Positions 1 to 64,000 of a stretch of 64,000 nt of DNA are shown here, piece by piece. Under the pieces are notes generated by a model. It ran no database searches, was not told where the DNA came from, and was given only the letters and a program-made list of their open reading frames with translations. Both the position numbers and the translations under genes were made by a program. The stretch comes from a virus, in the IMG/VR virus record IMGVR_UViG_3300037521_000114, positions 37,195-101,194 of that record; one strand, 5' to 3'. The first letter of the stretch is position 1; the number at the start of each line of letters is the position of its first letter.

Positions 1-681
1 TTTTCTAATCTTATCTTCACTAATTCCTGAACGATCTCCTGTTCGAAGAAAATGATCAAGTCCTTCAACATCAACTGGTTGCAATCCAAAGGCTTGAGCA
101 TCAGCTTCAACCATCTTCATAATATCTGTTGCAGTCTTAGCATAGTCACCTCTTGCAGCCATGTCAACCTCGAAAGCACTTGATGCTCTTACATTACCTT
201 GTTCATCAAGAGTACTCAGATTTGAAGGATCATTGAAAATGAAAGCATTAGGATTTTTGATTTTAAATTCTCGTGCTGCTTCTCTACGCTTCTCAACTTC
301 TTTCTGAGCGTTCCAAAACTTGTGTCCTCTAATTGCGGTAACTTGACCTGCAACTGCTTTTGCGGCACGTCCCCAATCTCCACCATACTGATCCTGAACA
401 AGCGTATCAATACCTTGCATCCCTTCTTTAATAATACGATTCTTACTTTCCAAGTCATCTAAACCAACTTGTTGTTGAGTAAGTGCATCCTTCTGTGCAA
501 GAGCACCTGCATAACCTACATCGAAAGCAGTTTGCCTACGATCAAGCTCTGCTGTCATCGTGTCAATAGGAATAGGATTAAAGAAAGATTGAGATTGGAT
601 ATTAGTAGGTCCTTGGTAAGCAGATACTCCGCTTCCTCCAAATCTTCTACCACCATATCCTCCTGTATATTGATTAGGCAT
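1..681 (-). CDS. Virion cargo/internal protein, partial (runs off window edge)
   Basis: Not in the ORF track. Read manually from ATG at 681 (MPNQYTGGYGGRRFGGSG...), open to position 1. Follows the cargo genes on the same strand. Confidence 0.7.
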   Translation of the reverse strand, partial: MPNQYTGGYGGRRFGGSGVSAYQGPTNIQSQSFFNPIPIDTMTAELDRRQTAFDVGYAGALAQKDALTQQQVGLDDLESKNRIIKEGMQGIDTLVQDQYGGDWGRAAKAVAGQVTAIRGHKFWNAQKEVEKRREAAREFKIKNPNAFIFNDPSNLSTLDEQGNVRASSAFEVDMAARGDYAKTATDIMKMVEADAQAFGLQPVDVEGLDHFLRTGDRSGISEDKIRK

Positions 682-698
682 GATTTTGCGTTTTAAGA

Positions 699-2417
699 TT
701 ATCCACTTACTCGTAGATTCGGATTGTTAAACTGGATACGTGCAGGATCAGTTACTCCGAAGAATCTCCGACCAAACGTTGGGTCGTCTTGTTGAAATCC
801 AAAGTCCTTATCTGCCATTCTCATGTTAATCAGTTGATCATACTGACCAGAAGCTATACGATCCTGACCGTACTGAGTAATTGCACCTGCTACACCTGAG
901 ATTTGCTGACCACGACGACCAGCGTTAATCAGTTGGTTCTCACGTTCAAGCTGTTCTCTCATCATAGCACTACGCAGGTTCGTCTGATCTGCTTGTGATC
1001 TCTGCTGTGCATTAAACATATTGGTAGCCTGTTTGATCTGAGCGTTCTTGTTAGCTTGAGCTTCCTGACTTGCAGTAAACTGTTGTCCTGCAATTCCTTG
1101 AGTAGCTGTAGCACCTGCAATAGTAGTCTGAGTAAGACCTTGTTGAGTTCCACGACTTCTTGCAACAGAACGTATCTGAGCTTGTGATCTGTCACGCTCA
1201 CGTTGAATCTGTTCACGAGAACGAGAATAGTCCACCAATCGAGGAGCGATCTGCTGTGCAGTTACATCTTCAATATTTTCACCGGCAGGAAGATCAAGTT
1301 GTCTGTTAGCAAGAATGTTTCCAAGTCCTGTTGCTGCTGCTCCCCACCAAGGAACTCTTGATTGAAACATATCAAAGCCTTGCTGTTGACCTGCTGCTCC
1401 TGCACCTGTCTGAGCTACTGCTCCTGCACGAGTTTGAGGAAGTGAATCAGGAGTAAATCCAAGACCTGCATCTTGTCCTAACTGATTGTTCCTAAAAATA
1501 TCTCCTGTATTGATACTTCCAGCTCCGACAGAAGCAGCAGCTTGAGCAGGTTTACCTGAAGGAGAAGTTTTAGAACCACGATACGTAAGACCGAGTTTAT
1601 CAGTAGCAGTTAGTCCATCATATCCTCCTAGTCCACCATCAAAACCTAAAGGTTCATCTCCTTGAACTTGAGGGAAATTAAGATTAGCTCCTTGGAAGTT
1701 TCCTAAACTACCATCTGGTTGACCTTGAGCCTGACCTTGACCTTGACCGAGACCAAGACTTGCACGACCCGGACGAGTTTCATCAATACCTAAACTCGCA
1801 CGACCAGGACGAGTGTTATCAACAAATCGACCAGCTTGAGCTTGTGCTCCTCTCTGAAGAGGATCAAGTGGACTACGACCTTGAATCAGATCATAAGGAC
1901 TTACGTTAAGTTGAGGATTACTAAAGTCTCCTGCCTGATACGCTCCGGTAGGTGCATTGAAAGGTGTACCTTGAAAAGCTCCAAGATAATCTTGCGTCTT
2001 ATCTCCAAAGTACTGAGAATATGGATAAGCAGGTTGTCCATAAGGAATCTGATTGAATCCACCACCTTGATACTTAGGAAGTTTACCACCTTTAGCAAAT
2101 AGAGACTGACCAGCAATCTGTGGACCTTGTTGATTACCCTGAGGTTGACTCGGAGGAGTGAGGAGACTTGAGACTGATTGAGTCTGTCTCTTGGTCAACT
2201 TACCACCGTCAACAAATGTCTGAACCGCTTCCTGTTGGAATTGCTGATCCTTCTGTTGCTTGACAGCTCGTGCTTGTTCCTGTTCCTCTTGCAGTCCAGT
2301 AAGCTCTTGATTCATAGCTTCCATAGCAAGTACATCTCCCTTGTCGAAATTCTCTCCAAGACGAGGCTTGTACTTATTCATAATGCTCTTTGCTCTACTT
2401 GCGTATGTCTGTGCCAT
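699..2417 (-). CDS. Putative virion cargo (ejection) protein, Q/G-rich
   Basis: 572 aa, low complexity, carries xxGG motifs; downstream of the tail muzzle gene as in Crassvirales gene order. Confidence 0.6.
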   Translation of the reverse strand: MAQTYASRAKSIMNKYKPRLGENFDKGDVLAMEAMNQELTGLQEEQEQARAVKQQKDQQFQQEAVQTFVDGGKLTKRQTQSVSSLLTPPSQPQGNQQGPQIAGQSLFAKGGKLPKYQGGGFNQIPYGQPAYPYSQYFGDKTQDYLGAFQGTPFNAPTGAYQAGDFSNPQLNVSPYDLIQGRSPLDPLQRGAQAQAGRFVDNTRPGRASLGIDETRPGRASLGLGQGQGQAQGQPDGSLGNFQGANLNFPQVQGDEPLGFDGGLGGYDGLTATDKLGLTYRGSKTSPSGKPAQAAASVGAGSINTGDIFRNNQLGQDAGLGFTPDSLPQTRAGAVAQTGAGAAGQQQGFDMFQSRVPWWGAAATGLGNILANRQLDLPAGENIEDVTAQQIAPRLVDYSRSREQIQRERDRSQAQIRSVARSRGTQQGLTQTTIAGATATQGIAGQQFTASQEAQANKNAQIKQATNMFNAQQRSQADQTNLRSAMMREQLERENQLINAGRRGQQISGVAGAITQYGQDRIASGQYDQLINMRMADKDFGFQQDDPTFGRRFFGVTDPARIQFNNPNLRVSG

Positions 2418-2421
2418 GATG

Positions 2422-5400
2422 TTATGCTGTTAGATCATCGTTATCACTAAATATATATCCGTTCCATGCTACTTCACCTATCTCAGTCAAGCCTACAGCA
2501 GACTGTTTGCTTGTCCCAACAGGATTACCTTTTGCATCGACAGGGATTCCTCCTTGAGGACCATTGTGAGATTGTCCATTACTGTAATCCACAATCATAG
2601 GATTCATAGCATTACCTTGTCCTTGATCCATCAGACCACCTCCAAATTGATATGTCTCAAAGGTAGCACCGTAATCAATATTTTCTTGTGGATCAAACTG
2701 AGCAGCTAAAGCAGAAGCCGTTTCACGTTTCTGAGCAGATGCTTCTTCACGACCCTGAGCTTCTACAAGTTCATCCTCTGCTCTATTTTTACGAACAGCA
2801 CCTACAATAGCATCTGTAGCATATCCTGCACCAATAAGAATAGGTCCAACTATTGTTCCAATAGGAGGAATTACACTGATGACACCACCGACTGATTTCA
2901 GAATCTTACCTGCATTATCTCCAAGCCAACTTCCAAAGGAAAGTTCGGGTAGATAACCAAGTAATTGTCCTCCGTCTTGATAGACAGGATAAGAACCTTC
3001 TGTTTGTTCTTGAGAAAGGTTTCCTATAAAACCATCATATTGTTCTTGAGAAAGTTGTCCACCATTTTCAAATCTTGGTCCACTCTGAGGTGCATATATA
3101 GGAGAAGTAAACGCATTATTAGATTGACCTTGTTGAGCTTGTAAAGCACCGGGAATCCCTCCTAATGGTTGTCCTGATGGTTGTCCTGATCCTGCTCGTT
3201 GACCTTGTAACTGCTGTGCTTGTAGTAATTGGCTCTGTCCCATCTGATTCAGAGTAGCATCTGTAGCAGCGTTAGCAGCACCTTGACCATCATCTCGTCT
3301 TGAATTGAGATACTGATTAAGATTCATACCACCTTGTTGCTGTTGCATATACTGACCAATTCCTAATCCACCCATAGCAGCCATATCAAATCCACCATAC
3401 TGACCACCAACAACATTAGCACCTGCAAGACTTCCAGAACTTGCTCCCATCATAGCACTACCAATACCTGAAATATCAGAAGGATTGATGTTACTTAAAA
3501 AACCTGAAGCACCTTCTCCAATAGCTCCACCAAAGGTTCCACCTGCTCCACCGTATGCACTCAGAGCAGCACCACCGATATTCATTGCAAGTGCTCCCCA
3601 ATCTGGATCAGGGAGATCGAGATACTTTAGATTTTCAAGGTCTTCATGTCGTCCTGCAAGTTGTCCAGTATTAAGGGTTCTTGCGAACTGATCTTTTCCA
3701 AATGTTTCTCCACCCCACTGATATTGAGGAAGTTTACCACCGTTTGCTTTCTTTTCAATACCTTCTTGATAGCCTCTCCACGCTTCAGTATTCTTATAAT
3801 TCTTTGCAAAGAATTTTGCTCTTTCAGAAGAAGACATTTTAATTGCATTTCCAGCACCTATAACCTGATCACCTACTTGGTTCTGAGGAACCTCTCTCAT
3901 TGTAGAGTCCTGATTCATAATTACTCGTGGAGCAACGTAATTACCATAGCTTCCCAGCAAGTGACTTTGAGAGCCTCCGGGAATCGGTATTTGAAGGTTT
4001 GGATCAGGGTTGTAAATTCTATCAACGAAAGGAACATTCCTGTTAGCGTTGAATGTAGAATCCATTTGTGCAGAAGTTAGTTCACCACCATCCTGAAAGG
4101 TGTGTGCTGCATGTTGCTCTCTGGTGTGACCCATAGCTTTAGCAGCAGCATCAAACTTCTTCTTCTCTGGTGCTGAGAGGTCTAAGTATCCACCATCCTG
4201 ATGTCGTACAAGTTTACCTCCACAACCTAAAGCAGGAAGTGGAAGTTCTGGATTCCTTCCCAAAGGAGTACTGTCTCCTGCGAGATAACCACCATGCTTC
4301 TGCTGCGGTAGATTCTGTGCAAGTTGCTCCTGTTGTTGTTGTGCTGCTCGATTTTGATTCTGCTTATGGTGCATACCATCAGGAGGTAATAGTGGGAGTG
4401 TAGCTATTTGTTCCTCTGTCAGGAACCTTTTTCCTTTACCAATATTTAACTCAAGAGGTATAGTAGTCTTAACTTGCTCACCAAATGCGTGTAACCTATT
4501 CCATTTTCCTCCTTCTTTTCCTTTCTGAGATTGAATATAACCACTGTTATTCCAGATGTCTCTCATCTCACTTACTGTCGCACCTTCTTTTAATCCTGCT
4601 TTATTCTGAGAAGGATTGAAATCATAATCATCTGATATTACAATTTCACCTTTTTCATTTCTGTAAACTTGAACATTACCTGTAAACTGAGATAGTGAGA
4701 GTTCAGTATTTTTCAATATCTCCTTCATCCCTCTACCCTTAATTTCCTGTAAAGCAGCATCAGAACTTACTGCCTGATTGATCAGTTCATCATCAGAATA
4801 ATCTCTGTAATCAAGTGAACCACCTTTACCACTGAGAAGATTCCTTGCTATGACATCCCTGTAAGTCATCTTCTCTTTCCGAGTGATGAACTTTTCAGTG
4901 ATAGGTCTTGCTGAATTTTCGTCTTGGATTCCATGTCCAACAGCAGCAACGTGAGCCATATATCTTGGATAACCTCTGACAGCAGCAGGGAGTCTCAATG
5001 CTCCTATATTTGATCTACTTTCCGCTTCTGTAGCTTCTCTCTGTTCTGCTTCTGTTACAGCAGTTCCTAATGGAGTCATTTCTCCCTCAACCATTTTCTC
5101 TACTTCAACAGGTTTCATTACTTCCTGTAATTCAGTAGGTACATCTTCCACAATTTGATCCGTAATCCTTTCATTCATGAAACTACTATACTCCTTCAAA
5201 GCAACTTTACTTGTAACACGCTTTGGTTCAGCATCCGGTGAGGACTTGAACATTAAGTTTCCACTATCATCTTTGAAGTAATCGTAGTCCTTGTAAGCCT
5301 TGTTACTTCTGAAGTCTGATCCTTTTACAGCAGGTGATATTCTTTCAAAATCGAGAATATCATTTGTCTCTACACGAGTAGCATCTATAGCAGTAGTCTC

Positions 5401-5733
5401 AGGAGTAAATTCTGGACGTTGAGGAATAGATCGTTGTCCACCTACAAGAGGTCCTTGAGTAGGAGCTTGTGGATCAACTCTTGGATCAAACTGAGGAGTA
5501 TAGGTAGCAGGGTTACTTGGATCAAGAGGACTATTAAATCGTCGTTGTTGTTGTTGAGTAGGTACACCACCAGCGAGAGGTCCTAATGTAGGATCATCAG
5601 GTTGAGCTGTTCGATGAAACTCAGGAATATACTGGTCAGCAAGATTACCACCATCTTGAAATATATGTGCAGCGTGTTGTTCAATAGTATGACCCATAGC
5701 TGCTGCGTCTTGTGCAAATCGTGACTTTGGCAT
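2422..5733 (-). CDS. Putative virion cargo protein with internal repeats and a C-terminal hydrophobic segment
   Basis: 1103 aa; duplicated AMGHTxEQHAAHxFQDGG; glycine-rich hydrophobic stretch (ILKSVGGVISVIPPIGTIVGPILIGAG); synteny. Confidence 0.6.
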   Translation of the reverse strand: MPKSRFAQDAAAMGHTIEQHAAHIFQDGGNLADQYIPEFHRTAQPDDPTLGPLAGGVPTQQQQRRFNSPLDPSNPATYTPQFDPRVDPQAPTQGPLVGGQRSIPQRPEFTPETTAIDATRVETNDILDFERISPAVKGSDFRSNKAYKDYDYFKDDSGNLMFKSSPDAEPKRVTSKVALKEYSSFMNERITDQIVEDVPTELQEVMKPVEVEKMVEGEMTPLGTAVTEAEQREATEAESRSNIGALRLPAAVRGYPRYMAHVAAVGHGIQDENSARPITEKFITRKEKMTYRDVIARNLLSGKGGSLDYRDYSDDELINQAVSSDAALQEIKGRGMKEILKNTELSLSQFTGNVQVYRNEKGEIVISDDYDFNPSQNKAGLKEGATVSEMRDIWNNSGYIQSQKGKEGGKWNRLHAFGEQVKTTIPLELNIGKGKRFLTEEQIATLPLLPPDGMHHKQNQNRAAQQQQEQLAQNLPQQKHGGYLAGDSTPLGRNPELPLPALGCGGKLVRHQDGGYLDLSAPEKKKFDAAAKAMGHTREQHAAHTFQDGGELTSAQMDSTFNANRNVPFVDRIYNPDPNLQIPIPGGSQSHLLGSYGNYVAPRVIMNQDSTMREVPQNQVGDQVIGAGNAIKMSSSERAKFFAKNYKNTEAWRGYQEGIEKKANGGKLPQYQWGGETFGKDQFARTLNTGQLAGRHEDLENLKYLDLPDPDWGALAMNIGGAALSAYGGAGGTFGGAIGEGASGFLSNINPSDISGIGSAMMGASSGSLAGANVVGGQYGGFDMAAMGGLGIGQYMQQQQGGMNLNQYLNSRRDDGQGAANAATDATLNQMGQSQLLQAQQLQGQRAGSGQPSGQPLGGIPGALQAQQGQSNNAFTSPIYAPQSGPRFENGGQLSQEQYDGFIGNLSQEQTEGSYPVYQDGGQLLGYLPELSFGSWLGDNAGKILKSVGGVISVIPPIGTIVGPILIGAGYATDAIVGAVRKNRAEDELVEAQGREEASAQKRETASALAAQFDPQENIDYGATFETYQFGGGLMDQGQGNAMNPMIVDYSNGQSHNGPQGGIPVDAKGNPVGTSKQSAVGLTEIGEVAWNGYIFSDNDDLTA

Positions 5734-5823
5734 AATATTTTTTATTAGGTCCTAAGTACCAATAATGTAAAAATACTCCATAATCTAATACGCAACAATC
5801 AATCAATCAAAAACTTTCTAATG

Positions 5824-8800
5824 TCAACTATTAGATATTGTAACGGAAGTTTGCATATCATGTATTACAAGTCGCTTGTCTGCATTGTCATTTAAGTAAG
5901 CGAACTTGGCGAATATATGAGTGTCACGCATACGTGAATAACGATTATCGAGAACTGGTCCTTGTACACCTTGATGAGACTCATACAGTGCTCTTGGAAT
6001 AGTATATCGCCATGTACGCATCCTACGCTTGATGTTCTGTCCAGATATGAGTTCAATCTCTCCTGTGTGCTGATAATCATTCCACATGGTAATGTGATCG
6101 AAAGTATCACGAGTATCTACATTATCGACAAACGATTCTGTTAACCACTCAAAATTATTGAAGATGCCGATCTCAGTTACCGAAGGGTTAATAAGAAATG
6201 TTATGGAAATCTCTCTGTAATTTCCATAGATCATACCTCTTGCTCCTGCAAAATCATTATGCCTGTGAAACTGATGAAATGAACCACTGGTTCCGAGAAC
6301 TTTCTCAAGATAGTTGATTACATAAAATGGTTGATTGTCTGTAAAGGTGACAAACGATTGAGTCATTTCATTGTATACGAGTCCAAAATGCTCAGTGTTA
6401 TCCACGATATAAACTTCCCTGTATTCAGGATCATAGTATAAGTGCATAGCTCCATCAATAGTAATGGTCATGTCCTTAGCTTCCACGATATTCTCTCTAA
6501 ACCAAGCACTCATACCTCTCATCATGGAAATCTCTTCCGGACCTTTGGTGTGTTGGAACATGGACTGATTGATCACATCAACCCAATAGAGAGCGTTAGG
6601 TGTCTGAAGTAAATGTCTCCAATGGGAACATCCCATGTTAGTCTTACCGTAGTCATATCGGTCTAAGATACCAGTTGAACCAAGAACTATTTGAGCACCT
6701 GTATCTGTTGATGAAACCAATGCTCTCTCGTTTACACTCAGTAAACCAAATGCTTTCGGTTGAAAGAATAAAAGTTGATTACCCATTGTTTCCAATACAG
6801 TCAAGGGACCAAATTGAGGATCAACTTCTATAAAGGAATCTGTACGGAACCTGAGCCAACTGTCAGAAGCCTCACCATTGATCTTCTTGTCGGAGGCATA
6901 CACTCGTGTATCAATATCTGAGAGTGGTCTCCAATCAAAGGGTCTTGGAATGAATATGATAGTATCATTCTCTTTCGAGTAAACAGTATTATATCTGTAA
7001 AGGTCTTCGAATTGGAAGAGTATATTAGTATAAAGACCTTCTGATATTTCTCCGTCAGCCCATATCCCTGCTTCATCATGCAGGAAGATTGCTTCGTATT
7101 GACCACTCTGTTCAGTGTAAGGCTCGTCAACTCTTAGACCAGCATTTATACTTGATTCACATGGAAATGAAATAACATCCGGTAATACACCACTGGTTAA
7201 TGCTTCTTCATTCTGACGAGCGTTCCACATATATTCGAACGCTACCAGATAAGTATCACCACCTCTGGCTTCAGCAACTACATCAAATATACCATTTTCA
7301 TCATGAACATCACTACAAGAAATATACTGACTTACACTTCTTGCATTGTAATCAGTTCCTCCATATTGAGTAGTAAATACATTACGCCTGTAATTTAGAA
7401 TAGGGATTCCAGTATTGTAATCGTCCTCTTTCTCGTAGTAAAACCCACTGGTAAATAGAAAACATATTCCCTTGTCAGTGAAATTGGTAAGATTATTTAT
7501 AGAGTAACTGTTACCTGAACCAAAATTCTTAGCAATATCTGACTGAAGAATCATTTGACCTTCAAGAACATCTGCGAAACTATCACTATGAAATTCATTT
7601 CCTGACACAGCACTTCCAGCAGGTGTTTGTTGAGCTGATAAACCAGAGGGATCATCGTACTTGTAGTACTTGAGGCGATCATCAGGAGTCGTATCCTGAT
7701 ACAGACTTCCGAGTACTGTACCTATAACCTGAATAAAATCAGTTCCTTTTGTTGAAAGGTTTTTATTGAATGAAATCTCAGGAGAGTGAAACTGTACTGT
7801 AGAATTAGTACTATTTGCTGCTCCCCATTCCTGATGAAAGAAACTACCACTTGCACCAGTAACAGGCATACCTATACCTTGAGCAAGAATACTTCTATCA
7901 TTACCACTACGTTTAACTCTTACAATTTCAAAACTCTCTGCCCCATCAGGTATATTCTTGATAGTAAACTCAACATATAAAGGATATGCAAGTAATTCAG
8001 GTATGTCATTAGTAAACGCATAGTATGGAGAAGCAGGAGTTTGATCCGTACTCATGGAAGGCATCCGGATGTCAGCTATCCATTTAACAAAAGATGCACG
8101 TCCTTTCAAATCAAAGAATACAATCCCAAAGCGATAGGTTTCATCCCTTTGAAAACTCACTCTTTCACCAGCGTTCCATGTAGATTTATAACTATTAAAA
8201 CGTCGTTGATCACCTACAAGTATTCCACCACCGTAATTATTATAATTACCACCATTGGTAATGTCAACACTCAATGCACTTGCATACGCCTCTCTGCGAA
8301 TCCTGTACTCTACGTTAGGACCCTCTCCACCAACAGTTTCACCATCAGATTGATACATGAATCGCCAAGTATGATCTCCATCATTATCGAGATCATTGAA
8401 CTGGTTGATAGCATCGAACTCTTCATCAATAAGGTCCCATGTAGCAACAACAGGAACACCGGAAGCTGTTACATTTCCACTATCGTCTATCTCATAATAA
8501 CTTACAAGATCACTATCGTAGATTCTTGCTACCTGCGAACCTTGAGTAGCAGCACCGTAAATAGCGTTATAGTTAAAAGTAAGTGAGTCGTCTTCCCATC
8601 CAGAATACCGATAGGCTCTTGCATCGTAGTCAACATCAAAATCTTCAACGATTACATTTCCTGCAAACAAAATGTTATCTTTTGTTTCGATAACCTCTGC
8701 GGAGAACAAAGTAGTTTGCAGCAATCTAAGTTCATTAAGAGTATAACTTCCAAAGGATTCTCCGGTATCAATAAACTGATATGTTCCTGCACCGGGAATA

Positions 8801-9714
8801 CTTTCTTCTTTAACAATACGAAGCTCAGGTTCAAGATTGAGTGCACTATAATGTATGGCTACAACACGAATCCTTGTGTAGTGGTCCGATTCAACTACAA
8901 TTTCATTGACAGTTGATTTGCCTGTATTTACATCAATTTCCGAACCCTTGTAGTCTCTATCAATAAATCCAAAATCACTACTCTCACTGAGGTTAATAAG
9001 ATTACTTACAGGAGAAAATACAGTTTCACCACCGTTAAGAGTATAAAGCTGGTAAGCATACTGGACTCTTCCAGACTTGAGATTTCCCGAACCCATATCA
9101 ATGAGTGTAGGTTTAGTAATTTCAACATCACCGAGAACTTCAAGTCGATCCGTAGGAATACTTGTAAGATCATTGGTGTCTTCATCATAAACTATATTTA
9201 TATACCGAAGTCGATTATATCCATCTACCCAATAGACTTTCTGAACGTACTGATTCTCATATCTTCCAACACATTGAATAGGATATTCTGTAGAAAAACT
9301 GAGTGCGTTTCTGTATATCCAACTTCCTCCGTTTATTTCATAATCAGGAAGAGGACTCAGTACCATAGTTCCTGTAAGAGCTTCAAGGTCTGCGATAGGA
9401 ACTTTAATAATAAAATCATTGTTTGCAGCAGGATCAGGTGGACCTGAAACATTCTCTGTGATAAATAATATGATGTTGTCTCTGAGAATACAGTATCCTA
9501 CAATCGTAACAGGAATACTTCCTCCGGTTCCATTGACGTTGGATATATCAAGACGTTCGATAGTTCCTGCCATGTCTTCAAGAGCACCACTACTCACACC
9601 GTCCTGAGTCAGGATACGAACATTATTCGCTCCATAGTAATGACGGTTGTCATACTTGTTCTTGGATGAATCCCTGTCCATCCCTGCTGAAAATTCATTA
9701 CTAAGTACTGCCAT
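5824..9714 (-). CDS. Tail stabilization/muzzle protein (P22 gp10-like, Crassvirales)
   Basis: 1296 aa beta-rich; N-terminal F..GM..D, KVYWVDG, YRFGIVFFD, C-terminal RMRDTH; position next to ring proteins. Confidence 0.8.
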   Translation of the reverse strand: MAVLSNEFSAGMDRDSSKNKYDNRHYYGANNVRILTQDGVSSGALEDMAGTIERLDISNVNGTGGSIPVTIVGYCILRDNIILFITENVSGPPDPAANNDFIIKVPIADLEALTGTMVLSPLPDYEINGGSWIYRNALSFSTEYPIQCVGRYENQYVQKVYWVDGYNRLRYINIVYDEDTNDLTSIPTDRLEVLGDVEITKPTLIDMGSGNLKSGRVQYAYQLYTLNGGETVFSPVSNLINLSESSDFGFIDRDYKGSEIDVNTGKSTVNEIVVESDHYTRIRVVAIHYSALNLEPELRIVKEESIPGAGTYQFIDTGESFGSYTLNELRLLQTTLFSAEVIETKDNILFAGNVIVEDFDVDYDARAYRYSGWEDDSLTFNYNAIYGAATQGSQVARIYDSDLVSYYEIDDSGNVTASGVPVVATWDLIDEEFDAINQFNDLDNDGDHTWRFMYQSDGETVGGEGPNVEYRIRREAYASALSVDITNGGNYNNYGGGILVGDQRRFNSYKSTWNAGERVSFQRDETYRFGIVFFDLKGRASFVKWIADIRMPSMSTDQTPASPYYAFTNDIPELLAYPLYVEFTIKNIPDGAESFEIVRVKRSGNDRSILAQGIGMPVTGASGSFFHQEWGAANSTNSTVQFHSPEISFNKNLSTKGTDFIQVIGTVLGSLYQDTTPDDRLKYYKYDDPSGLSAQQTPAGSAVSGNEFHSDSFADVLEGQMILQSDIAKNFGSGNSYSINNLTNFTDKGICFLFTSGFYYEKEDDYNTGIPILNYRRNVFTTQYGGTDYNARSVSQYISCSDVHDENGIFDVVAEARGGDTYLVAFEYMWNARQNEEALTSGVLPDVISFPCESSINAGLRVDEPYTEQSGQYEAIFLHDEAGIWADGEISEGLYTNILFQFEDLYRYNTVYSKENDTIIFIPRPFDWRPLSDIDTRVYASDKKINGEASDSWLRFRTDSFIEVDPQFGPLTVLETMGNQLLFFQPKAFGLLSVNERALVSSTDTGAQIVLGSTGILDRYDYGKTNMGCSHWRHLLQTPNALYWVDVINQSMFQHTKGPEEISMMRGMSAWFRENIVEAKDMTITIDGAMHLYYDPEYREVYIVDNTEHFGLVYNEMTQSFVTFTDNQPFYVINYLEKVLGTSGSFHQFHRHNDFAGARGMIYGNYREISITFLINPSVTEIGIFNNFEWLTESFVDNVDTRDTFDHITMWNDYQHTGEIELISGQNIKRRMRTWRYTIPRALYESHQGVQGPVLDNRYSRMRDTHIFAKFAYLNDNADKRLVIHDMQTSVTISNS

Positions 9715-10451
9715 TATCTACCGCTATTATTGTGTAAGATAAGTCTCTCGCTATCAGAAGAATAAATGAATGAAGAATCATGAAAGTCCGTGTGAGTTTT
9801 AAGTCTTAGGAACCTGTTCTTAATGCTCTCCATTTCATCAATAGAGGGAATTTGTGCCTTCGTACCAGCAGCACCGATATACCATCCTCGATCTTGCTCA
9901 AGTTTCTGGTACTTTTGTCCACTGAGATGATCTTGGAAATAAAGTCTAAATCCTATTCTCTCAGCAACGTATGCCTGTACAGCCATGACGAACTTAATGT
10001 CATCAGGAATCATAGGCATACCTAATGAGTTTGTAGGAAATGCTTTGTAATGCAATTCTACCTGTCCTTCTTTAAAGGATGTGAAGATGTAGTTATTATT
10101 AAGCGTGTACGAGTATTGAGATTCTCTTACAAATGTCTGGTCCATGTCTCTTAAAAAGGAACTTGACTTACAGATCATTGGCATCTTTGTATCGTAATCT
10201 CTTGCGAGATATACACTGAAAAGATCATTTGGAAGCTCTCCTCTGTAATTGGTGACTTCGATAGGGTTTGGCATAGTGTCACTTCCATCGGAAATCTTAT
10301 CAACGAATTGTTGAGGAGCACCGATAAGAGCCATCACATCCCATATCCATTCGATCACTTCATCGTATTTGACTTCCAAATCAAATCCGTAATCTCGATA
10401 GACACGCTCGATAATATAAGCTACATCAACATATTTGCCATTTAAGCTCAT
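9714..10451 (-). CDS. Tail ring/tubular protein
   Basis: 245 aa; YIFTSFKEGQVELHYKAFP..PMIPD motif typical of crAss tail ring proteins; start/stop coupled to the muzzle gene. Confidence 0.7.
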   Translation of the reverse strand: MSLNGKYVDVAYIIERVYRDYGFDLEVKYDEVIEWIWDVMALIGAPQQFVDKISDGSDTMPNPIEVTNYRGELPNDLFSVYLARDYDTKMPMICKSSSFLRDMDQTFVRESQYSYTLNNNYIFTSFKEGQVELHYKAFPTNSLGMPMIPDDIKFVMAVQAYVAERIGFRLYFQDHLSGQKYQKLEQDRGWYIGAAGTKAQIPSIDEMESIKNRFLRLKTHTDFHDSSFIYSSDSERLILHNNSGR

Positions 10452-10463
10452 CGTTGACTGTTT

Positions 10464-10754
10464 TTACATTAGTGGTGTATCGACAAAGGCGAACATTTTC
10501 TGATCATCCTCAGTCGGTTTAACTTCATCGAAAGGATTCTCAGTAGTGACGTATTCCTTGTGTTCGTCAATATACTCAGCATCCTCTTCATCAGCAGGTT
10601 TCCCGTACTTGGTTTCGGTAACGATATAACCACCTTCGACCTTACGGACTTCCTTGCTGTGGCTTAAACCGTTCTTTTCCCAAGACTTACGAAAACTGAC
10701 AGTTGTTTTACCGTCTTTTCCGGTTTCTTTGGTCATGTTAATTCTTTCGCTCAT
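10464..10754 (-). CDS. Hypothetical protein
   Basis: Likely start MSERINMTKE at 10754 rather than 10823, which would overlap the upstream gene more deeply. Confidence 0.55.
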   Translation of the reverse strand: MSERINMTKETGKDGKTTVSFRKSWEKNGLSHSKEVRKVEGGYIVTETKYGKPADEEDAEYIDEHKEYVTTENPFDEVKPTEDDQKMFAFVDTPLM

Positions 10755-11253
10755 AGCGTCTGACTTTAGGGTTCTGTTCGTAATAATCGACTTCATTGTC
10801 ATCATTCTTAATAACCTCGGCAAGAAGTCGTTTGTTCGCTCTGGTCATTGTTAATGAGTATGCAGTATTGTTGATAGTTAAACAAGTTGACTTATCCCAA
10901 AACCACTTCACATTGAATCCATTAAAGTGTTTATTCAAGTGGAATACAAGTTGTTTACGCTTCTTAGCTTCATCATCTCGTGCCCACAACTCCTTCGTTG
11001 ATTTCCAATCAGGTCTTAAATATCGCTTATCAATGTCACCTTCAGGAGTCATTGCTACAACAACCTTCTGTTTTCTTATCCCTACATCACCCAACGAGGG
11101 CATGTGGAAGTCTTTTCCCTCTAACATGATACTTTGTATCACTTGATCAGCAAAGTTCTCCCATACACGCTTAAATTGTGTGTAAGGAACAGGTTTAGTA
11201 ACACTATGTTTATAGAACCTGTAAATATCTCTAAGCCCTTGCTTCTCCTGCAT
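10738..11253 (-). CDS. IHF/HU-like protein of the crAss tail module
   Basis: Helix followed by FHMPSLGDVGIRK arm resembling IHF/HU; conserved position in crAss-like tail clusters. Confidence 0.6.
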   Translation of the reverse strand: MQEKQGLRDIYRFYKHSVTKPVPYTQFKRVWENFADQVIQSIMLEGKDFHMPSLGDVGIRKQKVVVAMTPEGDIDKRYLRPDWKSTKELWARDDEAKKRKQLVFHLNKHFNGFNVKWFWDKSTCLTINNTAYSLTMTRANKRLLAEVIKNDDNEVDYYEQNPKVRRYERKN

Positions 11254-11944
11254 CTAATGTATCGGTTGAATCATTAACTACGTCACTCGGCACAGCAGAC
11301 TGCGGAGCCATGCGACCTTTGACAATCATTTCTTCAAGCATATTTCTCATTGCCATGCTAATAGGATATCTTCCATTGTCAGAATAAAGACTATCTCCAT
11401 TCTGATCTTTGAACATCGCCACTTGAGTAGGGTTCTGGAATACTCCGATAGCATCAATGAATTGAATAGGTTTATGATAGATACTATTACTGATCAGGTA
11501 AATCTTGCTATCCAATATGAAAGCGTATATTTCATTTTTATTGAAACGTCCGTTCCCTGAATAGATAGCACGATCATAGCTGACAAGGTTGAACTTGTGA
11601 GACTTTCTCTCAGCAGGTCCAATCCTTGTAAACGTACCTTCATAGTTCCTGCGATCTACTGTCTCAGGAATTTCGAGGAGTGTTCTAAGCAGATATTTCT
11701 CAGACAGAATATCAGGATGTATCGACGAATCCACTTGTTCAGTTTCGAGTGCTCCGAGTGACTGAGTGAATACATCATCTATCACTCTAAGATTCTTATC
11801 GAACTTCTGCTTCAACAGCATAGCTCTGGTACTATGTATCAGAGACTTAATCTGATCCATCGAGATATTATCGTCATCACCAATCTTACCCCTGATAGAC
11901 TCGAAGATGCTGTATGCTATATCATTTAGTGTTACGTGGTACAT
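11231..11944 (-). CDS. Tail ring protein
   Basis: 237 aa; TLNDIAY..RAMLLKQ, GVFQNP, YPIS pattern; synteny. Confidence 0.65.
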   Translation of the reverse strand: MYHVTLNDIAYSIFESIRGKIGDDDNISMDQIKSLIHSTRAMLLKQKFDKNLRVIDDVFTQSLGALETEQVDSSIHPDILSEKYLLRTLLEIPETVDRRNYEGTFTRIGPAERKSHKFNLVSYDRAIYSGNGRFNKNEIYAFILDSKIYLISNSIYHKPIQFIDAIGVFQNPTQVAMFKDQNGDSLYSDNGRYPISMAMRNMLEEMIVKGRMAPQSAVPSDVVNDSTDTLDAGEARA

Positions 11945-11955
11945 CGTTTTATAAT

Positions 11956-12237
11956 TTAAAAATCAATCATAAATTCCGTATGACAGATATTATTTATCTG
12001 TTGAGCTACATCCCTTGCCTCTTCGGTAGTGAAGAAGTTCACGTTCTCATAATCATCAGAATCAAAGTAGTCAACTAAAATTCGGACAAGATACCTGAGA
12101 ACTCTAAACTTCATCATTGGACAGTCAAGTTCATCTGTCCCTAACCGTTGAGCGTGAGCAAGACCACTTCCGTACTCTACATAGGCGTTCCTAATATTGT
12201 AGAGATAACCGTTTATTTCATCTGCCGTTGCTGCCAT
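11956..12237 (-). CDS. Putative tail hub protein
   Basis: 93 aa helical protein in the tail cluster; assigned by position only. Confidence 0.4.
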   Translation of the reverse strand: MAATADEINGYLYNIRNAYVEYGSGLAHAQRLGTDELDCPMMKFRVLRYLVRILVDYFDSDDYENVNFFTTEEARDVAQQINNICHTEFMIDF

Positions 12238-12243
12238 TAGGTT

Positions 12244-12675
12244 TTAAGTGTTTAGGTCGTCCTTAACCTCTTCAGCTTCTTCAATTTTCAAAGGAGCTTT
12301 TTCAGTTGCAGGTTTTCCGTTTGAAATAATTCCGAGAGCTTTCCAGCTTCTCATTTCTTTTACTGATACTTTCAAACCTTTCAGCTTGTTAAGTGCGAAC
12401 GCTGGAAATACAATATCTACCTCAACGTCCAAGAGTTTCCGCATTTCTTTTGAAAATGCTTCAGGGTCAGCAATCTGGAAACGCTCAGGATTGTCCTCGG
12501 AAGGTTTTCCGTTCTCCTTTACGTACTCATCACGCATCTTTTGAAACTTGGTAATAGCCTTCTCAACTTCGTCAAATGTCTCAGCTAAATCCCATGCGAG
12601 TTGTGCATCGTCAAACTTAGTTTCGACAAGGGTTTTCAGTGCTTCTTCATTAGCCACTAATACTTCTAATTTCAT
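12244..12675 (-). CDS. Hypothetical protein downstream of the tail fibre (possible assembly chaperone)
   Basis: 143 aa, charged and helical. Confidence 0.5.
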   Translation of the reverse strand: MKLEVLVANEEALKTLVETKFDDAQLAWDLAETFDEVEKAITKFQKMRDEYVKENGKPSEDNPERFQIADPEAFSKEMRKLLDVEVDIVFPAFALNKLKGLKVSVKEMRSWKALGIISNGKPATEKAPLKIEEAEEVKDDLNT

Positions 12676-12699
12676 AATACTTTTTGTTTTTTGTTAATA

Positions 12700-15600
12700 C
12701 TAATTGTTATTTAATTGTGCTCTAAGATCGTCAATTTCCGCTTTTAATTGCTGGATCGCACGATGATAATATGGAAGAATATTAAATTCATCCATACCAT
12801 AACGATCAATCTTTTCGATAAACGGGAACATATCCGGAATCACTTCCATACCTTCCTGTGCAATCCATCCAATAGCCTTTTTATTATCTGCTTTCCATGT
12901 AAAACTTTTCGGGTCGAACCTCATCAACGCATCCAGAGCATCTACCTCGAACGGTTTAATGTCTTTTTTATTCCGTATATCAGAGGTAGTATAAGAAACC
13001 TGACCTGATGTTGTATTGTACCTCATGTAATATGTACCTGTTGCACTCGCAAGAGTTCCCATGTAAATATCCCCGGTAGATGTAATCGAGAAGTCACCTG
13101 ATGCTAAGGTAGTGAAAGATGAACTGGTGTGAATCTGGAATATACTTAGTCCAGCATCCCATCCCACTACAACATTGGTACTACCATTGTACCTGAAGTG
13201 TATCCTTGAGTCCTGACTTGAAGCAGACTGTAGATAAATGAGAGCAGTAGATGTAAGAGCATCAAGAGTAAAAGTTGCTGATGTACTACCCCACATAGTA
13301 AATATATTGGTATCAAACTGATAATAAGGAGCTGTTCCAAGAGTACCGCCTGTACCAATATCTACAACAAAGGCTGATGTACTGTCATCCCATCCATAAG
13401 TACAGACAATACCTCCTGCTTGTTGAGCAAGACGAATCCTTATATCCTCAGCAGTTCCTTCAGAACGCATATAGAATATTCCATCCGACTGTGCTGCAAA
13501 TGCTTCGTAATAGGTTCCGGTATTATTTGCTCTTAGTCCAACAGTAAATACTGAATCGTGACTTGCAGTAGTAAGCTGACGACAACTAAGCTGTACAATA
13601 GGTAGCCATGATGTTGCGGCATTATAAACTCTTAATTGAAGTTGAGCAAAGTTGGTTGTTACATTACTCACAGAAGTATTATAGATATATAAGTTAGCAG
13701 TATTTACAGCCGTTGCACTGTAAGCAGTATTATCATTGGTCTCAAAAAACACTTTACCTGCATTGGTCATCTTGAACCTACTTGCTGATAGAGTTCTTCC
13801 TACTCCTGTTGGATAAGCACCACCAGCAGCAAGAATAAAAGCGTCTAAAGCATCATCAAATCCAAAGATGTATTTTGTAGTACCTGCTTCACGAAGCATT
13901 AAACTAAGGTCTCCTCCATTGTTTCTGAACCAGTATGTTGAATCGTAATCTATAGATAGAACATTTTCGTAATCAGTTGTGCCTCCACCTCTGAGCATAA
14001 TATTAAATCGAGCCTGTTGTGTAGTTGCACTGGTTCCCTGTACTGCTAAAACGCAATAGTTATTCTTACCAACTCCGGCAGTACATTGTAGAGATATAGC
14101 TGTGTAATCATTTAATCCTTCGTTACCGGGAGTTCTTGAAATAACAAGTGTTCTATTTGGTAATGATGTTGGATAATCTACCCATGCTGAATATGCGTAA
14201 TTATTGAACATTGCAATAGCTACATCACCAGCATCAGGTTGTACATAAAATTTTACAGTTGCATTGGAAGCTAAACCTACACCTATATTACCTGCATAGG
14301 TAATTCCATTGGCATCAGTTGTCCACTGAGTTGCAACGGCTCCAATAGCAGCAAAAATTGCACTTGATGCTGCAATATGATCAGCATCGTTAGTAAGAGT
14401 TGTCTCGATGGTATCAACACCTGTTCCTGCTGAGAGAGATAATGTATTAACTTCTAACTCTGTTCCATCAAACTCCATGTTAGCATTGGTCGTAAGCTGA
14501 CCTGAAGCTGCTGTATAAATAACTCGACCACTTGTTGATAGTCCGGAAACCTTTAGAGTAGGAACAGTAAATGCTCCTGAAAAATATCCTACTGCTGCGG
14601 TATAAAGGAAGTCTGTACCACCACCGTTCATATATGGAACCTCACCACTGAGTCCAAGAGCAAGAGTCTGAGTTGAAAATGACAGATTCGCTTGCATATA
14701 TGTCTCAATCTGAGTAACAGTAGCCTCTGTCAGGATTCCTGAACTTTGTCTGAGCCACGTATCTGTACCTGAGATTGCACCACCGGGAGTTTGACTTGTA
14801 ATGATTGATGCCTGAGCTACTTGACCACCATCACCTGTACTTGTTACCTGTCCTGTATGGTTCGGGTGAGTGTAATCATTAAAGTTCAGATTTGCATTTA
14901 AGTAATTATCAAGTTGTCCAAGAGCAATTTCATACAAAGTTCCACTATCCTCCATCAATAAATTCTCAGACCCAACTACTGAAGCCTTTGGACCCTGAGC
15001 AGTGATTGCAGTAGAGTTAAGTGACTGTGCCCCATCACCAACTGAATCTACTTGACCACTGTGATTCGGGTGAGTATATGCTTGAGCAGCTACATAATCA
15101 ACAACTGCTCCGGATGTCGGTAAAGCACTATCGAGGTCTGTTATTGTAGTTTGGATAGCATCAATAATAGCTGCACTTGATGAAAGTTTTAACGATCCTA
15201 ATATTGCATCTACGGTTACAGTTAAATCTCCTGTTACAGTAAGTAAACTTCCACTAAATGTAAGGTTTCCACTCGTAGCTAAAGCACCTGTTGCTACAGC
15301 AGAGGTAACAACTTCTGGTTGTGTGGCAGCAGCCAATGCTGGAATAGTCACATTTGCAGCATACAAGACTCCCATTTCATACCTAAGAGCTGATACATAA
15401 TCAAAGTCATCAGTTGTCGAGTTCACGTATGGTATCTGATACTGTGCTCCAAATGATATTCCCGGAGGTAATGCAGCGAGAGCATCAAATACGGCTCCGG
15501 ACGTTGGTAAGTGCGTGTCATCATTTGTCAGGGAAAGTTCGATTGTATCAACTTGCTGACCACCTGTAAACTTGAATGATCCGGTGGTAGTGAGTGCTGA

Positions 15601-18600
15601 TACTGTAACTCCTCCTGTCACACTAAGTAGAGTTCCACTGAAAGTAAAGTTTATACTTGTTGCAAAAGCTCCTGTAGCTACTGTTGAAAGGATTGGTTGA
15701 GCAGTAGAAGCTGCTGCGAGAGATGAAACAGTTATTCCACCTACAACGTTCAGGACTCCTGTAGTATAATGGAGAGAAGAACTGTAATCAAAGTCGGTTC
15801 CACCCGCATTTACATAAGGAATCTGACCTACTGTACCTACAGTAAGGCTGCTTATCAGAGAAGAAAGGAGAACTGATCCGTTTACTGTGTCAGTAAATTG
15901 AAGTTCACTTGCACTTTCATCAATATATGTGTTGGTATCATTGAAATATAGAGTGGCAACAGTCGGAGAATCAGTAAATTCAAGTGCTGTTACTCCTGCA
16001 TTTACTTGAGGAATCTGTAACGCTGCTCCTATATATGATGCAGGAGTATCTGTAAGAGCTAAGAATGTAGTTACACCTGTACCTCCTGCTCCACCACCTG
16101 CACTTGTATTTGGAAGTTTGCCTCTAAGGTCTTCAGTATCATAAAGTACCCAAAGATCATTCTTATATGTGAAGGTAAACCTTGCAATCAGGAATCCTAC
16201 TCCTTGAAATATTGATGGAATAGTATATACTGCATAATTTGCAGGGTCTTGAACTGCTGTATCAGGAGTATTAAACGAATAAGTATCTACAGGCAAGTTC
16301 ATCATCAACTGAGATGGTTCTCCTGCTGAGTTTACTACACCCCAAACTACAAATGAGAATGAAGTATTATTCATACTGACTCCAAGTGCAGTGTCAAGCT
16401 GTGTATTTAGATTACTTATAGCTACATAAGGTGTTGTATCATGATTTACTACATGAATATGACCTGATACTTCAAGATCAAATGCGTCAAATGGTTGAGG
16501 GTGCATCTGAAAGATTGATCCACTTGTCACTGTCAGCCACACATCATCAGGAGTAGGACCAGTATCAACAGTTACCACACCTTCTGTACCAGTATCCCAT
16601 TGAGAATCAAAGCGTCTTAATTTAGCTCCGATGTGAGCCAAGTGACCTTGACCAGCAGTGTCCTGAAGGTGATCATTAAAGTTCTGATTCCTTAAAGGTC
16701 CATCGGTTCCTGTTGTAGTTGCTGATTGAAGAACAATCTGAGCAACTTTAATATGCTCTACTATTGGAAATCCAACTGTACTGAGTGTTAGAGCCTTAGT
16801 AGATTCAAGAATATAAACATAATTGGTTATAGGATCATCATCATCTCCGGCAGTAAGGATTATATCAATAGTTGAACTGGTATCCACCAGATGAAAACCA
16901 TCTTCAAATAGATAAGTCAGCCAATCATTTCCCTCTTGGTCATCAAGATGTCCTGTTATAACTCCTCCTGCTTCTGTTACTACGAACGAAAATGACTCCC
17001 TGATTGTACCGTTATGGAAATTATCGAAGGTATCATTGAAACTTCGTGTAAGTGATACAAATACTTCACCGTCAGGAGCAGTACTATTATCAACAACACC
17101 ACCGACAGATATGTTATACGATGGGAACTCAGGTCTTACATTGGTCAATTCTCCGGGAGTTTCAGATACATATAATTGATCTCCAAGAAGCCATGTTTCA
17201 CCAACTGAACCACCACTACCATCACCACCTCTTGCACGTCCAAATCTGGTAGCAAGACCGACCTCACCATCAGGAATATCCATAGTGGCTACCATAATGG
17301 TTCCCTCTACGCCTATCCATACAGATGCGTCTGTTTTCTGTACTGTAGGTAATATGAGACTACCTACCAAGAAACCTGCTTTAGGTCTTAAAACAGTGAG
17401 ATTATCAAGTTGTCCTCCTGTGTCATTGTAGATAAGAAGGAATATTTCTTGTCCAACCTGCAATACTGGACCTAATCCGGTGTCAATATTGAGGGTATAT
17501 TCGTTATCATTCCACCAAACGAGACCTTCCAGAACGCCTACAATAGCAGAACCTTGTTTAAATAGAAGTGATTCTACTGCACCTTTCTTACCTGTACCAA
17601 TATCTAAGGTTGTACCATCCCAAGTGAGATCAGTACTTGTTCCTAACGCACCTGTAGCAACTGCGGTTGTAACGAGTTGTGCTATTGAAGATGCTGCAAT
17701 AGCTGAGACATTGATATTTGGAGCATTAAATACTCCGGTTGTATAATGAAGTGAAGGAGAGTAGCTAAAATCAGTTCCCCCTGCGTTCATATAAGGCATT
17801 TGTCCAACAGTCCCAAGACTGAGTAGTTGAGACAGTTCAGCAAGTGTTTTTGTGCCTGTTACTCCATCTGTAAATTCAAGATTATTCGACCCATCTTTGA
17901 TAATGGTAGTGCTTCCGTCGATTACGAGTCCACCTGTGGCATTTATAGAGCCTGTGGTTATGATGTTTGTTCCATTGAAAAGGAAAGCTGCACTGTACAG
18001 GAAGTCATCTCCACCAGGATTCATATAAGGAACCTGTGTGGTAGTTCCGTAAGAAGCAAGTCCTAAAGATGCTACGCTTCGTTTGGTAAGTAATCCTGTA
18101 CTATCGTCAATACCAAGAAAATGATCTTCGGTATCATCTGAACCAAGTGTGGGTGCAAAAATTTGACCTGTTTGATTAAATTCCAACATAGTACCTGCAC
18201 CATTTACATACATCTGTAATGTAGCATTTGCAGGTGTTGCATTATATGCCCAAATCAATCCTCCATAAGTACCGTTTGATTGTCCAAATAGGAATCTGGA
18301 CTGTCCGGTTAAATGACCAACTGTTAAATCTGTCCTTGATGTCCCTGTAGCATAGTTGAAAGCTGTTCCAACCTGAAGAGAATTTCCTACAAATAGATCA
18401 TGATCAGTAGTAACAGGACGAGAGTTTGCTCCTACATCTAATGTCAATGAAAATTCTCCATGAGCACTAAATGTCTTTTCTCCTGTAACAGTCTGATTTG
18501 TTGTAACAGTCACATAATCTGTAATAACAGAAGCAGCGATTGCAGCAGTTATTACATCATCGTTTACTAAGGCATCGGCTGCACCTGTGAGTGCAGTATC

Positions 18601-21168
18601 CTCAATATGAACGACTTTTGCTCCTGTTGCTAAGAACAGTTGCATGATCTGAGCCGATGTATTAGCTATAAATGTATCAGTATCTACATCAGAAGCATCA
18701 ATATTACTAACAGTTAAAAGACCACCTACCCAAGTGAAACCTGATGTGTAGAAAAAGTTGTTTGGACCTGAGTTCATGATCGGTATCTCTCCTGCTAATC
18801 CGAAAAGGACTTGTGTAGGTAAAGCGTCAAACACTGCTCCGGAAGTTGGCAAATGAGTGTCGTCATCTGTTAGAGTGGTTTCAATAGTATCAACAGTAGC
18901 TCCTGTGGTGAGTTGTAATGAGCCTCCTGTAAAGGTTCCTGCTGAAATATCAAGTGTTACTACGAGATTAGAGTTCAATGCAGTCAGTGTAGTACCATCG
19001 TAATACAGTTTGTTATCCTTTATCAACTGTCCGGTCACTAAATCACTGAGTACCAGTAGAGGTGTAGTAGGTGCGATCAGTGCTGCAACGTAGATATTCG
19101 ATACCTTGAGTATGCTTGAGTCATATATCAACCCTGTTGAATATGAGAAATTTGATGCTCCATCAGAAAATGGAATCTTACCAATGCTTCCTATACTGAT
19201 TACACTGTTAGGTCCGGGAACCCATTCTCCTCCATTCCACGTCAATACTTCAGATAGATTCGGTGCAACAGTGCTTGTATCAACATCAGAATGAGTGTCG
19301 ATTGATCCGTCAGCAGAAATTTTAAGGGTGTTTAAATCTACTGCAACATCAACTTCATCAATAGCATCTTGGACATTTGTTGCTGCAAGACCTGAACCTG
19401 AGTTATCATAGCTTACATCAGCAGCAATAGCACCTCCGGGAGCAGCTTCCCAATAAGTACCGTTGAACGTAAGAACGTCATTGAGAGAAAGAGAGGTAAT
19501 GTTTACATCAGCATTATCATTTAATACTTTTATAGGAGGAACTCGTACAAATGTATTGTGAAGATTTCCAACATATACATCAAACGTTTTTGCTGGTCCT
19601 TCTGTACCTAATTTTGTACAAAGAATGTGAGCACGGAATCTGGTAGTAGCTGGTATTATTATCTCTTCTCTTAGAGTACCAGATACATTGATATTGTATC
19701 TCTGAACAGAACTCATGTTTCTAATATCACTCTTCAATACAGCAAGAGGACGTACACCGAGATCACCAACTGGTTCTGATAGTATTCCGGAATCAGTAAC
19801 TACACCTGCTGAATCAGCAAGATAAATTTCTACAGTAATTATCTCATTTGCTCTACCATCATCTACCTCTACCTCAACTCTTCCGTTATAAGTACCTGCA
19901 AAAAATCTTTGAGGAAGTGGAAACGCATCACTGAGAAAGTCACTTGGAAGAGGAAGAGTCTGATTATCATCGACTATTACACTGAGTTGAACACTTCCGA
20001 CAGTACCTTTATCTTCTAATTTTACTGCATAAAAGGTTGCAGCACCCGATGCTGCATCTCCTGTAAACCATTGATTCTGATGTACGATACCAGCAAGATT
20101 CAGTTCACTTACACCAATAGGATAGATCGTGGAAACGAATATAACTCCGTCAGAATTACCCTCTACTGCAACGATACCTATTGCAAATGGATTATCAACA
20201 GGTTCAACATTGGTCATCTCTCCGAAACTAACAGGATCGACCCACAAAAGGTCTCCAACTGTCCACGCTGAAGTATCTACACTTTTGACATATCCGTATG
20301 TAACGAGCTTGAATTTCCCTGTGACACCACTGACAGCAGTAGTATTCAGTCCAAATGGAATACCTTTACGTAGGTCTCCTGCTCTCGGTCTGCTTACTTT
20401 CAGGAAATCAGGATCGGGAATATGTGTCCCAACAACCATATAAACCTTTGGAGTTGACGCTGGTACAGGTGTTAATGTCTCATCAATGACGTTTATAAAT
20501 ACCTCTTGTCCAAGATTTTGAACCTGTCCGTCGGTAGTTGGAGGTAAATAATAGGTATCAGTACCCGGATCGTAGTTTACTGTTGCAACAAATGTAAATT
20601 CTAATCCGGTTTCTCCACCGTTTACAGTAGCATATCTACCTGCTTGACCAGTATAATCACTTGGAGTATCGTCCAGTTCAAGAAAACTCTTAGCGTAAGT
20701 CAATGCAACTTCATCTATAGCGTCCTGAACATTGGTAGAAATCATTGGAAAAGATGGAGCAAATGTAACAAGTGCAGCAGCATAATCTGCATATTCACCT
20801 ACCACATCTCCTATACGACCAAAGACTGAATCTACAGGAAAATCTATAAGAGCGTGTATATCTCCGTGATAATACTTCTGTGTGTTTGAATCATAGTGGA
20901 GAACGTCATTATTCCCTCTAACCTTATCAACATCAATGAGTTCAATGAGTCTATTTACTCCGGAATAATTAGGAGTAGAAGGAGTTTCCAATAGAATTAT
21001 ACCGTCAGTAGGAACTTGTTCTGGAAGAGGTATTGGATCACTTACCTGAACGATCCCATCTGTCCCAACAAGAACTCCGGGAGAAGGTGTTACTTCCGGA
21101 AGCACAATCAAAGGCGTTGATCCTACAGGTGGAGTTCCTGCTCCACCACCGAGTTCTATGATAGCCAT
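12700..21168 (-). CDS. Giant tail fibre/spike with C-terminal intramolecular chaperone (peptidase S74)
   Basis: About 2820 aa, T/G/S-rich and repetitive; C-terminal TSDIRNKKDIKP...GWIAQE...coiled coil; likely start MAIIELGG at 21168. Confidence 0.85.
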   Translation of the reverse strand: MAIIELGGGAGTPPVGSTPLIVLPEVTPSPGVLVGTDGIVQVSDPIPLPEQVPTDGIILLETPSTPNYSGVNRLIELIDVDKVRGNNDVLHYDSNTQKYYHGDIHALIDFPVDSVFGRIGDVVGEYADYAAALVTFAPSFPMISTNVQDAIDEVALTYAKSFLELDDTPSDYTGQAGRYATVNGGETGLEFTFVATVNYDPGTDTYYLPPTTDGQVQNLGQEVFINVIDETLTPVPASTPKVYMVVGTHIPDPDFLKVSRPRAGDLRKGIPFGLNTTAVSGVTGKFKLVTYGYVKSVDTSAWTVGDLLWVDPVSFGEMTNVEPVDNPFAIGIVAVEGNSDGVIFVSTIYPIGVSELNLAGIVHQNQWFTGDAASGAATFYAVKLEDKGTVGSVQLSVIVDDNQTLPLPSDFLSDAFPLPQRFFAGTYNGRVEVEVDDGRANEIITVEIYLADSAGVVTDSGILSEPVGDLGVRPLAVLKSDIRNMSSVQRYNINVSGTLREEIIIPATTRFRAHILCTKLGTEGPAKTFDVYVGNLHNTFVRVPPIKVLNDNADVNITSLSLNDVLTFNGTYWEAAPGGAIAADVSYDNSGSGLAATNVQDAIDEVDVAVDLNTLKISADGSIDTHSDVDTSTVAPNLSEVLTWNGGEWVPGPNSVISIGSIGKIPFSDGASNFSYSTGLIYDSSILKVSNIYVAALIAPTTPLLVLSDLVTGQLIKDNKLYYDGTTLTALNSNLVVTLDISAGTFTGGSLQLTTGATVDTIETTLTDDDTHLPTSGAVFDALPTQVLFGLAGEIPIMNSGPNNFFYTSGFTWVGGLLTVSNIDASDVDTDTFIANTSAQIMQLFLATGAKVVHIEDTALTGAADALVNDDVITAAIAASVITDYVTVTTNQTVTGEKTFSAHGEFSLTLDVGANSRPVTTDHDLFVGNSLQVGTAFNYATGTSRTDLTVGHLTGQSRFLFGQSNGTYGGLIWAYNATPANATLQMYVNGAGTMLEFNQTGQIFAPTLGSDDTEDHFLGIDDSTGLLTKRSVASLGLASYGTTTQVPYMNPGGDDFLYSAAFLFNGTNIITTGSINATGGLVIDGSTTIIKDGSNNLEFTDGVTGTKTLAELSQLLSLGTVGQMPYMNAGGTDFSYSPSLHYTTGVFNAPNINVSAIAASSIAQLVTTAVATGALGTSTDLTWDGTTLDIGTGKKGAVESLLFKQGSAIVGVLEGLVWWNDNEYTLNIDTGLGPVLQVGQEIFLLIYNDTGGQLDNLTVLRPKAGFLVGSLILPTVQKTDASVWIGVEGTIMVATMDIPDGEVGLATRFGRARGGDGSGGSVGETWLLGDQLYVSETPGELTNVRPEFPSYNISVGGVVDNSTAPDGEVFVSLTRSFNDTFDNFHNGTIRESFSFVVTEAGGVITGHLDDQEGNDWLTYLFEDGFHLVDTSSTIDIILTAGDDDDPITNYVYILESTKALTLSTVGFPIVEHIKVAQIVLQSATTTGTDGPLRNQNFNDHLQDTAGQGHLAHIGAKLRRFDSQWDTGTEGVVTVDTGPTPDDVWLTVTSGSIFQMHPQPFDAFDLEVSGHIHVVNHDTTPYVAISNLNTQLDTALGVSMNNTSFSFVVWGVVNSAGEPSQLMMNLPVDTYSFNTPDTAVQDPANYAVYTIPSIFQGVGFLIARFTFTYKNDLWVLYDTEDLRGKLPNTSAGGGAGGTGVTTFLALTDTPASYIGAALQIPQVNAGVTALEFTDSPTVATLYFNDTNTYIDESASELQFTDTVNGSVLLSSLISSLTVGTVGQIPYVNAGGTDFDYSSSLHYTTGVLNVVGGITVSSLAAASTAQPILSTVATGAFATSINFTFSGTLLSVTGGVTVSALTTTGSFKFTGGQQVDTIELSLTNDDTHLPTSGAVFDALAALPPGISFGAQYQIPYVNSTTDDFDYVSALRYEMGVLYAANVTIPALAAATQPEVVTSAVATGALATSGNLTFSGSLLTVTGDLTVTVDAILGSLKLSSSAAIIDAIQTTITDLDSALPTSGAVVDYVAAQAYTHPNHSGQVDSVGDGAQSLNSTAITAQGPKASVVGSENLLMEDSGTLYEIALGQLDNYLNANLNFNDYTHPNHTGQVTSTGDGGQVAQASIITSQTPGGAISGTDTWLRQSSGILTEATVTQIETYMQANLSFSTQTLALGLSGEVPYMNGGGTDFLYTAAVGYFSGAFTVPTLKVSGLSTSGRVIYTAASGQLTTNANMEFDGTELEVNTLSLSAGTGVDTIETTLTNDADHIAASSAIFAAIGAVATQWTTDANGITYAGNIGVGLASNATVKFYVQPDAGDVAIAMFNNYAYSAWVDYPTSLPNRTLVISRTPGNEGLNDYTAISLQCTAGVGKNNYCVLAVQGTSATTQQARFNIMLRGGGTTDYENVLSIDYDSTYWFRNNGGDLSLMLREAGTTKYIFGFDDALDAFILAAGGAYPTGVGRTLSASRFKMTNAGKVFFETNDNTAYSATAVNTANLYIYNTSVSNVTTNFAQLQLRVYNAATSWLPIVQLSCRQLTTASHDSVFTVGLRANNTGTYYEAFAAQSDGIFYMRSEGTAEDIRIRLAQQAGGIVCTYGWDDSTSAFVVDIGTGGTLGTAPYYQFDTNIFTMWGSTSATFTLDALTSTALIYLQSASSQDSRIHFRYNGSTNVVVGWDAGLSIFQIHTSSSFTTLASGDFSITSTGDIYMGTLASATGTYYMRYNTTSGQVSYTTSDIRNKKDIKPFEVDALDALMRFDPKSFTWKADNKKAIGWIAQEGMEVIPDMFPFIEKIDRYGMDEFNILPYYHRAIQQLKAEIDDLRAQLNNN

Positions 21169-21169
21169 A

Positions 21170-21949
21170 TTAGTAGTAAAGTTTACTACCATTCTTAACC
21201 ATGTCGTCAAGAACGATAAGCATATTTATAAGTTCTTCGGTCTTGGCTATAAAAGCAGAGGTTTCGATTGCTGTCAGATACGCTCCCATGAGATCAGTTT
21301 CCATGATTTTCCACAGAGCATCACTGTCCTGACAGTCGCACCATGCTGGAATTTGTCGATATTTATCGTACACAGCGACTTTCACCTGACCATAAACGAG
21401 AATGGTGACTTCGAGAAGTTGAGTTACTTCAGTAGCACCAAGCTGATCTTCACCAGTATAAGTGACATTGTACTCAAGCGCATACAGACCATCTTCAAGC
21501 AACTCATCAGCTCCATCACCAAGTAAATCTGATGTAATGGTAAAAACCAGTTCAGATTGATCTGTAAACGGTCCAGTATTCAGAGCATATAAATCAACTT
21601 GATCTTTAACCTGTGCTGTATTTGAAACTCCTGTAACAGTTGTGTCAAGTGTGATAGCAGTAATCTCAGTCACTTTTGCAGTAACTTGTTGGAGTTCCAT
21701 TGTTCCACTGAGAGCAGCAGCCGATGTAGCTATAAATCGTTCACCAACTAAACCATTTGCAGCACCTATACCAATAAAAAAAGCAGTATTTCCATTGTTA
21801 TTTACAATCTGATATAGAGTGTTTGTTACAGTAGGAGCAGTTGCTACAAGATTTGGAACAATCGAATAGTCGTAGTTGCTGGTATCTGTCAGAACAATAG
21901 CTTTGTTATCGTTCTGCTCTTGATATCCTAAAGACATTGTAAGGTCCAT
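21170..21949 (-). CDS. Putative tail hub/fibre-attachment protein
   Basis: 259 aa; LEDGLYALEYNVT and a late CDC motif; immediately upstream of the fibre gene. Confidence 0.5.
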   Translation of the reverse strand: MDLTMSLGYQEQNDNKAIVLTDTSNYDYSIVPNLVATAPTVTNTLYQIVNNNGNTAFFIGIGAANGLVGERFIATSAAALSGTMELQQVTAKVTEITAITLDTTVTGVSNTAQVKDQVDLYALNTGPFTDQSELVFTITSDLLGDGADELLEDGLYALEYNVTYTGEDQLGATEVTQLLEVTILVYGQVKVAVYDKYRQIPAWCDCQDSDALWKIMETDLMGAYLTAIETSAFIAKTEELINMLIVLDDMVKNGSKLYY

Positions 21950-21961
21950 CTTATTTAAGTT

Positions 21962-22612
21962 TTAACGATTAAAATTAAATAACGTACTAAGATTGATACC
22001 TATCTTCACAGCATAGACATTCTGATCACCCTGTCGTCTGTACTGAAAGCCGTAAATTCGGTTATATTTCACCAAATCATAGTCTATTCCAAAGGTAAAG
22101 AATTTATCATTACCACCTGCTATTGCAGATAGATAGTGTCCGGTGACATATTTAGGTACTTTTATCGTCGTTATAATAGGCTTATACACAGGCTTTTCCG
22201 TAACCGTTTCGATTGTCCGGATCACGGTGCGATAATCCCACTCAATTTTTAGGTCTTCAATGGCTCCCTTTACCATAATATCAACCCACACATTGATCTC
22301 CTTTTCCCTGACAAGCGAATCCCTGTAATGGGTGATCGTAGTATCTCTCTCGTCTATTTCGGCTGTCGGGGTACTGGTAGTACTTTCGATCTTAGTAATG
22401 TAAACTGTGTCAGTTTTGGTTACAACAGGCTCCATTGGAAGATTTTCAATGGAATCAACGAAAGTGATAAAAGCATTTAAAGAGTCTACAACAGTTTGAT
22501 TGACAATGACTTTTCCTTCAGGGAGAGGTTTAAATTTGTACACAATCCATCCTCCTACTAACATACCGATAAGTAGAAAAAAGAAAAGTCCTATTGCACT
22601 ACTCCTTCTCAT
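21962..22612 (-). CDS. Membrane-anchored lysis accessory protein (spanin-like)
   Basis: N-terminal TM helix, KTDTVYIT-type repeats, C-terminal beta strands; follows holin and endolysin. Confidence 0.5.
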   Translation of the reverse strand: MRRSSAIGLFFFLLIGMLVGGWIVYKFKPLPEGKVIVNQTVVDSLNAFITFVDSIENLPMEPVVTKTDTVYITKIESTTSTPTAEIDERDTTITHYRDSLVREKEINVWVDIMVKGAIEDLKIEWDYRTVIRTIETVTEKPVYKPIITTIKVPKYVTGHYLSAIAGGNDKFFTFGIDYDLVKYNRIYGFQYRRQGDQNVYAVKIGINLSTLFNFNR

Positions 22613-22844
22613 TCACCTCGATCTCTTTTTGTTTCGTTTTATTCCATCCTGAGCCTGTAAGTAGAGCAGCAAGACCACCTACGAATATTCCTATTCCGGA
22701 CCACTCTACCGTTTCACCTTTAAATGTCTGTATAACTACATGAACCATAATGCCTATAATTGCGAGAGCGACTGAAATTGAAATTATAGTTAAACTAAAT
22801 CTCATCGCTGATCCTTTGACTATCGCTTTAGGTTTTGTTCTCAT
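22599..22844 (-). CDS. Putative holin
   Basis: 81 aa, two TM helices, charged C-terminus, adjacent to the endolysin. Confidence 0.6.
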   Translation of the reverse strand: MRTKPKAIVKGSAMRFSLTIISISVALAIIGIMVHVVIQTFKGETVEWSGIGIFVGGLAALLTGSGWNKTKQKEIEVNEKE

Positions 22845-23338
22845 GGTACATATAGTTCAACGTGTGGACGGTCATAAAAGTTGTTATCTGCAAGATCACC
22901 ATCCTTATCCCAATTCCCTCCCCACCGGACTTTATGAGTAATAACTCCTTGCAGAAACAAGAAGTCACCAGCCATGACCAGAGATGCTGCAATATATGTG
23001 AGATGTGGTATATCCCAAATGAGTTCAGGTTTATCTGGTACATACACGCAGAAATCTACTGCAAGAGATGGGTTGTGATTATGCTTTCCTACGATAGCGT
23101 AACCATCAATATTGGTCTTCTTCAGTTTAGGTTTAGTCAGTTTCCACCGTCCATCAATAAATTCTCTACCTGATTTGTAGAGTTCATGTTGTCTCTCAAC
23201 AGGTCGGTATCCCTCTGTGAGGGTAAAATCTACGAGACAATACTTTAATACCCAGTCTATAACTGTTTGTAGATCAGTATGTAAAGTGTCGAATTGTATC
23301 TTCGATCTGTTGCCTAAACTATGTGGTAGTAAGCTCAT
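22841..23338 (-). CDS. Endolysin, M15-family L-alanyl-D-glutamate peptidase
   Basis: EGYR..RQ..LY, H..SLAVD, RWGGNW, DRPHVEL motifs. Confidence 0.9.
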   Translation of the reverse strand: MSLLPHSLGNRSKIQFDTLHTDLQTVIDWVLKYCLVDFTLTEGYRPVERQHELYKSGREFIDGRWKLTKPKLKKTNIDGYAIVGKHNHNPSLAVDFCVYVPDKPELIWDIPHLTYIAASLVMAGDFLFLQGVITHKVRWGGNWDKDGDLADNNFYDRPHVELYVP

Positions 23339-23652
23339 GGTTTCTGACGATTAACTTGTGCAATATACTGCTTCACCTCATCAAGCATATCCTTGATCTC
23401 AGCTCTTGTCACATAGGTTTCCTTGATGTCCCGAATATCATGGGTATTGGCATTTATAACCAATACCTTATCGTTCGCAAAATCAATGTGATTATCGAAT
23501 TTTACAGCTACGATTGCCAGTTCAATTTGCAAGACTTCTGTATTATCGTTCAGCTCCTTTACTCGTCCTAATGCTACAGTCATAATCGACAACAATACCG
23601 ACAGCAATACCGTATTGACCCATCGTGAGATGTTTTCTTTTTTCACATTCAT
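23335..23652 (-). CDS. Membrane protein with coiled coil (lysis-associated?)
   Basis: Likely start MNVKKEN at 23652; one TM helix followed by heptad repeats. Confidence 0.5.
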   Translation of the reverse strand: MNVKKENISRWVNTVLLSVLLSIMTVALGRVKELNDNTEVLQIELAIVAVKFDNHIDFANDKVLVINANTHDIRDIKETYVTRAEIKDMLDEVKQYIAQVNRQKP

Positions 23653-23674
23653 GGTAGTGTAAAATTGAATATAG

Positions 23675-23707
23675 AAAAAAAGGGAACATGGGATTTCCAT
23701 GCTCCCT
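23675..23707 (-). terminator. Intrinsic terminator after the capsid operon
   Basis: Inverted repeat AGGGAACATGG/CCATGCTCCCT preceded by an A run (U tail on the minus strand). Confidence 0.65.
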
Positions 23708-23733
23708 TTATTATGAAAGGTTGTCGCCTACTA

Positions 23734-25032
23734 TTAGGTTACGTTCCCAACTTGAGCAGAACCGATTCCCCACAGGGTTACGATGATCTGGTCAAGAGCC
23801 AAAAGACCGAGACTGTCGGCTTCCGCAGTATTGGATACCAGTGTTCCATCTCCGTTCACGTCCACGTCCCATGCAACCATGATAGTCTTGGGAGACTCGG
23901 TTGGAGTTCCCTGAGCAGCCTTGAGGTTATGCTCATGCTCGATAACGAGCGTATCGTACCATGTAGTACCAATTCCATCAGTACGATTCACAACACCTGC
24001 TTCAGGGAAGCCTCTGTAAATGAACTCGTCAGACTGAAGTTCTCCTTCAAGATTGGCAATATACTGTCCTGTTCCGACTCCGGGAAAAGCTGCGGTGGTA
24101 GTGATGATCGAAGGACCAGCGTTGGCAAAGTCAATCTGAGTGCTCCAAAAGCAAACATTTGACCAGTAGTAACCTGCTTTGAACTCACGATCTACACCGA
24201 GAAGTTTCACACCATAACCAGCAGCTAAGGCAGTAGCAGTAGCTACGATAGCCACAGCAGCCTCGGCAGCAACAATAGTGTCACCCTGAAATGCTTGGGA
24301 AAGAACTGCGGTTTCACTTGCAGCGTCGATTGACACGACCTTATACAGAACTGCTGTAAGAACAGTGTCGTCCGGACCAACGAGATCGCCAACTGAAAGA
24401 ACAGCGTCGATGGCAGTTGCAGCAAGAATTACCTTACTCCCCTTTGTAAAGGTAACTGTACCTGTACCAGTTGCAGCAGTCCTTGCTCCACCGTTGGTCA
24501 TTCCAAAAGTGATATCCTGTTCAGTTTCACGAGAGTAGTTAGCAATCAGACTTGCAACAAGTCCAAGAGCAATAGCCTCCTGAGTATAACTTGCAGCCAG
24601 AGAGTTCGACTTATAAAAGCCTTCCTTGATTTTTTGCTGCATGAAACCAGCAGTGGTCTTGTCAAGGATGTTCAACCTGATGGTGTAGATGTTGGTAGCG
24701 GCTCCATCAATCGAACCGGAAACACCGTTCCATCCAACATAATCAAGTTGTTGAGTCTCCTTTGCAGTGGGAGTCAGATTGTAATGCTTCACCATGTAAG
24801 GAAGAATGATATCGGAATGAATGAGCTTGGTCCCACTCCTTTGAATGAACTTGAATCCTAATGCTGCTTCAGCAGCAGTAGTTGCGTTGTTAAGAACAAC
24901 GTTTCCGGGAGTTGTAATGACAACTTCACCATCTGCAAGTTGAGTGTAGACGTTGATTAACTCATCTACGACAGCACCCCTTGAAGGGTCTTTTCCGATA
25001 AAAAGTTGAGTTACGTTTCTAATTGTGTCCAT
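23734..25032 (-). CDS. Auxiliary capsid/decoration protein (crAss gene 74-like)
   Basis: 432 aa, A/T/G-rich; FPGVGTG..IANLE..YRG motif; position in the capsid module. Confidence 0.65.
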   Translation of the reverse strand: MDTIRNVTQLFIGKDPSRGAVVDELINVYTQLADGEVVITTPGNVVLNNATTAAEAALGFKFIQRSGTKLIHSDIILPYMVKHYNLTPTAKETQQLDYVGWNGVSGSIDGAATNIYTIRLNILDKTTAGFMQQKIKEGFYKSNSLAASYTQEAIALGLVASLIANYSRETEQDITFGMTNGGARTAATGTGTVTFTKGSKVILAATAIDAVLSVGDLVGPDDTVLTAVLYKVVSIDAASETAVLSQAFQGDTIVAAEAAVAIVATATALAAGYGVKLLGVDREFKAGYYWSNVCFWSTQIDFANAGPSIITTTAAFPGVGTGQYIANLEGELQSDEFIYRGFPEAGVVNRTDGIGTTWYDTLVIEHEHNLKAAQGTPTESPKTIMVAWDVDVNGDGTLVSNTAEADSLGLLALDQIIVTLWGIGSAQVGNVT

Positions 25033-25066
25033 TGTATATGAGTATTAAGTTAAACTAAAAATATTT

Positions 25067-26062
25067 TTATTCCTGTTGTTCTTGTATAGTACTGATCTGA
25101 AATCCTTTCTCATCCTGAAGTGCAGCGTAGGCAAGTTTAACAGCCTTATCTACAATTGCACGATGTATAATCGGATCAAGTTCACAATTAAGTCCTGTGT
25201 GATAATCTACAAACCAAATTCCATCTATAGTATCGTCTGTACCAGCATATACCACATCACTTGTCTCAGGAACAATGATCGCTCTTGGTTTCCGATCAAT
25301 GTGCAGATGTATAGTCGTGAGGGTAAATGTCCCATCAGTTATATACTCATGTTCTTTTGAGGATTCGTCTGCACTGTCGATCCTCCAAATCTTTCTGATG
25401 TTTGGCTTCTTGTAAGGATTGTCCTTATTTATACTGTAGAAGTCATCATCTATTGGGTCTACTTCAATATCAGTAATCGCATTTCCTGCAATTTTATCAA
25501 AGTAGAAATTACCTGCTATCAAAGCAATGTCTGCTCTTTCATTACGGACCTTGAGAACAGGATCAGCAACAATGAGTGTTCCAGCTACTCCTGCTTCACT
25601 TGTATCTACAGGAGTTTGAGATGATACTGTAAGACTACCCGTTGCAACCTTTTTAACAACATATTCTATATTATTAGCAGTAGTTGTAGCACCTGTAACA
25701 GTTATCACATCTCCTTCACGAAATCCAGCAGTTACGAATCCGTTTGCACTATCTTGAATAACATTGGGTCCTGATACAAAACTGAGAGTAGCACCCCCTA
25801 TAGAAACCTGTAGGGGGGTACTAAACCCGTTTGGATAGTTACCAGCAGTAAATGTCGAAAGGGGAATGACCTGCCTCAGACGAGACATAGCTTTCTTATT
25901 CTTCTCATCATAAGCACTGGACTCAAGTATGTCATAGACAAGCTGTTCCTGTGATCTGGTAAGAAATGTAGAAATCTCTTTCGGTACATATCCCGGAGCA
26001 TCAAAGTTGGTTATGCGATCATATCCAACGTCAAACTCATATTTCATTTGTTCTGCGGTCAT
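25067..26062 (-). CDS. Portal-proximal ring/adaptor protein with inserted beta domain
   Basis: FDVGYD..APGY..EISTFLT..Q, NPYKKP, CELDPIIHRAIVDKAV motifs; insert GFREGDVITVTGATTTANN. Confidence 0.65.
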   Translation of the reverse strand: MTAEQMKYEFDVGYDRITNFDAPGYVPKEISTFLTRSQEQLVYDILESSAYDEKNKKAMSRLRQVIPLSTFTAGNYPNGFSTPLQVSIGGATLSFVSGPNVIQDSANGFVTAGFREGDVITVTGATTTANNIEYVVKKVATGSLTVSSQTPVDTSEAGVAGTLIVADPVLKVRNERADIALIAGNFYFDKIAGNAITDIEVDPIDDDFYSINKDNPYKKPNIRKIWRIDSADESSKEHEYITDGTFTLTTIHLHIDRKPRAIIVPETSDVVYAGTDDTIDGIWFVDYHTGLNCELDPIIHRAIVDKAVKLAYAALQDEKGFQISTIQEQQE

Positions 26063-26068
26063 GCTATT

Positions 26069-27034
26069 TTATTTAGCAAGGTCAATCTGATTCTTTATGC
26101 GTAAATACTCATCTTGATGTTTGTCATCCTTGAGCCACTGAATACACTGATGAAGACTCTTTCCGAGAGGAACACCATCGACAGTTTCGATGTTAGTTCC
26201 TACCATCCTGAGTGATCCTGTTTTCAGACCTCTGTGTACCAGAAGTTTGAAGTCATAATTACCAGCATCCTCAATTACCTCAACAACTCCTGCAAGATCA
26301 TTGTCGATCAAATCCTGAATATCAGAATAGTAAGTATCCTTATTAGAGTTTTCACTCGGACGCTTACTCTTGGCGTTCTCAAGATAATAGACTGTGAGGA
26401 AGTCAAACATTGTGTCTCCTGAAGAATCAATCTTCGAGAGGTACTTGTAAGCCTTCTTCATCAAGTCAGCCTTCCTGATCTTATCAGTAAATTGCTGTCC
26501 TTCATGCTGTAAGGCAATCCGGTAAGTACCACTTGCAAGTCTCTTATCCCACTCAGGAGCTACAATACCTCCATCAGGTTGTGAGTTTAACATCAGTACT
26601 TTATACTGCAAATACTGTATCGGATCACTTAGGTCAAGAGTCATCAAGATCGTTTTATCAGTTACGATATCATCGGTCTTTCTGACGATTACCCTGAAAT
26701 CGTGCCAGAAGTTGTCCTTCTTACGGTACGGATTCAGGTCTCCTCCTTCGAGATCAAGATCAGAATTATTTTCAAAGAACTCTCTTTCTTCAACTGTCAA
26801 GGGATTCTTCAGTCTACCTGTGTCCTTGTCAATAGGAACCTGAATACCAATACTGGTGTGATCATACATGAACGATCCAGAGTGTCCATCGGGAAGCCAC
26901 TTCCCCGAACGGAGAATGGGCTTCACGTGAACCTTGGTATTTGGTAGATGAAAAATCTTCTTTTCTTCCTTAACTTCTTGTGCTGCAACAGGTTGTTTAA
27001 CAGTTGCAACGGCTTCTTCTTCTTTTTTAGCCAT
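26069..27034 (-). CDS. Conserved crAss structural protein (gene 75-like, portal vertex associated)
   Basis: NFW...LDLSDP..YLQYKVL motif; directly downstream of MCP. Confidence 0.65.
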   Translation of the reverse strand: MAKKEEEAVATVKQPVAAQEVKEEKKIFHLPNTKVHVKPILRSGKWLPDGHSGSFMYDHTSIGIQVPIDKDTGRLKNPLTVEEREFFENNSDLDLEGGDLNPYRKKDNFWHDFRVIVRKTDDIVTDKTILMTLDLSDPIQYLQYKVLMLNSQPDGGIVAPEWDKRLASGTYRIALQHEGQQFTDKIRKADLMKKAYKYLSKIDSSGDTMFDFLTVYYLENAKSKRPSENSNKDTYYSDIQDLIDNDLAGVVEVIEDAGNYDFKLLVHRGLKTGSLRMVGTNIETVDGVPLGKSLHQCIQWLKDDKHQDEYLRIKNQIDLAK

Positions 27035-27081
27035 TTTTCTTCTTCTTTAAATATGTGAAAGAACTACCCTGTCACCCTCAC

Positions 27082-28566
27082 TTAGAGGATGATAGGCTTA
27101 TAAGTTGCAGTACGTGTGGGATCGTAAACGATAGCTCCACCAGTGTACGCCCTGTGCTCGGTCCAAGCATCCTTAGGATTACTCATAATCCGGTTGGTCT
27201 GACCGATAGTGAAAGGATCTCTCAGTCCAGGCTCATAACCACGGATGTCTCCAAACTTGGCAAGAGCAACTTTCTGAATGTTAGGCTTTCCATCGGAAGT
27301 TCCCATGTTCAGGATTTCGTAAACACGACTCTCGGCAAGTCCTTGTCCACCGGGGAAATAAATCTTGTTACGAGCGAAGTCATCTTTCAGAGCATCGTGA
27401 ACAATGTTCACCTTGATCCCGTTGGGACCGATATACTCTAAGAACTGACCACGGAATCCCATTGGAGCCATTGCTCCGGTAACTCCTTTTCCACCGGAAT
27501 AAATCCTGTAGTTGTCCCTTGCAGGAGTGTACAGTGAGGTGTAATTTTCGAGAGCCTCATGGAATTGATACATTCCCCATTCTCCTGTCAAGACAGTCAC
27601 TTCACGTTGTCCCATCACAATCTTACCAACGGTAAGGTCAAGGAGCATTTCAGTGAATTTCTTGATGTCAAAGGAGTTATAGGTATTGTAGTTGGCAGCT
27701 TCCATTTGCTGCTTGATACCTGCACCCATTTGCAGAATACGACCCGATTTACCACGTTGAACGTACTTGCCGTCCTTGGTTTTGTTGGTCGTAGAATACA
27801 TGATCATGTGATTGATCTCATCCTGATACTGCATTTCCAGCTCGTATGAACGGTAGTCCATCCAAGTAGTCATCATCTTCTTCGATACTGGATCGACCCA
27901 AGAGAATTTTACTGGACGCTCGATCATGTTGCCGGGAATGGTATCCTGCATACGGATCATGGTAAAGGCGTTCATCATTTTGTAAGGGAACGTGTAATGT
28001 ACACCTCCACCTTTCACGGACAATTCTTGCTCCACAGGAGAGAAGTCCTTTGAGAAACGTTTTCCCGGTACGAGTTCATCGTAAGGAACAAAGAGATCAG
28101 GGTCTCCTGTGTTCAGCTTACATCTGTATCTCCAAAGTCCACCGACATTTACAGGGTCCGCAAGAACCAGAATCGGATATACTTCAAGACGCTCACCGAC
28201 AATCTGGTTCACATCAGTAAAGTATGCTTCAAAGAAAAACAGGTAAAACTCTCCGTAATTCAGACCTGCTTGTTGTGTAGCAGTCAAAGCAGTACCAGCC
28301 TCATCCAAAGAAGCCTTTGCAATAGGAATGTTTTTCTTCCCATTAGTGGTTATGTCCCAAGTAAAATCATCATCACTCGGAAGAGTGAGAGTAGGGAACT
28401 GATTAAGATAAGCGTTTACAGTAGCACCAAGATTCGCTTGATGAATCATGGTAGCAACTTTAGACGCTTGTTGAGGCTCAATACCGAACCTGTAACCCAA
28501 GTGTGACTTGGTTACGAGACCAGTGATGTCCTCGGATTCATAAAGTTGAAATGGTGAAATTCTCAT
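27082..28566 (-). CDS. Major capsid protein (Crassvirales type)
   Basis: 494 aa; GAGIKQQME, VLTGEWGMYQFH, Y.GPNGIKV..H, DPTR motifs; strong codon bias; portal-scaffold-MCP order. Confidence 0.9.
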   Translation of the reverse strand: MRISPFQLYESEDITGLVTKSHLGYRFGIEPQQASKVATMIHQANLGATVNAYLNQFPTLTLPSDDDFTWDITTNGKKNIPIAKASLDEAGTALTATQQAGLNYGEFYLFFFEAYFTDVNQIVGERLEVYPILVLADPVNVGGLWRYRCKLNTGDPDLFVPYDELVPGKRFSKDFSPVEQELSVKGGGVHYTFPYKMMNAFTMIRMQDTIPGNMIERPVKFSWVDPVSKKMMTTWMDYRSYELEMQYQDEINHMIMYSTTNKTKDGKYVQRGKSGRILQMGAGIKQQMEAANYNTYNSFDIKKFTEMLLDLTVGKIVMGQREVTVLTGEWGMYQFHEALENYTSLYTPARDNYRIYSGGKGVTGAMAPMGFRGQFLEYIGPNGIKVNIVHDALKDDFARNKIYFPGGQGLAESRVYEILNMGTSDGKPNIQKVALAKFGDIRGYEPGLRDPFTIGQTNRIMSNPKDAWTEHRAYTGGAIVYDPTRTATYKPIIL

Positions 28567-28599
28567 TTTTGCTTTTTTAGGAGCTTGTTAATACTAAAT

Positions 28600-29844
28600 T
28601 TATAGTCGCCTGAAGGCTTTTTCAAACTCATCAAGCTCATCCTCGTTTAATTTCGGCATTACAGTTTTACCTGCAACTGTTTTTTCTCTCGACTCGAACG
28701 CAGTACGAAACTCGTCCGTTGCTTTGGTTTTCTGAACCTTTGCGATTTTCGAGAAGTCAGGTTTCATCTGACCATCGTCATCTATATTAAAAAGACCGAG
28801 TCCATGATAGTAATGTATCATCATCTCAAAAGCATCAGGATTCTTACTCCTTGTCAGTGTTACAGGGTTGAGAGGATTACCATTTGCATCTTTTGCAATA
28901 GGTACAGTCATCGACTGCATAATCTTCTCTCTGGTTGGTTTCGTCAATTTAATTCCGGGAATAATCTCCGGAGTTGTTTCAACCTGTCGCTTCATCCTTG
29001 CAACACGCTGACGAATACCATCTTGACGAGCTTGTTCCTGTTGTTGTACTCCCTGTTCAAGATCATCAATTTTCTTCTTGAATCCACTTGAAACTCCTTT
29101 GAGAGCTTTCTTTGCTTTCGACCCAAGGTTCTCAAGAGCCTTGTAACCTTCAATCTCTTCAGCAATCTCTTCAGTAGAGAATCCTCTCATTGACAGAGAT
29201 GTACTTACAACTTCTTCTTGAAGTTTTTCGTCCTCAGCGACCTCATCCTCAGTTAATTTCGAGTACCTTTCAAAGTTGCGTTTCGCAATAGTGTACTCGT
29301 CAACTGGAAGACCCTTCTCTTTAGCTTCATATAGAGTCCTGTCCTCATCGGTTAGCGATTGCTTGAAGTTTTCTACACCTGCTTTGACCTGTTCACGAAC
29401 AGATATAATTGAAAGTTCTTTCAATGCAGCAGCTTCATCTCCATCGTTTCTTTCCTTTAAAGTAGCCCAATCTTCTTCATTAAAATCAAGAAAGACTCCC
29501 TCGTTGGCTCTGTCTCGTGCGAAGGCTAAATAAGGCGAAGAAGAAGAAGAATCGCTCGAACCACTACCGGAGGGAGTCTTAGTCTTTTTAGTTTCTTCTG
29601 TTTCAGTCTTTTCAATGAACGCTTCCGGTTTATCCGGATCAATAGTTTCCGATGGCGTATCGTCAATCTCGAATGTTCCATCTTCATAAATTGAGGCTAC
29701 CTCTTCTTCAGGTTTCTTCTCAACTTTTGGTTTCTCTTCAACAGTCTCTACTGCTGGTAATTCTTCTGTGTTGACTTCGATTAACCCGTCGCCAACATTC
29801 AGGTCAAAGAGTTGATCTCTTTGGTCTTCGCCTTGTTTCGCCAT
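28600..29844 (-). CDS. Putative scaffolding protein (crAss gene 77-like)
   Basis: 414 aa, acidic and coiled-coil; lies between portal and MCP. Confidence 0.7.
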   Translation of the reverse strand: MAKQGEDQRDQLFDLNVGDGLIEVNTEELPAVETVEEKPKVEKKPEEEVASIYEDGTFEIDDTPSETIDPDKPEAFIEKTETEETKKTKTPSGSGSSDSSSSSPYLAFARDRANEGVFLDFNEEDWATLKERNDGDEAAALKELSIISVREQVKAGVENFKQSLTDEDRTLYEAKEKGLPVDEYTIAKRNFERYSKLTEDEVAEDEKLQEEVVSTSLSMRGFSTEEIAEEIEGYKALENLGSKAKKALKGVSSGFKKKIDDLEQGVQQQEQARQDGIRQRVARMKRQVETTPEIIPGIKLTKPTREKIMQSMTVPIAKDANGNPLNPVTLTRSKNPDAFEMMIHYYHGLGLFNIDDDGQMKPDFSKIAKVQKTKATDEFRTAFESREKTVAGKTVMPKLNEDELDEFEKAFRRL

Positions 29845-29861
29845 TTTCTTCTTCCTTTATA

Positions 29862-29869
29862 CAAAATTA
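29862..29869 (-). promoter_or_regulatory. Bacteroidota-type -7 promoter box TAATTTTG
   Basis: Matches TAnnTTTG about 18 nt upstream of the scaffold gene start. Confidence 0.5.
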
Positions 29870-29924
29870 GATTTATAAAATACCTAACACAACTTGTTAG
29901 GTGTAATTCTTAATTCCTTATAGC

Positions 29925-32366
29925 TTATTTAGCAGTTTTTACAGGTTTTTGCATCGCTTTTTTCTTGTCAATTACCTCAGTTGCCTTATTGTGACGTACC
30001 GTTTCGGAGTGTTTTTGACCTTCAAGAGTATATTTACGATCCATTTCTTCCCAATCTTTCTTGAGTTTTTCTATGGTTTCACGAGCCTTATTAGCAGTAT
30101 CATCGTTCTCTGCGGAGTCTGCCTGAATCTGAGCGACTGTAATACTGGTTTCACTCTTGATTAGAGTCTCCTGCATCTTCTGCTCACGATCAGCTTGCTT
30201 GCTCTGAGCCTCAGCTTGAACAGCTTGCTGCTGAACTTCTATCTGCTGCTGTTGAGCTTGTTGTGCAGTCTGTTCAGCTTGTTCTTCGTAAGCCTCAATT
30301 TTTCTCCGTATGCTTGACATTGACTCGGAGAGGTAAATATCCATGAGACCGCTAAAGTTAATCTTGTCGTTCTGAAGTCCTGCCTGAGCAAGCTGTTTCA
30401 TGGTTGCAACCAGTTCAGCATCATTGGTAGCATTGGAAATCATGATACCGTAATCAGCTTCATTGAATTGCTGACCATCAATCTCAGTAATTACAGAAGC
30501 CATTTCATCCGAGATGTACTGCAATTTCTCATGAGATTTGTTTCTCCAAGCATACTTCGCTGTCTCAAGAAGAGTCTCAAGTACACGCAACTTCGTATTG
30601 TCGTGCATCATAAACCACTTCTCAGTGATGTGAGAGGACTGAGTAACAGCTCTTTCAATACCTCCGACAGTCTCACGATTCTCAATTTGTCCCTGTCTTT
30701 GCTGGTTTACACCAGCGATCTCACCAAGCTCTTGTTTGATAAATCCGAGCATCATTACGTGTTGCTGAATATAGGAACCCATCTCAAGATCGAGAACCTT
30801 TGAGTTCTGGTTCATCTGACCTGCAAGTTTCCCTGTAGCAGCACCTTTGTTACCTTCTTTAAATGGGTCTTCAATCGCCCATCCAAGTATCTCAGCATAA
30901 TACATCCACTTATCCATGTCCCAACCATCAGGGATTCTGGACGTGTCCATGACAGAAATCTTCCCTTTAGATTTTGCAAAGGCAAGTTCAGTTCTGTACA
31001 TGAATACATTATATAGGTACTGATAAGGTTTCATTCGATCCATAAGCGAACGAGATTGGGAGGTGTTAGTGTTATAGATCGTTCCAACATAACCGCTACC
31101 ACCTGCTGATTTGTTTCCCATTCTCCGGAATTGGATCGGTCTTGGTCCCCATTTAACATAAATGTCCTCTGCGATACGGGTTCCTTCCCACCATTCGTTG
31201 ATCCAGAACCACTCAATTTTCTCTCCAAGTTGCTCATTGACTTTATAGTTTTCATCTACAAGTTTTTTCTGAAGTTCGTTCTCTTCGTCGTACCATGAAA
31301 CCTCACCAACTTTACGCATGGAAACCCAAACGGTTTTTACTACACGAACTTCTCCGTTATCATTATATGCAGCAATGTTTCTTGTAGCAGTATCATCAGG
31401 ATCAAACATAGCATAATCCCAATCTTGTCCCTGTTGTCCATCAATATCTCCTATAATTTTGACAGGATTTTCTACAGGACGAAACACATCATAGTGAATC
31501 ATATTGGAGTTTTTCTCTCCTCCGGTCACTCCTTTTTCAATTTGGTCGATCTGAGTAGAAGTGAGATAATCATAGTAATTGTCTATGACCCAACGGATTG
31601 GTTGATATGTATCTTCAATAATGATGTCAGCATCTTCAACCTGATATGATTGTCCTGTACGAATAATTGTGAGAGTGAGAGGATCAACTTTACGTACAAT
31701 AGGTTCTCCACCTACAATATCAATATTGTAAACTTCTGTTCCTCCTACTAAAGCATCTTCGAATCCACGGTTAAATTTGAGTTGAAGCTCCTGCTCCTTC
31801 CAGAGATACTGAAGATACTGAGTGGCTCTGCGTTCACGAAGGTCCTGAGTTTCATACTTATTCCACTTGGTCATCTTCTCAAGCTCTGCTGCCATTTGCT
31901 CCTCATCGTACTCCTCTGCTTGAATTGCTTGAACAACTATATTGTCAATCATAGTTCGCTGACCCTGTTCCTTCTCAGAAATAGCATCAGGATTGGTAAC
32001 GGTAATACGCCAATCAAATCTGCGTTTGTATTCCTCACCAATAAGTAGATCAATCTTAGGATTTGCAATCGGATAGTTCTGCATCTTAGCAGGGAAGGTT
32101 GCACCTTTAATTCCCCACGGGTTGACAGCTTGTTCAATATCTCTCTCGTCAAGAATATCAGCACGAAGATTATAATTCGTTAGCATTGTCCGTTTATCTT
32201 GAACTATGTCAGTGTCACTGTTATAAGAAAGATCAATTGAGGCTTCGATACAATCTATCACAAATTGTTTTCCCTTGGCTGTTGTCTTTTTCTTCTGAAA
32301 AGGAAAATGAGCTGTCCGTTTTAAGGTTGCTCCTATCCCTCCGGAACCACTTGTGTTATAAGCCAT
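29925..32366 (-). CDS. Portal protein
   Basis: 813 aa; NYPIANPKIDLLIGEE, WINEWWEG, SLMDRMKPYQYLYN, GVNQQRQG motifs of crAss portals. Confidence 0.9.
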   Translation of the reverse strand: MAYNTSGSGGIGATLKRTAHFPFQKKKTTAKGKQFVIDCIEASIDLSYNSDTDIVQDKRTMLTNYNLRADILDERDIEQAVNPWGIKGATFPAKMQNYPIANPKIDLLIGEEYKRRFDWRITVTNPDAISEKEQGQRTMIDNIVVQAIQAEEYDEEQMAAELEKMTKWNKYETQDLRERRATQYLQYLWKEQELQLKFNRGFEDALVGGTEVYNIDIVGGEPIVRKVDPLTLTIIRTGQSYQVEDADIIIEDTYQPIRWVIDNYYDYLTSTQIDQIEKGVTGGEKNSNMIHYDVFRPVENPVKIIGDIDGQQGQDWDYAMFDPDDTATRNIAAYNDNGEVRVVKTVWVSMRKVGEVSWYDEENELQKKLVDENYKVNEQLGEKIEWFWINEWWEGTRIAEDIYVKWGPRPIQFRRMGNKSAGGSGYVGTIYNTNTSQSRSLMDRMKPYQYLYNVFMYRTELAFAKSKGKISVMDTSRIPDGWDMDKWMYYAEILGWAIEDPFKEGNKGAATGKLAGQMNQNSKVLDLEMGSYIQQHVMMLGFIKQELGEIAGVNQQRQGQIENRETVGGIERAVTQSSHITEKWFMMHDNTKLRVLETLLETAKYAWRNKSHEKLQYISDEMASVITEIDGQQFNEADYGIMISNATNDAELVATMKQLAQAGLQNDKINFSGLMDIYLSESMSSIRRKIEAYEEQAEQTAQQAQQQQIEVQQQAVQAEAQSKQADREQKMQETLIKSETSITVAQIQADSAENDDTANKARETIEKLKKDWEEMDRKYTLEGQKHSETVRHNKATEVIDKKKAMQKPVKTAK

Positions 32367-32386
32367 GATATGTAGTTTTTATAAAA

Positions 32387-34615
32387 TTATGAAATTTTTA
32401 GCTTATCAGTCTTAATAAAATCCATTATTGTTTTAGAGTCATATTTACTTGGACCAGTAATATGACGGTTAAAAAATGGATCACCAGTTATCTGTTCGAC
32501 TTTCTTATCTCTCACGTAACGCTTGAACTGTAAGCGATCCTCACGATATATCATAAGCAATATTAGAGATGATATATCATCGAAGTTATCCTGTGGATTC
32601 CATCCAATAATTTCTTTTAAAAGAGGTATCGAACGGATTTTGTCCAGATTCGTTACCTCTGATCCTTCCTCTTCTCCGTAAGCAGTAGCACTCATCCATT
32701 CTACTGCACGTTGCAGTCCGTATAAGATAACAGGAGTGGAGCCGTAAGTTCCTTTACTATTATTCCCAAACGTATTAGCCTTGCTAATGCCTTTATCTTT
32801 AAGGATTTCCGGTTCATCAATAAGTAGATGAAGCTGTGCTCTGTTGTACAGATACCCGTAAATACCTTTCTTATTTCTTTCGTAATTGGCTGTCGCATTG
32901 TAATATTTCAGAATCCTGCGACAAGTTTCAAAGAATTGATCTGCGGTTGCAGGTCTGCCTTTGTAATGACAGACAATTCTATCGGTAAGTAAATCCATTA
33001 CAATGATGGAACCCACCGAGTTAGTGGTGGATTCATCATCATCATAAGGGTCAATAGCAGCTATATAACGACCAAATTGAATTTCACCTGCTTCGTTAGT
33101 TATAGGCTGCTCATATATTTCAATAACTCCCGGTTTCTTGTTATCCTTGATAGGATATTCACGCAAGGGAATACCAGTAGTATTATATTCAAATTTTATA
33201 CGTTGGCTAAGAGGATCAACAATAAGGTCAGCCAACCAAATACTATCAACAAATTTGCTCTGGTTTGTGAGAATGTGTGATAGCCGAGCTGATGCCCTGA
33301 CCGTATCGAACATAGTCCCCTGTACCCTGAGGAACGCTTCTGAAGGGGTCTTTGGCTGCTGTGTAATGAATTTATTGTAAGCGGCACGAGAACCTCTTCT
33401 ACGTTTTTCTCGCTTCTCATCAAGCGAAAGCTCTGCAATTTGTCTGTGTGAGTTACCTTCCTTATCCACATAAGGAAGGACTTCCTGTTTTTCCTTGCCA
33501 TTGATGTAGTGTTTTATTGTCCTACTACCGGGATAGTACCACATGTCATCTATAAACCATCCGCAATCTCCGGTTGCGTTTTCATCGTAAATATTTTCGT
33601 AAGCCTTTAATCCGTAGGAACTTGGATCATAAAACATCTCTGCAAAATCCTTCGTACCTCTTTCCATATCACCACCTGTTCCCCATATCAAAGGGATTCC
33701 AGTCATAATCTCTCCATCTCGAAACGTTGGTTCAGAGATGGTATAAGCAGTCAGGAGGTGTTCAAATTTACCAGCTTCTTCAAATCCCATAACGTCGATG
33801 GATTCTCCAATGGATTTGAATGGGTTATCCTTAAACGATACCGCTTGAACTTCAGACATATATCCATCTTCCACGTCGATTCCTGTCGCAGGATCACGCA
33901 TGATAAAAGAGGCTCGGAAGTGATCTCTCTTGGATAGTTTTCCTTGTTTCTTCCCCCAATCAGTAATCCTGTTAAGATGGTTGATCGAAAAATGGATACC
34001 ATCAAGCGTGACTTTATAATGCCCTTTCTCGTAGGCTGCGAGAATATTGGTTGATGCTGGAACGAAATTGTAATTGTACGCATATACTCCTGATGAAACT
34101 TGATAAGTAAATCCTTTACGTCGAGACTTCGCAATAATCATTCCCTGTTTGATATTCTGTTTATAGGGTCCTTCTGCTGCACATTGCTCGAACTCGTTGA
34201 ACCAGTAGAAGTTATGATCTAAAAATCGTGGAAGGGTGATGATCTTTCGGTTCTCTCCGACTTTTTCCGCACCTGTATTAGGGTCAATCGGTCTTGCTTT
34301 GATGAGACAAAAGTTGAGGTAAAAGTAGTGTCTTCCTGTAACACGTACACCTCCCACGCTATACCCATTGAGAACTCTATATTCTTGTTCATCCCAATAA
34401 TCGTTGTAGTCTTTTGATCCGTATGGAGCATCAGTGTAGTAGCCATGTCTAAGGAAATGTCTCCCTTCTTCCTGAAACACAGCACTATTGATGAACTTCA
34501 GGTAGTCCTGATTAGAGTTTCGAATCGGATTCTGAAACTCTTCTCCCCACGGTTTAGCTACAATTATACTCATATCATTATCCTCGTCTTTCAGGTGGTA
34601 ACTCTCGCTGTCCAA
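32387..34615 (-). CDS. terL: Terminase large subunit
   Basis: Walker A-like KSRRKGFTY, FEEAGKF (Walker B), GTGG, IDPYDDD nuclease motif, C-terminal NFDD. Confidence 0.95.
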   Translation of the reverse strand: MDSESYHLKDEDNDMSIIVAKPWGEEFQNPIRNSNQDYLKFINSAVFQEEGRHFLRHGYYTDAPYGSKDYNDYWDEQEYRVLNGYSVGGVRVTGRHYFYLNFCLIKARPIDPNTGAEKVGENRKIITLPRFLDHNFYWFNEFEQCAAEGPYKQNIKQGMIIAKSRRKGFTYQVSSGVYAYNYNFVPASTNILAAYEKGHYKVTLDGIHFSINHLNRITDWGKKQGKLSKRDHFRASFIMRDPATGIDVEDGYMSEVQAVSFKDNPFKSIGESIDVMGFEEAGKFEHLLTAYTISEPTFRDGEIMTGIPLIWGTGGDMERGTKDFAEMFYDPSSYGLKAYENIYDENATGDCGWFIDDMWYYPGSRTIKHYINGKEKQEVLPYVDKEGNSHRQIAELSLDEKREKRRRGSRAAYNKFITQQPKTPSEAFLRVQGTMFDTVRASARLSHILTNQSKFVDSIWLADLIVDPLSQRIKFEYNTTGIPLREYPIKDNKKPGVIEIYEQPITNEAGEIQFGRYIAAIDPYDDDESTTNSVGSIIVMDLLTDRIVCHYKGRPATADQFFETCRRILKYYNATANYERNKKGIYGYLYNRAQLHLLIDEPEILKDKGISKANTFGNNSKGTYGSTPVILYGLQRAVEWMSATAYGEEEGSEVTNLDKIRSIPLLKEIIGWNPQDNFDDISSLILLMIYREDRLQFKRYVRDKKVEQITGDPFFNRHITGPSKYDSKTIMDFIKTDKLKIS

Positions 34616-35126
34616 TCTCAGTACGTCCTCGAAGCTGCATAGTATCAGTGAGTTCTTTTTCTACCTCGTCCCTAAGTATTTTGAGAGATTTAACCATATC
34701 ACCCATTGATTTTATATTGGCAATAAAATTCTTAGCTGCAACTCCATTCTCGTCTTCATCAAAATTAGGTTCTCTAAAATAATCTCGAAGTTTTGTGAGT
34801 CCAATCTCGACATCATTGAGAAGTTGCATTGAAAGAGTTGTCTGAAGCTGCTGATACGTAGTGATAGCTTCCATTATCTTGGAATCAGGCTTCCATTCTC
34901 GTTCACCAAAGATATCAAGTCTAACTTTAGATTCTCGTGTGTCGATGTGATAATTCCGATATATTGACTGGTAATCACAAGAATGATAAACGTAAGCAAG
35001 CTCCGAGAGTGCCTTATCTTTCTTAGTTGAACGATCCCGATTCCAGATTACTTTGAACTCCTTGATCATTAACGCTTCCGGAGAGATTGTTAGGACTCCT
35101 CTTTCTATACTTATTAGATTTTTCAT
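34578..35126 (-). CDS. Conserved protein upstream of TerL (possible terminase small subunit)
   Basis: 182 aa helical; RDRS..K..A..ELAYVY motif; synteny. Confidence 0.5.
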   Translation of the reverse strand: MKNLISIERGVLTISPEALMIKEFKVIWNRDRSTKKDKALSELAYVYHSCDYQSIYRNYHIDTRESKVRLDIFGEREWKPDSKIMEAITTYQQLQTTLSMQLLNDVEIGLTKLRDYFREPNFDEDENGVAAKNFIANIKSMGDMVKSLKILRDEVEKELTDTMQLRGRTEIGQRELPPERRG

Positions 35127-35346
35127 TCTCTGGTTTTAAATATCGTTTTCTACCTTCCTTTACTCTGAATACTCCAAACTTAAATAGTCGTATTGTATCG
35201 AAGATCAGGTTCTTACGATCTCCTTTACTCATCTGCTGTGCAGTAAACCTGAAGAATGAAGCAGTTATTTCATTAACCTGTTTAACCGAAAGGTCCTCTT
35301 TTTCAGCAATCCCACGGATAGTATCTCGTGTACGCTTACTCTTCAT
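35023..35346 (-). CDS. HU/IHF-like DNA-binding protein
   Basis: IRGIAEKEDLSVKQVNEI...IRLFKFGVFRVK matches the HU signature. Confidence 0.75.
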   Translation of the reverse strand: MKSKRTRDTIRGIAEKEDLSVKQVNEITASFFRFTAQQMSKGDRKNLIFDTIRLFKFGVFRVKEGRKRYLKPENEKSNKYRKRSPNNLSGSVNDQGVQSNLESGSFN

Positions 35347-35644
35347 TTTTATCCTTCTTCATTTCCTTGACATCCTCCTTGAGCTTCTTGGTAGTAGTAC
35401 CCAAAGAGGTTTGGATCATTGCCACATACATCATGCTTCCTTCAATCACAACCTCATGACGGACAGTGGTTTTACCCTTTTGTTTTTCACGCTTCCCGAA
35501 CAATTCTACAAGATTTTTCGAAGCCTTCTCAAGTTCCTTGGGTGTTCCTTTGTACACCTTGACCGTTGTCAGAGATTCCTGAGAATCTAAATGAAATTTC
35601 TTTATGTTGGAGAAACCTGAATTTATATTTTTGATTGATTTCAT
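35336..35644 (-). CDS. Hypothetical protein
   Basis: 102 aa ORF in the operon; true start may be downstream. Confidence 0.4.
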   Translation of the reverse strand: MKSIKNINSGFSNIKKFHLDSQESLTTVKVYKGTPKELEKASKNLVELFGKREKQKGKTTVRHEVVIEGSMMYVAMIQTSLGTTTKKLKEDVKEMKKDKNEE

Positions 35645-35924
35645 CTTTTGTAAGTAAACCGTGTTGACGTAATTCCTTATAAATATTATAGAGATTAGCT
35701 TTGGAAATACCTACCGACATTGCGATTTCCTCTTTGACCTTATAATCAAACAGTTGTGATTCATCACCACCATTCTTATTGATCAAGTGAAGCTGATAGA
35801 GCATGGCTCCAAAGACATCACGCTCTCTTTTTCGCAACTGGTTAAATGGAGCAAATACTATCAGCACTTCGATGAGTTGGTGAAAGTACTTCTCCGGTTC
35901 AGTCTTAATATTAAATTTTAGCAT
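35529..35924 (-). CDS. HTH DNA-binding protein
   Basis: KEEIAMSVGISKANLYNIYKELRQHGLL winged-HTH pattern. Confidence 0.7.
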   Translation of the reverse strand: MLKFNIKTEPEKYFHQLIEVLIVFAPFNQLRKRERDVFGAMLYQLHLINKNGGDESQLFDYKVKEEIAMSVGISKANLYNIYKELRQHGLLTKDEINQKYKFRFLQHKEISFRFSGISDNGQGVQRNTQGT

Positions 35925-36319
35925 CAGTTAAGAATGATATTATTCAGTCTACTTTTGCTAAATGGGTGGATGAGAATAGCCTCTGCATCTTCTTGCTTTG
36001 CAGCTCTGGAAGCCATAATAGTATTTGTTAGGAGTGTCGTACCAAGCAGCATGAAATCAGCAAGAATCTTTCCAACAAAATCAGACTCTACATCATCTGC
36101 TGCATACGCTGAATCCATACGCATACTCTTCTTATAAACACTTCCAAGCGTCTTTGAGAGAATCTCAAATACAAGCATAATGCGTTCAGTATCTTCTTCT
36201 TCGCCAATAAAATACTCAACCTTATACCCGAAGATTGGAGGAAAGGCTTTCTCAAGAAGTTCCGCAATCTGTGAAACCATCTCATTATTCCTGTTTTCTA
36301 TTACCCTCATCTTACCCAT
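35924..36319 (-). CDS. Hypothetical protein
   Basis: 131 aa; coupled to the downstream gene. Confidence 0.6.
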   Translation of the reverse strand: MGKMRVIENRNNEMVSQIAELLEKAFPPIFGYKVEYFIGEEEDTERIMLVFEILSKTLGSVYKKSMRMDSAYAADDVESDFVGKILADFMLLGTTLLTNTIMASRAAKQEDAEAILIHPFSKSRLNNIILN

Positions 36320-36323
36320 TTAA

Positions 36324-36331
36324 CAAATGTA
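36324..36331 (-). promoter_or_regulatory. Bacteroidota-type -7 box TACATTTG
   Basis: TAnnTTTG immediately upstream of the ATG at 36319 (possibly a leaderless mRNA). Confidence 0.4.
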
Positions 36332-36338
36332 CGACATT

Positions 36339-36731
36339 TTAAGATTCCCTTGGTTTACCAACTTTCGGGATAACAATTTCAGGTGCTTTTTCACCAGCAG
36401 CTTTCTCAGCTTCCTCTCGCTGAGTTGCAATCAGAGCTTCTCGTTCCTTATGAATCTTCATAGCCTCAGCCTGTTCGATTGCCTCAAGTTCTTCAACCTT
36501 GGGAATCATGTCACGCCATTTAACCTTCGCATCATAATAACGAATGTTAAGCTCAAGCTCCTCGACTTGAAGACGCTTGAGTTCAACATTCTCTCGGAGA
36601 CCCTTCTTGTAAGCGGAAAGTCTCACTGACTCTTCCTTCTTGAACCGCTTCATTGCAGCCTCCTGCTGTGCAGGGGTCATTTTCATTTCTACAGTTTTAC
36701 CTGCTTCTTTCACTTCTTCTTCTCCACTCAT
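36339..36731 (-). CDS. Hypothetical coiled-coil protein
   Basis: 130 aa, E/K-rich. Confidence 0.6.
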   Translation of the reverse strand: MSGEEEVKEAGKTVEMKMTPAQQEAAMKRFKKEESVRLSAYKKGLRENVELKRLQVEELELNIRYYDAKVKWRDMIPKVEELEAIEQAEAMKIHKEREALIATQREEAEKAAGEKAPEIVIPKVGKPRES

Positions 36732-36749
36732 AACAATTTTTGTTAGTGT

Positions 36750-37004
36750 TTAATAATTATATTTATTAGCCTTCGTTTCTATTTTTTTATTCTGATAGTT
36801 CTTGGCATTTTCTCCCTTGAAGTACGGAATCGTTATGGGACCTTTCTCCTTAACAACAGGACGTTGATTACCACAACCTTTACAGCTCGCTTCGTCAGCT
36901 TCAAGTTTATTAGTTATCTCATCATACTTGAATCTAACGTGCGCTATTAGCTCCTCGATTCCATAATACTCACAGTCGATGTCATCACATTTAAATGTCG
37001 GCAT
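36750..37004 (-). CDS. Small zinc-ribbon protein
   Basis: Likely start MPTFKCDDIDC at 37004; Cx4C and CxxC pairs. Confidence 0.6.
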   Translation of the reverse strand: MPTFKCDDIDCEYYGIEELIAHVRFKYDEITNKLEADEASCKGCGNQRPVVKEKGPITIPYFKGENAKNYQNKKIETKANKYNY

Positions 37005-37353
37005 TGGTTTTTGCGTTTTTAATGTAAATTTTCCATTTATGAATTTCCTTATTCCTCTGAATACGAGGATTCTCTTGACGAGCCTTGAACTCCTTGGATA
37101 CCTTCTGTGAATAGGAACTGATACGAGCATCAATATCCTCCACAGGAAACAGTCGTTCGGTAAACGATTCATATCCGTATTTATTTATAGTCATAAACCT
37201 TACACGTACCTCTTTCCCATCAGAGTACACACCTGCTGTCTTCCAAGTACTCAAGAATTTAGCGTAGAATCTCACAAGCCTATCCAAGTAGATAAGTTTA
37301 CAAACGAGGTCTTGATGTACACCTCCATTGATAAGTTTGAAAACTTTGAGCAT
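36991..37353 (-). CDS. Hypothetical protein
   Basis: 120 aa ORF preceded by a promoter box. Confidence 0.55.
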   Translation of the reverse strand: MLKVFKLINGGVHQDLVCKLIYLDRLVRFYAKFLSTWKTAGVYSDGKEVRVRFMTINKYGYESFTERLFPVEDIDARISSYSQKVSKEFKARQENPRIQRNKEIHKWKIYIKNAKTNADI

Positions 37354-37369
37354 AACAAATAGTGTTTGT

Positions 37370-37377
37370 CAAAGCTA
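37370..37377 (-). promoter_or_regulatory. Bacteroidota-type -7 box TAGCTTTG
   Basis: TAnnTTTG 17 nt upstream of the 37353 start; a second box (TACTTTTG) lies at 37451-37458. Confidence 0.5.
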
Positions 37378-37482
37378 ATGAAAAATATTATATGAAAAAA
37401 CCCCCTTCAGGACGAAGGAGGCTTTGATCATGACAAAAGATGTATTATGACAAAAGTAGAATGTATTGTAAATGTACGAAAA

Positions 37483-38514
37483 TTATGTGGTTCTCACGGT
37501 TGCTGCATCAATTAACGTACTCCAATATCCAGTATCACCATTATAAAAGAGTGAGAGTGTCCAGTATTTATCTGCCTCAGGATTGGTAACAGTCTCATTA
37601 AGAAGAAGAGTTCCTAATGTACCTGCACGTACCTTTACCTGAACATCAAAGGTAGTTCGTCCTTCACCACTCAGTCTCATATCTATATATAAAAGTCTAC
37701 TTACACCAGCAGTCTCAAAATTGATCAAATTAAAATCATAGTCTGTATCACTATCTTCAACATCAACACTTACATCAATTAAGAAGTAATCACATAATGG
37801 AATATTATAAGCAACAGTTCTTCCAACCGAGACTGAGGAAACATCAGTGTACGTTTCTGTCACACCGGGAGCAACATTTGTACTTAACAATCCTGAAGCA
37901 TTAACAGTTACTTGTCGTTGTCCTGATCCTGCAAGAGAAAGTAATGTAAAACCAGAAGCAGTTAATCTAAGTAAATCTGTAGCTGCATCGAATATTCCTT
38001 CAATATTGGTTATAGCAAAAGCAAGAGGACTTAAATCAAGACCTATTGACCATCTATAAGTCACATTATCATAGAATCGGATTTGTCCATCATTAGCAAC
38101 TCTACTTTGAATTTCAATATATCCTGCACCCGGATATAGTGTTCTGAATACTGCAATACTTGCTAATGAACCATCATTTTTAACATAAAGTACACCTTCT
38201 TCAACAGTGAGATCACCTGCGGTCAGCTTCACACTATTATTGATGTCCATCCCATCAGTATCAGTCAGCCTGAATAGAGTCGTTGCTCCGACAAGGCTCA
38301 CTCGGAAAATACCATTGTGCATGGTCATCTCGCTCGTACCAGTAGATAACTCAAGATCACCAACGAGTGTAGAAAGACCTGTTACATGAAGGTCTTCACC
38401 AGCCTGTAGTCTACCTGATGCAATAATATCATACCGTGTACCACCAGTAAAGGATGTAACTATATTACCACCAACAGATTCAATTCCTCCAAATATCGTT
38501 TTTCTAACTAGCAT
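37483..38514 (-). CDS. Accessory fibre-like (tail or head fibre) protein
   Basis: 343 aa beta-rich; DGQIRFYDNVTYRWSIGLD and LAGSGQRQVTVNASGLL resemble modules in the C-terminal part of the giant fibre. Confidence 0.55.
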   Translation of the reverse strand: MLVRKTIFGGIESVGGNIVTSFTGGTRYDIIASGRLQAGEDLHVTGLSTLVGDLELSTGTSEMTMHNGIFRVSLVGATTLFRLTDTDGMDINNSVKLTAGDLTVEEGVLYVKNDGSLASIAVFRTLYPGAGYIEIQSRVANDGQIRFYDNVTYRWSIGLDLSPLAFAITNIEGIFDAATDLLRLTASGFTLLSLAGSGQRQVTVNASGLLSTNVAPGVTETYTDVSSVSVGRTVAYNIPLCDYFLIDVSVDVEDSDTDYDFNLINFETAGVSRLLYIDMRLSGEGRTTFDVQVKVRAGTLGTLLLNETVTNPEADKYWTLSLFYNGDTGYWSTLIDAATVRTT

Positions 38515-38968
38515 AGCTCATGATTTTTGCGGTGAAAGTGAAGTGTAACGTATTACCACTATTGTTGGTAACTCGCATTATGAGTTCAGCACCAACAACC
38601 AGAAACTCAATATCAATATTTTGTGGTTGAGAAGCTGAAGTATAGGTACATTCTCTGGTCCAGATGAGTTGTGGCTTATTAACGTGCTCAGAAGAGTTAT
38701 TGACCTCTAAGGTTCCTACCTCATCCTGATTCGGACTGATAGCAGAGGATGTAGGAAACTTCCCTTTATAATCAATGAAAACAGCATCAATATCTTTCGA
38801 CTGTCCAAGAGTAATGTCAGTAGAGACTCCAAATGTAATCTCAGGTACTTCTACTCCTCTGGTAAGGTTATTGATCTCATCCACTATCATATTGAGCTGA
38901 AGACCTTTAGCATCAAAGGTATCATCAGGTGTAGCGTATGGGTAATTTACATTTCTAAATTTATCCAT
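38504..38968 (-). CDS. Hypothetical structural protein (fibre-associated?)
   Basis: 154 aa; LNMIVDEIN helix followed by a beta domain; overlaps the downstream gene. Confidence 0.5.
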   Translation of the reverse strand: MDKFRNVNYPYATPDDTFDAKGLQLNMIVDEINNLTRGVEVPEITFGVSTDITLGQSKDIDAVFIDYKGKFPTSSAISPNQDEVGTLEVNNSSEHVNKPQLIWTRECTYTSASQPQNIDIEFLVVGAELIMRVTNNSGNTLHFTFTAKIMSYAS

Positions 38969-39186
38969 GATTCATATAGTTTTGTCGAAGTTACAAAATA
39001 ATCGGTTTCACGTCAACTGGTTATGGTGACATAGAGGGGTATGATGATACAGACTGGTCGATCATCCCATAAGCAAAGGTATTGATTATCTTAAATATTA
39101 GTGCTAACTTCGTCAGCGATACACACGGAATTAAAACCCATACTTTTTTTTCTTTATGTCACTTTCTTTGTTTGGAAGAATAGTTT

Positions 39187-39624
39187 CTACTTCAAATAAT
39201 ACTTCTGAGATTCTCCTGTCTCATAATCATGAACAGAGATGAACTGCCTGTTATCAGCAGGATTAGACCTGATCTGAAACACTACAAAGTAATCGAACAC
39301 AAAAGCAAGTTGTACACCTTCCGCAGTCTCCCTGATATCAACATCGTGGTCTATGCCGTTCTCATCCGTTATTTGCCTGAGAATCGTACTGTCTGTGTTA
39401 TCCGTCATGAGTCTGAGTAAATCCCACGTAAATTCTTGGCTATGAATGAGATCATGAATCTGATGACTCATAACTGAGTCATTATCTATGAGTTCTCGCC
39501 TGTGCTCTGGATATTGAACAATAACTTTTGCTTTTTTGAATACCGTCACAAGACTCACTCCAAAAAGAAGTATGAGGATGGTACTTACTGTACCTATAAT
39601 CTTTATGAGGTCTTTGATTTTCAT
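39187..39624 (-). CDS. Hypothetical membrane protein
   Basis: N-terminal TM helix; first gene of the minus-strand block. Confidence 0.55.
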   Translation of the reverse strand: MKIKDLIKIIGTVSTILILLFGVSLVTVFKKAKVIVQYPEHRRELIDNDSVMSHQIHDLIHSQEFTWDLLRLMTDNTDSTILRQITDENGIDHDVDIRETAEGVQLAFVFDYFVVFQIRSNPADNRQFISVHDYETGESQKYYLK

Positions 39625-39802
39625 AAGGGTAAGTTACGCCTTTTTTTAAAATAAATTTTTCTTTCAGCACGACAGCTCCGACTCTTTTCTCTGAGGAGAA
39701 TAATTTTTTTATTTCAACTCGCAAGTGCTGACTATCTTAGCAAATACCCACACTAAGTTTTGGAGTTGGCTCACGCCCCCTCCAAATATAATACTGCGTA
39801 TT

Positions 39803-40090
39803 ATGAAGATGAAAGTCATCGAAATTGGCAGCACTGAATCCGAAGCCGGAAACATTGCTGTCAAAATACGTGCTGATATTATCACTACGACTGTCGTCGG
39901 TGATAATAAGCAGCAGGTCACTTACTATCTTAGCACACAGGCTAAGACAGTAAGCGTCAAGGTTGACGATTTCGTTGAAATCGACCTTGATCTCTACACC
40001 ATCGTGATTCGTAACTACGAATACACTGATGATGCAGGAGACCTGCAAGTTGCTCCTCTTAAATGGCTCGTTCCGAAGCCAGTTAAGTAG
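39803..40090 (+). CDS. Hypothetical small beta protein, first plus-strand gene
   Basis: Likely start MKMKVIEIG at 39803; strongly biased codons. Confidence 0.6.
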   Translation: MKMKVIEIGSTESEAGNIAVKIRADIITTTVVGDNKQQVTYYLSTQAKTVSVKVDDFVEIDLDLYTIVIRNYEYTDDAGDLQVAPLKWLVPKPVK

Positions 40091-40278
40091 TCGCATCCAG
40101 CGCGTGGTCTGCATTGCAAGGCAATGACAGTCCCGGCAGTTGCAACTCACTGTCGTGAGTAATCAAGAGTTGCATTCTCGTGTATTTGCATAGTCTTTCC
40201 CATCCTATTTGACCACAGTGATGGTAACTATGTAAATGCGCTCATTATAATTAACATAGCGTTTATGTTGATTACCCT

Positions 40279-40351
40279 CTCGTTTGAGCGAGTATAAACC
40301 AGTGTGATTAAGCTCAAAGCGTCAATGTATTTATCATACATTGGGTTCACA
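40279..40351 (+). ncRNA. Pistol self-cleaving ribozyme (copy 1)
   Basis: P1 CUCG/CGAG with loop UUUGAG pseudoknotted to CUCAAA; UAUAAA linker; P2 UGUGA/UCACA; UUAAG; GCG; P3 UCAAUGUAU/AUACAUUGG; G-U cleavage site at 40345/40346. Confidence 0.9.
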
Positions 40352-40625
40352 AATAGTACATTCAGCCTAATCAATGCTCATAGTAGCCTCTTGTAAGGTT
40401 GGATGTGCTTATTACACGCCAATGTGTTGAAGGACGTTACACATTGGGCATTTACCTAACTCTTAGTGGATTGTACATTAAGCTAAGAGGACAGCCAGAG
40501 GGTTGGAAGTGCACATTCAATGTCCCAGAACCTGAGCAACGCTGATAAAAGGCTCATTTACTCCTGTACCTTACAATTACTACCAGACGCAGGTTGCAAG
40601 TTATCTGGCAGGAGTATTTTTATTA

Positions 40626-40693
40626 CTCGTTTGAGCGAGAATACAGTCCTTAGGCTCAAAGCGTTATCAATTCACATAGAATTGATAGGTGGA
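40626..40693 (+). ncRNA. Pistol self-cleaving ribozyme (copy 2)
   Basis: CUCGUUUGAGCGAG...UCC UUAGG CUCAAA GCG; P3 UUAUCAAUUC/GAAUUGAUAG; G-U at 40689/40690; short P2 UCC/GGA. Confidence 0.8.
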
Positions 40694-40712
40694 ACCAATA
40701 CAATCTGTTATT

Positions 40713-40961
40713 ATGAGTAGATTTATATTCTTCGTCCTTGTGGCGATAGCAATGGTAGCTTGCGAGCCACCAAAGAGTCAGCAAAGAACCAGAGCTGTTG
40801 TTCTTGACTCAGTTGACAAACAGCTTAGTACTGGTCATCATCAGTACAAACTCTCATACATTAGCTACGGTGTAGTTGATTATGAGTTTAGTTATTTCCA
40901 ATATGAGATTGGTGATACAATCTTAGTTCTTGATAAGTTTAGAGGAAGGGATATCCGATGA
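40713..40961 (+). CDS. Small putative lipoprotein
   Basis: Start MSRFIFFVLVAIAMVAC: hydrophobic signal plus lipobox-like VAC. Confidence 0.55.
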   Translation: MSRFIFFVLVAIAMVACEPPKSQQRTRAVVLDSVDKQLSTGHHQYKLSYISYGVVDYEFSYFQYEIGDTILVLDKFRGRDIR

Positions 40962-41116
40962 TAGATAAGATGTTTATCAGGGAGAAGGAATCATTCTTTA
41001 TTCCCTTTCCTCATATCGGAGCTGTACTTGGAATCAAATACAATGTATCTGATTTCCAAATACGTAACTATGGAACTCGTGAAATCATTGATTACGAGAG
41101 AATCTTCTATAACTGA
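40958..41116 (+). CDS. Small hypothetical protein (52 aa)
   Basis: Below ORF-track cutoff; ATGA and TGATG coupling to both neighbours. Confidence 0.45.
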   Translation: MIDKMFIREKESFFIPFPHIGAVLGIKYNVSDFQIRNYGTREIIDYERIFYN

Positions 41117-41250
41117 TGATTGTAACTGTCAATTACTGTCCTAAATGCGGTAATAACACCGCTAAGGATGGTATTTGTGGTTCAAGGAACTGCAAATACA
41201 ATGCTAAACATATTCAAGCATTAAATCTTGTTAAAGAAAGGCAATTATGA
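41116..41250 (+). CDS. Small zinc-finger protein (44 aa)
   Basis: MIVTVNYCPKCGNNTAKDGICGSRNC; coupled start and stop. Confidence 0.5.
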   Translation: MIVTVNYCPKCGNNTAKDGICGSRNCKYNAKHIQALNLVKERQL

Positions 41251-41468
41251 TCTACGGAGAATACAATGAACAGCGTCAATCACCATTCACATATAAGAAC
41301 TATGTGGATCGTGGTTGGGCGAACGGTGGTGTTGAGTACTGCAAGTGCAGTCGGGAACACGATGCCAAGGAAGAGCATGATAATAGCTCTTATCGTGGTA
41401 GAGGAACAGATATTATCACGATTTGCCATACTTGCAAGTCATTCATCCATACTGATATGGGTGACTAA
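41247..41468 (+). CDS. Small Cys-containing protein
   Basis: CKC and CHTC motifs; ATGA coupling. Confidence 0.5.
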   Translation: MIYGEYNEQRQSPFTYKNYVDRGWANGGVEYCKCSREHDAKEEHDNSSYRGRGTDIITICHTCKSFIHTDMGD

Positions 41469-41469
41469 G

Positions 41470-42110
41470 AAATAGAGGTTTACTTGTCGCACATTCCTCT
41501 CTAAATATGTGGTGTAGACTATCCAGTAAGCTACTGGCGTATCAGAGAAGATACAGTACTAAAAACTCCATGCTGAGCAAACATGTAAAACTGCTCTGAT
41601 ACATTGGGTCGTGTTTAGCAAGTGGAATCATTCACAGTGCACACGATATGATTGTGTAACCGATGAAACAGACCTGCAAAGTTTGTTGATTGATAGGCGT
41701 GGGCAATACGAGGACTTAGAGCCTTGGGCGTTAGTTGATACGCCAATAATGGACAGCGTAAGAGTGGGAATATTACACGAACCACTACACAATCTCCTTT
41801 AACAGATAGTAATGACCATAACTATTTGTTGGCATAAGCCATAAACTAAATCAATGGTCGTATGTAATACCAACTTCAGGTGTTCCCTTTATTGCTTTAG
41901 GGATGTAAATCCAAACCGAGGGTTAGCAGCCCAAAAAACCTGAGACAACAGGTGAAAAAACAAAGAAGACACAGTTGCAGGAACATCAGTCTGATGGATA
42001 ACAGCCTGTTAATGATCGTCGTGTCCGATCACTTTGAACACAATGGGCAGGGAGTAGGGTGGATAGGTTTGCAAATAGCCTATGGATTACCTTCTCTGCC
42101 GTTGTGTTCA
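41470..42110 (+). ncRNA. Putative structured ncRNA region (pseudoknots and long hairpins), family unknown
   Basis: About 640 nt without a convincing ORF; several visible stems and pseudoknots, ending in a long hairpin at 42035-42110. Confidence 0.5.
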
Positions 42111-42132
42111 TTTAACCTATAAATTGATAATT

Positions 42133-42285
42133 ATGGTTATAAGATTTATCTTAGTATTTGTCGTCATATTTGGTATTCTAAATTGGGCGATGGGGGAACT
42201 TGATCTCGCCTTAGTAGGAGGTCTATTAGTAGCAGGAGGTGTAACATACCTCATAGAATTTAGCGATAACAGTGCTAAAGAATAA
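42133..42285 (+). CDS. Small two-TM membrane protein
   Basis: MVIRFILVFVVIFGILNWAMGELDLALVGGLLVAGG. Confidence 0.5.
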   Translation: MVIRFILVFVVIFGILNWAMGELDLALVGGLLVAGGVTYLIEFSDNSAKE

Positions 42286-42290
42286 ATATC

Positions 42291-42491
42291 ATGGGAGCAT
42301 ACTTACCAGTAAGAGAAGGTTGCCCTAGATGTCATGGTGAAGGATATATTCCTGAGTATAAGCACATTGATGATGGTATTTGTTTCAGATGCAGAAATGT
42401 AAGTGCATCTGATATAAAATCTCATGCTCATTTTAATGAGCTTGCTGATGCTCATAAGAAAAGACATGACAAATTATTTGATAGTGATTAG
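42291..42491 (+). CDS. Small zinc-finger protein
   Basis: CPRCHGEG...GICFRC. Confidence 0.6.
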   Translation: MGAYLPVREGCPRCHGEGYIPEYKHIDDGICFRCRNVSASDIKSHAHFNELADAHKKRHDKLFDSD

Positions 42492-42550
42492 GGCGTGAAA
42501 ATCGTGCGTTCTCCCTTCGGGGAGAGGTTCACTTAATAAACTGTAGCAAA

Positions 42551-42838
42551 ATGAAGAAACGTAAACTTGGTGACAAGATAAATCGAGGATTTGTCGCTGT
42601 CGTACTCATACTTGGTAGTATTATGATCATACGCTTCGTAGTAGGAGTTGTGAAATATGATGTTGAACGCATTGAATGGAGACCAGAGTATGAAGGTGGT
42701 CATGACAGTGACAACTTCACTCTTTATCCTGAGACTCAGGATGATCTCGGTGAGACCGCTAACGGACTCGATGTGCCTCGCTCAATCGTTGATACGACTG
42801 TAGATGAGGCGTATGTAAATGGATTCTTTAAAGAATAA
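42551..42838 (+). CDS. Hypothetical membrane protein
   Basis: Basic N-terminus, TM helix, acidic tail. Confidence 0.55.
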   Translation: MKKRKLGDKINRGFVAVVLILGSIMIIRFVVGVVKYDVERIEWRPEYEGGHDSDNFTLYPETQDDLGETANGLDVPRSIVDTTVDEAYVNGFFKE

Positions 42839-42841
42839 GCC

Positions 42842-43264
42842 ATGACACTCGGAGATGCGTTGATTACCGAGCTAAAGATCAAGATGAGTCTTGATTATAA
42901 GATATTGCTTGATCTTGAAGTAAAATCTCGTCAGACAGGACATCGTGATTATTACAAGTACAAGAAATATCGTGGTATTATTGAAAGAAGTTATCCTGCG
43001 TTCAGGTATATCGAAGAAACATATCAACGATGTGGATCAGCATGTAAAGATAGTGAACCAACAAATACTGGTGATCATAGATATCATCCGGGTTCAAACT
43101 TACATAAGAGAATGATTTTAAGAGGTTTGTATCCAATGTCTGATGATAAAATATCTATGCACTATGCGGTTACAAATACAACACTTACAAAACCACATAT
43201 TGACATAGTTTTACGTGATATATCATTAGTTGATTATGCTGGTGACGAATTTGATAACTTTTAA
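42842..43264 (+). CDS. Hypothetical protein
   Basis: 140 aa ORF in operon. Confidence 0.5.
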   Translation: MTLGDALITELKIKMSLDYKILLDLEVKSRQTGHRDYYKYKKYRGIIERSYPAFRYIEETYQRCGSACKDSEPTNTGDHRYHPGSNLHKRMILRGLYPMSDDKISMHYAVTNTTLTKPHIDIVLRDISLVDYAGDEFDNF

Positions 43265-43373
43265 AGATAATAATGACTGGATCAGTAGCTCCCTCACTGT
43301 TGGGGTGTGTAAGATGTGGCAATCTTTCGTTAGGGACTGCTGATCCTTTCTACTAAAAGAAAGGACATAAATT

Positions 43374-43796
43374 ATGGCAGGAGCATTTTTATCAATATTA
43401 TTCATTTTATGGATAGCTAACGGCTTTTTCAACAGTGTTGAATGGTTACATACTAAGTCTCCAAGAGGCAGACGTGAAGAGAGAGAACGAGTGGCTGATC
43501 ATGAAAAGAGAATGAAAATGACAGGTGAACTCAAAGCTCTCAAAAAACGGAGAGATGAACTTAACAAAGATTATGCTGAGTGGAAGAGTAAACCAGAGAT
43601 TCTTTACATAAAAGGAGTTCGTAGAGAATTTATCAGAGAATCTTCTGAGAATATGGACAAGATACTTGCAAAGTATAACAAGAGAATCCATGAACTCGAA
43701 ACAATACTACATCCTAAACCAGAATATTATCCAGAAGACCCAAGTTTCAGAGGTGCTCCTGATCGTGATATTCCCGGAATGTATTGGAATCAATAA
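43374..43796 (+). CDS. Hypothetical membrane-anchored coiled-coil protein
   Basis: N-terminal TM followed by a charged helix. Confidence 0.55.
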   Translation: MAGAFLSILFILWIANGFFNSVEWLHTKSPRGRREERERVADHEKRMKMTGELKALKKRRDELNKDYAEWKSKPEILYIKGVRREFIRESSENMDKILAKYNKRIHELETILHPKPEYYPEDPSFRGAPDRDIPGMYWNQ

Positions 43797-43829
43797 AGAA
43801 TTAACGATTCTGTTTATTTGTTTAGGTGA

Positions 43830-43868
43830 AAAAATGCCTGAGTTCCTGAGGGGGAGCTTGGGCATTTT
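43830..43868 (+). terminator. Hairpin, putative terminator
   Basis: AAAATGCCTGAGTTCCT / GGGGAGCTTGGGCATTTT. Confidence 0.5.
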
Positions 43869-43921
43869 CATATAGCTTAAACAATATCAAAATACTATTA
43901 AGTTTTACCTAAACTAAACAA

Positions 43922-44548
43922 ATGAAAAATCCCTTTAAACAAAAGAAAAAAGAAATGGAGACAGAACCTAACAGATTCTCTGGTAGAATGGAGAGCAACA
44001 AATTCGCTGGTAAGCGTAAGTATCAAATCAGAATAGGTTTACCAGAGAAAACTCTGATCAAGCTCAAGGATTTACACGAAATGTTACAATGTGACCCTGA
44101 CGAGCATGGGTATGTAGTTACAACCTTCAAAGAGATGCAGGAGCTTACTGAAATAGACTTGGTGCTGGTTAGCATCATGACTGGTAATGGTATGATCCTG
44201 AAGCGTCCTACAGGTGGTAGTCCCAAGTTTATGTATAAGTGGGATACTATTGAACCCAGTATAGATATGGCTGTAAAGCTGCTTGAAAAGAGAATTGATA
44301 ACAATCAGAGTAATAAACCTGAAGGTATAATCTCTGAGTCTCAACCTGAATCCCTAATTCCTGAGAAAGAGGATGACTATGAACCGGGATTACGTATTCC
44401 TGAACTCTCTGGTGAGTTTGATCCAAGCATCATTGTGGACTCTAAAGTTGCAGGTGATGTAATGACAATGCACGTCAATCTCAAGAAACTTGGGATCAGT
44501 GAAACAGATGTGTTAAATGCTGTACTGGCAATAAGTAGCAATAAGTAG
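43922..44548 (+). CDS. Hypothetical protein
   Basis: 208 aa; YKWDTIEPSIDMAVKLL segment. Confidence 0.6.
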   Translation: MKNPFKQKKKEMETEPNRFSGRMESNKFAGKRKYQIRIGLPEKTLIKLKDLHEMLQCDPDEHGYVVTTFKEMQELTEIDLVLVSIMTGNGMILKRPTGGSPKFMYKWDTIEPSIDMAVKLLEKRIDNNQSNKPEGIISESQPESLIPEKEDDYEPGLRIPELSGEFDPSIIVDSKVAGDVMTMHVNLKKLGISETDVLNAVLAISSNK

Positions 44549-44577
44549 ATTATAAACACTAAACAAAAAGCGAAAGT

Positions 44578-44916
44578 ATGAAGAAATTTCAAAAAGTATT
44601 AAGTAGGAATGGTGACTCTGTAATGAAAGACAGAGCAGGTAATATCACCAAATTGGCTGAGATGGCACAAGTTGCTATGGTCAATGGTCTTGAGAAACGC
44701 AAGATCGAATTGGAAATGGAAAAGACCTCACTTCTGGACATGAGTCCTGATAATAGGTATTCTCTTAAACCCGGAGCAGACTTCAAAGCTGATAATTGGG
44801 TAAATGATTACCAGCATGTGAATGTAGAACTGATCAACATTGAGATTGAACTCAAGGTTGCTCAAGCTACCAATCTGGACCTGTTCAGTGATGGACCTGA
44901 AGAAACTGCTGACTAA
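44578..44916 (+). CDS. Hypothetical coiled-coil protein
   Basis: 112 aa. Confidence 0.6.
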   Translation: MKKFQKVLSRNGDSVMKDRAGNITKLAEMAQVAMVNGLEKRKIELEMEKTSLLDMSPDNRYSLKPGADFKADNWVNDYQHVNVELINIEIELKVAQATNLDLFSDGPEETAD

Positions 44917-45473
44917 TGAGTACTCAGAAAAATACAGTATATCTCTCTAAGTCTAACCACTCTAACCCTGATCAAGTGATGAGGGTTAGAGATTGGTTAA
45001 ATCAGAAGGGATTTACTGTAATTGAGCATAGAGGCGGTGAATATGATGAATCTTTATTACGGAAGGCACGAATGATGATAATGGTCGGCTGTAATAGGAT
45101 TGAGAAAGGATTAACTGCTGTTGGGAAAGGTCAATACGGACAACTGAAATGCCGTGTTAATCATGGTTTGGTACAAAATTATTATGTCTCTGGTCAAATA
45201 TATGGGAACATTGTTCTCAGGAAAGTATTAGTACATAAGATAGCAGACGTAGATAATTGGACTCATAATTATGGGACTCTCCGTGTTAAAATGGAAACTA
45301 CCATAAGGATTTCACCAAGCCATGATCCTGAATCTGAGAAGAACCCTGATTCTGAACCTGTTGTAAAAGTTACTGATAGACATGCTGACCATATAGTTGA
45401 TAGAATGGAAGGTGAGCTTGTGGAACAGCTTAAACAACGAATACATCTTGCTTGTATAACCCTCTTTAAATAA
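44916..45473 (+). CDS. Hypothetical protein with possible TIR/nucleoside deoxyribosyltransferase-like fold
   Basis: VYLSKS...VRDWLNQKGFTV...LRKARMMIMVG beta-alpha pattern. Confidence 0.4.
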   Translation: MSTQKNTVYLSKSNHSNPDQVMRVRDWLNQKGFTVIEHRGGEYDESLLRKARMMIMVGCNRIEKGLTAVGKGQYGQLKCRVNHGLVQNYYVSGQIYGNIVLRKVLVHKIADVDNWTHNYGTLRVKMETTIRISPSHDPESEKNPDSEPVVKVTDRHADHIVDRMEGELVEQLKQRIHLACITLFK

Positions 45474-45481
45474 CTAATCCT

Positions 45482-45521
45482 CAAGGGGGTTGGTTACTAT
45501 ACTACCAGCTCCTTTGTTTTT
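45482..45521 (+). terminator. Intrinsic terminator
   Basis: CAAGGGGGTTGGT / ACCAGCTCCTTTG followed by a T run. Confidence 0.65.
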
Positions 45522-45551
45522 ACTACACCTAAGCAAATCAGGAGATGCAGA

Positions 45552-45863
45552 ATGAACCAGAACAAGAAAATTGCCATAGTTGTGCAGTATTATGGCGATC
45601 CGACGAAAATCGTAGATGACCACGATTCAGAACCTATTTACCTGACTCAGATAAACGAGAGAAGGTTCAAAGATATATTTGAAGCCATTCGGTTCTTACA
45701 AGAATGTAATAGTCCCATTACCGTAGTTGATGAGATATTACCTCTTCCAAAAAGACCTAAAGGCTTCAAATTTATTTTACCCGAAAGAAACATCAAGATT
45801 AAACATCAAGCAGATAATGCACTTGACTCTAAATTTGATTTTGATGCAATGGATTGGGGATAG
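45552..45863 (+). CDS. Hypothetical protein
   Basis: 103 aa. Confidence 0.5.
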   Translation: MNQNKKIAIVVQYYGDPTKIVDDHDSEPIYLTQINERRFKDIFEAIRFLQECNSPITVVDEILPLPKRPKGFKFILPERNIKIKHQADNALDSKFDFDAMDWG

Positions 45864-45892
45864 AATTTAGATTGTGGTTCCAATCTGCACAG

Positions 45893-46033
45893 GGGATAGT
45901 CAAGTTAATGGTTGCAATCCCAAAAGACCACTCTTTACATTTGATACAGTTAGGCAGGAATTAACGCTGCCTTATGAACCGAGATAGGACTGAATGGTGT
46001 AAATGAAGTTGATTAAATACCTTGACTATCCCT
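45893..46033 (+). ncRNA. Putative ~140-nt structured ncRNA
   Basis: Perfect 12-bp closing stem GGGATAGTCAAG/CTTGACTATCCC enclosing nested stems TTTACA/TGTAAA, CAGT/ACTG and AGGCAG/CTGCCT. Confidence 0.55.
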
Positions 46034-46038
46034 TCTTC

Positions 46039-46124
46039 GGGGCGGACGGTGACATATATAGTTACGCAGGAAATGATGATTTTCAGCTATGTATATGAGA
46101 GTTCAATTCTCTCTCGCTCCACTA
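46039..46124 (+). ncRNA. Miniature tmRNA-like (tRNA-like-domain) RNA
   Basis: Acceptor GGGGCGG/UCGCUCC with G3:U70 and discriminator A; stemless D region ACGGUGAC; long stem instead of an anticodon arm; T arm GAGAG-UUCAAUU-CUCUC. Confidence 0.65.
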
Positions 46125-46190
46125 CGTTACCATAGATAGGTAATGTTATTTCCATATAAATTCTTAATAACTCACTAAATTCAAAAGATT

Positions 46191-46697
46191 ATGAGTAAGA
46201 TCAATGTTGCCGCATGGCAAGAGAAAGAGGGTAATACACTCTCAGATGACAAGTTGATTCGTATCAACGACAACAAACCCGAATTTGGAAGCGTGATGGT
46301 ATCGTCGCAGGTTCGTGAGTTCACTCCTGGTGGATTTACTAACAAGCGTACCAAAGTTGCTTTCATTACTGGTCGGATGGATGACCTGAAAGAGATGATC
46401 AAAGATCACAAATTGAAGAACGGCAGTGATTTCAATGCTATCTTCGGTGAGCACAAGATTGTCACAGTTGAGAAGCTGGAAACTCAGGTTGGACCGAAGG
46501 ATGGATTCTCTGAGAAGATGAATCCAACCACAGGTGAAATTCTGACTCAGGATGGTGTAACCATCGTGCGTAGGTCATATCTGGTTGGAGAAACCAGTCC
46601 GATGGTTGACATTCTGCTCGAACATGATCGTGACGAAGTTGCTGCCGATCCTGCTGTAAAGGAGTTTGACGCTGCTATGCAGACGGGCAAGAAGTAG
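46191..46697 (+). CDS. Putative ssDNA-binding (OB-fold-like) protein
   Basis: NKPEFGSVMV...KVAFITG...KMNPTTGE pattern; highly biased codons; followed by a terminator and PolB. Confidence 0.45.
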   Translation: MSKINVAAWQEKEGNTLSDDKLIRINDNKPEFGSVMVSSQVREFTPGGFTNKRTKVAFITGRMDDLKEMIKDHKLKNGSDFNAIFGEHKIVTVEKLETQVGPKDGFSEKMNPTTGEILTQDGVTIVRRSYLVGETSPMVDILLEHDRDEVAADPAVKEFDAAMQTGKK

Positions 46698-46728
46698 TAA
46701 TTGTCAACAATTCTCAGTAATTTTGATA

Positions 46729-46769
46729 GGAGGCATCTCGCAAGAGGTGCTTCCTTTTCTGTTTTTTTT
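46729..46769 (+). terminator. Intrinsic terminator
   Basis: GGAGGCATCTC-GCAA-GAGGTGCTTCC followed by T runs. Confidence 0.75.
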
Positions 46770-46791
46770 AATCATTAAATGGTCGTGTATT

Positions 46792-48690
46792 ATGGAACAA
46801 GACAAGATCGTATGGGTCTATGACCTTGAGCAATTTGAAAACTTTCATTCAGCGACATTTGTAAACAGAGATAACAAGAAGGATCACAGAGTATTTTACA
46901 TTCACGAGAGCAAAGATCAGCGACAAGATTTATATGATTTTCTACAGGATGAGGTATCAGGACTAATCGGATTCAATAATGTGAACTATGATTACCCATT
47001 ACTACATTACTTCATTCATTTGATGGATGCTTACAATGGAACTGCAACACTACCAGTAGAAAGATTTCTCGAACAGATGTACTTTGAATCACAAAGAATC
47101 ATTAAAGAAGAGTATTCAGCTATACCACATTGGAAAGTACACATACCACAACTTGACTTATTCAGGATACATCACTTTGATAATAAGAGCAAGAGAACTT
47201 CTCTGAAGGCTGTAGAAATAGCCATACAGTATCCCAATGTCCAAGATATGCCATTCGAGCATGACCATTGGGTAACAGAGGATGAGATTTTAGATATTCT
47301 CAACTACAATATGAACGATGTTCAAGCTACTCTCGCATTTTATTTGCTGAGTACAGACATGGTTGATCTAAGGAAATTACTATCGAAGACATATAACATA
47401 AATGTCAGGAACGCCAATGATCCCAAAATTGGACAAGAGATATTCGGTAGAGAGATTGCACGTAAGAAACAGGTGCATTACAATAGAATAAAGGATATGC
47501 GGACATATAGGCGTAGTATCGACCTCGGTAAGTGTCTGTTACCGTACATAGCCTTTAGCAACAAAGAATTTCAGGACTTACACAAGTTCTTCAAAGAGAC
47601 TACGATTTATACCACCTATAAACCATTTGAAAAGAGTGTTATTTACAAAGGATTCAAGTATGATTATGGTGTTGGAGGTATTCACGGTTGTATTGACTCA
47701 GGAGTGTATGAGAGTACTGATACTCACATGATTCTTGACATAGATGTAGCAGCATATTACCCTGCTCTCGCAATACAGAATGGATTTTATCCTCAACACC
47801 TCGGACGAACGTTTGTCGAGGTGTATAAGGAGTTATTTGATACAAGGATGGAAGCCAAGCGGACAGGTAACAAACCCGTCAATTCAGGCTTAAAACTTGC
47901 GTTAAATGGAGTGTATGGTAAGAGCAACGACCAATACTCCTTGTTTTATGACCCCATGTACACTATGAGAGTGACTGTTAATGGTCAATTACTACTGACC
48001 ATGTTAGCAGAATGGATGGTGGATGAAATTAAAGACATCACCATGATTCAGGCAAATACCGATGGTATCACAATTAAGATACCTCGTGATCAGTATGATG
48101 CTGTCATGGCTATTTGTAGAGATTGGGAGATTAAGACAGGAATGATACTTGAGTATGGAGAATATAAAAAGATGATAATCAGAGATGTAAATAACTATCT
48201 CGCACAAACTGTCGATGGATACGTTAAACCTAAAGGATGCTTTGAGATAATTCCCATGCAAAATGGAGCAGTTGCTTATAATAAGAACTGGTCAATGCGT
48301 GTGGTTCCCAAAGCTATCCACGCCTTCTATCTTGAAGGAATACCTATTGCAGATTTCATTCATAAACACGAGCAAATATATGACTTCGGAATTGGATTTA
48401 GAGCGAGAAAGAGTTGGGACATTATCTATACTCATATTGAAAATAACGTTAAAGTCCGAGACAAGCAACAGCGTACTCTTAGGTATTATGTTTCCACCAC
48501 AGGTGGTTCAGTCACAAAACAAAACGAGGATGGTAGGGTTATCTCGCTGGAATCCGGAAGGGCTGTAACTATCTTTAACAGAGCATATCACATACCTTTT
48601 GAAGATTATAATATCGACTACTCGTATTACATCAAGGAAGCGAATAAGATCAAATATGCTGTCGATGACGGTCAAACAAAACTATTCTAA
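46792..48690 (+). CDS. polB: Family B DNA polymerase
   Basis: Exo motifs YDLE, GFNNVNYD, YNMND; Pol motifs DVAAYYP, KLALNGVYGKS, NTDG; likely start MEQDK at 46792. Confidence 0.92.
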   Translation: MEQDKIVWVYDLEQFENFHSATFVNRDNKKDHRVFYIHESKDQRQDLYDFLQDEVSGLIGFNNVNYDYPLLHYFIHLMDAYNGTATLPVERFLEQMYFESQRIIKEEYSAIPHWKVHIPQLDLFRIHHFDNKSKRTSLKAVEIAIQYPNVQDMPFEHDHWVTEDEILDILNYNMNDVQATLAFYLLSTDMVDLRKLLSKTYNINVRNANDPKIGQEIFGREIARKKQVHYNRIKDMRTYRRSIDLGKCLLPYIAFSNKEFQDLHKFFKETTIYTTYKPFEKSVIYKGFKYDYGVGGIHGCIDSGVYESTDTHMILDIDVAAYYPALAIQNGFYPQHLGRTFVEVYKELFDTRMEAKRTGNKPVNSGLKLALNGVYGKSNDQYSLFYDPMYTMRVTVNGQLLLTMLAEWMVDEIKDITMIQANTDGITIKIPRDQYDAVMAICRDWEIKTGMILEYGEYKKMIIRDVNNYLAQTVDGYVKPKGCFEIIPMQNGAVAYNKNWSMRVVPKAIHAFYLEGIPIADFIHKHEQIYDFGIGFRARKSWDIIYTHIENNVKVRDKQQRTLRYYVSTTGGSVTKQNEDGRVISLESGRAVTIFNRAYHIPFEDYNIDYSYYIKEANKIKYAVDDGQTKLF

Positions 48691-48692
48691 TT

Positions 48693-49118
48693 ATGAAAGA
48701 ACTGATTATTACTTCCATCCTATTGGGTGGTATGTTAGGCTGGATTTTGCATTTATATGACAAGAAAACCAGAGCTAAAAAGAAACAAGAGATGTTCGAT
48801 TACATTGAATTTGAGAGAGCACGAGCTGACAATCCTTTAATCAAACAGCTTCATATTGATCAAGCTAAAAGAGACAGGAGTCTGGAAGAATCAAGGCATA
48901 TACTTGAGTTATCAGGAAAGTGTACTGATCTGGTAATCAAGTATGGTAAAGAGCTTCCAGATGAAGATTATGAGTTTATTATGCTCTACGAAGGGTTGAC
49001 TGCTTTTCTCCCGATTGCTATTAAACCATTTCTTCAACCGTGGGACTATATTTATTGTCCGGGTTATAGAAAGATTTATAAATATCCACGAGAAGAACGA
49101 TTAACTCCAAGAATATGA
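48693..49118 (+). CDS. Hypothetical membrane-anchored protein
   Basis: N-terminal TM helix. Confidence 0.5.
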   Translation: MKELIITSILLGGMLGWILHLYDKKTRAKKKQEMFDYIEFERARADNPLIKQLHIDQAKRDRSLEESRHILELSGKCTDLVIKYGKELPDEDYEFIMLYEGLTAFLPIAIKPFLQPWDYIYCPGYRKIYKYPREERLTPRI

Positions 49119-49327
49119 AAATGGAAGCTAAAGTGATTTACTCAGCAAGATGTTCAGCTTGTGATACACCTCTACCTAATTTAGACGTTAGAGAGTGTCA
49201 CGAATGCAACTCGATCTTTATAAGAAATACTATTATTTTAAGAAACCCCTTTAGAAAGCGAAAAAATGAAAGAAAAATCAACTCAAAAGCAGATCAGGAA
49301 ACTGACAAATCAACTCAACCGTTGTAG
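49115..49327 (+). CDS. Small zinc-ribbon protein
   Basis: CSAC...CHEC. Confidence 0.5.
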   Translation: MKMEAKVIYSARCSACDTPLPNLDVRECHECNSIFIRNTIILRNPFRKRKNERKINSKADQETDKSTQPL

Positions 49328-49566
49328 AGGCAATGGACGAATGGCATTTGAACTGAGTCAACGTATTGAAACTCTCGAAAACACGAAATAATGGATGTTA
49401 AAATCTTAAAGGAAACCGAAGATTCACTGTATGTTGAATGGACAGATGGTATGCTAGGTTTTGGTCAGCTTGTCGTCAAATACGATGATAAAGGTGGTTA
49501 TATTATTGACGCTGAACATCTAGCATTAAGAACAGTGATTGAGATTATTCATGCAGTAGCAGAATT

Positions 49567-49788
49567 ATGATCAAAGAAGAGAAACATCAGGATGGAACTT
49601 GGAATACCTCAAGGTATCACTACAAGGACAGATTGCTTCTCGTGAAATCCAGACGAAACCGAGGAATGAAATGTCACATATTTCATCCTAACTCTGACAC
49701 TGAAATTGATTTTACAATGAGATGGAGATTCATAACAGTTAGCAAACTTTTAAATACAGTAAAAACCAAAATTGATAAACGTGGATAA
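49567..49788 (+). CDS. Hypothetical protein
   Basis: 73 aa; coupled to neighbours. Confidence 0.45.
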   Translation: MIKEEKHQDGTWNTSRYHYKDRLLLVKSRRNRGMKCHIFHPNSDTEIDFTMRWRFITVSKLLNTVKTKIDKRG

Positions 49789-51094
49789 TAGAGAAAAATT
49801 ACAACAAGCAGCAAACAACGCCTTTATCAAGGCAGGTGGTAAAGGAACCATCTGTCTTGAGACAGGCTCCGGAAAAAGTAAAGTAGCGATTGACTTCATT
49901 AAAGAAAATGATGATGTACGTGAAATTTTAATTACTTCTCCGAGGACAAACCTTAAGAAAAACTGGCACGATGAGCTGGTTAAGTGGGGTTTAGAGCCTT
50001 GGAGAGATGGTCTATGGTCATTTGGAACAAGGCAATTGCATATTGTAATTGAAAATGTCCAGACTGCATACAAATGGACAGACAGGAAGTTTGATCTCAT
50101 TATTGGTGACGAGATTCACACAATGATGACAGCAGAATATTCCAAACTGTTTGAACGTACAAAATCAAAGTATTTAATGGGTCTTACTGCTACTCATGAT
50201 ATGACAGACGAGAACGACAAAGAGCTGTATTATAAGCAGTTTTGTCCTGTCATATTCGAGTACTACAACTCTGCTGAAGATGGACTAATTAACAAGACTC
50301 GATTCTTTATCGTGAACCATACCCTGAGTAATGATGACGAAGTCGTTATCACTCGGAAGGTGAAAGGTAAAGATGTCAAGGAAGTTATGGGTGAACTTGC
50401 GTATTATGAGTATATGACTGAGCGTATGAAATATGGTCAGCAACGCATGATGCAAGAGGGATCACAAGATTGGTTCGCTGATGCAAGAGAATGGTTTTGG
50501 AATGGTAAAGGGACACCTGCTCAGAAGGGTGCTTCTGCGATCTATTTGAACGCTATTAAAGCAAGAAAAACATTTCTGCTTAATGTGCCTTCAACTGCTC
50601 GTATAGCAGCTAAGATATCTGACGGTATCCGTAAAGCCATACCTGAATCCAAAGTACTTATATTCTCTGAACTTACAGCACAGGCAGATAAGATTTCTGC
50701 TGCTACAGTTCACTCACATCACGATAAGAAAGTCAATGCACAACATATTGCAGACTTTAATAATGGTGATTTGCGTCAACTTGGTAGCTGTAATTCGCTC
50801 ACACTTGGGTTGAATCTTGTAGGTGCAACTCATGCAGTATTAGAGAGTTATATTGGCTCAGCCACTCAGAGTAAACAGAAGAAGGGAAGGCTGGACAGAC
50901 TTGCGGCTGATGATCACGCTGATTTTTGGATACTCCGTGTACCCAATACTCAGAGTGATACTTGGTACAAGAAAATGACTAAGAAGTTTGATTTGAGTGA
51001 AGCTATGTATCTCTCAAGTGATTTTATTTTACGTGACGATTTCGATTATGAAAAATCTGAAATTAAAACAAAAGTCGCAAACACTAACCCTTAG
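49772..51094 (+). CDS. Superfamily 2 (DExH) helicase
   Basis: TGSGKS, DEIH, GLTAT, LGLNL, QKKGR motifs. Confidence 0.88.
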   Translation: MINVDNREKLQQAANNAFIKAGGKGTICLETGSGKSKVAIDFIKENDDVREILITSPRTNLKKNWHDELVKWGLEPWRDGLWSFGTRQLHIVIENVQTAYKWTDRKFDLIIGDEIHTMMTAEYSKLFERTKSKYLMGLTATHDMTDENDKELYYKQFCPVIFEYYNSAEDGLINKTRFFIVNHTLSNDDEVVITRKVKGKDVKEVMGELAYYEYMTERMKYGQQRMMQEGSQDWFADAREWFWNGKGTPAQKGASAIYLNAIKARKTFLLNVPSTARIAAKISDGIRKAIPESKVLIFSELTAQADKISAATVHSHHDKKVNAQHIADFNNGDLRQLGSCNSLTLGLNLVGATHAVLESYIGSATQSKQKKGRLDRLAADDHADFWILRVPNTQSDTWYKKMTKKFDLSEAMYLSSDFILRDDFDYEKSEIKTKVANTNP

Positions 51095-51214
51095 TATAGA
51101 CCCTGATGACAGGGTCACAACAGAACTCGCTGGTGGTTTAATTACCATCAGTGAGCTTCTACTGTTAGAAGAAGAAGATGTGCGACTTCAGTACAAACAT
51201 CTTAATTTGAAATT

Positions 51215-51823
51215 ATGATTGATCAGAGATACCTGACAATTTATAAGCAGTATCAACCAGCTATGACATTCAGAGAGTTCATACTGCTTATTCTTGTTTA
51301 TGAGGAAAAGTACGATTTCTTAGTGATCGCTCATGGTGACAATTTCATAGAGTTTACTCACGCTATCAGACAGTTAGAGAGTAGTGGACTCATAAAGTGG
51401 CATGGTGAGAATCCTGAAGAAGTTATCCTGCGTAAGGCAGGAGAGGATTTATTTAAAAAACATGTTGGAAAGAAGAAAAAGATATTTACAGCAAAAGAAG
51501 TAGGACAATGGTTCCAGTCTTGGCGAGAGATATTCCCAGAGGGTGTTAACTCCGGTGGTTATCGTTATCGTGGTGATAAGGCTGAAGGACTCAAAAAAAT
51601 GATTAAATTTGTCAACGACAATGACTATACAGTAGAACAGATATTCCAAGCTACAAGAGACCACGTAGAAAGATTTTCCTTTAAAGGTTACGCATATATG
51701 CAACAAGCACATTTCTTCATTTACAAGCAAGGTGTAGGATCGAATCTCGCAAATGAGTGCGAAAGTCTAAGTGAACGTAAACCTAAAAAGGAAGGAGAAC
51801 AGTATGGCAGATCAGTCGTCTAG
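51215..51823 (+). CDS. Conserved protein upstream of DnaB (possible initiator/loader)
   Basis: wHTH-like N-terminus (IRQLESSGLIKW); overlaps the dnaB start. Confidence 0.5.
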   Translation: MIDQRYLTIYKQYQPAMTFREFILLILVYEEKYDFLVIAHGDNFIEFTHAIRQLESSGLIKWHGENPEEVILRKAGEDLFKKHVGKKKKIFTAKEVGQWFQSWREIFPEGVNSGGYRYRGDKAEGLKKMIKFVNDNDYTVEQIFQATRDHVERFSFKGYAYMQQAHFFIYKQGVGSNLANECESLSERKPKKEGEQYGRSVV

Positions 51824-52757
51824 AATCCTACCAACCATATCCTTAGAAGACGCAGCTCGTAAAGAGTTACTCTACATGAAGGGTCGTATGGAAGGTAACA
51901 TCAAATCCCTCAAGACACCGTGGAAGAAATTCAATAAAGCGGGTATGGATGGTCTTGAATGGGGATCAATCATAACGATTGCAGGTATGTCAGGGAGTGG
52001 TAAAACAGCAATTCTCAATGAGTTAGAAACAGGTTTGTTTGAACTCAACCCAAACGAGAATTTCGCAGTACTATCATTCAATTTTGAAATGGTCGCAAGA
52101 AGATTAGTAGGCAGAAAGATTTCCAAGAAATTAAAAAGAACCACAACGCAACTCTACAACGCAGATTTAGATACTCCAAGCGCAAATATGACAAAGGATG
52201 TTTATCAGAAAGCAGTAGATTATGCAAAAAGCATTAAGGACTTACCCTTGTGGTATGTTGACATTCCCGGTACAGTACAAGAGATATGTAATACTGTAGA
52301 GTATTTTGCTATGGGAATGGAAGAAAATGTCGATAAGGCAGTCCTTGTCACGCTTGACCATTCGATTTTGGTCAAGAAGTTTGGTGAACAGAACCAGTTA
52401 CAAACTCTTTATGAGTTGGCTGCTATGTTCAATGGACTAAAGAAAAAAATCAAAGCATCGTTTGTTATTGTGAGTCAGTTAAATAGGGGCATTGAAAATG
52501 TAGATAGAATACAGAACAAGAACCTTCACTACCCACAAAAAAGCGATGTATTCGGGGCAGACGCATTGTACCAGTATAGTGACATATTTCTGGTTACTCA
52601 CCGTCCTGAAATGTTGAATCTCAGAGCGTACGGACCTTCTGATCTTGAAGTTAAGGATGTAGTTTATTGGCATTTCCTAAAACTCAGAGAAGGAGAACCA
52701 TTTATCGCTAAGATGAGAAACAACCTGAAATACAATCAAATCTTAGATTATGATTGA
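51804..52757 (+). CDS. dnaB: DnaB-like replicative helicase
   Basis: GMSGSGKT, FEM, LDH, VSQLNR, KLREG; likely start MADQSS. Confidence 0.9.
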   Translation: MADQSSRILPTISLEDAARKELLYMKGRMEGNIKSLKTPWKKFNKAGMDGLEWGSIITIAGMSGSGKTAILNELETGLFELNPNENFAVLSFNFEMVARRLVGRKISKKLKRTTTQLYNADLDTPSANMTKDVYQKAVDYAKSIKDLPLWYVDIPGTVQEICNTVEYFAMGMEENVDKAVLVTLDHSILVKKFGEQNQLQTLYELAAMFNGLKKKIKASFVIVSQLNRGIENVDRIQNKNLHYPQKSDVFGADALYQYSDIFLVTHRPEMLNLRAYGPSDLEVKDVVYWHFLKLREGEPFIAKMRNNLKYNQILDYD

Positions 52758-52782
52758 TGTCAAACCAAGTAATTTTTAAAAC

Positions 52783-53466
52783 ATGAGCGAGATTATTGCG
52801 GTAGTCGGTCAAACCGGCACTGGTAAGTCAACTTCAATTAAGAATCTTAACCCTAAGGAGACTGTTATCATTGGTATCATTGAGAAACAGCTTCCTTTTC
52901 GGGGATGGAAGAAGGACTTCACCACTGGAATCCAGCAAGGCGGTAATTTATTGGTAAGTCATGATTCAGCTCAGATCGTAAAAGTTCTGAAGTATATTAG
53001 TGCAAGCAGACCTGAAATTAAGCAGATTGTTATTGATGATTTTCAGTACATTATGAGTACTGAGTTCATGAATAGAGCTGCTGAAACAGGATGGCAGAAG
53101 TTCACTGATATTGCGAAGCACGTTTGGGATGTAATAAGCACCGCAAAGAGTCTCAGAGAAGACCTTAAAGTGTTCATCCTAAGCCATGATGAGATTATTA
53201 CCGAGAACTTTGCACCAAAGCGTAAGATTAAAACAATCGGAAAACTATTAGACGATAAAATTACACTCGAAGGATTATTTACCATAGTGCTTTTTACAGA
53301 TGTTCAGAAAAATAAGGATAAAGAAGGATTAGAATATAGTTTTATTACTCAGAATGATGGTACGACCACAGCGAAATCACCAGATGGAATGTTCGAGACT
53401 CTCAATGTCCCAAACGACCTTGCTGCTTTAATCAGTAAGATCAATGCGTACTACGAGGGCGATTAA
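52783..53466 (+). CDS. AAA P-loop ATPase (Sak4-like annealase)
   Basis: GQTGTGKST, VIDDFQY, AKSPDGMF. Confidence 0.8.
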   Translation: MSEIIAVVGQTGTGKSTSIKNLNPKETVIIGIIEKQLPFRGWKKDFTTGIQQGGNLLVSHDSAQIVKVLKYISASRPEIKQIVIDDFQYIMSTEFMNRAAETGWQKFTDIAKHVWDVISTAKSLREDLKVFILSHDEIITENFAPKRKIKTIGKLLDDKITLEGLFTIVLFTDVQKNKDKEGLEYSFITQNDGTTTAKSPDGMFETLNVPNDLAALISKINAYYEGD

Positions 53467-53498
53467 CCTTATTTTCTAACAATGTAAATTTTAAATCA

Positions 53499-54284
53499 AT
53501 GGGATTTAATTCAAATGCGTCAGATAAACCAGTTTTCAAAGAGATTAAACTCTATACAGGTTTACATAACCTGAAGGTCGTAGCTATCAATCCAACCAAA
53601 TCTGAGTTGGAGAAGATGGGTTATAAACCTCAAAATGATCCGGTTTACCTCACTGAAGAGGAAAAAGTGACGAAGCTCAGATTGGATTTTCACCTGCTTG
53701 GTACTGCTCCTAACGGAGACAATATCATGACCAAGGTGGCTTTCTTTCTTGAGAATCAGCACAGAGTCAATAAAGACGGTACTAAGAGTGAGTTCATAAA
53801 TGACTTTGGTCGGACTGCTTGGAGTATTGAAGGAGATATTGAGAACCCTCCTACAGGTCTGACATGGTTCAAGCATGAGACTGCTCGACGGTCTTATGTA
53901 GGTGAAGCTGATGTTCATCTGTTCCTCGTGAACTGGTTGAATATTGGACCAGAAGATGAAGCAAAGCTGGAAAAATACCTCTCTTTATTTGAGGAGGATT
54001 ACAGTGAACTTCTTGGACTTCTCGGAGGAAACAGTGACAACGAGATTCGTGTCCTGTTGACCGTGAGGGACAGCAAATACCAAAGTGTCTATAACAGGTA
54101 CTTTGATCGTGCTTCCAACAAGAGGACTAACTATTGGGACTCCCATATCAAGAGTCAAACTGCCAATGGTTATGCCTTGAAGGAAGATTACAGCAACTCC
54201 CTGCATTTTCAGGAGTGGGTTGAAGCACCAACCTCACCTGAGGCAGGAGCAGGAGCACCGAAGAAGGAAGACGACCCGTTTTAG
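53499..54284 (+). CDS. Putative ssDNA-binding protein
   Basis: Adjacent to the Sak4-like ATPase; flexible tail ending EDDPF like SSB C-termini. Confidence 0.55.
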   Translation: MGFNSNASDKPVFKEIKLYTGLHNLKVVAINPTKSELEKMGYKPQNDPVYLTEEEKVTKLRLDFHLLGTAPNGDNIMTKVAFFLENQHRVNKDGTKSEFINDFGRTAWSIEGDIENPPTGLTWFKHETARRSYVGEADVHLFLVNWLNIGPEDEAKLEKYLSLFEEDYSELLGLLGGNSDNEIRVLLTVRDSKYQSVYNRYFDRASNKRTNYWDSHIKSQTANGYALKEDYSNSLHFQEWVEAPTSPEAGAGAPKKEDDPF

Positions 54285-54295
54285 TATAATTTGAT

Positions 54296-55330
54296 ATGGC
54301 ATTTTCTACACCTGACAGTAAACTTACCAAGGAAAATATTCTCAAGAAACTTGATAGCTATCAGCTATTTAAGGCTTACTGCAAGAATTTTGTAGCTCTT
54401 GATAAGATGTTCAAAAGTGAGTTTCGTAAGGATAGTAAACCATCGTGCCATATCATCGTATGGGAAGGAGACCTTCTATATAAAGATTTTGGAGATAAAG
54501 GATACCGTATATTTGATTACATCGGACGTAAGCATGACACTGATTTTTTAGGAGCATTGAAAATTGTGAACAAAGACTTTAATTTGGGTCTTGGTTCTAC
54601 CTCAATGAGTAGTCCCTCTCTGGTAACTCCGGAGAGGGCTACTTTTGATATAGATCAATTTGAACGTAAACCTACAATTATTGATGTCAAGAAACGTAGA
54701 TGGACAAGTGCAGACAGAGCATATTGGGCACAGTATGAAATACCGCCAAAGCTCCTATTGTATCATAAAATCTACTCTATTGAAGCCTACATGATTGACA
54801 GTAAATTTCAGGATAATGTATCCTATCGTGTCAATCCCTACCAACTTGTCTATGTAATGGATTACTATTGGCACGATGGTATATTCCGAAGGAAGTTATA
54901 CTTTCCTCAGAATACAGGTAGAAATAGATTCATATCCAATGTCGATAATACTATAGTACAGGGATGGACTCTCCTTCCAAAGAACGGAAGTGACATTCTC
55001 TTCGTAACCAAGAGTTATAAGGATATTTTGACCTTTAACTTACATGGTTATTGGGCGATAGCTCCCAATAGTGAACAATCGTTTATACCAGAACAAGTAA
55101 TGGATAAACTGAAGCAAAGATTCAGTAACATATTTGTGTGGTTCGATAACGATGAGAGTGGTATAGATGGTGGCAAATCCTTTGCAAAAAGATTTAAGCT
55201 GATTTCTACTCATAATCCTATTGGTGAACCTAAAGACCCTTCTGATTACGTGAAAGAATATGGCTCGAAAGAGTTTGATACACTTGTAACTCAATTCTTA
55301 GATGAACGACATAATAGTTATCGTCCGTGA
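54296..55330 (+). CDS. DNA primase (TOPRIM)
   Basis: FRKDSKPSC, YKDFG, TKSYKD, WFDND, KDPSD. Confidence 0.85.
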   Translation: MAFSTPDSKLTKENILKKLDSYQLFKAYCKNFVALDKMFKSEFRKDSKPSCHIIVWEGDLLYKDFGDKGYRIFDYIGRKHDTDFLGALKIVNKDFNLGLGSTSMSSPSLVTPERATFDIDQFERKPTIIDVKKRRWTSADRAYWAQYEIPPKLLLYHKIYSIEAYMIDSKFQDNVSYRVNPYQLVYVMDYYWHDGIFRRKLYFPQNTGRNRFISNVDNTIVQGWTLLPKNGSDILFVTKSYKDILTFNLHGYWAIAPNSEQSFIPEQVMDKLKQRFSNIFVWFDNDESGIDGGKSFAKRFKLISTHNPIGEPKDPSDYVKEYGSKEFDTLVTQFLDERHNSYRP

Positions 55331-55796
55331 CTTTGAGTATAGGTATTGTTTAGCAAAGAAGACAAGAAAGACAGGGAATCCTAAGTGGTGGACTATCAAT
55401 GGTCAAGGACTATATAGTGCTACCCTACATTTCCGAGCCAGAGATAAGCTAACAAAGTATTTCCACAAGTATCTATCAAAATATATCAAGCGACAGATTT
55501 CCAGAGAACAAATTATCGAGCTTAACAATCACATTTTTCCCGGCTCATCCTTAAAACTATCCATTTCCTTAGACATTTACGACATACGTAGAGGCAAGAT
55601 GCCTGACGTGAGTAATCTATGGTTATGGACCAAATGGTTTGAGGACGCTTTGCAGGAGTCACGAATAATTCCGGACGATAATCCGGACTATGTACAGGAA
55701 AGCGGACGCACTCGCTATCATTTCGTTGATAGTCAAGAGGAGCGTAGACTCGTTTTCAAATTGAGACTTATAGATATTAACAAAAAAACCTTATGA
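55302..55796 (+). CDS. RusA-like Holliday junction resolvase
   Basis: PDVSNL..KWFEDAL...IIPDDN. Confidence 0.7.
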   Translation: MNDIIVIVRDFEYRYCLAKKTRKTGNPKWWTINGQGLYSATLHFRARDKLTKYFHKYLSKYIKRQISREQIIELNNHIFPGSSLKLSISLDIYDIRRGKMPDVSNLWLWTKWFEDALQESRIIPDDNPDYVQESGRTRYHFVDSQEERRLVFKLRLIDINKKTL

Positions 55797-56578
55797 TCAT
55801 GAGGAAAGCAATATTGAAATTGACCACCCAAAAAGACCTGATCAATCATCAAACCGATGCAAGAACATTCGGTGAGCTGAAAAAAGAAATGAAGCAGGTC
55901 AAATGGAGTGGAATGAGGGTAGTGGAACGTTCCACTAAAGCTACTCTTCAGATGGACGATGCTACTCTCCCACAGGGAGATTTCGTCCTGTTTCTTGTAC
56001 CTGAGAAGGTCAAGAGTGGAAAGAAAACCAGTGGTGGTACTGAGGAACTCAGCAAGAATATTGAAGAGTGTTCCTACAATGAGTGTAGGAGTCACATGAG
56101 CTGGTTGAACCGGAACAAGGATGCAAATCTGGATATGTCCGGTGGTACTGCTTCCCTTCAGATGCAGTTGAGCAAGTATTACAAGAAGAATCCTGCTGGT
56201 ACATCTGCTACTAAGAAAGTAGCTCCAAAAGCAGCTCCTAAAGCTGAGGCTAAGAAGCCTGTAGCAAAGAAGCCTGAACCTGCTCCTGAAGCTGTTCCTG
56301 AAATGAGCAAGAAGGAGAAGAAAGCTGCTAAAAAGGCTGCGAAAGCTGCTAAAAATCAGCAAGAAGAAGCTCCTGTACCAACCGATCCTATCGAGATCAT
56401 TGAAGCATCTCGTGAGAAGATCAACAAGGCTGTTGATCAGATCGTGCTGGAATTGATTGAGAATGGTGGAACTGTACCTGCTGTACTTCAGTACACTGAG
56501 GATGATCTCAACAAAGAGATGAATAAAATCCACAATGCACTGAGAACCAGTAGGACTAATGCAGTTTACATCCAGTAG
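55793..56578 (+). CDS. Putative ubiquitin-like (beta-grasp) protein precursor with C-terminal extension
   Basis: First ~76 aa follow a beta-grasp pattern (TFGELKKEM helix, DDATLP, FVLFLVP strand) ending KVKSG; then a small helical domain and a K/A/P-rich tail; first gene of the E2-JAB-E1 cluster. Confidence 0.65.
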   Translation: MIMRKAILKLTTQKDLINHQTDARTFGELKKEMKQVKWSGMRVVERSTKATLQMDDATLPQGDFVLFLVPEKVKSGKKTSGGTEELSKNIEECSYNECRSHMSWLNRNKDANLDMSGGTASLQMQLSKYYKKNPAGTSATKKVAPKAAPKAEAKKPVAKKPEPAPEAVPEMSKKEKKAAKKAAKAAKNQQEEAPVPTDPIEIIEASREKINKAVDQIVLELIENGGTVPAVLQYTEDDLNKEMNKIHNALRTSRTNAVYIQ

Positions 56579-56600
56579 AAGTTGTTTGTGGTTTTTACAT

Positions 56601-56641
56601 GAAGGGGTGTGAGGGAGTGATCCTTTGCACCTCTTCCTTTT
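56601..56641 (+). terminator. Strong hairpin (terminator/attenuator) between Ubl and E2 genes
   Basis: 16-bp stem GAAGGGGTGTGAGGGA / TCCTTTGCACCTCTTC with GTGA loop, followed by CTTTT. Confidence 0.6.
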
Positions 56642-56653
56642 AAATAGATAGCT

Positions 56654-58687
56654 ATGAACATAGATCAAAACGAAAGACCTGAAGAAGGACCTGATGAAGA
56701 GGAAATTACTGATCATCAAGCTGTTGCTGATGTACTTAGTAATGGAGAAACTTATGAGAATCTTACTTTAGATGGTTTAAGAGAAGTTGTAGAGGATGTT
56801 TTAGGAGAAGCAGATGAGGAAGTTGTACAAGAAATGGCTCAAGTTGAAAGGATTTTAGATGCTTCTGATACAGCAAGAGTATCACGGATTGATACGTCAA
56901 TGATTCCACCGGGAATGAGTGTAGAAGATTATGTAGAACATTATCGAGCTACAGGAACTCTTATTACTGAATCCACTGCTATTCCATCATCTTATCAAGG
57001 TAGTTCTACTGACGCAACTAATGTGTCATCACCTACTCAGACAACTGATGCAATAGCACTTGATGAGGAACTGGCTCAAACTATCGGTAGATTGGTTGAT
57101 GAGGGTACAGTTGTAATTGATCCAGAGGAAGGTGCTGCTGTCATATTAGGTGGAGAGGAACAAAAACCTGAACCACCAAAAGATGAGACTCCCAAGCAGA
57201 GGAGAGCAAGACAGCGTAAGGAAAATCCTGATCATTACAAGCAGGTTGCAACCCTTCATCTTGCTGATAAGCATATTCGTCAGAAAATGCAACTCAGGCA
57301 AAAGACCAGAGTAATGATTAGTGATGGTACTGTGAAGCCTAATGAACTGTTTATCACTACCAATGGGATTATATTCTCAACAAGTGATGAGATTACTTTC
57401 AACAATCCTAATATGACACAGCACACTATCATATTTGACAAGAACTTTAATGAGATTTCTTCTGTACGAAGTAAATCACATCGCTTTAAGCGAGTGTACC
57501 TGAAGCAGATAGGTCTCGATAATGTTCGTGCAAATCCTAATATTCATAAAGGAGTTGTCGTTGAAAGAGATGTGTTTATGGAATCCAAAGGTCGGAAATT
57601 GAAAATTATCCGAAGAAAAGATATGCCTTTCCATAGTATTATGCAATGCAGGAAAATTATCGTAAAAGGTTTTGAAAGAGCAGAGAGAAGTATCAACTGG
57701 TTAGTATCAAGTTTAAGGAATGTTTTCCCGGAAGAAGACTTTGATGTATTCTATCCGGTAAGCAACCATGATACTGAAGTTATGTTCACTATTATGATGC
57801 GTTTCAGAGATATTGAAATAACAAATTCGATTGAACTGACACATCAGATTGGTGATATGATTGTCAAGATGTATGGTACTTGTTATCCTACAAAAGAAGG
57901 TGTTAGGGTAGCAATGTCATCAGGTGTATATGGAACCAGAATGACATTCGATATAACAGATGCTATTTCAAAATATCAACATTCTCACCTTCCTTCAGCA
58001 CTGAACAACTTTAATAGTTTCTGTACAGGAGAACAATATTATGGATCAGACGGAATGTTAGATAACATGACATTTGAATCACTTCTGTATCGTCTTGGTG
58101 AGCTTGTCAGGTGGGAATCCCTTGAGGGTGGACCACACATGAGGATGGAGAATATTTCATTACTTGGAAATAGGTTTAGTCTAAAAAGCGATTTTAGTCG
58201 TAAAGACGGATACACAAAAAGGCTTATTCATGTTATCAAAGAGAAGCCTGAAGGATTCGATGTATTTGCAAGCTGCTTCTCTATCTATAATGATAAGGGT
58301 GTAGTACGTTTTAGAGCTGATAAACCAAGATTTTACTCGACATTTATTAAAACTATTGGTAAGCAGAATATCAAGAATATTCATGCTTCCTCAGGTATGG
58401 ATTTATATTCTTATGATGAATCTACTAATGTTTTCAAGATGATTAAATCACGAAGGGTAAATAGTCCGAAAGAAATGCGTAAAAAGGCAATCGCTAATTT
58501 ACAATCCTTTCAGCCTATCTATATGAATGGAAAGTATAATCGTATAATACTTGATAGTACTGATTCTGAAGACCTTATAAATCAATTAAATTTGTGCCCT
58601 CATCCTAATACGATGGATGATATTGCGAACCATATACTGTTTAAATTAACTGAAAAATTAAATGAGCATGGGAAAACCAGCGAATAA
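56654..58687 (+). CDS. Putative E2/UBC-like conjugating enzyme with long acidic N-terminal extension
   Basis: YQHSHLP-x-FCTG (H443-x-H445, C457) resembles the E2 HPN/HPH...C motif; then a helix and WESLEGGP; sits between Ubl and JAB genes. Confidence 0.6.
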   Translation: MNIDQNERPEEGPDEEEITDHQAVADVLSNGETYENLTLDGLREVVEDVLGEADEEVVQEMAQVERILDASDTARVSRIDTSMIPPGMSVEDYVEHYRATGTLITESTAIPSSYQGSSTDATNVSSPTQTTDAIALDEELAQTIGRLVDEGTVVIDPEEGAAVILGGEEQKPEPPKDETPKQRRARQRKENPDHYKQVATLHLADKHIRQKMQLRQKTRVMISDGTVKPNELFITTNGIIFSTSDEITFNNPNMTQHTIIFDKNFNEISSVRSKSHRFKRVYLKQIGLDNVRANPNIHKGVVVERDVFMESKGRKLKIIRRKDMPFHSIMQCRKIIVKGFERAERSINWLVSSLRNVFPEEDFDVFYPVSNHDTEVMFTIMMRFRDIEITNSIELTHQIGDMIVKMYGTCYPTKEGVRVAMSSGVYGTRMTFDITDAISKYQHSHLPSALNNFNSFCTGEQYYGSDGMLDNMTFESLLYRLGELVRWESLEGGPHMRMENISLLGNRFSLKSDFSRKDGYTKRLIHVIKEKPEGFDVFASCFSIYNDKGVVRFRADKPRFYSTFIKTIGKQNIKNIHASSGMDLYSYDESTNVFKMIKSRRVNSPKEMRKKAIANLQSFQPIYMNGKYNRIILDSTDSEDLINQLNLCPHPNTMDDIANHILFKLTEKLNEHGKTSE

Positions 58688-59870
58688 TAAAAAAGAGAAG
58701 GTTGAATATCCCCTGTATGAGATGGAAGAAAAAGGTAAATTGATTTTGCCACCTGAAATCTTATCACAGATTACATTCCTTCATTCCCATGTTGGGAGAA
58801 CGGAGTGGTCAGGGATGCTATTGTATGATGTGATCAATGGTAATCCTTCAAAGCCTGAAACTTTCGAGCTTGAGGTAAAACACATTTTCCTGATGGACAT
58901 TGGTTCAGCAGCTTATACCGAATATGAAGCAGATGGTGACATTGTGGACATCTATGACAACATTCCTGAAGCAATGGAATGGAAGACAGGTCATGTTCAC
59001 AGTCATCATGATATGACCACATATTTCTCTACTACAGATATGGGTGAACTTCACGATAACGTGGATAAGCACAACTATTATCTGTCTCTGATCGTGGCTT
59101 TCAACGGCAGTTATACTGCTAAAGTTGCGTTCCTGAGTGACATGGAGACTACATCCAAGATGACTTTCAAGGATGATTCTGGTAACATCAAGAGTTTCAA
59201 GCAGAAGAAAATGGAGAGGCACATGGTTGTTATCAACATGAGGATTCTGTTTGCTGAACTTGGTGGATTCTTTTCTGCTCGTTTAACTGAACTTGTTGCA
59301 AAAGAAGAAGCAGCAAAGGAGGCAGCAGAAAAGGCAGCAGAAAAGGAAAGAACGAAAGCTGGTTATAAATATGGAGGATATGGTGGTCAACACAATAGTC
59401 ATTTCCATAATCAGAATATGGATGAACTTCCACGTCATTCTATCGGGAGTAAAATCATTCCTGACAAAATGACATCTTGGGAGATCGAAAACCTGACAAA
59501 AAGCATATTGATGCTTGAGGCTCATCCAGCAGGAAACGTCTATTCAATTCTGCATCAGGTGGCTCGTGAGGATCAGAATATGGACCTTTATCCAGACTAT
59601 TTAATGTGTAATGCCGAAGCTATAATTGATGAGTATTTTGATGATCCTTTAGCTGACGATGAATATGCTATCGTCATAAAAGAATGTATCATGTGTATCA
59701 AGAAATACGAAGGCGTTGTTGCTCTTGCACCGATTACCACAGTAATTTGTGAATCTCTCGCTGTAATTGCTCAAGGATACGAGGAAGGCGGTGTGCGTGA
59801 GGTTGACCAAGAGGATGAAGGAAGCATAGCAGCACAACTGGAAAAAGCAGAAAAGGAGCTTAAATTATGA
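58662..59870 (+). CDS. JAB/MPN (JAMM) metalloprotease
   Basis: TEWSG glutamate plus HSHHDMTTYFSTTD, an exact HxHx7Sx2D motif. Confidence 0.88.
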   Translation: MSMGKPANNKKEKVEYPLYEMEEKGKLILPPEILSQITFLHSHVGRTEWSGMLLYDVINGNPSKPETFELEVKHIFLMDIGSAAYTEYEADGDIVDIYDNIPEAMEWKTGHVHSHHDMTTYFSTTDMGELHDNVDKHNYYLSLIVAFNGSYTAKVAFLSDMETTSKMTFKDDSGNIKSFKQKKMERHMVVINMRILFAELGGFFSARLTELVAKEEAAKEAAEKAAEKERTKAGYKYGGYGGQHNSHFHNQNMDELPRHSIGSKIIPDKMTSWEIENLTKSILMLEAHPAGNVYSILHQVAREDQNMDLYPDYLMCNAEAIIDEYFDDPLADDEYAIVIKECIMCIKKYEGVVALAPITTVICESLAVIAQGYEEGGVREVDQEDEGSIAAQLEKAEKELKL

Positions 59871-60556
59871 TAGATGTAAAACAATCAAGATTCCGTGATG
59901 CTTCGTGGTTTGAGAAACTATCGAAGTACACGGTTCCTATCATTATTGGAGGCGTGGGAGGAATAGGTAGCTGGTTGACTCTTTACCTTTCGAGGATGAT
60001 GGGACCAGACAGCTACCTTATTCTCTACGACTTTGATAAAGTAGAGGAAATAAACATGGCTGGACAACTGTTCAGGATTCAGGATATAGGTTTGCTGAAA
60101 GTTGCTGCTGTAAAAGATGTAGTAGCAGCGTTCAGTGGTTACGATAAGATCGTAGCACAACCTGATCGGTATGATGAGGATTCCCTGAGGAGTCCTGTCA
60201 TGTTCTCCTGTTTCGATAACATGAAAGCGAGAAAGGTAATGTTCGAGAATTGGTTACAGGAAGCTGAGAAGTATCCTGAATCCATATTCATCGACGGTAG
60301 GTTAAACGCAGAGCAATTCCAAGTATATTATGTTACTCTTGAATGGGCAAAAAAGTATTCCGACACTTACCTTTTTGATGATGCAGAGGTCGAGGACGCA
60401 GCGTGTAGTTATAAGCAAACCAGTCATTTTGCTGCCTCCATCGCTGCGAAAATGGTCCAAGGATTCACGGGGTTTCTTGATGATACTTACGAACTCCCGT
60501 TTCGGTACGAAGAGATCGGACCATTGTTCTTAACAGAAATTGATAATGGAAGCTAA
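59867..60556 (+). CDS. ThiF/MoeB/E1-like adenylating enzyme
   Basis: GVGGIGSW, DFDKVEEINMAGQ, K, CFDNMKAR, DGR, candidate catalytic Cys in DAACSYK. Confidence 0.9.
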   Translation: MIDVKQSRFRDASWFEKLSKYTVPIIIGGVGGIGSWLTLYLSRMMGPDSYLILYDFDKVEEINMAGQLFRIQDIGLLKVAAVKDVVAAFSGYDKIVAQPDRYDEDSLRSPVMFSCFDNMKARKVMFENWLQEAEKYPESIFIDGRLNAEQFQVYYVTLEWAKKYSDTYLFDDAEVEDAACSYKQTSHFAASIAAKMVQGFTGFLDDTYELPFRYEEIGPLFLTEIDNGS

Positions 60557-61328
60557 GGATATTTGCAACATTCGTGACAGTGTCTATAATGGGTCACATG
60601 CGATAGATTCCGAGATTGGATTTAATATTCATGACGGATATTACCCTTTGCCTCGTATTAAGACACAGTACGATTCATCAAAGAACCCTTATTTTAGAAC
60701 TGCCTGTCAAAGTCAATATGGAGGATCACGAATTACTGATAACGTATATTACCAAATAAGTGGTCCGGGACAATCCATGAAATATAAGAAGACAAGACGC
60801 TATAGTGATGCAAAATTTGTCAACTTCTATTTCGGATTTTTTACTGCATTGGGAATTACTCAACTTGATTATCTTCCAACAACTATGCTTGGTTCAACAG
60901 AACACATGATGTTTGGAGAACCAGACGTTTTCTGTATAGGAGTAGTTAAAGTAGGTGCACCTATTGATGTTAAATTGACGTATCAAAATCATGCTCGTCG
61001 AAGTAGTCGTTACGTGTATCATTCAACCAGTTATGAAATAAAGATAAACTACAAGGATATTATTATTCTTGTTTCTGAAGAAAAATTACGAAGAGCAGCT
61101 TTTGCAAAGACATATTACACAGCAACCGTAAGAAAAGCAATTTTAGGAAATTTATTGAAACTTCAACGTAAACATGGAATGGCATTTGAAGATGTCCCTG
61201 ACGCATATCTGAAGAATTTCGTAAAAAGTTCTAAGTCAATTAGAACGAACTCCTTAGTTGAAACCTTGACTATCGGTAGAGATATTAAGGAGAATGTATT
61301 TTCTAACCTTAATAAATTAGCAGTATGA
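60540..61328 (+). CDS. Hypothetical protein coupled to the E1 gene
   Basis: 262 aa; overlaps both neighbours. Confidence 0.6.
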   Translation: MIMEAKDICNIRDSVYNGSHAIDSEIGFNIHDGYYPLPRIKTQYDSSKNPYFRTACQSQYGGSRITDNVYYQISGPGQSMKYKKTRRYSDAKFVNFYFGFFTALGITQLDYLPTTMLGSTEHMMFGEPDVFCIGVVKVGAPIDVKLTYQNHARRSSRYVYHSTSYEIKINYKDIIILVSEEKLRRAAFAKTYYTATVRKAILGNLLKLQRKHGMAFEDVPDAYLKNFVKSSKSIRTNSLVETLTIGRDIKENVFSNLNKLAV

Positions 61329-62389
61329 CAGAACAAGAGTATCGCGCACTTGACCGTGTGAGCTATTCGTCACTCTCTAAGTTAGCAAGTTCACCACAGG
61401 CTTACAAAGCAGGTGTTGAGGGTCAGAAGGAAGAAACTTCCTACATGACTCTCGGCACTGTGGTGGACATGCTGCTAACTGACAAAAAGAGATTTGACGA
61501 TGAAGTTTACGTGATGACAGCAGACAAACCTTCTGCTGAGACAATGCTAATGTATTGTAATACTTTAGCTGAGACAGGCGACTCAATAAAAGCCTATCAA
61601 GCATCAGGATATAAGATTAGTCCTAATGCAGTATCAACTAAATTTGATAAAGAAGGCAGAGCATATTTTGACGCATTACTTGACGCAAAAGGAAAATTGA
61701 TTATTGACGCAGATGGAATGTTTACAGCAAATCAAATTGTAGCAGAGCTTACCTCAAACTTATTTACTAAAGGATATTTTCTACCAACCAGATCACCAGA
61801 TATTGAACTCAAATTCCAAGTCCCAATCCTATGGGAAGTTCAGACTAAATCTCTTATTGATCCTGAAGAGATAGTAACTACCGAACTCAAGAGCCTTCTT
61901 GATGTGGTGTTTATTGATCATAGAAAAGGATTAGTGCTTCCTGTTGATTTAAAGACAGGTGGAGAAGGTTTCATGAAATCCTATTGGAGATACCACAGGT
62001 ATCTACAGGGAGCTATGTACACTGATGCTGTAAGAGGTAGGAGGTGGCAGAGACATGATGAAGCTGAACGTGAATACGAAGTAGAACCCATGAGGTTTGT
62101 CTTCGCTGACACAAATCTGATACATCCTCCTGTAGTATGGTGTATGAGCCAATTAGATGTTCTCGGAGGAAAAGAAGGAATACCATATCTTGCACTACGA
62201 CCAGGAATTTCAGCAGGTGGAAAAGATGAAATGGTATGGGTTCCTACCGACAGAATAAAACGCAAAGGATATTTACAACTGATTGCAGAATTAGATTGGC
62301 ACACTAAAATGGACCAGTGGCGTTACTCTTACGACACCTATCAAAAGAATGGTGAAATGGAGATTGACGCATTTGAAATAAGAATTTAA
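61325..62389 (+). CDS. PD-(D/E)XK exonuclease (RecE/Cas4-like)
   Basis: SYSSLS, LGTVVD, KSLLD, VDLKT, YLQGAMY. Confidence 0.8.
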   Translation: MTEQEYRALDRVSYSSLSKLASSPQAYKAGVEGQKEETSYMTLGTVVDMLLTDKKRFDDEVYVMTADKPSAETMLMYCNTLAETGDSIKAYQASGYKISPNAVSTKFDKEGRAYFDALLDAKGKLIIDADGMFTANQIVAELTSNLFTKGYFLPTRSPDIELKFQVPILWEVQTKSLIDPEEIVTTELKSLLDVVFIDHRKGLVLPVDLKTGGEGFMKSYWRYHRYLQGAMYTDAVRGRRWQRHDEAEREYEVEPMRFVFADTNLIHPPVVWCMSQLDVLGGKEGIPYLALRPGISAGGKDEMVWVPTDRIKRKGYLQLIAELDWHTKMDQWRYSYDTYQKNGEMEIDAFEIRI

Positions 62390-62401
62390 AACCCTTTCCC
62401 A

Positions 62402-63175
62402 ATGTTTAGAGACAAGATAAAAGTCGGTACTCACGCTGTCATAAATGTTATGACAGTTGATGCGAGGAGACTGTATCTTGATACTTCCAACATTGCGTTC
62501 ATGAACACTGAAATGGACGAAACTAATAGTCACATTACAGCTATTTCATTTGAAAACAAGGTAATCCTGAGACAAGGAGACAAGATTCAAATGAAACTCG
62601 GTACAGTTAATACTGTATATGAGGTAGCTTATATGGTTATTGAAAAAAAGGGCAAATCTGTAGTCGTCTATAGTGCACTACCGACAAAGACTGAATTGTT
62701 TTTACTTCCTGCTATTGGAAAGACCCAAAAGCAACTGAAGTTTAATACTTACTTTGTCAATGCACAACTTGATTATTCTCATGAGTTCTTATGTCTAACG
62801 TACAGATTTACAGGGACAGAGACTTATAAGGAGTTCGAGAATTATATGGTTACGGACCCTCTATGTACCTTCCATCTTGAACATGGTAAATACCAAGTAA
62901 CATATATGTTTAAGATCCCTTTGAAGTTTAACGCAGATGTGTTATCTTTCGTAGAAGGAAGATACTCCAAGTTCTCTAAGGCGTTGATTGATCGCATACG
63001 AAGATTTCATGGTACAGAAAGTAGTAAGCCTATGCTTGAAATTATCCGCAAGGATAAAGACCTGAAGGCTAATATGGAAAGATATTTAGGAATGGAATTA
63101 CCTGCCACGAGTGAACTTGCATCAAAACCAGATATTAAAACAGAAATATATCAGCCTTATGACAGATCAAAGTAA
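62402..63175 (+). CDS. Hypothetical protein
   Basis: 257 aa; C-terminal FVEGRYSKFS...ELASKP. Confidence 0.6.
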   Translation: MFRDKIKVGTHAVINVMTVDARRLYLDTSNIAFMNTEMDETNSHITAISFENKVILRQGDKIQMKLGTVNTVYEVAYMVIEKKGKSVVVYSALPTKTELFLLPAIGKTQKQLKFNTYFVNAQLDYSHEFLCLTYRFTGTETYKEFENYMVTDPLCTFHLEHGKYQVTYMFKIPLKFNADVLSFVEGRYSKFSKALIDRIRRFHGTESSKPMLEIIRKDKDLKANMERYLGMELPATSELASKPDIKTEIYQPYDRSK

Positions 63176-63935
63176 TTATTATCAATTGATGGAGCGTCGT
63201 GCATTAGGTGCTCCAATTCCGGCTCGTACAGACACTTACAGTCCTGTCAGCCATGCTGAAATTATTGAGGCAATGAAATCTCGACTCACACACAATAACC
63301 TTAGTATTGAGAAAAATAGAGTTTACTCTAATTCTCAAGGTACTCGTGTTGTTGGATTTTTTGATGTCATAGATGGTAGTGAACTCGGTAAGGAACATGG
63401 TATGCAGATGATGCTCGGCTATCGCAACTCTTATGACAAGTCAATGTCAGTTGCATTTGCCGCAGGAGCAACAGTATGGATTTGTGAGAACGGTTGTATC
63501 TCAGGTGATTTACTTGCATTTCGCAGGAAACATACTGGAACCGTTGCGTCTGAACTTGCTGATAAGATACAAACTGGTATCGACAGAATGAGAGATGATT
63601 TTGGAAGACTTCTGATTGAAGTGGATATTATGAAGAACTATTCTCTGACTCCACGACAGAAAGCTGAAATCTTAGGAGTAATGTATTTCGAGAGGAACAT
63701 TGTTTCTCCTACTCAACTCTCTATTGTAAAACATGAGTTGAAACACAGTCATAATTTTAAGGAGGATAATGCTTGGAGCCTTTACAACAATGTAACGGAG
63801 TCCTTAAAGCGTTCTCATCCTATAAGTATTATTCCTGATCACATCAAAGTTCATGGTTTCATGAAGGAGATGTGCGGAATGAGTACTGTTGGATCATTAC
63901 CTGAGACAGATGTTGAATCCACAGTTGAAGGATAA
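63159..63935 (+). CDS. DUF932-like protein
   Basis: YSPVSH, NSYDKS, VWICENG, RRKHT, AWSLYNNVTE; likely start MTDQSN. Confidence 0.75.
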   Translation: MTDQSNYYQLMERRALGAPIPARTDTYSPVSHAEIIEAMKSRLTHNNLSIEKNRVYSNSQGTRVVGFFDVIDGSELGKEHGMQMMLGYRNSYDKSMSVAFAAGATVWICENGCISGDLLAFRRKHTGTVASELADKIQTGIDRMRDDFGRLLIEVDIMKNYSLTPRQKAEILGVMYFERNIVSPTQLSIVKHELKHSHNFKEDNAWSLYNNVTESLKRSHPISIIPDHIKVHGFMKEMCGMSTVGSLPETDVESTVEG

Positions 63936-64000
63936 GTTTTTGGAATTGTTGGGGAAGGAGTGGTTCAAAAGGATGGAGAGCTACTTGAACGGTGATGACT

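Follow-up and report, generated by a model that had tools for sequence, protein, structure and literature searches.

A pair of pistol ribozymes in an intercistronic gap of a crAss-like phage from marine sediment

The locus and its genes

The DNA that we analysed (the window) is a stretch of 64,000 nucleotides from the 101-kb genome of a crAss-like phage, in which a 494-aa open reading frame (ORF; 27082-28566) matches the Crassvirus major capsid family (2e-119) and is about 35% identical to the capsids of named Crassvirales. The stretch occurs in 14 runs, all of them DNA, and most of these are marine or other sediment metagenomes. Genes to the left of about position 39625, the block that bears the capsid gene, run leftward, and genes to the right of it run rightward. 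No tRNA was found in the window; three tRNA genes lie to its left (L179:9280-10882; G000:C1).

The rightward block begins with a small gene encoding 95 aa (gene 1; Table 1), for which a phmmer search of 1.84 billion representatives returned 16 homologues of similar length (best E values 6.2e-40 and 9.7e-32). A GTG-initiated ORF of 137 aa overlaps this gene on the opposite strand and looks, from its sequence, like an antisense shadow of gene 1; annotating it would misplace the strand switch. The second gene (gene 2) encodes a lipoprotein-like protein with a signal peptide ending in ...AMVAC, the lipobox cysteine of which is in alignment with its homologues, and the closest of these homologues (P0001-P0004) are 76-95% identical to it. 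The gap between the two genes is 622 nt long and contains two pistol ribozymes on the strand of the genes. The first-pass annotation had placed the pair at the head of the early, rightward region, a position that is in fact taken by gene 1; since gene 1 is a real plus-strand gene, the pistols are intercistronic. The AUG of gene 2 lies 23 nt past the predicted cut in the second pistol and 19 nt past the 3' end of that pistol.

The spacer that separates gene 1 from the first pistol is strongly structured (minimum free energy [MFE] of -61.5 kcal/mol, z -4.88), with none of 200 shuffles being as stable, and in the 15-bp hairpin near its end one pair has changed in a fully compensatory way (40187 U>C, 40234 A>G). 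Neither a sigma-70-like site on the plus strand upstream of the pistols nor a strict Bacteroidota TAnnTTTG motif on the plus strand between 39500 and 41000 was found; as no promoter was found, the transcription unit is assumed from gene orientation. Ten neighbouring ORFs fell into no PHROGs family, blastn of the region gave no match to deposited phages, and a sequence search with a 343-aa neighbour protein yielded no closer relative. A search with the lipoprotein alignment found nothing in viral_contigs and one contig, free of pistols, in metagenome_contigs.

Table 1. Features at and around the pistol pair (coordinates of the window)
Feature	Position	Strand	Details
137-aa GTG ORF	39737-40150	-	overlaps gene 1 on the opposite strand
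Gene 1, first of the rightward block, 95 aa	39803-40090	+	homologues found by phmmer
Structured spacer	40091-40277	+	ends in 15-bp and 11-bp hairpins
Pistol copy 1	40278-40350	+	RF02679, 53.7 bits, E 5.6e-07; predicted cleavage between G40345 and U40346
Predicted released RNA	40346-40689	+	5 nt of pistol 1, the 274-nt non-coding cargo and nearly all of pistol 2
Cargo, non-coding, 274 nt	40351-40624	+	gap between the pistol copies
Hairpin H1, 14-bp stem	40355-40409	+	-21.5 kcal/mol, z -4.44, stability not reached by any of 200 shuffles; 9 nt past the pistol 1 cut
Indel relative to close relatives (cargo and pistol 2)	approx. 40356-40700		contigs of runs X5 and X7
Hairpin H2, perfect 9-bp stem	40419-40447	+	-11.7 kcal/mol, z -2.56
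Pistol copy 2	40625-40694	+	RF02679, 55.3 bits, E 2.4e-07; predicted cleavage between G40689 and U40690
Gene 2, 82-aa lipoprotein-like protein	40713-40961	+	8 homologues, E 1e-44 to 7e-22

Two pistol motifs with every helix in place

The pistol class of self-cleaving ribozymes was reportedly described by Weinberg in 2015. When the whole 64-kb window was searched with cmscan at gathering thresholds (34.5 bits for the Rfam Pistol family, RF02679), the check that the first-pass annotation had proposed, exactly two matches were returned, both to Pistol, both on the plus strand and both covering the full model (1-68). They start 347 bases apart and score 19-21 bits above the threshold. The same two pistols were the only cmscan matches in the whole record of 101,194 bp; no other ribozyme family was found in the 101-kb genome, and there were no pistol matches in 14 control genomes.

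Direct parsing of copy 1 gave a P1 of 4 bp (CUCG/CGAG), a pseudoknot of 6 bp (UUUGAG/CUCAAA), a P2 of 4 bp (GUGA/UCAC) and a P3 of 9 bp. Copy 2 has an identical P1 and an identical pseudoknot, together with a P2 of 3 bp plus a G.A (GUCC/GGAA) and a P3 of 10 bp, and in both copies the right-hand link between P2 and P3 is precisely two nucleotides long, GU. The two same-strand elements thus have the full pistol architecture that had been read from them at first, with all helices, the pseudoknot and the GU junction. The parse likewise agrees that P2 and P3 differ in sequence between the copies yet pair in each; 26 core bases are identical in the two. The class reportedly has ten highly conserved nucleotides in its consensus (Harris 2015). 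Copy 1 departs from the consensus of Rfam only at two covarying positions of the pseudoknot, and copy 2 additionally lacks two conserved linker A's (AUA--CA in place of AUAAAuA), which leaves its linker two nucleotides short. The 3-bp P2 of copy 2 had been pointed to earlier as a feature that might go with a failure to cleave; as 8 of the 14 pistols that we parsed have three of the four model pairs in P2, we see no special weakness in it, and the short linker is the sole structural caveat.

Pairing was also assessed over 23 distinct phage pistols, both window copies included. Positions of P1 and the pseudoknot form standard pairs in 95.7% of cells, compared with 22-43% of cells in a control with slid partners, and five of the six pseudoknot pairs changed on both sides across the 23, which is covariation on the scale of the family. 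Like the pistol class (RF02679), the window copies have P1, P2, P3, a 2-nt GU junction and a pseudoknot of 6 bp that ties the loop of P1 to the junction of P2 and P3, and like it they are associated with phage DNA. They are distinct in being carried by a marine-sediment crAss-like phage and, in the case of copy 2, in having a linker two nucleotides short. We conclude that both elements are genuine, functional-looking pistols, whose self-cleavage is predicted.

The cut sites and the RNA between them (344 nt) had been located correctly to within one base. Pistol self-cleavage, which depends on Mg2+, yields products with a 5'-OH and a 2',3'-cyclic phosphate (Harris 2015; PMC4604425), and if both pistols cleave, the released RNA would carry these ends, as the first-pass annotation had expected.

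The segment between the pistols, its relatives and other pistol arrays

The segment between the two pistols (the cargo) contains no ORF with a sensible start. The sole ORF at the usual offset (+24) has 18 aa, and its AUG (40374) is buried in hairpin H1; a 48-aa TTG ORF has no homologue, and a 66-aa ORF of the cargo region runs through pistol 2. No Rfam match was found in the cargo at E values up to 10, and no terminator was called in it. It starts with hairpin H1, which H2 follows (Table 1), and over its full length it folds no more stably than shuffles do (z -1.3). No cargo-like DNA and no complementary target were found elsewhere in the genome or in the other loci compared, none of the collections searched yielded a homologous cargo, and a 19-mer of the cargo had two unrelated chance matches only in IMG/VR. 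A core-like 13-mer (40477-40489), which lies 170 and 172 nt from the two pistol cores, was considered as a decayed third pistol; as neither alignment nor the covariance model supports it, we take it as chance.

Close relatives of the locus were found in two runs from different sediment studies (X5 and X7), each with one contig that aligns to 40058-40355 at about 93% identity. The aligned part comprises the end of gene 1, the spacer and the entire pistol 1. After pistol 1, these contigs continue with a 16-nt leader and then ATG AGA AAG ACT ATT TTC (MRKTIF), which is the start of the lipoprotein homologues by alignment comparison. In these relatives, pistol 1 stands directly before the lipoprotein gene, so that the cargo and pistol 2 together constitute an indel of ~345 nt. 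Both indel junctions show short microhomology of the A(A/C)AAUA type; the ~345-nt difference may be an insertion or a deletion. The pistol 1 orthologue differs from the window copy at four positions, all of them in the linker and none in the helices or the core. The spacer is about 93% identical in these relatives, in which the body of gene 1 (39834-40057) is replaced by 227 unlike letters between flanks that are alike. This change looks like a cassette-like swap inside a small gene. A contig of run X5 also joins sequence resembling 41278-41334 directly to sequence resembling 40366-40399 (the top of H1), which places a piece of the cargo at another operon position in a relative.

With a 742-aa neighbour protein (32387-34615) as query, we obtained 39 related IMG/VR records. 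Pistols are present in one of them, G006 (IMGVR_UViG_3300023198_001126; 80% identical over the 742-aa protein), and none were found in the other 38. Among relatives free of pistols are two complete ones (77 and 83% identical) and a third record rated 99% complete, and no pistol was found in five named Crassvirales genomes; pistols are sporadic among marine-sediment crAss-like phages. G006 has two same-strand pistols 724 nt apart, which are located further into the operon, where the lipoprotein homologue and a CxxC mini-protein come before them. Between the two pistols are a 156-aa gene and its heavily folded 178-nt tail (fold z -7.5 for this gap upstream of the second pistol, pistol B), and each pistol ends 17-19 nt before the start of an ORF. 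A tblastn comparison of the cassette proteins of G006 and of locus L057 with the cargo gave no match.

A cloverleaf-shaped element was observed in G006 between the 156-aa gene and pistol B (L055:2085-2165). It has a 13-bp closing stem round three hairpins, one of which is T-loop-like (GAGG-UUGGAAU-CCUC), and a long hairpin follows directly after it; ARAGORN and Rfam called no tRNA in this element.

A loose pistol-core pattern picked out at least 118 IMG/VR stretches. Fifty records were searched whole, of which 48 have a pistol at E values up to 0.001 (46 above the family cut-off), and nine of these 48 have same-strand arrays of two to five pistols, spaced 402-2992 nt. The gaps between pistols were examined in eight of the nine array records and in G006 (9 arrays, 14 gaps; window excluded), and all 14 contain ORFs; the gap in the window is the only one without a gene. 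In six short gaps (331-464 nt), ORFs of 87-142 aa start 17-42 nt past a pistol; in five of these gaps the ORF reaches to about 10 nt or less from the following pistol, and in the sixth it stops about 130 nt short. For 30 of 72 distinct pistols, the 3' end is followed at 13-45 nt by the ATG of an ORF of 50 aa or more; among random positions from those loci the count is 193 of 1440 (odds ratio 4.6, p 1e-8).

Two further arrangements were noted. In four IMG/VR contigs (L004, L005, L010 and L012), the pistol is followed by conserved sequence with two clear hairpins (TAGGGT...ACCCTA and ATGCCATA...TATGGCAT) and no ORF, an element that may be a ribozyme-headed non-coding RNA. Records G065 (L171) and G087 (L173, L174) have five same-strand pistols each, at intervals of 417-963 nt; in G065 an identical leader, AACCAAGGGAGAGAACATG, comes after every pistol, and the units of both records are very regular combinations of ribozyme and RBS.

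Probable cutting at gene boundaries and the competing explanations

Our preferred explanation, which we consider probable, is that the pistols cut the rightward message at gene boundaries and that the 344-nt RNA is a consequence of the indel. Our observations cover the two motifs and how they pair, the order of the genes, the indel and the recurrence of pistols before ORFs; cleavage in vivo, its effects on stability and translation and the direction of the indel are inferred. Once transcribed as part of a rightward polycistronic transcript, each pistol would fold and cut at its own G/U junction. Gene 2 would be left with a short, unstructured, A/U-rich leader that begins with a 5'-OH 23 nt before the AUG, and the RNA upstream would have stable hairpins followed, at its 3' end, by a compactly folded ribozyme that bears a 2',3'-cyclic phosphate. 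The spacer would become the 3' UTR of gene 1 after cleavage, and it may form a protective 3' end of the gene 1 message. The stability and translation of the neighbouring genes would thereby be uncoupled, given the assumption that a 5'-OH affects RNA stability and translation in Bacteroidota hosts. In the same scheme, the ~345-nt indel would separate an older pistol 1 from the lipoprotein gene, and pistol 2 would restore a ribozyme-defined leader. We count the strong structure upstream of pistols (z -4.9 in the window and z -7.5 in G006) in favour of cutting at gene boundaries. Against it we count the 3-bp P2 and short linker of copy 2, as well as H1 at the start of the cargo (z -4.4), which would suit a stable RNA; moreover, this model alone leaves the retention of pistol 1 and the nature of the cargo unexplained. 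Most likely, the cargo is either a non-coding by-product that the phage can dispense with or what remains of a lost cassette, and neither a conserved RNA nor a programmed circle.

Clustered same-strand hammerhead ribozymes of prophages have been proposed to process long phage transcripts into gene-length mRNAs (Perreault 2011; PMC3088659), and the 5' end of a halovirus transcript adjoins a hammerhead cut 13 nt before a start codon (cited in PMC3088659). A 2019 review still regarded the bacterial role of such ribozymes as unproven (PMC6765202). The window resembles the prophage hammerheads in having more than one same-strand ribozyme in the gaps of co-oriented small phage genes (genes 1 and 2 are both on the plus strand) and a ribozyme that precedes a start codon by a few nucleotides. 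It differs in that the ribozymes are pistols and enclose no more than 274 nt of non-coding sequence: one or more genes between ribozymes, as in the hammerhead proposal, are found in the 14 other gaps and not in the cargo. The arrangement is the known ribozyme-punctuated phage operon, described since 2011, and the unusual part is a non-coding cargo with a strong 5' hairpin. A similar principle has been engineered: RiboJ, an insulator composed of a hammerhead and a hairpin, is said to have been used in E. coli by Lou and colleagues in 2012. Such an insulator strips variable RNA from the 5' side of a gene and leaves the gene with a uniform leader. The likeness to RiboJ lies in a self-cleaving ribozyme just 5' of a gene, and here the ribozymes are natural pistols in a phage of, presumably, a Bacteroidota host.

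Cutting at gene boundaries has to be weighed against the view that the released RNA is itself the product. The pair might release a discrete, stable, linear non-coding RNA of 344 nt with an accessory function (e.g., as a regulator, a decoy or in anti-defence), borne on a cassette of cargo plus pistol. The cargo has no credible ORF, the strong hairpin H1 (z -4.4) would stand 9 nt from the new 5' end and be followed by the perfect 9-bp H2, and the 3' end would be a folded ribozyme; the pistols of L004, L005, L010 and L012, too, precede structured non-coding sequence and not an ORF. We nevertheless regard such an RNA as possible but doubtful, because the closest relatives retain pistol 1 and the flanks at about 93% identity and lack the cargo, which folds as a whole no better than shuffles (z -1.3), matches no Rfam family and is without a homologue in any collection searched; neither a second copy nor a complementary target turned up elsewhere in the genome or in the other loci compared. 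A bolder version, in which the cargo and pistol 2 form a mobile or exchangeable cassette giving a functional, hairpin-capped 344-nt non-coding RNA that is maybe circularised by host RtcB, strikes us as unlikely; if true, crAss-like phages would have their first described case of a gene bounded by ribozymes that encodes an RNA and not a protein. A dedicated RNA maturation cassette, the first-pass interpretation, finds no support in view of the relatives that have pistol 1 straight before the lipoprotein gene without cargo or pistol 2, the coding content of all 14 other inter-pistol gaps, the enrichment of pistols before ORFs (odds ratio 4.6) and the position of the pair behind gene 1. That interpretation went as far as a circle, in which a host RtcB-type ligase would join the ends of the excised 344-nt RNA in a form resistant to re-cleavage, as the 3' P2 strand of copy 1 could not pair with the 5' P2 strand of copy 2. 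The chemistry of the ends suits RtcB (PMC4604425), and the ligated junction would indeed spoil P2 of pistol 2, with only two of four pairs (GUCC against UCAC). Precedent exists in tandem ribozymes 186-399 nt apart, which make circles in retrozymes and have been proposed to do so in totiviruses (PMC13725137, PMC7229834). With retrozymes and related tandem-ribozyme circRNA units (PMC7229834, PMC7761336, PMC13725137), the window has in common two ribozymes a few hundred nucleotides apart and product ends suited to an RtcB-type or tRNA ligase. However, retrozyme units are repeated, conserved and rod-folded with their ends joined (de la Pena and co-workers), whereas the unit in the window is a single copy in the operon of a DNA phage, is not conserved in close relatives and lacks end-to-end pairing. 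Both the MFE and the centroid structure of 40346-40689 leave the two ends unpaired with each other, the predicted MFE fold having its 5' 9 nt unpaired and its 3' end within P3 of pistol 2 itself. No RtcB was found in the phage genome, and ordinary genes lie between the tandem pistols of other phages. For tandem hammerheads of phages, circular or spliced products were considered and sought, and none were detected (Perreault 2011; PMC3088659). With the unremarkable fold of the cargo (z -1.3) added to these points, we think circularisation very improbable.

It is also conceivable that one or both pistols are inactive or decaying relics of recombination, their conserved 5' halves serving mainly as DNA crossover points for gene cassettes. 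The region is mosaic, with the body of gene 1 replaced in relatives, the 40366-40399 fragment found elsewhere and the pistols of G006 at other gene boundaries; the 26 core bases identical in the two copies and the shortened linker and 3-bp P2 of copy 2 would also fit. Yet every helix, the pseudoknot and the GU junction are kept in both copies, which exceed the family threshold by 19-21 bits, and the four differences in the pistol 1 orthologue are all in the linker, with no paired or core position affected. The P3 stems, moreover, are unrelated in sequence and perfectly paired, which argues for selection on the RNA. We accordingly give the relic explanation little credence.

To our knowledge, no study has demonstrated what biological role pistol ribozymes play. 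The locus provides no grounds for claiming circular phage RNAs or an RNA of a novel kind. Together with its relatives, it provides a natural experiment in which an arrangement of pistol, leader and gene can be set beside one of pistol, non-coding insert, pistol, leader and gene. The tendency of the 72 pistols to stand before ORFs supports the idea that pistols give genes a defined 5'-OH leader and insulate neighbouring cistrons, and the locus extends pistols to the crAss-like phages of marine sediments.

Follow-up and report, generated by a model that had tools for sequence, protein, structure and literature searches.

A tag-less RNA of the tRNA-like-domain type, very probably derived from a phage tmRNA gene, upstream of the DNA polymerase gene of a marine-sediment phage

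A putative RNA gene of 83 nt was located at positions 46039-46121 of the window, the 64,000-nucleotide stretch of DNA analyzed here (bases 37195-101194 of the 101-kb IMG/VR virus record IMGVR_UViG_3300037521_000114, which is rated complete). The element, called mini-tmRNA in the following, is with high confidence a real RNA gene and a descendant of a phage-encoded tmRNA, from which the tag has been lost and only the tRNA-like domain (TLD) has been kept. Its most likely function is that of a competitor for host SmpB and trans-translation, an assignment which rests on the precedent of mycobacteriophage DS6A and is given a little less than an even chance of being correct. The best explanation as a whole, a tmRNA-derived TLD-only RNA acting as a trans-translation competitor, is held with about even confidence. 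Near-identical DNA was present in marine-sediment metagenomes from several studies, and no RNA sequencing run was among those listed for this stretch.

The mini-tmRNA sits in a 327-nt non-coding stretch (45864-46190) with an ORF of 103 aa (orf103) on the 5' side and an ORF of 168 aa (orf168), then a DNA polymerase gene, on the 3' side. The features of the locus are collected in Table 1, where related loci are designated by the letter L and a number. The motif TGTGGTTCCAATCTGCA was conserved in the window, L002, L004 and L171, and a diverged version was seen in L169. It may serve the non-coding locus as a promoter or as a 5' element. A promoter and terminator scan of the locus gave nothing above the shuffled background, and no + strand terminator or convincing promoter was seen within the intergenic region. 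A 6-bp hairpin (GUUACC / GGUAAU, 46126-46146) lies directly 3' of the trailer. Similar hairpins come after the corresponding elements of L002, L171 and L004; none of these hairpins is a T-rich terminator.

Table 1. Positions of the features of the mini-tmRNA locus in the window
Feature	Position	Strand	Remarks
orf103	45552..45863	+	Kept upstream neighbour of the tmRNA/mini-tmRNA slot
17-nt motif TGTGGTTCCAATCTGCA	45873..45889	+	Start of the non-coding locus, directly 3' of orf103
Module U	45892..46032	+	Structured RNA, 141 nt, 12-bp closing stem; 6 nt 5' of the TLD; conserved in L169, L171 and L004
Acceptor stem, 5' strand GGGGCGG	46039..46045	+	Pairs with UCGCUCC at 46114-20 (7/7); carries G3 of G3:U70; also G7:U66
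Stemless D-loop analogue ACGGUGAC	46046..46053	+	8 nt; G10, G11, A14 and C15 invariant in 4/4 mini forms
P2 (H2-like) helix, 5' strand AUAUAUAGUU	46054..46063	+	10/10 pairs, 2 of them G-U
Cap	46064..46084	+	21 nt; replaces mRNA-like domain and pseudoknots; holds a small 6-bp hairpin; no conserved ORF
P2 helix, 3' strand AGCUAUGUAU	46085..46094	+	Partner of AUAUAUAGUU
Linker AU	46095..46096	+	2 nt in 4/4 mini forms
T arm GAGAG / UUCAAUU / CUCUC	46097..46113	+	5-bp stem, T-loop UUCAAUU
Acceptor stem, 3' strand UCGCUCC, and discriminator A73	46114..46121	+	Contains U70; A73 is the A at 46121
3' trailer CUACG	46122..46126	+	CCA not encoded; CUAYG conserved across the reduced clade
orf168	46191..46697	+	Kept downstream neighbour; predicted fold a small beta-barrel
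DNA polymerase (phrog_1252)	46666..48690	+	Query for finding and placing relatives

The element was first described in a sequence-only reading as an acceptor stem of seven base pairs with G3:U70, followed by A73, together with a stemless D loop, a P2 of 10 bp and a T arm, lacking an anticodon arm and an encoded CCA. This description was confirmed base for base, and all structural elements were found at the positions given in Table 1. G3:U70 and A73 are alanine identity elements. Neither a D stem nor an anticodon stem-loop is present at a conserved position in the window or its relatives, and no 5-bp stem with an anticodon loop of 7 nt is found. The resume codon, tag ORF, stop codon, helix H5 and pseudoknots of a tmRNA are missing, corresponding to 286 tmRNA model positions deleted in the alignment described below. 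The D-loop of 8 nt compares with 13-14 nt in the full-length relatives, and the 2-nt linker with mostly GGAC there. The full tmRNA genes of the relatives likewise have no encoded CCA.

The sequence-only reading had also pointed to a frame from GCA to UGA (46066-98) that spells AGNDDFQLCI*, and had likened it to an ANDENY-type tag, with chance as the alternative. The letters read as described, but the likeness to a tag did not hold, as no frame was conserved among the four mini forms presented below. The AGNDDFQLCI tag was rejected as a chance occurrence; the frame extends across the 3' strand of P2 as far as the T stem, and the relatives show nothing equivalent.

ARAGORN at default settings, a check proposed in the sequence-only reading, called no tRNA or tmRNA in the whole window, and its intron and mitochondrial modes gave nothing at this site. 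Rfam at gathering thresholds gave nothing at the mini-tmRNA. In a sensitive local search of 401 nt, the Rfam tmRNA model RF00023 was aligned end to end (model positions 1-374) at 22.9 bits and E = 1.8e-7, far below the gathering cut-off of 47 bits. As had been anticipated, both ends of the model aligned and the middle was deleted, and tmRNA beat the other members of the tRNA clan. The mini form of L002 scored very similarly against this model, at 23.6 bits. The tRNA-Ala-like acceptor stem and T arm speak for an ordinary tRNA or a degenerate one, such as a tRNA-Ala that lacks the D stem, and ARAGORN relaxed to -ps80 did call a 'tRNA-Ile(gat)' here. However, the relaxed run gave 51 calls in 101 kb, most of them spurious, and the cloverleaf drawn was poor. 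With the three stricter ARAGORN modes empty, no anticodon stem-loop and the Rfam clan won by tmRNA, the tRNA reading is considered highly improbable.

The predicted fold of the mini-tmRNA had a z of -2.7. The unconstrained MFE structure (-25.8 kcal/mol) uses an alternative hairpin and not P2; the consensus TLD fold, at -25.4, is within 0.4 kcal/mol of it and becomes the MFE structure (-27.3) in a natural variant with C at 46057. A loose TLD-like architecture by itself arises about 3 times per shuffled genome, and the architecture alone is for this reason weak evidence. A covariance model built from the four mini forms (R1) scored its seeds at 82-102 bits, the DS6A RNA at 30.8 bits and a biased set of ordinary tRNAs at 17-33 bits. 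Since the scores of DS6A and the tRNAs overlap, R1 cannot separate TLDs from tRNAs and no conclusion was drawn from it. Searches by sequence were of little help. No match was obtained by blastn against 50,697 phage records, nor in IMG/VR with an exact 25-mer covering the T arm and acceptor strand. The IMG/VR pattern GGTGAC...GAGTTCRAYTCTCNC returned mostly ordinary tRNAs, with the L004 contig as the only relevant match, and the 15-mer TGGTTCCAATCTGCA returned chance matches and two already known relatives.

Relatives were found by a search with the polymerase, which gave 47 viral and 50 metagenomic loci. With orf168 as query against viral contigs no related loci were found; ten orf168 homologues were found in a separate search. 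The search for homologues in phages, also suggested in the sequence-only reading, revealed the same fold in L169, L004 and L002, and full tmRNA in the same slot of other relatives. In six of these (L005, L006, L007, L010, L013 and L175) a full-length tmRNA just 5' of the polymerase was identified by both ARAGORN and Rfam, at 72-107 bits against the cut-off of 47. A tmRNA was called by ARAGORN in L011 too, L173 holds the cut 3' end of a full tmRNA, and L016 and L017, of a more distant group, also have a tmRNA. The polymerases of the relatives with full-length tmRNA outside this distant group are 60-64% identical to that of the window. The gene order orf103 - RNA - orf168 - polymerase was observed by tblastn throughout the relatives. 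A GOLLD RNA (242 bits) was seen at L010:1047-1441, 1.6 kb 5' of the full-length tmRNA.

The content of the slot varies among the closest relatives. L169 has a mini form of 96 nt and the structured RNA termed module U, in the same layout as the window. L004 (equal to L168 and L136) has a mini form of 94 nt in addition to a 236-nt TLD which encloses module U. Only a mini form of 116 nt is present in L002, and only a 218-nt TLD around module U in L171. In a maximum-likelihood tree of the polymerase the window, L003, L002, L171, L004 and L169 formed one clade (100/100), nested among clades with tmRNA. The synteny and the polymerase tree argue for descent from a phage tmRNA gene. The sequence-only reading had proposed a miniature tmRNA mimic with almost no mRNA domain; this was right, and the relationship appears to be stronger than mimicry, as synteny and tree indicate descent. 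From the comparison of the loci it is evident that a full tmRNA was present between orf103 and orf168/DNA polymerase in the ancestor of the clade. One lineage lost the mRNA-like domain and the pseudoknots but retained the acceptor stem, the T arm, the base of helix P2 and a D-loop of reduced length. The loci indicate that a single reduction of the ancestral phage tmRNA would be the simplest history. Two blocks, CCAUGUA and UACACAAAUU, still match the tag-coding stretch of L175 collinearly in the mini form of L002, where this remnant is interrupted and an early UAA is present.

L002 and L171 are sister phages (tree support 98/96). Their flanks are nearly identical but their contents are reciprocal, the 116-nt mini form only in the one and the U-containing TLD only in the other. 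Such a pattern points to recombination between tandem TLD modules at their similar 3' ends.

Selection on the fold was studied with the four mini forms, those of the window, L169, L004 and L002. All four were anchored identically, with an acceptor stem of 7 bp, a D-loop of 8 nt, P2 starting from nucleotide 16, a linker of 2 nt, the T arm, the discriminator and a CUAYG-like trailer. P2 consists of 7-10 consecutive anchored pairs in each of them, formed by unrelated sequences, and acceptor pair 5:68 covaries (C-G, U-A and A-U). In the model-fitted alignment, a small sample of four sequences, 98.3% of the cells were paired and 5 of 15 pairs were changed on both sides. The covariation score of these four sequences was 0.511 compared to 0.259 in shuffles, with none of 500 shuffles as high, and slid-partner controls gave a covariation of no more than 0.16, except for 0.24 at slide -2. 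G3:U70 and A73 were kept in the window, L169, L002 and all full-length relatives. The L004 mini form has G3:C70, A2:U71 and U73, and its fold is intact. Contigs from three other metagenome runs showed a single substitution in 86 nt, 46057 U>C, which turns P2 pair 4 from U.G into C-G, and their flanks differ at many sites. Taken together, the compensatory changes, the Rfam alignment, the z of the fold and the near-invariance across runs make the mini-tmRNA more than a chance occurrence. On the evidence of these substitutions the TLD fold is under selection.

The same data bear on the possibility of a functionless relic, a lost tmRNA gene whose decay is incomplete. Decay is indeed apparent in the internal region, where 21 to 60 nt lie between the P2 strands with sequences unrelated between forms; the tag remnants of L002 and L004 contain a premature UAA, and the sisters L002 and L171 carry different modules. 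Against this, all three helices have been maintained by compensatory changes where polymerases are only 70-86% identical, the lengths of D-loop and linker are exactly conserved, and the RNA is nearly invariant across the three other runs while the flanks vary. A relic is therefore regarded as improbable.

Two further candidates were rejected. An attP remnant was ruled out, since the TLD has both of its halves, with covariation between them, and the phage yielded no tyrosine integrase. A bacterial Y RNA of the YrlA type gave no Rfam Y-RNA match at E up to 10, and the Ro60 gene of this phage is 74 kb away with an adjacent candidate RNA of its own. The Ro60/TROVE protein of the phage has 589 aa and is encoded outside the window (L280:6865-9280), with a non-coding stretch of 650 nt 3' of the gene. 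In this stretch an RNA of 269 nt (8795-9063) with an acceptor-like closing stem and a T arm was observed, which is a Y-RNA candidate. It is followed on its 3' side by three tRNA genes (Ile, Tyr and Gln), none with an encoded CCA.

Module U was not related to any known RNA in the searches performed. It had no Rfam match, and a pattern search of IMG/VR gave L004 and chance matches in coding sequences, with no homologue outside the clade. Compensatory changes support its long helix, with both partners altered in 5 of 26 predicted pairs. A second TLD scaffold, with acceptor pair A3:U70, surrounds module U in L171 and L004, where module U takes the position of tag template and pseudoknots. In the contig of run X6, one of the three other runs, from a hydrothermal-vent/sediment metagenome, 113 nt of module U (45908-46020) were replaced by 9 nt and the mini-tmRNA was intact. 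The association raises the possibility, judged unlikely, that a new RNA in this clade has come to use the TLD of tmRNA as its modular handle. Together, module U and TLD would then form one unit, in which RNase P cleavage at the TLD matures U, or in which the TLD delivers or stabilizes U. If true, this would be a neofunctionalization of a tmRNA gene and not a simple SmpB decoy.

More generally, the TLD could be a tRNA-like processing or stability handle comparable to a t-element, kept mainly because it is cut by RNase P, trimmed at its 3' end and given CCA, with SmpB uninvolved. Such a handle would cut an early transcript, mature the 3' end of module U and set the 5' end of the orf168-polymerase message. 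In keeping with this, 6 nt separate the end of module U from the TLD in the window and in L169, and a second TLD scaffold encloses module U in L171 and L004. The mini-tmRNA is always accompanied at its locus by further tRNA-like modules (module U, or a TLD around it), and the L004 mini form has lost alanine identity with its fold perfect. The lack of a + strand terminator and of a convincing promoter in the intergenic region makes co-transcription followed by processing plausible. On the other hand, the TLD persists without module U in L002 and in the X6 contig. G3:U70 and A73 are dispensable for RNase P, yet they have been kept in three of the four mini forms while neighboring pairs covary, and the invariant GG...AC of the D-loop together with P2 exceeds a minimal RNase P substrate. 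The processing handle is considered an unlikely explanation, on a par with the joint unit of module U and TLD.

With respect to known systems, the mini-tmRNA is, as far as its sequence and predicted fold go, a TLD-only (CDS-less, DS6A type) tmRNA, with a complete TLD and P2 base closed by a short loop, and it is closer to tmRNA than to tRNA. This class is already described. New features are the series of reduced forms documented at a single orthologous locus, a D-loop and a linker that are unusually short, and the association with module U. Mycobacteriophage DS6A is listed as 'TLD only' in papers on tmRNA databases (PMC4131195, PMC11915505). Its RNA, which is unannotated, was located at L278:28478-28557 and was aligned end to end with RF00023 at 43.2 bits, below the cut-off. 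The DS6A RNA (tmRNA Website Phage__Mycobacterium.9) resembles the mini-tmRNA in being phage-encoded and about 80 nt long, in having G3:U70, A73, a stemless D-loop, a T arm and a short P2 capped by about 20 nt, in lacking a CDS, pseudoknots and encoded CCA, and in its mode of alignment with RF00023. It differs in its D-loop of 13-14 nt and linker of 4 nt (GCAC), compared to 8 and 2 nt here, and in its higher score of 43.2 compared to 22.9 bits. Moreover, P2 is 10 bp and A-U rich in the mini-tmRNA, and a full-length ancestor is documented in sister phages here. The two RNAs have no sequence relationship or common gene context, and a different host world separates DS6A from this marine sediment phage.

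Standard one-piece tmRNA (RF00023), including that of L005, L006, L007, L010, L013 and L175, has in common with the mini-tmRNA the TLD, the genomic slot, the strand, the alanine identity and the lack of an encoded CCA, but is 320-390 nt long with resume codon, tag ORF, stop codon, H5 and pseudoknots. The CDS-less tmRNAs of organelles, found in jakobid and oomycete mitochondria (RF02544) and as forms of about 65 bp in Mallomonadaceae plastids (PMC11915505), have likewise lost the tag template and kept the TLD. However, these are mostly permuted two-piece genes with a dedicated imported SmpB, whereas the mini-tmRNA is in one piece and would depend on host SmpB. TLD fragments made in the laboratory, such as the T. 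thermophilus construct of the 5' 25 nt, UUCG and the 3' 34 nt (PDB 2CZJ; Shimizu and Ueda 2006, as cited in PMC3929946), are similar in that TLD and P2 base are closed by a loop. These fragments have canonical D-loops and proven SmpB binding, whereas SmpB binding by the mini-tmRNA is a prediction.

No SmpB gene and no second, full tmRNA was found elsewhere in the genome of the window phage, and a CCA-adding enzyme was looked for in the phage and not found. The possibility that orf168 is a hidden SmpB was examined. It had no Pfam match (E up to 10) and no meaningful match to PDB sequences, and its structural model (pLDDT 86) gave weak OB/SSB-like matches (Foldseek E at least 0.08; VIA Z at most 4.4), SmpB not being among them. 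A scan of genome contigs returned only distant polymerases, in MAGs, and no pointer to the host.

For the preferred function, competition for host SmpB, the following steps, all inferred by analogy, are proposed. Host RNase P would cut the transcript at 46039, and the host would trim the 3' end after A73 and add CCA. G3:U70 and A73 would allow charging by host AlaRS. The mini-tmRNA would bind host SmpB; in its charged form, Ala-TLD, it may in addition interact with EF-Tu and with stalled ribosomes. It would thereby compete with host tmRNA. The net effect would be a damping of host SsrA tagging and rescue during infection. According to reviews, TLD fragments bind SmpB at the elbow and D-loop and, together with SmpB, drive peptidyl transfer and template-free polyalanine synthesis (PMC3929946, PMC3968760). 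A DS6A-like TLD-only RNA in E. coli strongly inhibits tmRNA whether charged or not, perhaps by titration of SmpB (Mao et al. 2009, as summarized in PMC4131195 and PMC11915505). The sequence-only reading had proposed an SmpB decoy or a tag-less rescue RNA, in agreement with this account of the DS6A type. It is uncertain whether the inhibitory property carries over to the mini-tmRNA. The shortened D-loop and linker lie in the elbow contacted by SmpB, and SmpB binding can therefore not be assumed. The L004 mini form has an intact fold without G3:U70 and A73, which suggests that alanylation is not needed everywhere and fits a charge-independent role, either as a decoy or as a processing handle.

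Since it has no tag template and no stop codon, the mini-tmRNA cannot complete trans-translation. A tag-less rescue or alanine tailing could still be envisaged, in which Ala-TLD and SmpB take over the nascent chain at stalled ribosomes and free it or add an alanine tail, but no degradation tag. Phage proteins made from cleaved mRNAs would in this way be spared. The alanine identity set conserved in the window, L169 and L002 would suit such a role, as would the peptidyl transfer and polyalanine obtained in vitro with SmpB and a TLD fragment (PMC3929946) and the conservation of CDS-less tmRNAs alongside SmpB in mitochondria and some plastids (PMC11915505). However, normal termination and release are impossible without a stop codon or template, the mini forms have no conserved mini-ORF, and L004 is without G3:U70. 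In addition, the passages on the DS6A-like RNA in PMC4131195 report it as an inhibitor and not as a rescuer. Tag-less rescue is hence judged rather less probable than a processing handle, though not as improbable as a relic.

That phages can interfere with bacterial ribosome rescue by way of TLD-only tmRNAs is known, but this route has hardly been studied. The phage clade described here provides a natural reduction series, from 320-390 nt over 116 nt and 94-96 nt to 83 nt. Selection has kept the acceptor stem, the GG...AC in a D-loop of 8 nt, the base of P2 and the T arm throughout the series, and the tag, the pseudoknots and, in one lineage, the alanine identity were dispensable. The series supplies natural variants with which the minimal needs of an SmpB ligand or an inhibitor of trans-translation can be addressed. 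Genes of this kind are missed by standard annotation tools; none of the four mini forms and none of five additional TLD-only candidates was detected by ARAGORN.

These five mini-tmRNA-like candidates were met by chance on unrelated IMG/VR contigs, at L105:8366-8448(-), L080:3011-3088, L082:10082-10172, L120:7652-7730 and L062:13099-13168. All have an acceptor stem and a T arm and are ARAGORN-negative, with G3:U70 in four of them and A3:U70 in L062. Two Pistol ribozymes, on the same strand and about 350 nt apart, were observed at 40278-40350 and 40625-40694 of the window, with scores of 53.7 and 55.3 bits, above the Rfam gathering score.

Follow-up and report, generated by a model that had tools for sequence, protein, structure and literature searches.

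A four-gene cassette among the replication genes

The window analysed here, a 64,000-nucleotide stretch of IMG/VR virus record IMGVR_UViG_3300037521_000114, stems from a marine-sediment crAss-like phage and carries a cassette of four consecutive plus-strand genes at positions 55793-60556, among the genes for DNA replication (Table 1). The coordinates in the ORF list agree with the original prediction of four successive genes of which the last three overlap: the end of ORF2 and the start of ORF3 share 26 nt, ORF3 and ORF4 overlap by ATGA, and a further ATGA overlap connects ORF1 with a RusA-like gene upstream. Primase, resolvase and exonuclease genes adjoin the cassette, and this placement is fixed.

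Table 1. Features of the cassette and its flank, in positions of the window
Feature	Position	Strand	Basis and remarks
ORF1, ubiquitin-like protein (Ubl) precursor	55793..56578	+	261 aa; ORF list, family alignments, AF2 model
Ubiquitin-like beta-grasp domain, residues 1-76, end KVKSG	55793..56020	+	AF2 model, Foldseek, VIA-align
Gly76 codon, predicted mature C-terminus and JAB cleavage site	56018..56020	+	Invariance, stand-alone forms
SAP/HeH-like two-helix module, residues about 93-133	56069..56191	+	Motif and model helices
Terminator-like hairpin	56601..56636	+	16-pair stem, 4-nt loop, then CTTTT; pattern scan
ORF2, Cys/His protein, candidate E2-like carrier	56654..58687	+	677 aa; ORF list, family data
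UBC-like core of ORF2, residues 331-505	57644..58168	+	AF2 model; helix, 4-strand meander, Cys loop, helix
[H/Q]443-S444-H445 ... C457-x-G459, candidate active site	57980..58024	+	Alignment of 47 sequences
ORF3, JAMM/MPN+ metallopeptidase	58662..59870	+	402 aa; Pfam Prok-JAB PF14464, motif
JAMM motif E48 ... H113-x-H115-x7-S123-x2-D126	58803..59039	+	Five residues invariant in 29 diverse sequences
ORF4, minimal E1-like adenylating enzyme	59867..60556	+	229 aa, single ThiF-type domain; Pfam ThiF PF00899
Cys180 codon, candidate E1 thioester Cys, end of crossover loop	60404..60406	+	Cys in 82/82 sequences
ORF5, fifth positionally conserved gene	60540..61328	+	Likely start ATG 60546; position, BLAST cluster

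The predicted co-conservation of the four genes was borne out by strict synteny in about 95 loci, among them crAss001, Flavobacterium phage FpV4 and IMG/VR contigs. Of 83 loci anchored on the E1 gene, 79 have ORF1, 80 have ORF2 and 82 have ORF3, without any departure from the order ORF1-ORF2-ORF3-ORF4, and all MAG contigs whose flanks are long enough show this order too. Judged from sequence comparison, the co-occurrence, the fixed order and the invariant motif residues in diverse alignments indicate that the cassette is beyond chance.

The four parts of the predicted set are present, but its description as a "complete operon" needs two amendments. First, the hairpin parts ORF1 from ORF2, so that the cassette may form two transcription units. 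The hairpin has a predicted RNA fold of -31.3 kcal/mol (z = -5.4; 0/200 shuffles as good), and a hairpin with T-run recurs at the ORF1/ORF2 junction in at least 35 of 79 loci, in 24 different sequences, compared with 1/82 and 11/81 loci at the other junctions. Its position after the Ubl gene would raise the abundance of the Ubl precursor above that of the enzymes. Second, a gene of 166-434 aa lies directly 3' of the E1 gene in 77 of 81 loci. Sixty-six of these genes, including crAss001 gp75, form one BLAST cluster, to which the clade of six that contains ORF5 of the window is weakly tied (hhalign probability 49%, E 1.7e-4, 73 columns); almost no residues of ORF5 are invariant.

The Ubl precursor, the peptidase and the E1

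ORF1, whose family comprises more than 116 clusters, consists of a Ubl domain, a linker, SAP-like helices, a Lys/Ala/Pro-rich tract and a helical C-terminal part; its true start may be Met3, which would move the residue numbering by 2. The beta-grasp domain that had been expected at residues 1-76 holds at the level of the fold. In the AF2 model, residues 1-70 have pLDDT values of 91-97 and the strand and helix order of ubiquitin. The best Foldseek matches of the domain are ubiquitin, NEDD8, SUMO and DIX (TM(target) 0.6-0.7, rmsd about 2.1 Å, 75 columns), and the top 50 of 48,161 chains in VIA-align are all beta-grasp proteins (Z 7.0-9.0). From this model we confidently assign residues 1-76 to a ubiquitin-fold domain that lies closer to the structures of ubiquitin, DIX and UBX than to those of ThiS or MoaD, with MoaD chains also among the VIA-align neighbours.

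As predicted, the KVKSG motif closes the domain at residue 76. The equivalent of Gly76 is invariant in an alignment of 56 diverse sequences, and the motif K-x-[KR]-[SA]-G is present in all loci. More than 100 residues follow the Ubl domain in most phages; this passenger varies or is absent among relatives, while the Gly always falls exactly at the end of the beta-grasp. Three relatives (L012, L089 and L092) encode stand-alone Ubls that end only 5, 1 and 1 residues past the Gly, and this speaks for maturation of the Ubl to a Gly terminus. An invariant Gly, a variable or missing passenger and strict synteny with JAB and E1 genes together make up the signature of a processed modifier. Within the passenger, the pattern SYN-x-LRSH...G....LR..L..YY is conserved in the alignment and coincides with model helices at residues 95-108 and 119-132; the module has no significant Pfam match, and the name SAP/HeH-like is taken from the motif only.

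The exact JAMM motif reported for ORF3 was upheld, with H113-S-H115 as the version of HxH in the window. The JAMM domain occupies the N-terminal part of about 170 aa and is followed by a helical C-terminal domain. Pfam Prok-JAB (PF14464) matches 27 of 29 family members with a best E of 1.4e-5, the protein of the window itself scoring E 0.036, and the relative crAss001 gp77 is annotated as 'metalloprotease domain'.

Similarly, the assignment of ORF4 to the ThiF/E1 enzymes with a nucleotide-binding motif and a free Cys proved sound. The protein matches Pfam ThiF (PF00899) above the cut-off (E 2.9e-12), and its profile finds UBA5 as the best PDB match (E 9e-10), followed by MccB, PaaA, TcdA and ThiF. 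The nucleotide-binding motif is G29-x-G31-G32, and all 82 sequences compared share R8, G29/G31/G32, D55, D57, N63, Q67, K78, D117 and R122. The likewise invariant Cys180 lies 12 residues ahead of a helix whose counterpart in UBA5, by HMMER alignment, is the one after Cys250, the position of the UBA5 catalytic Cys (PMC11601596); by this helix alignment, as opposed to a residue-by-residue one, Cys180 would be the equivalent of Cys250. Scores against ThiF-type sulfur-carrier models are about equal to those against UBA5, and the best NCBIfam matches are ThiS adenylyltransferase models, all far below their cut-offs. Profile matches and conserved residues confirm ORF4 as a minimal E1 of the UBA5/ThiF type.

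A candidate E2-like protein and the proposed pathway

ORF2 is composed of an acidic N-terminal extension, a beta-rich region, a UBC-like core and a C-terminal alpha/beta domain. Its family numbers 3,314 clusters at 50% identity (E <= 0.001), and its sole library match is a PHROG of unknown function. The HxH...C arrangement described for this protein is present as H443, H445 and C457, with one qualification: S444, H445, C457 and G459 occur in 47 of 47 relatives, but position 443 is His in 40 and Gln in 7. N391, E488, S489, G492 and P494 are likewise invariant. The AF2 model of the core (pLDDT 91.5, pTM 0.83) runs through a helix, a four-strand meander and the [H/Q]SH loop to the Cys, 14 residues ahead of the next helix, and by this secondary-structure register C457 fits the position of the E2 active-site Cys. 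In Cap2-type E2s a conserved His precedes the Cys by 8 residues; H445 precedes C457 by 12.

ORF2 agrees with an E2 in topology and Cys position, but its fold scores are weak and its profiles lead to no E2 family. The core aligns with solved E2s, including whole chains of UbcH7, UBE2G2, Ubc7, Ubc9, UFC1 (Z 4.0) and Cdc34, over 120-134 residues at rmsd 3.9-4.9 Å and Z 4.0-4.4. These rmsd values are in the range reported for BubB, a proven diverged E2 (3.8 Å over 104 CA against UBE2D2, 4.3 Å over 120 against Cap2; PMC11601596). UBC/UEV/RWD-type chains take up about ten of the top 50 places in a search of 48,161 chains, a strong over-representation. The best fold matches, however, are the unrelated Med17 and CapZ alpha with Z about 6, above the E2s, and according to the search tool Z < 8 falls within common background. 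Foldseek found no PDB match at E <= 0.001 (Cap2 at E 0.09), none of 36 family members is matched by a Pfam or PADLOC E2 model even at E <= 5, and hhalign against five Cap2-type (Prok-E2_B) E2 domains gave a probability of 0.25%, so that Pfam, PADLOC and hhalign provide no sequence-profile link to any known E2 family. ORF2 is a probable E2-like carrier and the weakest link of the scheme.

We consider it reasonably likely that the cassette encodes a phage-borne pathway of ubiquitin-like activation and conjugation. ORF1 would be made as a precursor, with the ubiquitin fold in its N-terminal 76 residues, and ORF3 would cut after the invariant Gly76, by analogy with BubCD, which cuts BubAB after its conserved Gly, and free a modifier ending in K-V-K-S-G from the DNA-binding-looking passenger. 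ORF4, a homodimer-type E1 whose adenylation residues are conserved, would adenylate Gly76 with ATP and probably form a thioester on Cys180. In the least secure step, the modifier would pass to Cys457 of ORF2, a protein with an additional C-terminal domain that may select targets, as is proposed for the E3-less Bil E2s. Lysines of phage or host proteins would then receive the modifier, and the JAB peptidase may also undo the conjugation. The pathway might also serve counter-defence, as the original prediction suggested. The position of the cassette beside the primase, resolvase and exonuclease genes and the SAP-like, Lys-rich passenger suggest targets at replicating DNA.

The Ubl could also be processed by JAB and adenylated by the E1 without an E2 step, the E1 or its Cys180 thioester transferring it directly and ORF2 acting as main target, as adaptor or as an unrelated Cys/His enzyme that co-occurs by association only. 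The evidence for Ubl, JAB and E1 is good in each case, while ORF2 has no sequence link to E2s and fold scores at background level; the fifth conserved gene, moreover, is a part of the cassette that the E1/E2 scheme leaves unexplained. We nevertheless hold direct transfer to be unlikely: ORF2 places an invariant Cys after a conserved His/Ser in a loop between beta-meander and helix, the layout of an E2 active site and not that of a passive target, it is co-conserved as strictly as the enzymes, and its structural neighbours are strongly enriched in UBC/UEV/RWD-type chains.

Quite improbable is a sulfur carrier of the ThiS/MoaD, CysO or QbsE type, for which JAB would expose the Gly, E1 would adenylate it, a host persulfide donor would make the Ubl thiocarboxylate and ORF2 would draw on this sulfur for modifying DNA, tRNA, a nucleotide or some small molecule that replication requires. 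The minimal ThiF-type E1 with its ThiS adenylyltransferase matches and the MoaD neighbours of the Ubl domain are in keeping with such a role, sulfur-carrier Ubls are known to be partnered by JAB peptidases (Iyer et al. 2006, PMC1779556), and the replication module would suit nucleic-acid modification. However, beyond the noted lack of thiamine, molybdopterin or tRNA-thiolation genes nearby, sulfur-relay and thiamine partners are missing from the complete 101-kb phage genome, which contains no rhodanese, cysteine desulfurase (Aminotran_5), PP-loop ATPase or ThiG, in a search whose controls were positive in 13-14 of 14 genomes. The tail is K-S-G and not the Gly-Gly of ThiS, MoaD and Urm1, the nearest solved relative of ORF4 is a protein-conjugation E1, the Ubl domain is nearer to ubiquitin, DIX and UBX, and the profile matches of ORF2 include no known sulfur-insertion enzyme. 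Very improbable is a cassette without any modifier, with ORF1 as a DNA-binding replication protein whose beta-grasp is an interaction domain (a frequent adaptor, as in DIX and UBX, here followed by a long passenger), an E1 that adenylates another substrate (peptide or nucleotide, as its relatives MccB, PaaA and TcdA do) and a JAB that matures other phage proteins, against which stand the invariant Gly exactly at the beta-grasp end, the variable or missing passenger and the strict four-gene synteny.

Relation to known systems

A literature search found no paper describing the cassette. Bil, CBASS Cap2/Cap3 and PRTRC, to which the original prediction had likened it, proved to be analogous only; the cassette falls in none of these families. 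The anti-phage Bil (bacterial ISG15-like) operons, BilA-BilB-BilC-BilD (summarised in PMC11601596; Chambers et al., bioRxiv 10.1101/2023.09.26.559546), share with it separate genes for Ubl, E2 (a candidate in the cassette), JAB/JAMM and E1, Cys-based chemistry (predicted for the cassette) and the lack of an E3 gene, for which reason target selection has been proposed to lie with the E2. Bil is a host defence with a tandem IAD-AAD-CYS E1, whereas the cassette is phage-carried with a single 229-aa UBA5/ThiF-type domain, which reaches only E 0.0027 against the PADLOC BilD model; its E2-like protein comes from a sequence family that is unrelated and far larger, and its Ubl is made with a long passenger.

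In type I Bub (formerly 6E.1/DUF6527) operons, consisting of BubAB, BubCD and BubE (Ye et al. 2024, PMC11601596), the Ubl is also the N-terminal part of a precursor that JAB cuts directly after a conserved Gly (predicted for the cassette), the E1 is of the minimal, homodimer type resembling UBA5/ThiF, the UBC fold is diverged (about 4 Å rmsd to canonical E2s) and JAB and E1 are encoded side by side, as a fusion in Bub and with the ATGA overlap here. In contrast, the passenger is SAP-like and Lys-rich instead of an E2, JAB and E1 are separate proteins, the cassette is phage-borne, profile searches found no DUF6527/BubE protease, and an invariant Cys is retained in both the E1 and ORF2, where Bub uses Ser/oxyester intermediates and an E1 without the crossover-loop Cys (PMC11601596).

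In UFMylation (UBA5-UFM1-UFC1), the minimal E1 UBA5 is the nearest solved relative of ORF4 and has its catalytic Cys where the crossover loop ends. Removal of a short cap leaves UFM1, too, with a single terminal Gly, and the E2s found to align with the core of ORF2 include UFC1. The cassette Ubl and ORF2 have no detectable sequence relation to UFM1 and UFC1, however; UFM1 is trimmed by Cys proteases rather than by a JAMM peptidase, as is predicted here, and the cassette lacks a UFL1-type E3. The lambda/T1 tail-assembly protein TAPI is a phage Ubl whose conserved C-terminal Gly precedes a linker and second domain, and the adjacent TAPK (JAB + NlpC/P60) is predicted to release it (Iyer et al. 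2006, PMC1779556). TAPI/TAPK have no E1 or E2-like partner and serve assembly from the tail module, whereas the cassette adds an E1 and a Cys/His protein and lies in the replication module.

The bacterial E1/E2(UBC)-like/JAB/Ubl clusters (Pfam Prok-E2_A-E, Prok-JAB and Prok_Ub, including CBASS Cap2/Cap3 and PRTRC; Iyer et al. 2006) fill the same four functional roles, and the cassette JAB belongs to Prok-JAB. ORF2 differs in matching no Prok-E2 Pfam model; the cassette has neither the E2-E1 fusion nor the CD-NTase of CBASS, ORF4 scores 33.6 bits against NCBIfam PRTRC_ThiF (cut-off 144.75), and other PRTRC proteins had no NCBIfam match in the cassette. We rate the cassette as a virus-borne system of the E1/E2/JAB/Ubl type that is a member of none of Bil, Bub, CBASS or PRTRC and is common to thousands of related phages, whereas such kits have so far been studied only in cells.

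Gene order, neighbourhood and spread of the cassette

The window is the 64-kb right-hand part of a virus record that is 101,194 bp long and complete (CheckV 100%), and all of its genes lie on the + strand from ~40 kb on; near-identical DNA is present in two marine-sediment metagenome studies. ORF calling located the four genes of the cassette, i.e., the ubiquitin-like (Ubl) precursor (ORF1), the Cys/His protein that is the candidate E2 (ORF2), the JAB/JAMM peptidase (ORF3), and the E1 (ORF4), exactly where the original prediction of a Ubl-E2-JAB-E1 conjugation operon had placed them. The start of ORF1 shares an ATGA overlap with the preceding RusA-like resolvase gene, ORF3 and ORF4 share another, and ORF2 and ORF3 overlap by 26 nt. 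In crAss001 and FpV4, a primase or UDG gene, not a RusA-like gene, precedes the Ubl gene.

Coordinates of the cassette, its neighbours and selected features of related loci (positions in the window unless a locus of a relative, L001 to L092, is named)
Feature	Coordinates	Strand	Length	Remark
DnaG-type primase	54296-55330	+		one flank of the cassette
RusA-like resolvase gene	55302-55796	+		small gene; RusA-like Holliday-junction resolvase PHROGs, E 3e-7
ORF1	55793-56578	+	261 aa	Ubl precursor
Terminator-like hairpin	56601-56636	+		16 pairs, then CTTTT; in the 75-nt gap after ORF1
ORF2	56654-58687	+	677 aa	candidate E2-like protein
ORF2 residues 1-330	56654-57643	+		N-terminal extension
ORF3	58662-59870	+	402 aa	JAB/JAMM peptidase
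ORF4	59867-60556	+	229 aa	E1
ORF5	60540-61328	+		fifth gene, after the E1
Exonuclease VIII/PD-(D/E)XK-like gene	61325-62389	+		other flank of the cassette
L012 Ubl	L012:4685-4933			ends ...KVKSG-NEKKH; 5 residues past Gly
L089 Ubl	L089:3207-3479			ends ...NVKSG-N; 1 residue past Gly
L092 Ubl	L092:2990-3238			ends ...EKVKSG-K; 1 residue past Gly
crAss001 gp76 (E1)	L001:6563-7714			N-terminally extended
L002 E1	L002:6860-7714			N-terminally extended
crAss001 gp75	L001:7714-8526			gene after the E1

Relatives of the E1 were found in 78 GenBank phage records and 371 IMG/VR contigs. The GenBank phages include the Bacteroides phages crAss001, DAC15/17, and PhiCrAssBcn, uncultured "cr" phages, and FpV of Flavobacterium psychrophilum, and among them crAss001, DAC15, and PhiCrAssBcn on Bacteroides and FpV on F. 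psychrophilum are cultured carriers; uncultured relatives number thousands and come from gut, soil, and marine sediment. Phage records gave no blastn match to the 4.8-kb region. The cassette sits in the replication module of the cultured lytic phages crAss001 and FpV4, and the annotated order in crAss001, bajarodcaudo virus 1, and FpV4 is primase, two hypothetical proteins, "metalloprotease" or hypothetical, "ThiF" or E1, and a further hypothetical protein. ORFs were called for 83 E1-anchored loci, and iterated HMMs built from the window's proteins recovered relatives of ORF1, ORF2, and ORF3 in 79, 80, and 82 of them, respectively; the order was ORF1-ORF2-ORF3-ORF4 without exception, and the misses fell at contig ends. 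Fifteen further loci, on contigs of metagenome-assembled genomes (MAGs), match these in both cassette and phage context wherever the flank suffices. Such strict co-occurrence and order across loci argue that the cassette is more than a chance arrangement, and the co-conservation expected of a conjugation system thus holds both for the E1-anchored loci and for the MAG contigs with enough flank.

The bins of those 15 MAG loci were assigned to Bacilli, Chitinophagales, Flavobacteriales, Clostridium, and several archaea. Archaeal bins of cassette contigs are Heimdallarchaeaceae, Promethearchaeia, Nitrososphaerota, and Acidilobaceae, besides bins of Bacilli, Clostridium, and Bacteroidota (L084, L088, L089, L098; P0095, P0100); this is probably mis-binned phage DNA, and the bins could also hint at hosts. 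Two loci lie within very long contigs, L087 in one of 640 kb and L091 in one of 374 kb, which could reflect integration or chimeric assembly. A more distant E1 relative, 31% identical across 74% of the query, is present in jumbo phages of Xanthomonas (PhiXhv-16 and Ep026, matches H39/H40) and Erwinia, and the ORF2 model weakly matched three uncharacterised jumbo-phage proteins in BFVD (S5VME3, A0A1S6L3A1, A0A384ZWL6; E ~5e-3 to 1e-2). A related gene set may occur in these jumbo phages.

The hairpin in the gap between ORF1 and ORF2 has a fold energy of -31.3 kcal/mol (z = -5.4), and a hairpin with T-run recurs at this junction in most relatives, crAss001 and FpV4 among them (L001, L003, L007-L046, and others). 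Under a strict pattern, 35 of 79 loci have hairpin plus T-run after the Ubl gene, compared with 1/82 and 11/81 at the other two junctions; since the 35 comprise 24 different sequences, it is the structure that is conserved and not the sequence. The hairpin probably acts as an intrinsic terminator that closes a transcription unit at the Ubl gene, or as an attenuator behind it, and sets the Ubl:enzyme ratio; the substrate would then outnumber the enzymes. The operon of the original prediction stands as regards gene order, but a terminator-like hairpin parts the Ubl gene from the enzyme genes, and the operon may amount to two transcription units.

Behind the E1, 77 of 81 loci have a further gene, 66 times a member of one family that includes crAss001 gp75; ORF5 of the window is weakly linked to these 66 members (hhalign 49%, E 1.7e-4). 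Sequence conservation within the family is very poor, and its near lack of invariant residues would fit a binding partner or a target better than an enzyme.

Ubl precursor, JAMM peptidase and minimal E1

Residues 1-76 of ORF1 are highly conserved among 34 close relatives in the window's lineage, where the consensus ends ...FLVPEKVKSG with an invariant Gly76. The motif K-x-[KR]-[SA]-G keeps its place across the whole divergent ORF1 family despite sequence change, and Gly76 and Leu59 are the sole invariant columns in 56 diverse sequences. The AF2 model is confident for residues 1-70 (pLDDT 91-97), of low confidence in the tail (71-80), and has the strand-strand-helix-strand...strand order of ubiquitin. 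The best Foldseek matches of the domain in the PDB were ubiquitin variants, ubiquitin, NEDD8, SUMO, DWNN, and DIX, with probability 1.00, a target-normalised TM of 0.6-0.7, and an rmsd of ~2.1 A over 75 columns; the E-value is only ~1e-3 because the domain is small. In an independent all-against-all VIA-align search of 48,161 chains the top 50 matches were all beta-grasp folds (Z 7.0-9.0 over 64-76 residues, rmsd 2.0-2.9 A for nearly all). At the level of the fold, the beta-grasp assignment previously made from motif and context is thus borne out.

After Gly76, ORF1 of this phage continues with a short linker, a two-helix SAP-like module, a Lys/Ala/Pro-rich tract, and helices; the SAP-like module has no significant Pfam match and owes its name to its motif alone. 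This part varies among relatives, with a passenger of 1 to ~240 residues, and stand-alone Ubl genes of 82-90 aa occur in L012, L089, and L092. A search for shorter ORF1 relatives returned just three proteins, on short contigs and uninformative. The tail at L097 is Gly-Gly (KKIKGG). An invariant Gly after the fold, together with a passenger of such variable length, looks like a modifier that is exposed by proteolysis, and we read ORF1 as a ubiquitin-like protein made as a precursor. In type I Bub systems the JAB domain of BubCD has been proven to cut the BubAB fusion directly after a conserved Gly (PMC11601596), and the same release by cleavage was proposed by Iyer et al. for lambda TAPI/TAPK (PMC1779556).

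Searches of the single ORF1-ORF3 proteins against Pfam, NCBIfam, and PADLOC gave nothing beyond a weak Prok-JAB match, that of the window's ORF3 (PF14464; 14.4 bits, E 0.036), which lies below the 25-bit cut-off. Across the family, however, 27/29 members match Prok-JAB at E <= 1 (best 1.4e-5), and the zinc and catalytic residues of the JAMM motif (E48 ... H113-S-H115-x7-S123-x2-D126) are invariant in 29 diverse sequences. The ORF3 profile found no JAB chain among PDB sequences, and conservation is poor in the C-terminal half, which is helical. On this motif and these family matches, ORF3 classifies as a JAMM peptidase, in agreement with the original prediction.

The E1 assignment holds as well. 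The Rossmann domain of ORF4 matches ThiF (PF00899) with 46.7 bits against a cut-off of 28.1, and the residues needed for adenylation, namely the N-terminal Arg (an Arg finger is typical of these enzymes), the Gly-rich loop, Asp, Asn, Gln, and Lys residues, and the Mg-binding Asp, are present in 82/82 sequences (R8, G29/G31/G32, D55, D57, N63, Q67, K78, D117, and R122). Its family profile found UBA5 first among PDB sequences (E 9e-10), followed by MccB, PaaA, TcdA, and ThiF, and the sequence thus classifies ORF4 as a minimal E1. Cys180 is likewise present in 82/82 sequences. In the HMMER alignment, the UBA5 helix after Cys250 pairs with an ORF4 helix that begins 12 residues past Cys180, and UBA5 C250 is described as "near the C-terminus of the crossover loop" (PMC11601596). 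Because of this position, Cys180 is a candidate thioester cysteine. Gut crAss-like E1s, such as crAss001 gp76 and that of L002, have an N-terminal extension of ~50-155 residues, which the 229-aa marine and Flavobacterium E1s do not have.

A sulfur-carrier pathway of the ThiS/ThiF or MoaD/MoeB type would also pair a small beta-grasp protein with an adenylating enzyme, and host enzymes could supply its sulfur. The closest NCBIfam models to ORF4 are ThiS adenylyltransferases, which like PRTRC_ThiF score far below their cut-offs. This alternative is weakened by several observations. Beyond the earlier remark that no thiamine, molybdopterin, or tRNA-thiolation genes lie nearby, a search of the complete genome for rhodanese, Aminotran_5 (cysteine desulfurase), ATP_bind_3 (PP-loop ATPase), and ThiG found none of the four and detected its controls. 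The Ubl tail is K-S-G instead of the Gly-Gly of ThiS and MoaD carriers, neither of which is the nearest fold to the domain, and the nearest solved E1 is UBA5.

ORF2 as a candidate E2-like carrier

ORF2 is named by no library searched (Pfam, NCBIfam, PHROG, PADLOC), and its family is large, with 3,314 clusters (50% identity, E <= 0.001). The conserved part spans residues ~331-677, and residues 1-330, acidic and of low complexity and then beta-rich, occur only in the marine-sediment clade, where lengths are ~570-770 aa as against ~400-445 aa in gut and Flavobacterium phages (about 420-445 aa for crAss001 gp78 and the FpV4 homologue). The extension carries the motifs FDKN..., RDG.RIY, and GR..K.K.R. 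Invariant in 47 diverse sequences are N391, S444, H445, C457, G459, E488, S489, G492, and P494; position 443 is His in 40/47 and Gln in 7/47, and the resulting [H/Q]443-S444-H445 stands 12-14 residues upstream of C457.

The AF2 model of residues 331-677 (pLDDT 91.5, pTM 0.83) runs from a long helix through four antiparallel strands to a loop with [H/Q]SH and the Cys 12 residues after H445, then to a helix (141-156 of the model) 14 residues past the Cys and a further alpha/beta domain. In this model, the core follows the element order of the UBC fold, with the Cys at the place of the E2 catalytic Cys. The Cys-to-helix spacing equals that of UbcH5 and UbcH7, and Cap2-type E2s have a comparable His-x7-Cys pattern.

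Structural searches are suggestive at most. Foldseek found nothing in the PDB at E <= 0.001 for the core, where Cap2 (E 0.09) and Ubc15 ranked 3rd and 39th, and its BFVD matches were all uncharacterised crAss-like proteins; no usable match for ORF2 came from ESM Atlas. In VIA-align, Med17 and actin-capping protein alpha (Z 5.7-6.1) ranked above the E2s, which align nearly end to end with the core over 120-134 residues at 3.9-4.9 A and a background-level Z of 4.0-4.4 (UbcH7, 121 residues at 3.9 A; UBE2G2, 127 at 4.2 A; also Ubc7, Ubc9, UFC1, and Cdc34). About ten of the top 50 among 48,161 chains are of UBC, UEV, or RWD type, by a rough estimate many times their share of the PDB. BubB, a proven diverged E2, superposes on UBE2D2 at 3.8 A over 104 and on Cap2 at 4.3 A over 120 CA atoms (PMC11601596). 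These fold matches gain some weight from the share of UBC, UEV, and RWD chains and from BubB resembling E2s no better.

Sequence comparisons did not link the core to known E2 families. Pfam and PADLOC E2 models (UQ_con, Prok-E2_A-E, Cap2/Bil) matched 0/36 core members at E <= 5, the core profile gave only chance matches among PDB sequences, and hhalign returned a probability of 0.25% against a small profile of five Cap2-type (Prok-E2_B) domains, the yield of 401 Bacteroidota genomes. A zinc site formed by H443/H445/C457/E488 was considered and not adopted. Cys peptidases of clans CD and CE have a far wider His-to-Cys spacing, and ORF2 does not fit them. For the original claim of an E2, the element order and an invariant Cys457 (47/47) thus speak in favour, and the low fold scores and missing family matches against; we regard an E2-like carrier as the rather probable reading of ORF2.

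Proposed cascade and comparison with known systems

What the analysis shows is the Ubl fold, the JAB and E1 catalytic motifs, Cys residues that never vary, and four genes that are strictly inherited together; on the chemical steps, the role of the E2, and the targets we infer the following. The JAB peptidase would cut the precursor after Gly76, and the E1 would adenylate Gly76 and then take the Ubl on Cys180, from where it would pass to Cys457 of ORF2. ORF2 would join it to target lysines, its own C-terminal domain choosing the targets, and the JAB peptidase may remove the Ubl again. DNA-bound targets are suggested by the place of the cassette in the replication module and by its SAP-like, Lys-rich passenger. 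A role in countering host Ubl systems is conceivable. We put at even chances the full reading that Bacteroidota crAss-like and related phages run their own cascade, with a precursor Ubl, a JAMM maturase, a minimal Cys-E1, and a new UBC-like E2 family with a built-in target-binding domain, and use it to tag host or phage proteins during replication. Should such tagging occur, one of the most abundant phage groups of the human gut would have a new layer of control over host or phage proteins, the ubiquitin world would gain an E2-like family and a precursor architecture that are both new, and E1-E2 cascades without an E3 would have a simple model.

A search of full-text literature, with subscription journals outside its coverage, found no description of the cassette, and the crAss001 paper leaves these genes unmentioned. 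A gut-phage protein family that matches UBA5 is briefly mentioned in a 2026 preprint, and E1-like genes have been reported in Asgard viruses without partners. GenBank annotates the E1 as "Thiamine biosynthesis protein ThiF" and the JAB protein as "metalloprotease", names to be corrected, as these genes almost certainly encode an E1 and a JAB maturase/isopeptidase. We read the cassette as the E1/E2/JAB/Ubl logic placed on a virus, with a new E2-like family and a new precursor design.

None of PRTRC, CBASS, Bil, and Bub accommodates the cassette. PRTRC membership is ruled out by PRTRC_ThiF scoring 33.6 bits against a cut-off of 144.75 and by absent partner proteins, the other PRTRC models (proteins A-F, NCBIfam TIGR03735-03742) giving no match at E <= 0.1. 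CBASS type II systems combine an E2-E1 fusion acting on a CD-NTase with the JAB protein Cap3; membership is ruled out as the cassette has no such fusion, no CD-NTase was seen among its neighbour genes, and PADLOC E1-E2 models match only the Rossmann part of ORF4 (E >= 3.5e-5). Bil is a host anti-phage operon whose E1 has the architecture IAD-AAD-CYS, in contrast to the single adenylation domain of ORF4 and its location on a complete virus record, which together rule out membership; PADLOC BilD matches ORF4 at E 0.0027 over ~90 residues only. Type I Bub consists of a BubAB Ubl-E2 fusion, a BubCD JAB-E1 fusion, and BubE (DUF6527), whereas the cassette genes are separate, the Ubl passenger is something other than the E2-like protein, and no cassette protein matches DUF6527. 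Bub also uses Ser/oxyester chemistry with an E1 that lacks the crossover-loop Cys, and the cassette appears to keep Cys rather than Ser, with invariant Cys180 and Cys457; these differences in fusion, DUF6527, and Cys rule out Bub membership.

The demonstrated cases of ubiquitin-type conjugation in prokaryotes are, to our knowledge, host systems, namely the anti-phage defences Bil, Bub, and CBASS Cap2. Here, the same logic appears in a virus, at a fixed place in the replication module. If the proposed cascade is true, it would be the first of the ubiquitylation type that a prokaryotic virus runs, and it might mirror the hosts' Bil, Bub, and CBASS systems in an offensive or counter-defensive role.

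Follow-up and report, generated by a model that had tools for sequence, protein, structure and literature searches.

The gene at positions 55793..56578 of the window (the 64,000-nucleotide stretch of DNA analysed here; this and all features below lie on the + strand) encodes a ubiquitin-like (Ubl) domain as the front of a longer protein, and because the Ubl is made in this form, it would probably have to be cut after Gly76 by the protease that the phage encodes nearby. The computed fold, the invariant Gly, the collapse of conservation behind it, the gene order, the catalytic motifs and the modelled complex of a JAB peptidase with the Ubl tail are the evidence from which we infer cleavage, activation, conjugation, DNA binding and the fate of the C-terminal piece. 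Taken together, they indicate that the protein is probably a blocked Ubl, cut by the JAB after Gly76 and activated by an E1, with the tail either released or tethering. The phage JAMM metallopeptidase encoded two genes downstream would bind the Ubl and cut the Gly76-Lys77 bond, and the adjoining small ThiF-type E1 would adenylate the freed Gly76 carboxylate; the Ubl would then be handed on to an acceptor, possibly via E1 Cys180 and the HSH...C protein p677. The same cut would free a 185-residue C-terminal piece composed of a linker, a SAP-like module, a Lys/Ala/Pro spacer and an acidic hairpin, which may act as a separate DNA-associated protein or may keep the precursor attached to DNA or to the enzymes up to the moment of cleavage. 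Against a JAB cut after Gly76 counts the fact that the Ubl tail ends in Ser-Gly, not Gly-Gly.

The source is a crAss-like phage with a genome of 101,194 bases (CheckV 100% complete). By ORF call the gene encodes 261 aa plus stop, and its ATG shares bases with the stop codon of the upstream RusA-like gene (ATGA); the public gene call is 259 aa, with a start two residues downstream. We found 116 close homologues and, at E <= 1e-3, 1128 clusters. Every full-length relative carries a C-terminal extension after Gly76 (median 117 aa, 5th percentile 64) and none ends at the Gly, while a search for shorter proteins yielded only four contig-end fragments and neither a stand-alone Ubl nor a stand-alone tail. 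As judged from these alignments, the pattern of a Ubl with an internal invariant Gly is far beyond chance. Curated resources have little to say about the protein: it has no Pfam match at E <= 0.1, nothing meaningful in NCBIfam or PADLOC (the same holds for p677 and p262), no tblastn match among 50,697 phage records and no solved relative by profile search of PDB sequences, which returned coiled-coil and designed-helix noise only. Its only PHROG matches are families 15560 and 31715, both of unknown function. A free Ubl produced by frameshifting or termination at the junction was also considered, and was rejected because positions 56010-56040 contain no classical slippery site and no nearby -1-frame stop.

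The Ubl domain (residues 1-76, 55793..56020; 77% mean identity among close homologues) has a well-predicted ubiquitin fold. In the AlphaFold2 model, built with 37 homologues, residues 4-70 form a beta-beta-alpha-beta-beta grasp with pLDDT above 90, and Foldseek finds resemblance to ubiquitin, NEDD8 and DIX domains (target-normalised TM 0.62-0.68; 0.6-0.68 for the set of ubiquitin, NEDD8 and ISG15); searches of Pfam and NCBIfam gave no match at E <= 0.1 to curated Ubl families (ubiquitin, ThiS, MoaD, Urm1 and others). The domain closes with the invariant tail P70-E-K-V-K-S-G76, whose Gly76 codon (GGA, 56018-56020) is internal to the gene, and residues 75-78 are flexible in the model (pLDDT below 50). 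Gly76 is found in all close homologues (115/115) and in 140 of 141 distant cluster representatives (20-45% identity), the lone exception having a Gly one position later. Column entropy among close homologues is 0 at positions 69-76 and then jumps to 3.05 bits at 77. The residue before the Gly is far from being fixed as a second Gly: of 141 sequences, 98 have Ser at position 75, 25 have Ala and just 9 have Gly. The K-x-K-S-G ending is also preserved in gp79 of crAss001 and gp53 of FpV4, homologues identified by position from loci located via the E1. Gly conservation, the entropy jump and the JAB complex model described below all place the predicted scissile junction at Gly76-Lys77 (56018..56023). 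The earlier note had described a Ubl-like front, an internal Gly ending it and a tail, and the fold, the effectively invariant Gly and the extension found in relatives confirm that description overall; conservation also drops right after K-S-G, as the cleavage it proposed would predict.

That note had also pointed to a second SGG, the S80-G81-G82 that follows shortly after Gly76. An alternative reading would be that the cut falls after this SGG, as a classical Gly-Gly end, with Gly76 not the site. It has in its favour a resemblance to the Gly-Gly end of ubiquitin and retention in the nearest relatives, but just 64-70 of the 117 sequences aligned have residues at positions 80-82, neither the 190-200 aa forms nor any distant member has the motif, and the confident contacts of the complex model stop at residue 78. 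Given its presence in only 64-70/117 sequences, we do not regard the second SGG as a candidate cut site, and a cut there is hardly credible.

The Ubl gene lies in a conserved cassette among replication and recombination genes. We compared 18 IMG/VR loci plus crAss001 and FpV4, both cultured phages, and found the order primase, RusA, Ubl, p677, JAB, E1 in every IMG/VR locus long enough; the E1 occupies the same place, three genes downstream of the Ubl, in all nine loci long enough and in crAss001 and FpV4. The crAss001 cassette corresponds to gp80-gp76, with Ubl through E1 as gp79-gp76 and the JAB as gp77, and FpV4 has the same order. The predicted processing enzyme, a JAB/JAMM metallopeptidase (58662..59870), carries the invariant motif E48 ... 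H113-S-H115-x7-S123-x2-D126 as well as a conserved C-terminal helical domain, and is encoded by a gene separate from, and overlapping, that of the E1. Thus the JAB on which the earlier note relied has the exact invariant JAMM motif and, together with the ThiF-type E1, follows the Ubl in every locus examined.

A complex prediction with JAB residues 1-215 and precursor residues 1-135, with Zn riding along, scored 0.77, compared to 0.00 for the best of three controls; the mark used for this score is reached by 58/80 solved complexes and by 2/110 mismatched pairs. Three runs shared at least 89% of contacts, with a partner pLDDT of at least 82, and the interface joins JAB residues 48, 111, 113, 123 and 125-126 to precursor residues 69-78, which lie at E48/H113/S123/D126. 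Since JAMM-ubiquitin complexes have already been solved, this pass may reflect likeness to, or memory of, such structures. The model nonetheless bears on whether the protein is processed at all. It could instead be a full-length DNA-associated factor with a ubiquitin-fold adaptor, the JAB and E1 acting on something else; many beta-grasp domains are non-conjugated adaptors, and the gene does sit among replication and recombination genes. Such a factor would not explain why the flexible tail of the fold ends in an invariant Gly with a hypervariable linker right behind it across about 1100 clusters, why the gene is strictly linked to a JAB and an E1 that both look active, or why the model puts residues 69-78 into the JAMM site. 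We consider it very improbable.

The E1 (59867..60556) is a minimal ThiF-type adenylating enzyme of 229 aa that scores 46.7 bits against Pfam ThiF (cut-off 28.1). It has the motifs GGVGGIGS at 28-35 and FDN at 116-118 and an invariant Cys180; the nucleotide-binding motif, FDN and Cys180 are also present in the crAss001 and FpV4 copies. Its tblastn search matched 78 of the 50,697 phage records, and PADLOC models of the Cap2 E1-E2 and of BilD match it weakly. Between the Ubl and the JAB lies p677 (56654..58687), a conserved cassette protein with the invariants Y441, H443-S-H445, F456-C457 and W487-ESLEGGP494; Pfam, NCBIfam and PADLOC assign it to no family, and a profile search of PDB sequences gave coiled-coil and designed-helix noise. 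We regard p677 as a possible carrier or ligase, or a target. No recognisable E2 or target was found among the cassette neighbours by Pfam at E <= 0.1, and a UBC (PF00179) search of the phage genome had no match, though the control matched nowhere either.

An E1 of this kind raises the question of sulphur transfer. Sulphur carriers can be made as precursors: Mec+ trims CysO and QbsD trims QbsE, exposing Gly. Were the precursor a carrier of the ThiS/MoaD/CysO type, the JAB would expose the Gly, the E1 would adenylate it, and a thiocarboxylate would then supply sulphur to modify a nucleotide or cofactor, p677 being the enzyme that uses it. Systems combining a JAB with a sulphur carrier are known (PMC1779556); among protein families, the E1 best matches the ThiF and MoeB adenylyltransferases, and a recognisable E2 was not found (in the neighbouring proteins; the UBC control being uninformative). 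Public records, which label the cassette genes of crAss001 and FpV4 'hypothetical', call the E1 a 'thiamine biosynthesis protein'. The E1 nevertheless falls below every NCBIfam ThiF/MoeB cut-off, the precursor has no ThiS/MoaD Pfam match, and the complete 101-kb genome contains no rhodanese (PF00581) or PP-loop thiolase (PF01171), searches whose controls matched in 13 and 14 of 14 genomes, respectively, although host enzymes could substitute. Known sulphur carriers (ThiS/MoaD type) end in Gly-Gly, whereas the precursor Ubl ends in Ser-Gly, and a conserved 185-aa passenger is not a feature of known carriers. A sulphur-carrier role is therefore improbable.

Behind the junction, the close homologues alternate between conserved and unconserved regions. 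The linker (residues 77-93, 56021..56071), which includes S80-G81-G82, has 35% mean identity, and in relatives it is anywhere from 0 to about 15 aa long. The helix, extended loop and helix that follow (residues 94-132, 56072..56188) have 58% mean identity, with helices at 95-109 and 119-132 modelled by AlphaFold2 at pLDDT above 90 and seven invariant residues in 39 (Y95, N96, R99, S100, L105, N106 and G117). The next tract (residues 133-196, 56189..56380) is Lys/Ala/Pro-rich, with a pI of 10.0, pLDDT below 50 and disorder at 141-170 in the model; its mean identity is 13%, and it is absent from the forms of ~190-200 aa. The protein ends in an acidic helical hairpin (residues 197-261, 56381..56575; pI 4.75) with 42% mean identity, helices at 199-223 and 236-250, and I203, E204, R207, N211, D215, L239, E242 and L250 conserved within the clade; neither VIA-align nor Foldseek against PDB and BFVD gave a notable fold match for it. 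The higher identities of the SAP-like module and of the C-terminal helices (58% and 42%) compared to those of the linker and tract (35% and 13%) point to selection on the passenger. No usable feature matches for the tail or p677 came from ESM Atlas, its models being poor (pLDDT 0.59 and 0.33).

The link of the helical module to SAP comes chiefly through relatives. A profile of residues 90-134 from the window clade matches the relative P0184 at 100-137 (i-E 2.5e-6), and P0184 in turn scores 24.1 bits against Pfam SAP (cut-off 23.9) at 101-135, coinciding with the match to the window module; Pfam SAP matches 12/141 representatives at E <= 0.01. The window's own copy has no Pfam SAP match at E <= 0.1. 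Its top structural neighbours by VIA-align are the SAP domains of Hcc-1, SF3B2, FAN1, Tho1 and PIAS1 and the Rho N-terminal domain, at Z of only 4.0-4.6, and a Foldseek search of PDB and BFVD with the tail model found no neighbour at E <= 0.001; two-helix motifs are common in general, limiting the weight of such structural similarity. The module shares with SAP (PF02037; Tho1, PIAS1, Ku70, FAN1), Rho N-terminal and LEM domains a two-helix build of ~35-40 residues, a Leu/Arg pattern and a loop Gly, but its first helix and its loop are longer than those of SAP, and it has an invariant signature of its own, Y-N-x-x-R-S-H. We conclude that residues 94-132 are SAP-like and probably nucleic-acid-binding. 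The earlier note's guess of a SAP/HeH-like module thus gains support at the level of homology, through P0184 and the 12/141 representatives, more than at the level of structure. Its acidic helical end is likewise there. The histone-H1-like tract is present in composition, with its Lys, Ala and Pro, but not as a conserved functional element: we rejected that role for what is a non-conserved low-complexity linker. We do not think that the second SGG or the K/A/P tract, which are clade-specific, are core features, and the note's interpretation is supported in part, by the Ubl fold, the invariant Gly, the conservation drop, the linkage to JAB and E1 and the complex model.

How general the passenger is bears on what it does. 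A hairpin homologous to the SAP-like module is detectable in only 44/145 family representatives and the C-terminal helix profile in 17/145, and in some relatives the extension is no more than a short acidic helical tail. Some extension is universal, but with the SAP-like hairpin in only 44/145 representatives, a DNA-binding passenger is not. From this varying make-up, the universal need seems to be a blocked Gly plus a helical tail and not one particular passenger. The tail might then be a pro-region or tether that does nothing further once it has been cut off, its SAP-like module and helices holding the precursor on DNA, JAB, E1 or p677 so that the Gly stays blocked until the right time and place. 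The presence of an extension of variable make-up in all members agrees with this, and the conserved C-terminal helical domain of the JAB could dock such a tail. The high conservation of the SAP-like module within the clade weighs against it, as does the finding that the passenger of Type I Bub is a working enzyme (PMC11601596). We hold a tail with no later function to be a serious but less likely outcome.

The fusion could also be a delivery device, its SAP-like tail keeping the precursor parked at replicating phage DNA or at the host nucleoid, where JAB cleavage and E1 activation would then release the activated tag. This is rather unlikely, but if true, Crassvirales would run their own DNA-localised protein-tagging pathway, whose targets could be proteins of the host nucleoid, host defence proteins or the phage's own replication proteins.

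Crassvirales rank with the most abundant viruses in the human gut and in sediments. We found no literature on a Crassvirales Ubl, JAB or E1 and no published description of the precursor; to our knowledge, prokaryotic Ubl tagging has been worked out only in cellular systems (sulphur carriers, archaeal SAMPs, Bil, Bub and CBASS). The logic proposed here, of a blocked Ubl, a trimming JAMM and an E1, would sit in the replication module of a large lytic-phage clade. The precursor form predicts a precise cut after K-S-G, a mass-spectrometric mark, namely target lysines that still carry Ser-Gly after trypsin digestion, and a second product that possibly links the pathway to DNA. If confirmed, it would be a virus-run counterpart of host ubiquitin-like defences and a handle on the unexplored biology of very abundant phages.

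Several known systems resemble the proposed precursor in part. The ubiquitin-ribosomal protein fusions UBA52 and RPS27A, to which the earlier note likened it, also have a precursor Ubl whose cut after the terminal Gly releases a Ubl and a functional passenger, but their passengers are ribosomal proteins and their cutters mostly cysteine DUBs, and the parallel stands as analogy only. Archaeal pro-ubiquitin is reportedly trimmed by an Rpn11-like JAMM, its extension being short. A closer parallel, and the closest proven precedent, is the bacterial BubAB pre-protein: Edman sequencing showed that the BubCD JAB domain cleaves it immediately after a conserved Gly, G229, and both products, the Ubl and the passenger, are active (Ye et al. 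2024, PMC11601596). Both have an N-terminal Ubl in a fusion, a conserved junction Gly and a JAB in the operon; in Bub, the cut exposes the Gly for an E1 of homodimeric ThiF/UBA5 type, and the passenger is functional. They differ in that the Bub passenger is an E2, whereas that of the phage is all-helical, a SAP-like module plus a helical hairpin; the Bub JAB is fused to the E1 (BubCD), whereas the phage JAB and E1 are separate genes; the Bub operon contains the DUF6527 protease BubE, whereas no phage neighbour matches DUF6527 at E <= 0.1; and Bub is bacterial and linked to defence and stress regulators, whereas the phage cassette lies in a lytic-phage replication module. No sequence relationship between the two pre-proteins was detected.

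Among phages, JAB cleavage at an internal Gly of lambda TAPI was predicted in 2006 (Iyer, Burroughs and Aravind, PMC1779556). TAPI of lambda and T1, with the JAB domain of TAPK, shares a phage-encoded Ubl, a conserved end Gly, a linker, a small C-terminal domain and a JAB predicted to cut there, but it belongs to a tail-assembly context without an E1 and has a Gly-rich linker and another C-terminal domain, whereas the precursor lies in a replication context; neither PHROG nor Pfam links the two. Bil (BilABCD) and Type II CBASS Cap2/Cap3 likewise combine a Ubl or substrate C-terminus with a JAB and an E1, and their JAB can trim pre-proteins. They are host defence systems with a recognisable E2, larger E1s and a short Ubl extension or none, whereas the phage extension is a conserved 185-aa module.

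The precursor is encoded at 55793-56578 (+) as a 261-residue ORF in the window, whose 64 kb form the right-hand part of a phage record of 101,194 bases that CheckV rates complete; public gene calls place its start two residues downstream, giving 259 aa. An earlier note had read it as a ubiquitin-like (Ubl) fusion precursor that a neighboring JAB metallopeptidase would cut at an internal Gly, releasing a possible DNA-binding passenger, and the coordinates, helical module, Lys/Ala/Pro tract and acidic helical end that it described all match the ORF as we read it. The Gly, residue 76 when numbered from the first Met (Gly76), has the codon GGA at 56018-56020 (+) and lies internally, with S80-G81-G82 after it. 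AlphaFold2 (37 homologues) gives the N-terminus strands at 4-10, 16-21, 41-45 and 64-70 and a helix at 26-32, with pLDDT of 86-96 in the blocks of the Ubl domain and below 50 at residues 75-78. Foldseek against the PDB aligns this domain with ubiquitin, NEDD8, ISG15 and DIX domains over 73-84 columns at target-normalized TM 0.62-0.68, and the modeled structure is that of a ubiquitin fold. The domain has no membership in the curated families of Pfam and NCBIfam, and profile search yielded no solved relative of the precursor.

Conservation ends abruptly at the proposed junction. Among 116 close homologues, column entropy is 0-0.33 bits at positions 69-76 (V-P-E-K-V-K-S-G) and rises to 3.05 bits at position 77. 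The fall in conservation straight after KSG, which the earlier note named as a check, is thus found, and Gly76 is present in all 115 sequences that cover it. A profile search of 1.84 billion representatives retrieved 1128 precursor-family clusters at E ≤ 1e-3, of which 305 reach E ≤ 1e-10. In a distant set of 141 top-ranking representatives, which are 19-46% identical to the window copy, 140 retain the Gly, and the sole exception reads K-S-A-G, with the Gly shifted one position on; Lys74 is conserved in 130 and Ser or Ala occupies position 75 in 123. The Gly is also retained in two cultured phages, as crAss001 gp79 (...PEKKIKSG/AMSRAE..., slash after the Gly) and FpV4 gp53 (...RPKQVKSG/GRGDG...). 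The second SGG (80-82) was rejected as a cut site: of 117 aligned sequences just 64-70 have these positions filled, and all distant members lack the motif. The P1' residue, which follows the conserved Gly, is mostly small in the distant relatives (Ala 40, Ser 18, Val 18 and Gly 11 of 141) and Lys or Arg in the closest relatives of the window copy, the ~230-318 aa forms, a difference that may reflect co-evolution with JAB. The linker after Gly76 is 0 to about 15 residues long among homologues, and the whole post-Gly extension has a median of 117 residues (5th percentile 64). Among shorter proteins we looked for a Ubl or a tail standing by itself and found neither; four short matches, all on contigs under about 3 kb, read as truncations. 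From these sequences, the Ubl of this family appears always to be made as a precursor.

The surrounding cassette supplies candidate enzymes. In 18 of 18 IMG/VR loci the precursor gene lies downstream of DnaB, ATPase, a 261-aa protein, primase and RusA, and on contigs that extend further the genes for p677, JAB, E1, p262 and an exonuclease VIII-like nuclease always come next. The crAss001 core is the same, with gp80 (primase), gp79, gp78, gp77 (“metalloprotease”) and gp76 (“thiamine biosynthesis protein, ThiF”), and in FpV4 the order is gp55 (primase), UDG and then gp53 to gp50. The precursor ATG shares bases with the TGA stop of the RusA-like gene before it (ATGA, 55793-55796), and such overlaps recur at JAB/E1 (59867-59870) and p262/exonuclease (61325-61328), while p677 and JAB overlap by 26 bases (58662-58687); this arrangement suggests translational coupling.

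JAB (58662-59870, +) carries an exact JAMM signature, E48 with H113-S-H115-x7-S123-x2-D126, invariant across ten aligned copies. We predicted its complex with the precursor from JAB 1-215 and precursor 1-135, each supplied as an alignment, with Zn riding along. The pair scored 0.77 (best of three controls, 0.00), a mark that 58 of 80 solved complexes attained in calibration, as did 2 of 110 mismatched pairs, although this run departs from that calibration in its own alignments and riding ligand, and the pass indicates likeness rather than binding because JAMM-ubiquitin complexes have already been solved. Three runs had at least 89% of contacts in common, with partner pLDDT of at least 82. The confident interface includes precursor residues 69-78 and, on the JAB side, residues 48, 111, 113, 123 and 125-126, among them the catalytic Glu, Zn ligands and motif Ser, an arrangement that in the model would put the tail and the Gly76-Lys77 bond at the active site. 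Beyond its catalytic domain JAB has a conserved helical C-terminal domain (residues ~265-402; 59455-59870, +; invariant P267, L278, Y294, L297, L314, F326, L330, E334 and V338), which could dock the precursor tail or p677.

E1 (59867-60556, +) is a minimal ThiF-family protein of 229 residues (Pfam 46.7 bits, cut-off 28.1), whose motifs GGVGGIGS, FDN and IDGR and invariant Cys180 are common to crAss001 gp76 and FpV4 gp50. Cys180 sits in a C-S/T-x-K-Q-T motif, and CxxC zinc motifs are absent. Against NCBIfam ThiF/MoeB every score is far under the cut-off, and the PADLOC matches, to Cap2 E1-E2 and BilD, are weak. A ThiF-like E1 would also suit a Ubl acting as a sulfur carrier, but this Ubl ends in Ser-Gly, no ThiS/MoaD match to it was found, and neither a rhodanese nor a PP-loop thiolase was found in the complete phage genome. 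Most likely, JAB would cleave the precursor after Gly76, E1 would adenylate the carboxylate freed by the cut, and the Ubl would be handed on, possibly via Cys180 and p677, with the SAP-like tail either set free by the cut or serving first as a tether. Fold, junction, synteny, motifs and docking were computed; we infer every chemical step. The label “thiamine biosynthesis protein”, borne by crAss001 gp76, FpV4 gp50 and many other E1 proteins in public phage records, is probably misleading.

The gene between precursor and JAB, p677 (56654-58687, +), encodes an acidic, variable N-terminus about 200-300 aa long and then a conserved core, in which Y441, H443-S444-H445, F456-C457-x-G459 and W487-E-S-L-E-G-G-P494 are invariant and common to crAss001 gp78 and FpV4 gp52. 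Pfam, PHROGs function, NCBIfam, PADLOC, PDB profile search and Atlas gave it no family or fold; its HSH...C spacing may loosely resemble the HPN...C of E2 enzymes. Downstream of E1, p262 (60540-61328, +) is syntenic and fast-diverging (23-40% identity among relatives), with no family match in any library searched.

After the linker, the passenger carries at residues 94-132 a two-helix module, modeled at pLDDT above 90 both times, in which Y95, N96, R99, S100, L105, N106 and G117 are invariant (37-sequence alignment); mean identity is 58% here, 35% in the linker and 13% in the Lys/Ala/Pro tract. The window copy has no Pfam match. Of 141 family representatives, however, 12 match Pfam SAP (PF02037) at E ≤ 0.01, the best with 1.6e-6, and three match SAP_new25. 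In one relative, P0184, SAP lies at residues 101-135 (24.1 bits, cut-off 23.9), directly C-terminal of its K-S-G, and a profile built from residues 90-134 of the window clade only retrieves residues 100-137 of P0184 (i-E 2.5e-6), with the segments aligned; the profile evidence thereby links the window module to SAP by transitive homology. Among 145 representatives, that clade profile finds the module in only 44, or in 60 if i-E values below 0.1 are counted, with a median gap of 11 residues between the Gly and its start; in some relatives the tail is no more than a short acidic helical stretch. In an exhaustive comparison with 48,161 PDB representatives SAP domains rank top, all at low Z for a small motif: Hcc-1 (Z 4.6), SF3B2 (4.6), FAN1 (4.3), E1B-AP5 (4.1), Tho1 (4.0) and PIAS1 (4.0), with the Rho N-terminal domain, SLX4 SAP domain, T4 endonuclease VII C-terminus and a LEM domain also listed. 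Foldseek returned nothing significant. The module is therefore termed SAP-like with moderate confidence, supported by relatives and top neighbors and tempered by the low Z and empty Foldseek search; the module may bind nucleic acid. “Histone-H1-like” holds for the composition of the Lys/Ala/Pro tract and nothing beyond it, the tract being disordered, variable in length and missing in 190-200 aa forms. At the C-terminus, the acidic hairpin (197-261) shows conservation within the clade, and its structural comparison gave no informative neighbor.

For lambda TAPI it was proposed in 2006 (PMC1779556) that a neighboring JAB cuts at a conserved Gly lying between the Ubl and a C-terminal domain, and in Type I Bub the BubCD JAB domain has been shown by experiment to cut the Ubl-E2 pre-protein BubAB immediately after G229, which BubCD catalytic mutants do not (PMC11601596). 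The phage precursor shares the Ubl, the internal conserved Gly and, by prediction, the JAB-cut logic. Unlike Type I Bub, it has a SAP-like passenger rather than an E2, its JAB and E1 are separate genes rather than a BubCD, no match to BubE (DUF6527) was found among the neighboring proteins, and its owner is a lytic phage rather than a cell. We read the case as a Ubl pre-protein that a phage encodes and that bears a SAP-like passenger, its pre-protein and predicted JAB-cut logic being of a known kind; our literature search found no paper describing a Crassvirales Ubl, JAB or E1. The earlier note is confirmed in its observation and partly supported in its interpretation, and crAss001 gp79/gp77/gp76 offer a culturable system in which exact, cheap tests are possible. 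Two precursor homologues (P0077 and P0082) carry the NCBI label “MAG: Candidatus Heimdallarchaeaceae archaeon”; because their sequences group inside the phage family, they probably represent phage contigs that binning placed in Asgard archaeal MAGs, and the label could mislead surveys of archaeal ubiquitin systems.
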